Assembly: GCA_046153645.1 (NCBI GenBank)
Contig: JBJXGI010000029.1
Location: 1 to 15,252 of the forward strand
Reading direction: 5' to 3'
Origin: Elusimicrobiota bacterium
Lineage (GTDB): Bacteria > Elusimicrobiota > Elusimicrobia > F11
Length of the DNA: 15,252 bases
Shown piece after piece: positions 1 through 15,252 of this stretch. Each line of letters starts with the position of its first letter. The first letter of the stretch is position 1. The position numbers were made by a program, and so were the translations under genes. The notes beneath the pieces were generated by a model. The model was given only the letters and a program-made list of their open reading frames with translations. It searched no databases and had not been told where the DNA came from.

Positions 1-2199
1 CCGATCTTTTCAAATCTTGTTTTAGGGGGATTAGGTGAAAATTTTCCTACTCAAGTTTATAGTGCCCCAAGTGTTATAACAAACCAAACATTTATCTCTC
101 GTCATCAGCTTTTAGAACGACTTAAAAGACTTCGCTATCTTCCCACCAATGCCAAAATCCTTAATTTAGGCGAATTTAGGGATGATAATGATTCAATCGA
201 AATCTATCTCAAAGGTTTTCAAAATCCAACTTACAATCAAATACCTCAATTGGTAAAAATCAATTTTTCCACTGACCAAATGGGGACAATAACAGATGAA
301 AAGAGGGCTGTTATTGAGAGTTGTCTTTTAGAACCTGAGCTTATTACAGAATTATCAGGGCCGGAAAAAATCAGGAGAGAACCGACAAATTGGGAGGAAA
401 TCCCCCTCAATCTTTCTCATGCCGTTATCGCCGCTGAAGATAAACGATTTTATACACATTGGGGAATTGATGTAAAAGCGATTGCTCGCGCTGCTTTGGT
501 CAATATAAAAAGTGGATCTAAGATTCAAGGCGGAAGCACCATTACTCAACAATTAGCAAAGAACCTGTTTTTAACTCAAAAACGTACTTTTTCCAGAAAA
601 ATCGCTGAAGCCTGGTTGGCTTTATATATTGATTTACGACTCACTAAAGAGAAAATATTAACTCTTTATTTAAATCAAATTTATATGGGCCAAGATGGTT
701 TTATTAGTGTCGCGGGAATTAAATCGGCAGCGCACCATTACTTTAGTAAGGAACTCAAAGACCTCACACTTTCGGAATGTGCCATATTGGCCGGGCTTAT
801 TCGATCTCCCTTTCGCTATAACCCCATAGAACAACCTCTCAAAGCAAAATTAAGACGCGATAATGTTTTAAAAGCCATGTTAAAAGAGAATCTTATTTCT
901 CAAACTGACTTTGAAAAGGCACTTGCAGAGGGAATTGAAATCCACCTTGGAAGATCTGAAAAAAACACCACTTCAGAATTTGATTTTTTCTCCGCTGAAG
1001 TTGTGAGAAACCTTCTCCCACGCTACCGAGAAGAAATGCTTTTTCGATACGGACTCAAAATATACACGACAGTTGACCCCGTTTTGCAGAGTTTAGCCTC
1101 TATAACAGCTCAAACATCGCCACTTGAAAATGCCATTGTTAGCCTCGACATTGAAACAGGTAAAGTACTGGCGTTGGTTGGAGGAAAAGATTTTAAAAAA
1201 AGCCAATTCAACAGAGCGACCCAAGCAAAAAGACAACCTGGAAGTGTTTTCAAACCATTCGTTTACGGAGCCGCACTTGAACAAGGCATGACTCCAGCCA
1301 GCATCGTTCAAGACCGACTTCGAGCGTATAGAGATCAAAATAAAAAAATTTGGGCTCCACAAAACTTCGACCGCGTTTATCATGGTTCAGTAACAATAAG
1401 GCAAGCTTTAACCTACTCTTATAACGCTTCCACTTTAGACATCGCAGAAAAAATTGGCATTGACACATTTATCAAATTTGCCAAAAGATGCGGTATCAAA
1501 AGCCCCATTACTCCCAATTTGGCATCGGCGCTTGGCGCCTCTGAAACGAATTTACTTGAAATAACTGCAGCCTATGCCCCTTTTGCCAACGGCGGAATGA
1601 GAGTTGAACCTTATCTTGTTACCTCGATCGCTGATTATGAAGGACAAACAATTGAAATAAATTCTCCTATTCGATCGGAAGCTTTAGATCAAAATATTGC
1701 CTTTATTCTTTCATCAATGTTAGAAAGCGTGATAAAAACCGGAACTGGAAAAAGCTTAAAAACATTTGGTTGGACCACACCAACAGCGGGAAAAACAGGC
1801 ACAACCAATAAAGGAAAAGACGCTTGGTTTATTGCTTACACCAAAAAACAAATAACCGGAGTATGGGTGGGTGACGATCATGCGAAGGCACTGCAATTAT
1901 CGGGCGCCTCCCACGCCCTGCCTTTATGGGCACATTTTATGACAAAAGCTTTCCAGGATTATCCCCATGAGAATTTCTCTGAACCCAGTGGAATTGTTCG
2001 TTTGAAAGTTGACCCTACAACAGGAGAAAAAGCACGATCAGGATGCCCAGAAACAAAAGACGAAGTTTTTATTAAAGGAACAGAACCCTCAAATTTCTGT
2101 AGCACTCATTCTGGTGGATTAAAAGGATGGTTTAAAAAACTCTTCAGAAAAATCCCCAAAAAACCGTCAAACCAATTAGAAACAGATGAAGCTGGTTGA
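1..2199 (+). CDS. mrcB: Class A bifunctional penicillin-binding protein (transglycosylase/transpeptidase), PBP1B-like; 5' end lies outside the window
   Basis: The frame is open from base 1 (PIFSNLVLGGLGENFPTQVYSAPS...LLERLKRLRY...GEF...IEIYLKGF), a segment resembling the PBP1B UB2H region, so the ORF-track start at 250 is internal. GT51 motifs: EDKRF, GGSTITQQLAKN, RKIAE, KEKILTLYLNQIY. Transpeptidase motifs: SxxK (SVFK), SxN (SYN), KTG (KTGTT). PBP1B rather than PBP1A rests on the UB2H-like segment. Confidence 0.9.
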   Translation, partial: PIFSNLVLGGLGENFPTQVYSAPSVITNQTFISRHQLLERLKRLRYLPTNAKILNLGEFRDDNDSIEIYLKGFQNPTYNQIPQLVKINFSTDQMGTITDEKRAVIESCLLEPELITELSGPEKIRREPTNWEEIPLNLSHAVIAAEDKRFYTHWGIDVKAIARAALVNIKSGSKIQGGSTITQQLAKNLFLTQKRTFSRKIAEAWLALYIDLRLTKEKILTLYLNQIYMGQDGFISVAGIKSAAHHYFSKELKDLTLSECAILAGLIRSPFRYNPIEQPLKAKLRRDNVLKAMLKENLISQTDFEKALAEGIEIHLGRSEKNTTSEFDFFSAEVVRNLLPRYREEMLFRYGLKIYTTVDPVLQSLASITAQTSPLENAIVSLDIETGKVLALVGGKDFKKSQFNRATQAKRQPGSVFKPFVYGAALEQGMTPASIVQDRLRAYRDQNKKIWAPQNFDRVYHGSVTIRQALTYSYNASTLDIAEKIGIDTFIKFAKRCGIKSPITPNLASALGASETNLLEITAAYAPFANGGMRVEPYLVTSIADYEGQTIEINSPIRSEALDQNIAFILSSMLESVIKTGTGKSLKTFGWTTPTAGKTGTTNKGKDAWFIAYTKKQITGVWVGDDHAKALQLSGASHALPLWAHFMTKAFQDYPHENFSEPSGIVRLKVDPTTGEKARSGCPETKDEVFIKGTEPSNFCSTHSGGLKGWFKKLFRKIPKKPSNQLETDEAG

Positions 2200-2217
2200 A
2201 TTATTCCATCAGTTGAA

Positions 2218-2226
2218 TGCTAGAAT
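2218..2226 (+). promoter_or_regulatory. Putative extended -10 promoter element (TGcTAGAAT) for the glycosyltransferase
   Basis: TGn+TAGAAT ends 10 nt before ATG 2237. TTGAAT at 2196-2201 lies 19 nt upstream of the hexamer. No SD is visible. Confidence 0.4.
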
Positions 2227-2236
2227 GTGTTAACCA

Positions 2237-3145
2237 ATGAAACTTATTTCCATCATCGTCCCCGTTTATAATGAAAAGGGAATCCTTGAAAGACTTTTTA
2301 ATCGCTTAGAAAGCCTTATTTCAAACCATTCACAATATTCATGGGAAGTTATCTGCGTTAATGATGGGAGTCATGATGGTTCGGAACAGACATTAACAGC
2401 CTATACCCAAAAGCTTTCCTGGCTAAAAGTTATTCATCTCTCTCGTAACTTTGGACATCAAAATGCGATAACAGCTGGTCTTGAATTGGCGCAGGGACAA
2501 GCCATTGTTATTATTGATGGAGATCTTCAAGACCCACCGGAATTGATCATTGATATGGCAAAAAAATGGGAAGAAGGGTTTGATGTGGTATACGCCACCC
2601 GAAATAATAGAAAGGGAGAAACATTCCTAAAACTATTCACCGCCAATTATTTCTACAAACTTCTTAATAAAATATCTGATACTTTTATTCCCTCCAATAC
2701 GGGTGATTTTAGACTCATGAGTCGCCCTGCTTTAGATGCATTACTTAAGCTAAAAGAACACAATCGTTTCGTACGAGGAATGGTAAGCTGGGTGGGCTTC
2801 AAACAAACTCCCATCTACTTTGATAGACAGGAACGCTCATCTGGTGAAACAAAGTATTCCTTCAAAAAAATGTTTCGATTTGCCATGGATGGCATTCTGT
2901 CCTTTTCCAAAGTACCTTTTAAATTCATTTGGTTCATGGGGACTATAACGCTCAGTATTGGCATCATCCTTGGGGTATTAACGATTTGGGTAATTCCCCT
3001 TCTTTGGTTGGCTGTTAGTTTCATTTTGGGCGGAATACAACTTTTTTGCCTAGGAATTATAGGTGAGTACCTTTCTCGAATTTATGATGAGGTTAGGAAT
3101 AGACCTACTTACATCATAAAAAAAATTGATTCAAAACAAGACTAA
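2237..3145 (+). CDS. GT2-family polyprenol-phosphate glycosyltransferase (GtrB/ArnC/YkcC-like)
   Basis: [32 protein letters not shown], DxD motif (IDGDLQDPP), TGDFRLMSR, two C-terminal hydrophobic helices followed by [22 protein letters not shown]. Confidence 0.92.
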
Positions 3146-4971
3146 ACCTGCAAAATCTGATTTTTCTTTAATAACTCTAAAACCTTTCCAACCACAACTT
3201 CTTTTGATTCTTGCCCTGAAAGATGAATATCACTCATCAACATAAAATCCCGTTTCGAAGAATCAACCTCAATAATAAAAACTTTAAAATCCGGAATAAG
3301 GGCCTGAACTTCAGCAAAATCAGCCAATCCAATAGAATTGGTGGTAGAAATAACAATATGCCCCGCATCAAGGAATAAATGAGACACTTCAGCAAATCGT
3401 CTGACTAACTCCTGCTGTGTTGATTCAACCCAAACCAAATCAGAATCAACACCCAATAAAACATTTGAACCGTCCAACATATAAGCTGACATCCCTTTTT
3501 CAAACAAGCTCTTTTCGATTTCTCGAGCGTAACTATGTTTTCCAACACCGGCTTTCCCAACAATCATAATGAGAGCAGGTTGATGTTTAAATTTTTGAGC
3601 TCGCGCTTCCCTGCTAACGCCTCCCTTAATCCAATGAAAATCACGTAGTTTGGCTTCTGCTCGAAATTCTTCTTGATTATCTTTTTCGGCCCCAATAATA
3701 ATTCCGCCACCAGCAATATCATACCCATCTACAATGACAAATCTACCCGTCGACTCTTCATCCGTAATGGAATCAAAAGCGATACTCTGCCTGGTTTCTA
3801 AAATAACGTCAGCAACATCATGACGCCCCACATGATCCTTTTCAAGTTGACTCCCTGCTTCAGAAGCATCAATAACTTTATTAATTTTATAAATCTGAAC
3901 GGGCTGGGATTGCGTGTGAATTTTCAGTTTATAATCTTTACCTTTGATAAACGGCGTTTTTCCAAGCCAAATCATATTGGCGCGAAAACGCGTACTGACT
4001 TGGGGTAAATGATTGTCTAATGACATCAATTCACCACGCGTTACATATATTTCCTCAGACAAGGTAAGTCCAGTAGACCATCCGGCATCAATCTCTGTTC
4101 TGGGCGGAGCATTGAATCGTTCAATAGATTTCACTAGTGCTGTTTTATTCGAAGGGTGAAAAGTAACACGATCGCCAACTTTCACTTTTCCTGCTTCGAT
4201 TCTTCCTGCAATAATACGCCGATCGTCACCCTGACTGACAAATTTATATACCGCCTGAACTGGCATTCGAAATGGACGATCTGACTTTGGAGGAGCTTTT
4301 GTAAAAGCATCTAAAGCAATTAATAACGAGGGACCGCTATACCAAGGCATTTTTTTACTTTTTGTTGCTAAGTTATCCCCGTTGACCGCACTAATAGGGA
4401 TAAAAAGAGAAGGAGAAATGGCCCCAATACTAGACAAAAATCCTCTGAACTCTTTTTCGATGTTTTTGAAATGAGTTTCGTCATAATTTACCAAGTCCAT
4501 TTTATTGACACAGATAATGACTTGTTTTATCCCAAGCATGGATAAAATATAACCATGGCGACGACTGTTTTCTCGTACCCCCTCTTTCGCGTCAATAACC
4601 AAAACAGCGGCTTCCGCCCTTGCAGCGCCGGAAATCATGTTTTTCAGAAATTCAATGTGTCCCGGGGCATCAATAATAATGTAGTCACGTTTTTCCGTTT
4701 TAAAAAAACAGCGAGCCGTATCAATGGTAATACCTTGATCTTGCTCGTCACTTAACGCGTCTAAAAGGAAGGCATATTCGAAAGGTTTTCCCGTTCGTTC
4801 GCATTCTTTGCGAACACTTTCTAATTTTCCCTCTGGGAAAGAATTGGTATCGGCCAATAATCTACCAACAACCGTGCTTTTTCCATGATCAACATGCCCC
4901 GTAATAACAATATTCATGTGTTCACGAAGTTGAACGTCTTTTTTTATAATGGATTGTTCAGTTTTAGTCAT
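3142..4971 (-). CDS. cysN: Sulfate adenylyltransferase large subunit (GTPase) fused to a divergent APS-kinase-like domain (CysN/CysNC/NodQ-type)
   Basis: GTPase motifs [28 protein letters not shown]; CysN-typical [27 protein letters not shown] and TGRFVIVD. The C-terminal ~170 aa are CysC-like ([24 protein letters not shown]). Its stop overlaps the GT2 stop by 4 bp (convergent). Confidence 0.88.
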
Positions 4972-5075
4972 ATATGAAATTAAAGTTGAAAGATTTATTT
5001 TAAAATTTTAATTATGATATCAAAAAAAAAATTATACCTCTCGATCTATGCATAAATGTTCCGATATTAAAAATA

Positions 5076-5099
5076 TGACAACTGTCACATTGATGTCAT
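5076..5099. promoter_or_regulatory. Candidate operator in the divergent cysN/lyase intergenic region: palindrome TGACA-ac-TGTCA plus 11-bp-period TGTCA direct repeat
   Basis: TGACAACTGTCA at 5076-5087; CTGTCAC (5082-5088) and ATGTCAT (5093-5099) are 11 bp apart. Confidence 0.35.
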
Positions 5100-5117
5100 T
5101 AAAAAATCATATAAGCT

Positions 5118-6146
5118 ATGATCATGGCGAAAAGAAATGAAAATATGACAAAAAAACGGAAGAGTCAAAATCGGGTGGGATTAAAGATCTCTTTTTCAAT
5201 ATTTTTTTGTTCTTTGTTTTTGACCTCTTCTTGCTCAAGAGCCAAAGAGCTACTTGATCCTCATTATAATCGCTCTCAAGACGAATCTAATGAAGCACCA
5301 GCAGTGGAAACACCGCCGATAGAACAACCATCTACACCATCAGATCCCTTAGCACCAAGCACTCCCCCTACTACAGCGCCAGCACCAGCAAATCCTCCTC
5401 CATCAACTCCAGCTAGTCCACCTCCCGCAACACCACCAACGCCACCATCTTTTAATTTAGATTTATCTTTCAACCCTGGTTGGCAAGCCCGATGGAATGT
5501 AAGGGATTTCTGGGGTGAAAAAAACACGCAGATTTTATCTGAAAGCGGAAAAAATTTTATTCGTGTCAAATTCCCCAAAAATTCCTATGAGCCCGCTGCC
5601 GCAGATGTCGGAATAGCTCCTTTAGGTGGTTGTGGGTTTCACGCAAAAATTTCCCCTTCTAGCGATCAATTAACTTTGAGTTATGCCATTCGTTTTGCCA
5701 ACAATTTCCAATTTATTAAGGGTGGAAAATTACCCGGTTTATACGGCGGAACCGTTCATAGTGGAGGAATGATTCCCAATGGGACGAACGGATGGTCCAC
5801 TCGATATATGTGGCGCTCCATGGGCAATGGCGCTGTTTATGCCTATTTACCAACCAGCATTGACTACGGAACATATCTGGGTGAAGGAAGATGGCGTTTT
5901 ACACCTGGTGTTTGGATGAATATAAAACAAAAAATTACTTTAAATACACCCGGAAGCAGCAATGGAAAAATTGAAGTTTGGGTTAATAACACCCTCGTTC
6001 ACACACAACAAAATGTCAAGTTTAGAACCGTTTCATCACTTAAAGTAGATGGCATATTTTTTGAACTCTTCTTTGGTGGTGATGACCCCTCCTGGGCCAC
6101 TCCCGTTGATACCCATATCGACATGACCGACTTTAAAATCAGCTAA
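5118..6146 (+). CDS. Predicted lipoprotein with Pro/Ser/Thr-rich linker and C-terminal PL14-like polysaccharide lyase domain
   Basis: Basic N-terminus, hydrophobic stretch and lipobox-like LTSSC (Cys codon 5232-5234); Pro-rich linker. PL14-typical motifs FIKGGKLPGLYGG, GWSTRYMWR, VYAYLP, G..RFTPGVW, LNTPG..NG.IEVWVN, FFGG.DPSWA. The true start may be 5124 or 5145. Confidence 0.82.
   Translation: MIMAKRNENMTKKRKSQNRVGLKISFSIFFCSLFLTSSCSRAKELLDPHYNRSQDESNEAPAVETPPIEQPSTPSDPLAPSTPPTTAPAPANPPPSTPASPPPATPPTPPSFNLDLSFNPGWQARWNVRDFWGEKNTQILSESGKNFIRVKFPKNSYEPAAADVGIAPLGGCGFHAKISPSSDQLTLSYAIRFANNFQFIKGGKLPGLYGGTVHSGGMIPNGTNGWSTRYMWRSMGNGAVYAYLPTSIDYGTYLGEGRWRFTPGVWMNIKQKITLNTPGSSNGKIEVWVNNTLVHTQQNVKFRTVSSLKVDGIFFELFFGGDDPSWATPVDTHIDMTDFKIS
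5293..5448 (+). repeat. Low-complexity Pro/Ala/Thr/Ser coding tract (linker)
   Basis: Encodes approximately EAPAVETPPIEQPSTPSDPLAPSTPPTTAPAPANPPPSTPASPPPATPPTPPS; locally C-rich. Confidence 0.8.
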
Positions 6147-6150
6147 ATAT

Positions 6151-6559
6151 TTATGCTGCCACCAACGCCTTTCGAAAGAAATCAACCAAAGAACTAACTT
6201 GTAAAACATCCAACGGTGGAAATAGAATAATTTGATTGTTAGGTGATAATCCAGCCTCTAATTGAAACCCATGAATAAAGATGAGCGGATACTGGCCTTG
6301 AAATGCAGCAAGTTCTTCTTTCGAAATAGCGGCGTCTTTAAATTTATTATTCTCAACACGAACATCAAAAACAATTTCTGATTGGTCTTCTAAGAGTTTG
6401 TATTTTCTTAACAACGTTAAAGCCTTCCTCACTTCATCTTCCGTTTCTTTTGAATCAGCAACGATATCAGTAGAAACATGAAGCCCTGCTTCCATCAACC
6501 GCGCCATAACGGCAACACGAGTTGCCTTTTCAGATTTTTCTCCTTTCAATAACAATAAA
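6151..6559 (-). pseudogene. 3' fragment of an IS-interrupted gene (hypothetical protein)
   Basis: The open frame runs from the IS boundary (6559) to the stop at 6151. The ORF-track start ATG (6573) lies inside the IS terminal repeat, so it is not the native start. The fragment is in frame with the 8011-8183 fragment if the IS is removed precisely. Confidence 0.65.
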
Positions 6560-6576
6560 CCCGGATTTTGCATTAG
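6560..6576. repeat. IS terminal inverted repeat (IRR, downstream of transposase)
   Basis: cccggattttgcattag, inverted relative to 7994-8010. Confidence 0.9.
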
Positions 6577-6579
6577 GAA

Positions 6580-7926
6580 TCAGGTCGGTAGAGGCCAAGG
6601 CGAGGCAAAAGTTTCCAAACGGCTGAACAATCCTTCAAACCAAGGTCTTCTTTTGGGGTTTAACCCGATGTGGAGAATCTTTTTTCTTGCTTTTTTCCCG
6701 AGCCAAGATCCTAATGCAAAGCAATGGAACCGCATGGTGGAAAGTTTCACAGCTTGAGGCGCTCTCAGAACAGCTTGCCGGAATAGACTCATCAAGTTGT
6801 AGGCCAATAACACCGTTCGAAAAGCCGCTTCGGTTCCATAAAAAGAATCCAGACAAAACCCGTTCATTCCAAAGTCATATTTCAGCTCTTCAATCCGGTT
6901 CTCCGCATCGGCACGACCGCGGTAGAGTCGCCACACCTCTGCCGGCGGCAATGTCAGATTTGTCACAAACGCTTGAACCCGATATCCAGGAACATTGATC
7001 AGTGTTCGCCCCACTGCTTCCGGACGTTCGCGAATATTCTGCCGAACAACGATGATTCGCCGGGGTGCACGCCAACTTTGCGCTTGATAAGTCATTTCCG
7101 AAACTTCGATTCCATCATCAACACGCAGCCAGTTCTTCAGTCCTCCAACCACGGACCTTATCACCGGGTTCATCCGGACAGCCACCACAAACGAAAGTAT
7201 TTTGTCTTCCAGCATATCGAAGAATTTACCGACGAAGAATCCGCTGTCGGCTCGCACCAGGCCTATCTTGTGTCGCTCTCCCAACAACTTCACGGACTCA
7301 TTAAAAAATTCAATAAAGCCATTGTTCGTGTTCGTGTTGCCGGATCGTAACCAAGCATGCAGAACCATCCGCACATCCGCTACAAACGCAAACAAGGGAT
7401 GGTGGCTCGCTCGTCCTTTTTTTGTCGGGTTGTAACCCACTTCCGCGCCTTCTTGTTCACCGTACCTTGTTACGACCGATGAATCAAAATCAAGAGTCAG
7501 TGTCCGGTTTGGCATTTGCTCCCAGAACCACCGGTTGATGTGACCGAAAATTTGATCCACGTCGGCTTGTTTAAACTTTCCAAAAAATCGAGTGAACGTT
7601 GAAACAGAAGCAATCTTTTTCCAGACAAATATTTCTCGTAGGGCGTCATCGAACCGAACGATCGCTGTGTGTGAAAATCGAATGCCCCCAATCCACACGC
7701 AAACAAGAAAACTTTCAATCATCGTAACAGGGTCATATCCGCGGTTCGATTTCGGTTCTGGCAATCCGCTCGTTTTCAATACCTCCTTCAGTCCCATGCG
7801 CATCATCATCTCTTTCACCAATCGGAGCCCGCCCCACGCGGTGATCGCTTTATCAGAAAATGTCCAATCCAGGCCTTCCTCAACCAGGACTTTTTTGTCC
7901 GTACTTGCAATACCGGTTTCATTCAT
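6580..7926 (-). CDS. IS1380-family DDE transposase (448 aa, apparently intact)
   Basis: ITAWGGL, TLDFDSSV (D), YNPTKKGRASHHPL, VRADSGFF (D), YRGRADAENRIEELK (YxxRxxxE); SD-like AAGGAAGGT just upstream of the ATG. Confidence 0.93.
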   Translation of the reverse strand: MNETGIASTDKKVLVEEGLDWTFSDKAITAWGGLRLVKEMMMRMGLKEVLKTSGLPEPKSNRGYDPVTMIESFLVCVWIGGIRFSHTAIVRFDDALREIFVWKKIASVSTFTRFFGKFKQADVDQIFGHINRWFWEQMPNRTLTLDFDSSVVTRYGEQEGAEVGYNPTKKGRASHHPLFAFVADVRMVLHAWLRSGNTNTNNGFIEFFNESVKLLGERHKIGLVRADSGFFVGKFFDMLEDKILSFVVAVRMNPVIRSVVGGLKNWLRVDDGIEVSEMTYQAQSWRAPRRIIVVRQNIRERPEAVGRTLINVPGYRVQAFVTNLTLPPAEVWRLYRGRADAENRIEELKYDFGMNGFCLDSFYGTEAAFRTVLLAYNLMSLFRQAVLRAPQAVKLSTMRFHCFALGSWLGKKARKKILHIGLNPKRRPWFEGLFSRLETFASPWPLPT

Positions 7927-7993
7927 GGGTTACCTTCCTTTTCATAGAAGATTTCATCATCTTGATCCATATTACCCAATCAGGCACAGCGGT

Positions 7994-8010
7994 CTATTGC
8001 AAAATCCGGG
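7994..8010. repeat. IS terminal inverted repeat (IRL)
   Basis: ctattgcaaaatccggg, reverse complement of the 6560 end with one mismatch. Confidence 0.9.
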
Positions 8011-8183
8011 TTAATCGCTGGCAGGTGTGTTAAAAGAGGGTTGGGTTTTAAAGCGGCACTCATTGAAGCCAGGCGCCGCTCTTCCCAAAAGCGGGACTCG
8101 GCTAATGAGGCAAAAACGCCTTGGTTTAAAAAGGTAACCAAGGCTATGAAAACAGTTAAAATTTTCCTTAATAAGAGTTTCAT
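8011..8183 (-). pseudogene. 5' fragment of an IS-interrupted secreted protein gene (signal peptide + ESRFWEERR motif)
   Basis: MKLLLRKILTVFIALVTFLNQGVFA is a Sec-type signal peptide with a VFA cleavage site. The reading frame enters the IS at 8010 and stops inside it at 7980. TATAAT on the minus strand (8196-8201) lies 12 nt upstream of the ATG. Confidence 0.7.
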
Positions 8184-8324
8184 TTGGGCGTTTTTATTAT
8201 AAGGAATAGATATGAATACGCCATGAAGAATTGATGAAATTCTAATGAAGAAAACCGTTTAATCAAACTAAAAAATACTAAAAATCCCCCTACAAAACAG
8301 CGTGTTTTAGATCTATATTTCCTT

Positions 8325-9110
8325 ATGCGAAATAGGCATGTTTTTTCATTTTTCGGTGCTCTAGTAGGGCTTATTGTCCCTATGGGATGGTTTGTTTGGA
8401 GAGGAATTGAGGCCAAAAAATCATGGTGGCTTAAATGGATAAACACGGAACTGACAAAACATGGTGAATCCTATATTCCCATTACACTAATAGCCATTCT
8501 CATATTTGTGATTATTGGGTATTTAATAGGTAAATATAATGATGATATTTTAGATGAAGCACAAACCATCCAAGATCATAATCATGAACTCAATAGATTA
8601 GCCACCACAGACCAGCTAACAGGATTACTCAATAGTAGATACATCCATCAACAACTCGATATTATTATTGAAAACTCCCATAAATTATTTTTCAGCTGTT
8701 TATTGATTGATATAGACTATTTTAAAAAAGTGAACGACACCTATGGACACCCCATCGGAGATTTGGTCTTAATTCAAGTAGCAAAAATTCTTAAACAAAG
8801 TGTTAGATGGGCAGATTTAGTCGGAAGATTAGGCGGAGAAGAATTCATTATCATTTTAACCGAGACAAATGCAAAAAGCGCCTATGAGATAGCCGAAAGA
8901 ATTCGCGAACGGGTTCACATGGAAAAATTCATCTTTGATGATCATGTTATTCATTCAACTATTAGTATTGGTATTACAACTTTCCCCTCTCGTTTTTTAA
9001 ATGGAAAAAATGACATTTTACGAGTGGCCGATGAGATGCTTTATAAAGCCAAAAAATCAGGAAGAAATAAAACAATTACCTGGGAAGAACCACAAGAAAG
9101 AGTGGCTTAA
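8325..9110 (+). CDS. Membrane-anchored diguanylate cyclase (GGDEF domain)
   Basis: Two N-terminal hydrophobic helices and a coiled linker; ATTDQLTGLLN, LIDIDYFKKVNDTYGHPIGD, intact GGEEF active site with RxxD I-site (RWAD) 5 residues upstream, ADEMLYKAKKSGRN. Confidence 0.93.
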   Translation: MRNRHVFSFFGALVGLIVPMGWFVWRGIEAKKSWWLKWINTELTKHGESYIPITLIAILIFVIIGYLIGKYNDDILDEAQTIQDHNHELNRLATTDQLTGLLNSRYIHQQLDIIIENSHKLFFSCLLIDIDYFKKVNDTYGHPIGDLVLIQVAKILKQSVRWADLVGRLGGEEFIIILTETNAKSAYEIAERIRERVHMEKFIFDDHVIHSTISIGITTFPSRFLNGKNDILRVADEMLYKAKKSGRNKTITWEEPQERVA

Positions 9111-9139
9111 AAAATTATGGAAAATGTTTCCAAAAACTA

Positions 9140-10537
9140 TCAGTTGGGACGACGCCAACGAAATTTATTTTTGGGACCTCTCGATTGATTTTCACGGTTC
9201 TCCCAAGGGCGGCTGGGCTTCGGTGATGATGGAGAAGTCGGACGATTGTCTTGTCCAGATTGACTTGGTTTTGGTGGGAATGATTGATGTTGTTTAGAAT
9301 GCTCTGAATATTGTTTTTTAGGGAAACCACCGTGAGATGCCCCTTTTGAGCGAAATGGACGAGAATGAGATGTTTTTTCTTTTACTTCATTAAACATCCG
9401 CGGTTTCGATTGATAGGGGAAATCAGGAATAATGCTTCTTGGAATAGGTTTCCGAATAAAATTTTCAATTCTTTTTAAGAAAACTTCCTCTTCTGGTGAA
9501 ACAAGAGTGAAAGCTTCACCCACTGACTGGGCTCTTCCCGTTCGACCAATACGGTGAACATAATCCTCGCAGTGACGTGGGACATCATAATTAATGACAT
9601 GGCTAATATCTTTAACATCGATCCCTCGAGCTGCGATATCAGTGGCCACCAAAATTTGATAACGCCGATCTTTAAACCCTTGCAAGGCTTGCTGGCGCTG
9701 GCTTTGGCTTCGATTGGCATGAATAACAGTTGTTTTTTTCCCTAAATCTTGAAGGGTTCGGTAAAGTTTATCTGCTCCATGTTTTGTGCGAGTAAAGATA
9801 AGAGCAGAAGTCATATTGCCCAGCTCCAAAAGAGCTTGTAATAGCGCTCTTTTTTGATCGGATCTAACAGGATAGGCCATTTGTGTCACATTTTCTGAGG
9901 TTGCAGACGAAGAAGGTGACAAATCAACGACCGCAGGGTTCTTAAGGAATTGATTCGTTAATTGTTTTATCTCCGCTCCAAAGGTGGCGGAAAAAAGCAT
10001 GGTTTGACGGTTCACAGGAACAAACGAAATAATCCGGCGAATACTGGGTAAAAAACCCATATCCAACATTCTATCGGCCTCATCTAAAATTAACGTGTGT
10101 ATATTCTTTAGAGAAACACTCCCTTGTTCCACATGATCGATTAAACGGCCCGGAGTTGCCACGACGATATCAACTCCAGCACGCAGTTCCTTTGCCTGAA
10201 GATGACTATTAGCGCCTCCAAGAACGAGAGCGGTTCTTAATCTTGTTCCCTTAACCAAACTGTTAGCAACAGAAACAACCTGCGCAGCCAACTCTCGCGT
10301 TGGAGTTAAAATAAGCGCAGACGGCCTTTGTGTTGGTGGATTCTGAATAAGCTTTTCAACAATAGGGATAATAAATGCACAGGTTTTTCCAGTGCCGGTT
10401 TGTGCGCAAGCACGGATGTCTTTTCCTTTTAGTGCCTCAGGAATCGCATGCGCTTGAATAGGTGTTGGCTCCGCATAACCAAGTGCCGTAATTGATTGAA
10501 ATAATGTTGGTGAAAGATTGAAACGTGAAAAACCCAT
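9140..10537 (-). CDS. DEAD-box ATP-dependent RNA helicase (RhlE-like) with basic disordered C-terminal tail
   Basis: Q motif (PTPIQ), AQTGTGKT, PTRELA, GG, TPGRL, DEAD, SAT, ATDIAARGID, HRIGRTGR; ~90-aa R/K/S/P-rich tail. No DbpA-type RRM domain is evident. Confidence 0.95.
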   Translation of the reverse strand: MGFSRFNLSPTLFQSITALGYAEPTPIQAHAIPEALKGKDIRACAQTGTGKTCAFIIPIVEKLIQNPPTQRPSALILTPTRELAAQVVSVANSLVKGTRLRTALVLGGANSHLQAKELRAGVDIVVATPGRLIDHVEQGSVSLKNIHTLILDEADRMLDMGFLPSIRRIISFVPVNRQTMLFSATFGAEIKQLTNQFLKNPAVVDLSPSSSATSENVTQMAYPVRSDQKRALLQALLELGNMTSALIFTRTKHGADKLYRTLQDLGKKTTVIHANRSQSQRQQALQGFKDRRYQILVATDIAARGIDVKDISHVINYDVPRHCEDYVHRIGRTGRAQSVGEAFTLVSPEEEVFLKRIENFIRKPIPRSIIPDFPYQSKPRMFNEVKEKTSHSRPFRSKGASHGGFPKKQYSEHSKQHQSFPPKPSQSGQDNRPTSPSSPKPSRPWENRENQSRGPKNKFRWRRPN

Positions 10538-10544
10538 AATAAAA

Positions 10545-10616
10545 CTCCCCGAGCTAGACTCGAACTAGCAACCCTCCCGTTAACAGCGGGATGCTCCACC
10601 ATTGAGCTATCGGGGA
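10545..10616 (-). tRNA. tRNA-Asn (anticodon GTT), CCA not encoded
   Basis: Minus strand folds as TCCCCGA TA GCTC AATGGTG GAGC A TCCCG CT-GTT-AA CGGGA GGGTT GCTAG TTCGAGT CTAGC TCGGGGA G. All four stems pair perfectly; discriminator G is followed by TTTTATT rather than CCA. Confidence 0.97.
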
Positions 10617-10656
10617 AATATCAGCGGATGTAAACTAGGAATGAATTCGTTGCAGG

Positions 10657-10665
10657 ATAATAACA
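10657..10665 (-). promoter_or_regulatory. Possible extended -10 element (TGtTATTAT) for the tRNA-Asn/helicase transcript
   Basis: TGn+TATTAT about 40 nt upstream of the tRNA 5' end, preceded by a T-rich tract. Confidence 0.3.
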
Positions 10666-10673
10666 AAAAAAAT

Positions 10674-13600
10674 TTATTTAAGCACAACTAACTTGCCATT
10701 ATAATGGCCACCGAACTCTTGGTCACATTGAACGAAATATAATCCAGGAGCAAGATCATCAGATTTTATTTCAACTCCGACTCCAGCAATGAAGTTTAAA
10801 TCGGAAACTTTTGCTCCCAGTTGATTATAAAGATGGCCAGAAACACATTGGGGGTAAATAGCAGGTTTTCCTGGCTCTGCCATTGTTCTTAAAGCTCCCG
10901 AATGAGAAGAAGCCCCGCCTCCTTGAGTTACCGTAATCTTTACATCATCAAAAACAACATTATCAAGGTTTCGGACAGTCAATCTGAAAATGTAAGTCCC
11001 CAGAGATGAAACACGCACCGTTGTATCAACAAGGTTTCGGTTTTCGATGGTCACACCAGAAGGGCCAGAAATGACCTCCCAAGTAGAGCCTAAGAGAGGA
11101 GGAAGAGATACAGAACCATCAAAGAAAATAGTTCCATCCAAAGGAATAGAAGTGTTGGGTGCTCCAAACTTATCAGAACCGGCACTGGCAAAAATTTTAC
11201 CGTCAATTCCAGCTTCCAATGTTTCACCTTCTACCATGTTACTATTTCCAGAACTATTCGCTGACGTATCAACAGCGCGAACTCTGGCAAAATAGCGCGT
11301 AGACGACTCAAGACCAGTTACACCAAAACTTGTTTCATTTCCAACAGAAACCACAATAGGGTTAGAGAAATTTGAATTATTGGAAACTTCAATACGATAC
11401 CCTACTAACCCAACATTATCTGTAGAAGGCGTCCAAGAAAAAATTAAAGATCGTGAACCGGCTTGAAGAAAAGTAAAGTTTTCAGGAATAGTGGGAGGAG
11501 AATTATCTGGAGAGCCCAACGAATTATTAAGGATATTCCCTCTCACATAATATAACCAAGAAGAAATTGCATCAGCATTAGATCTCAACACAGTTGGAAC
11601 TTCGAAATAATCCATTAATTCCTGATCTGTTTTAGTGGGTGTTAAATCCCAAGTGCTGGCAAGTCCTAAATAATTTTGAGTCCCCCACCCAAATTTTTGA
11701 GTAAATGACGGAGAAGCTTTTCCAAACCCATTGTTCCAGATCTCCTCTCCATAATATGACATTAGATAATCTTGTATCGGTACTTGATCCTCTGCTCTTT
11801 TCTTTCTAAGGCGAGTAACACCATGATCACCCAATCCAGCCAAATATACCCCCCCTCTGGGATCAACAGCCACCAACCACGGGTAATGAGGAGGACGTGT
11901 CGCACTTCGATACCCCCAACCCATCGGATAAGATAAAAGCCCTCTATCAAAAACAAACTTTGAAAGCCCACCTTCTGGCCCTACCCAGGCATAGACTTCA
12001 TTAAATCTACTGCCGTCTGGATCGCCATCAACACGATCCCCAACCGACATACACCAATAAGTTCCATCTTTTGGCCCCGAATTTCCCCATCTATCAATAT
12101 CCATCCAAGCCCAACCCCGATCAAAATCATAATGAAATTTCTGAAATAAATTGGCCCAAAGCCTGGTTTCACCAGTGACAGGGTTAATTCGCCGAATGGA
12201 GCCAAATCCGTAATCTAGAACACCAATATCTCCATTACTGAATACGCGCACACACTGAGGCGCATAAATCTCTGGTTTAACGTTATTCGTGGCTTCTATG
12301 GCCGATACCGTAAATTGTGTATGTGCTCTGTTACTTAAATGATTGTGATAATCAAGACCTTGATCTTTTAACTTTTGTGCGACACCTGGTGTCCCAAATA
12401 AAGTGGAAACCACACCATTTCTTGTAATTTGTCGAATAGCGTCATTATCTTGATCAGTAACATACATGACATCACGGACAGGGTCAAAAATAACTGAGGT
12501 GGGGCCATTAAAACGCGCAGCATGTCTAAGTCCATCTGTGAACCCTTTAGAATGATCGGGATCTCCTGCAAAGACGGAAACGGTGGCATTGGTTCCCCGA
12601 GAATCATTTAATTCGATTTTCCAAATACAATGATCTTCAAAAGCAGCCACATACCAAATATTGGGATCTCGTGGATCGGGCGTCACATCAAGAGGCAAAT
12701 GAAACCCCGCTAGGTCGCCGCCAATGTTGCCTTCAATCCAATTGCCCTTAAGTTCCATATTTTTCCTAACAGTAGACAAAGGTTTAGTTCCCCAAACAGG
12801 GTCTTTATCCGGCTTTACTCGCCATCCTGCCACGGTAATAATTTCTCCATCAGGAAGCAACATCCCCACCCGGCCCCCAGTTTCGGCAAACAATAAACGT
12901 CCTTGAGAATCAACTTGCCCCCCAACAAAATTACTCATCCAACCAATCCCACGGGGACCATCTTTAAATGGAAGTTTTTCATGCTCTTTAGCTTTGTTAC
13001 CTCTGACATCATCATTCCCATGTTTTGGACCAATTGATCGAATAAATGGTTTACCTGGATGAGGTGGATCTTCCCACCACAATTGAGCTCCTTTAAAAAG
13101 AGGCGTATGAGGCATTAACTTCTCTTGAAATAAATCTGCTTCATGGGGTGGATCAATCCAAGGTTCAACGTTGGGGTTTAAAGGATAAGAAATCGCTCTT
13201 CGATCAGCGCGATTAACGTATACAACTCCAGCACCGTCATTAGAATCAGTCTGAATAATAGGAACTGTGTCTGAAAGTGGCCGTCCTCTTGTTATATGAA
13301 GAAATGCACGAGTCGGTTTATAGTCATTAATAGTAGTATCCCCAACTAAAACCACACTGATATCATGAAAACCATCTTCAAGACCATCAAGAGCAGGATT
13401 ATCAATACTCAGGTCAAATGTAAAAGGAGCAGACAAAAGGCCCGAAACAGGAATATCTCTAATGGTGTAATACATTTGAAAACCAACACTTTCAGGAGCA
13501 ATAACATTCCATGCGGCCCCATCGTACATTTGAACACCCAAAGTCACCCTTAAATCTTCTTTTGCGGTGGGATGTCCTTGATGAAGATGCATCCAAATAG

Positions 13601-13751
13601 GATCGTTCATTTCATCTCCATCTACTTTATAAATAGAAATAATTTTTTTAGCTAGAGGATCCGGCCATTCAGCAGCTTTTAATGGCAAACAAAGAGTTAT
13701 GGCCAAAAAAAAGGTTGAACTATTTTTTAAGAAACAATTTAAACTTTTCAT
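10674..13751 (-). CDS. Large secreted protein: uncharacterised N-terminal region with NHL/beta-propeller-like repeats, fibronectin type III domain, PKD/K319-like Ig domain and T9SS type A CTD-like C-terminus
   Basis: Signal peptide (..FFLAITLCLPLKA); NHL-like GFTDGLRHAARFNGPTSVIFD...MYVTDQDNDAIRQITRNGVVSTLFG; FN3 DNSPPTIP...FSWTPSTDNVGLVGYRIEV...YFARVRAVD; PKD-like ASAGSD...LDG...TWEVISGP...GTYIFRLTV; tail LYNQLGAKV...DLAPGLYFVQ...GKLVVLK. Its start overlaps the upstream stop (ATGA). Confidence 0.8.
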   Translation of the reverse strand: MKSLNCFLKNSSTFFLAITLCLPLKAAEWPDPLAKKIISIYKVDGDEMNDPIWMHLHQGHPTAKEDLRVTLGVQMYDGAAWNVIAPESVGFQMYYTIRDIPVSGLLSAPFTFDLSIDNPALDGLEDGFHDISVVLVGDTTINDYKPTRAFLHITRGRPLSDTVPIIQTDSNDGAGVVYVNRADRRAISYPLNPNVEPWIDPPHEADLFQEKLMPHTPLFKGAQLWWEDPPHPGKPFIRSIGPKHGNDDVRGNKAKEHEKLPFKDGPRGIGWMSNFVGGQVDSQGRLLFAETGGRVGMLLPDGEIITVAGWRVKPDKDPVWGTKPLSTVRKNMELKGNWIEGNIGGDLAGFHLPLDVTPDPRDPNIWYVAAFEDHCIWKIELNDSRGTNATVSVFAGDPDHSKGFTDGLRHAARFNGPTSVIFDPVRDVMYVTDQDNDAIRQITRNGVVSTLFGTPGVAQKLKDQGLDYHNHLSNRAHTQFTVSAIEATNNVKPEIYAPQCVRVFSNGDIGVLDYGFGSIRRINPVTGETRLWANLFQKFHYDFDRGWAWMDIDRWGNSGPKDGTYWCMSVGDRVDGDPDGSRFNEVYAWVGPEGGLSKFVFDRGLLSYPMGWGYRSATRPPHYPWLVAVDPRGGVYLAGLGDHGVTRLRKKRAEDQVPIQDYLMSYYGEEIWNNGFGKASPSFTQKFGWGTQNYLGLASTWDLTPTKTDQELMDYFEVPTVLRSNADAISSWLYYVRGNILNNSLGSPDNSPPTIPENFTFLQAGSRSLIFSWTPSTDNVGLVGYRIEVSNNSNFSNPIVVSVGNETSFGVTGLESSTRYFARVRAVDTSANSSGNSNMVEGETLEAGIDGKIFASAGSDKFGAPNTSIPLDGTIFFDGSVSLPPLLGSTWEVISGPSGVTIENRNLVDTTVRVSSLGTYIFRLTVRNLDNVVFDDVKITVTQGGGASSHSGALRTMAEPGKPAIYPQCVSGHLYNQLGAKVSDLNFIAGVGVEIKSDDLAPGLYFVQCDQEFGGHYNGKLVVLK

Positions 13752-14983
13752 TTCATCTCTTTTGATGGGAGAATAATCTTCATTTGTTTTTCAAGGTTTG
13801 CAGGGTCATCAATTAAATGACGATTCAAAGCATAAATTTCTTTCCAGCGGTACACACTCCCCAACTCTCTCTTGGCAATAAGCGCCAATGTATCACCGGG
13901 TTTAACAACATAAATTTTTCTCAATTTTATTTTGACTGATTGCGAAGGGTTTGAATTTAAATGGGGTTTGGGTTTTCTCACAGACACCTTATCAAGTGTA
14001 TTTTTTGAAGAAACCTTTTTCATTTTCTTTTCTTTAATAACAGGAAGAGATTGCGGGCTTAAGATAGGAACCACGGGTGCCCCACCAAATTTCATGCCCA
14101 GACTCAATTTATGTTGCGATTGAAATTGATTTATAAGTCCAAAGGCGTAGTCGATGGATGATTGACCAAAAAGAAACCCTGTCCCCATGGTAAATTCACC
14201 ACTCCCAGGCATAAGTTTGTATCCGGCTCTTAAAGCCAAAGGCCCAAATAAAGTTTCAAAACCAATAGAAGGTGTCCAAATTTTCTCATTAACCAGAAAA
14301 GGGAAATCCATCATAAAGCTGGTTAAATTCCCTTTAGGAATTAATAGATATGAAAAACCGCCTCTCAACGTTCGCGGTAAATTTGTTTTTTCGCTCACAT
14401 ATTGAAGTGGGGTTCCATAGTTCAAAGCCGCCAAACCAAAATTCAAACGTCTTGAATAAGAAGACTGGATACCGAAATCAACCGCATACGCACTGGCCTT
14501 GACCTTCTCAATTAAAGTAGATGAAAAATATTTTCCGGTCATTCCAATATGCCCAAAAGAACTTTTCCGACCAACAGACAAAGCGGCACTGTAATCACGC
14601 TGAGCATTCACAGATCTCACCTGACCACTCCCATCAGCCAAATGAATTTCCCCTCCGTTGTAATATCCGATATTAATTCCGGCGCTATATTTCCGTCCAG
14701 GAATACCCAAAATAAATTGCCCATATGAATCGTCGGCCAAACCATTTTGATAGTAAAGAGAAGCTTGATTTTTCCTTAAAGTAGAAACAACGGAAGGATT
14801 AAAAACAGCAGCAGAGATATCATCTTTAACAGCAGTAAAAGATTGTCCCACTGCGGCAGACCGGGCATTCCCATCTTTTAAAAGAGTTAAACCAGAAGAC
14901 TCACTTTTTACTCCCGCGTAAGAGGAAAACGTGGGAAATAAGAGAGAAAAACTAAAAAGTATTCGAGTAAATTTCGTTTTCAT
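13748..14983 (-). CDS. PorV/PorQ (UPF0164/FadL-like) outer-membrane beta-barrel protein with C-terminal LysM domain
   Basis: Signal peptide; GLTLLKDGNARSAAVGQSFTAVKDDISAAVFNPS matches the PorV-family N-terminal pattern (GARxxAMG...DxSAxxxNPA); amphipathic strands AYAVDFG, NYGTPL...LPRTLRGG, ALRAGY, IDYAF, HKLSLGMKF; Lys-rich linker, then LysM YVVKPGDTLALIAKRELGSVYRWKEIYALN...IILP. Confidence 0.85.
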   Translation of the reverse strand: MKTKFTRILFSFSLLFPTFSSYAGVKSESSGLTLLKDGNARSAAVGQSFTAVKDDISAAVFNPSVVSTLRKNQASLYYQNGLADDSYGQFILGIPGRKYSAGINIGYYNGGEIHLADGSGQVRSVNAQRDYSAALSVGRKSSFGHIGMTGKYFSSTLIEKVKASAYAVDFGIQSSYSRRLNFGLAALNYGTPLQYVSEKTNLPRTLRGGFSYLLIPKGNLTSFMMDFPFLVNEKIWTPSIGFETLFGPLALRAGYKLMPGSGEFTMGTGFLFGQSSIDYAFGLINQFQSQHKLSLGMKFGGAPVVPILSPQSLPVIKEKKMKKVSSKNTLDKVSVRKPKPHLNSNPSQSVKIKLRKIYVVKPGDTLALIAKRELGSVYRWKEIYALNRHLIDDPANLEKQMKIILPSKEMK

Positions 14984-15093
14984 AACTTTGTCATCGGTTT
15001 ATCTTCTCTCATATTGACTGCAAAATCGACATAAATCAATGTGATTATCGTCAACAAACCCAGAACTTTTTAAACATTGCATCATTTTTGCCA

Positions 15094-15102
15094 ATTATAG
15101 CA
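15094..15102 (-). promoter_or_regulatory. Consensus extended -10 promoter (TGcTATAAT) for the porV-like/cargo operon
   Basis: Perfect TGnTATAAT on the minus strand about 110 nt upstream of ATG 14983; no consensus -35. Confidence 0.5.
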
Positions 15103-15134
15103 TGCACCGCTTTTACCATGGACTTAAAGTCTTA

Positions 15135-15191
15135 TCCAATACAAGATGAGCCCCAAAATAAGTGTGATTCCAATGCAAGATGAGCCCCAAA
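15135..15191 (+). repeat. Two 23-bp direct repeats with 34-bp period: TCCAAT(A/G)CAAGATGAGCCCCAAA
   Basis: Copies at 15135-15157 and 15169-15191, one mismatch. Confidence 0.9.
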
Positions 15192-15224
15192 TAGGGGACA
15201 TTCCGTGCGTCATAATAGGAGGCT

Positions 15225-15252
15225 ATGACAATCGACATGGACGACTCAAATA
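15225..15252 (+). CDS. Start of a gene running off the window (MTIDMDDSN...), possibly an integrase-core transposase
   Basis: AGGAGG at 15217-15222 precedes in-frame ATGs at 15225 and 15237 and follows the direct-repeat pair. Only 9 codons are visible. Confidence 0.4.

Follow-up and report, generated by a model that had tools for sequence, protein, structure and literature searches.

A tRNA-Asn gene directly upstream of a DEAD-box RNA helicase gene in an Elusimicrobiota bacterium: possible formation of an mRNA 5′ end by tRNA processing

The closest described arrangement is mitochondrial tRNA punctuation, reportedly put forward by Ojala, Montoya and Attardi in 1981. It is also described in the accessible part of a preprint (bioRxiv 10.64898/2026.07.30.741833). 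The locus analyzed here, in a stretch of 15,252 nt from an Elusimicrobiota genome (the window), resembles mitochondrial punctuation in that a tRNA gene lies directly 5′ of a coding sequence, so that excision of the tRNA would give a near-leaderless mRNA and remove structure at the start. Unlike mitochondria, however, this is a free-living-type bacterial genome with normal Shine–Dalgarno (SD) use, the tRNAs in question do not abut their genes but are separated from them by spacers of 4–15 nt, and only about 9% of the tRNAs are involved. The analogy hence fails on genome-wide use and also on RNase Z, which was not found here, and the 3′ cut must thus come from another nuclease. In the leader control of thrT–tufB in Salmonella, a tRNA operon is said to be co-transcribed with a protein gene while structure controls access to the start. 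There, tufB reportedly has its own spacer and SD in a conserved arrangement, whereas we find a 7-nt spacer in one genome.

For tRNA 3′ maturation, the available part of PMC8860583 describes for E. coli that many tRNA precursors are cut by RNase E at AU-rich elements 1–3 nt after the tRNA end and then trimmed with RNase T or PH, and the available part of PMC5222698 gives RN|WUU as the RNase E cleavage motif. Our locus shares with this system an AU-rich element behind the tRNA, an RN|WUU match and an RNase PH. In E. coli, CCA is encoded and what comes off is a trailer or small RNA; here, in contrast, CCA is encoded in just 15 of 185 family tRNAs and an mRNA would be released. There is a loose likeness to Synechocystis rimO–crhR as presented in the part available of 10.1101/2021.03.26.437152, namely a DEAD-box gene in second position of a predicted co-transcript, a predicted buried AUG and a candidate RNase E site upstream. 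In that system, however, a protein gene comes first, cleavage takes place about 138 nt upstream and autoregulation was shown, whereas here we have a motif match and a predicted helix. Leaderless bacterial mRNAs and those with very short, unstructured leaders initiate SD-independently and are made by transcription or processing, according to the accessible portions of PMC4929434 and PMC10783764; their 5′ end stems from a promoter or a toxin in these texts, whereas here it would come from tRNA maturation. Within a partial coverage of the literature, we found neither a bacterial tRNA acceptor strand acting as SD nor tRNA excision or RNase E-type punctuation yielding a leaderless bacterial mRNA. 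Particular to this locus is that an ancestrally leaderless gene would have exchanged its promoter for a tRNA, in a family that uses SDs normally and in which no RNase Z was found.

With about even confidence, we propose that a rearrangement exchanged the leaderless promoter of the helicase gene for a tRNA, and that an RNase E/G-type cut frees a short-leader mRNA for SD-independent translation. The gene, ancestrally leaderless and SD-free, would have lost its own −10 promoter when a rearrangement at the locus, in the simplest case a deletion, joined its ATG to the U-rich trailer of tRNA-Asn, encoded nearby. Transcription of the helicase would now start at the tRNA promoter. Within the precursor, the acceptor stem and probably also a leader–AUG helix would cover the start region. 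RNase P would take off the 5′ leader, and the RNase E/G-type cut, putatively 1–3 nt after G73, would release both tRNA and helicase mRNA. The tRNA would then be trimmed by RNase PH and receive its CCA, and the mRNA with its leader of about 4–6 nt would presumably be translated by the SD-independent route of its orthologues. The GGGGAG at the tRNA end would simply come with tRNA-Asn identity. Should this explanation be confirmed, tRNA maturation would at the same time form mRNA 5′ ends in a family that has ordinary SD translation and lacks RNase Z, the enzyme used in mitochondria. The helicase would thereby be a natural swap, in which a promoter sets a leader of 0–5 nt in orthologues and tRNA processing one of about 6 nt in the gene here. 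This makes a long-debated point testable, namely the efficient translation of processed, 5′-monophosphorylated short-leader mRNAs.

Structure of the tRNA-Asn–helicase junction

Table 1. Features at the junction of tRNA-Asn and helicase gene (window coordinates)
Feature	Position	Strand	Remarks
Extended −10 promoter of the tRNA (TG-T-TATTAT)	10657..10665	minus	inferred from sequence
Co-oriented 1025-aa gene	10674..13751	minus	ends 57 nt before the tRNA; possible read-through source
3′ part of the pre-tRNA 5′ leader	10617..10629	minus	predicted pairing with 10541-10532 (spacer, AUG and GGU), lengthening the acceptor stem
tRNA-Asn(GTT)	10545..10616	minus	N1 = 10616, discriminator G73 = 10545; CCA not encoded
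GGGGAG, 3′ acceptor strand and discriminator	10545..10550	minus	SD-like; normal tRNA-Asn end
U-rich spacer TTTTATT	10538..10544	minus	tRNA trailer and entire helicase leader (from sequence)
Helicase ATG	10537-10535	minus	7 nt past the tRNA end
RhlE-like DEAD-box RNA helicase, 465 aa	9140..10537	minus	intact; Pfam DEAD and Helicase_C

The features of the junction are compiled in Table 1. Judged by its sequence, the encoded protein is an RhlE-like DEAD-box RNA helicase: the motif strings Q, I, Ia, Ib, II, III, IV, V and VI are all present, as are two RecA-like domains, and the best NCBIfam match is RhlE (NF007882) with 416.9 bits, below the curated cut-off of 743. Its open frame reaches just nine codons 5′ of the ATG and contains no other ATG, GTG or TTG there, and all 10 family orthologues examined begin with MGF at the same place. 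The helicase start is thus secure and an alternative start codon is ruled out. In an estimate of dN/dS for the helicase, dS was saturated.

The tRNA-Asn(GTT) forms a cloverleaf with a 7-bp acceptor stem; the ARAGORN boundaries are one base longer on each side than those in Table 1. It is the sole tRNA-Asn found in the genome (43 ARAGORN rows; the assembly is 99.7% complete), and its sequence is 100% identical to the tRNA-Asn of the relative G008. Two DNA contigs of one study span the tRNA–helicase junction with zero differences, which makes a misassembly unlikely; these contigs possibly come from the source sample and hence argue only against misassembly.

An extended −10 promoter probably serves the tRNA, with a predicted transcription start at about 10650 that would give the pre-tRNA a 5′ leader of about 34 nt. 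Similar TGn-TAnnnT boxes were seen by eye at a similar distance 5′ of tRNA-Asn in relatives; the box here was absent from the output of a −35/−10 promoter scan. A promoter inside the tRNA is ruled out, its best hexamer being GAGTTT, and no −10 box lies 4–11 nt 5′ of the helicase ATG. Because there is no internal promoter and the tRNA has a promoter of its own, co-transcription of tRNA and helicase appears likely. The observation made in a preliminary description of the locus is confirmed. It had reported the succession of GGGGAG, 7 nt and the helicase ATG on the minus strand, a CCA-less tRNA whose G73 runs directly into the spacer, a correctly placed start codon and no room for an intergenic promoter.

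Directly 5′ of the tRNA, a PorV/PorQ-family and LysM gene is followed by that of the 1025-aa, secreted-looking protein (window 10674-14983, minus strand). No homologue of this pair was found in 12 compared regions of relatives, and no terminator was called between the 1025-aa gene and tRNA-Asn. The variable region behind tRNA-Asn contains an apparently intact IS1380-family transposase (above cut-off; window 6580-7926, minus strand), about 1.2 kb beyond the helicase. A terminator-like hairpin at 9143-9159, called on both strands, lies inside the last helicase codons and faces a convergent GGDEF gene ending at 9110.

Ancestral state of the helicase gene

In the family orthologues, we found no tRNA within 1.5 kb upstream (0/10; likewise 0/19 for class-level best hits) and no SD motif before the ATG (0/10). 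These counts refer to 10 genomes, as the eleventh family genome held only a fragment. Eight of the 10 orthologues carry a −10 box (TA...T) ending 5–11 nt before the ATG, as opposed to 20% of this genome's starts, a comparison in which the orthologues count as kin and not as independent cases; in the remaining two, the ATG abuts an upstream stop codon. A leaderless peak is also present in this genome, with 20 TATAAT-like boxes at gap 6 vs about 4 at other positions. In a tree of 39 helicases, the protein falls into a 100/99 clade with those of G001, G006, G008 and G010 and one metagenome protein. The four family orthologues of this clade carry the −10 signature, and the metagenome protein is coupled to an upstream gene. 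From the −10 signature in the orthologues and the placement in the tree it follows that the helicase is ancestrally leaderless and SD-free.

In G001, tRNA-Asn and the helicase gene share a strand, with the helicase gene 11.7 kb downstream; in G008, the two are divergent and 6 kb apart. From these distances we conclude that both were neighbours. Since, in addition, what follows tRNA-Asn is different in each relative and the helicase gene is ancestrally leaderless, a derived rearrangement is the simplest origin of the junction. A single genome showed the tRNA-Asn–helicase arrangement. When closer relatives were sought by protein-pattern scans, the outcome was one distant GTDB match and six metagenome loci, two of them at 72% identity. 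At the metagenome locus L056 (260 nt around the start), an upstream stop lies 1 nt before the ATG, with an AGGA motif and no tRNA.

Nucleases, precursor folding and access to the start

RNase Z, which the preliminary description had named as the processing enzyme, was found neither by two models nor by a motif scan of the genome. TIGR02651 gave no match over cut-off in 41 class genomes and the second model, NF000801, none in 12 family genomes (this one and 11 others); among 14 controls, 9 pass with both models. Partial RNase Z-model matches of up to 94 bits occurred in some other families of the class. This genome encodes three metallo-beta-lactamase-fold proteins, one ComEC-like and the other two, by eye, glyoxalase II-type-like and lipoprotein-like. 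For RNase J and RNase Y, too, nothing in this genome exceeded the cut-off; RNase E/G (C86:62761-63969) and RNase PH passed theirs. Furthermore, there are two PolyA_pol-family (CCA/poly(A)) nucleotidyltransferases (G000:C66:25569-26492 and C96:3495-4922; G000 is this genome), possibly a split pair of a CC-adding and an A-adding enzyme. Most family tRNAs are CCA-less, yet no RNase Z, J or Y passes the cut-off here, which makes tRNA 3′-end formation notable in itself. Among the modes of control considered in the preliminary description, translation only after processing is close to our best explanation, and what falls away from it is RNase Z as the enzyme.

Trailers behind family tRNAs are U-rich, with a T fraction of 0.41–0.59 in nt 1–8 vs 0.25–0.30 in nt 21–40. 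RN|WUU with a cut 1–4 nt after N73 occurs in 72/170 CCA-less family tRNAs vs 14/170 at +21–24 nt, and right behind the tRNA in 5/35 GTDB controls among the matches listed. At the present junction, G73-U|UUU fits the RNase E motif, and a cut there would leave a 6-nt leader. Processing would thus give an AU leader of 6–7 nt, as against the 7 nt expected in the preliminary description. The U-rich trailers could also be terminator tails rather than cut sites, and from such U-tracts the same RN|WUU enrichment is expected. It further counts against our explanation that a 5′-monophosphate end stimulates further RNase E attack, as stated in the accessible part of PMC3997798; the released mRNA may hence be short-lived.

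In the modelled precursor, GGGGAG is fully paired, that is, buried in the acceptor stem as had been proposed before. Opening of the start region is calculated to cost 12.8 kcal/mol in the precursor and 8.8 kcal/mol after leader removal (both for −13..+12), and 0.9 kcal/mol after full processing to a 6-nt leader. Spacer and AUG alone (−7..+12), however, open for about 1.0 kcal/mol after RNase P action, so the 3′ cut may be unnecessary. Initiation might then occur SD-independently on the uncut or RNase P-cut transcript, with the ribosome loading on the AU-rich spacer and first codons and the tRNA simply being the first cistron. In this genome 474 of 740 unambiguous starts (about 64%) have no SD motif anyway, and SD-less spacers of 12–22 nt are common at family junctions; SD-less junctions thus do not prove a need for processing. 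We nevertheless consider this alternative unlikely, as a 30S footprint reaching −13 would need 8.8 kcal/mol, which exceeds the 75th percentile of the genome (7.7 kcal/mol), and tRNA precursors normally are cut fast.

A wider form of our favoured explanation would be that this RNase Z-less family makes near-leaderless mRNA 5′ ends by RNase E/G cuts in tRNA trailers, and that here the pre-tRNA shuts the helicase start until maturation or unwinding, so that helicase synthesis would report on tRNA processing. To this we assign a rather low probability.

The 3′ part of the pre-tRNA 5′ leader is predicted to form a helix of 10 bp, four of them G-U, with spacer, AUG and GGU. The mean unpaired probability around the AUG is 0.09–0.10 vs 0.43–0.45 with shuffled leaders (p ~0.005–0.01), and only 1/200 mononucleotide-shuffled and about 1% of 400 dinucleotide-shuffled leaders did as well. 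The helix was noticed before testing and thus is post hoc, with a value of about 0.18 after correction for 18 junctions. Leader–AUG pairing as a general rule is ruled out, as it was present at 1/18 junctions and absent from the 17 others. That the modelled helix might hold back translation until processing has taken place is a lead rather than a finding. With such a gate, translation would need RNase P or unwinding, possibly by the helicase itself, and helicase output would be coupled to tRNA maturation. The gate would resemble rimO–crhR, where, in the part available of 10.1101/2021.03.26.437152, structure hides the AUG and RNase E cleaves upstream of it. We consider it very unlikely, however, given the post hoc nature of the helix and its G-U content, the leader length that rests on a predicted promoter, and the lack of a homologue to show covariation.

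tRNA–gene junctions in the family and the SD-like tRNA end

Our junction census comprised 185 tRNAs from five family genomes, i.e., all 41 canonical tRNAs of this genome and, from relatives, 35/45 (G001), 43/74 (G003), 32/43 (G005) and 34/48 (G008) tRNAs. A homology-supported ATG lies within 150 nt behind 66/185 tRNAs, and tight junctions number 7 at ≤10 nt and 9 at 11–15 nt (16/185). Among these 16, only the Asn–helicase junction has an SD-like match, the other 15 being without SD; in longer spacers, an SD occurred only at 16–25 nt (2/9) and 26–40 nt (3/5). The helicase junction has the layout of tRNA punctuation, with the tRNA 3′ end a few nucleotides from the start (gap 7 nt) and no SD in between. 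Punctuation is not a genome-wide rule, however, since a gene starts ≤15 nt behind 5/41 tRNAs of this genome. In a GTDB control with 125 usable tRNAs among the matches listed, four had a long frame at ≤15 nt, two of which were counted as real. Compared with this listed sample, tight junctions are in excess in the family (16/185 vs 2/125, Fisher p 0.011), with the proviso that orthologous junctions are not independent in these statistics; for CCA-less tRNAs alone, the difference to the listed sample is not significant (15/170 vs 1/35, p 0.32).

The cleanest test case for punctuation is tRNA-Met–dusB, a tRNA-modifying enzyme behind a tRNA. In this genome, tRNA-Met(CAT) ends 6 nt before dusB without SD (G000:C86:2808-3897). 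Both genes are found on the same strand in 10/11 relatives, with gaps of 6, 8, 15, 18, 34, 91, 118, 125, 399 and 1118 nt, and in the three genomes where the gap measures 6, 6 and 8 nt there is no SD. The tRNA-Met end before dusB is C-rich and unable to act as SD. Outside the family, several dusB genes have a −10 box just before the ATG. Other SD-less junctions of this genome are tRNA-Ala(GGC)–rsmD with a gap of 12 nt (G000:C30:7904-8564) and tRNA-Gly(CCC) 14 nt before a membrane protein gene (G000 C96 near 2257; 7 nt in G003). In addition, tRNA-Arg(CCT) lies 12 nt before a TPR/YbgF-like gene (G000:C78:7227-7963), and 4 nt in G008 and 7 nt in G006. As dusB, rsmD and others have the same layout, the arrangement has no special link to the helicase, to which the preliminary description had tied it.

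The preliminary description had furthermore taken the tRNA end for a selected or regulatory SD, a role that we find poorly supported. GGAG does lie 7 nt from the ATG, matching the modal SD spacing of the genome (6–7 nt), and its duplex with the standard anti-SD is worth −7.4 kcal/mol; the genome's own 16S is unassembled and the anti-SD was taken from the family, where it stands at the end of four 16S genes. Yet the complete tRNA-Asn genes of relatives all end in GGAG (7/7, as GGGGAG or GAGGAG), and behind them are different genes or none, the nearest supported start being 48 nt off. tRNA-Asn makes up 5/9 of the SD-like tRNA ends among the 185 family tRNAs. As GGAG is an ordinary tRNA-Asn end, the match is not beyond chance and needs no selection. 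Annotators should hence be warned that, with a gene starting shortly behind it, any tRNA-Asn end will look like an SD.

One might still imagine a switch in which GGGGAG needs an unfolded or misfolded acceptor stem to act as SD, in the cold, under stress or in nascent RNA, with feedback on the helicase. Real SD use in the genome (266/740 unambiguous starts vs 64/740 in a control window) would suit such a switch, as would the spacing and duplex strength given above and the GGGGGT tRNA end that falls at SD distance in the two shortest tRNA-Arg(CCT) junctions (4 and 7 nt). DEAD-box genes are moreover often self-regulated, e.g., crhR in the portion available of 10.1101/2021.03.26.437152. However, opening at 8.8–12.8 kcal/mol exceeds the duplex return, which disfavours SD use, and in the secondary-structure model the acceptor stem stays closed at 10–50 °C, tighter in the cold, with an unpaired probability of GGGGA of ≤0.02. 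The 5′ strand would, in addition, already have been made when GGGGAG emerges. With SD-less starts at 15/16 tight junctions, GGAG ends throughout the related tRNA-Asn genes and none of the 10 orthologues conserving the arrangement, we regard the switch as highly improbable. The same data speak against the cold or misfolding sensor and the conserved tRNA-to-ATG spacing of the preliminary description, the latter set beforehand as a test. The locus shares with SD-sequestering leaders an SD-like sequence at the correct spacing that is paired in a stem; upstream conservation in orthologues was not seen, nor is the modelled stem marginally stable or switchable, and the arrangement is not a conserved SD-sequestering leader.

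Hardly probable, finally, is a near-neutral accident in which acceptor stem and U-tract form a leaky terminator and low read-through is tolerated owing to the paralogue (a second DEAD-box gene elsewhere in the genome, contig C9), for although trailers are U-rich in the family, a weak terminator-like call exists at 10564-10548 and the arrangement is confined to one genome, terminator calls across the region are not above shuffles (6 vs 3.5 ± 2.1), the U-tract is merely U4AUU, the reading frame and all motifs are intact with an ordinary branch length (0.14), and conserved genes such as dusB have the same layout.

A GTDB scan for tRNA-Asn with an ATG 4–10 nt downstream gave at least 122 loci. Among the matches listed, eight had long frames, none of them a helicase, and two were judged real, yvcK (L178) and a GIY-YIG nuclease (L122); the other six were judged by eye. 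The pattern required GGAG, and the frequency of this ending therefore is not obtainable from the scan. At yvcK, in an uncultured Clostridiales bacterium, a CCA-less tRNA-Asn lies 7 U-rich nt before the gene, the one other such case among the matches listed and a point in favour of the SD switch. In an uncultured gammaproteobacterium (L445), a CCA-less tRNA-Gly is followed after 7 nt by a glycosyltransferase gene, i.e., the same geometry in an unrelated bacterium. GIY-YIG-type nuclease genes start 8–127 nt behind tRNAs at several loci (G003 L289, L122, G000 C71 and C66), with L122 assigned by a Pfam scan and the others by their N-termini. A region of G003 (C14:52800-65450) contains a large array of about 25 tRNA matches of unusual sequence, which probably lies on a mobile element.
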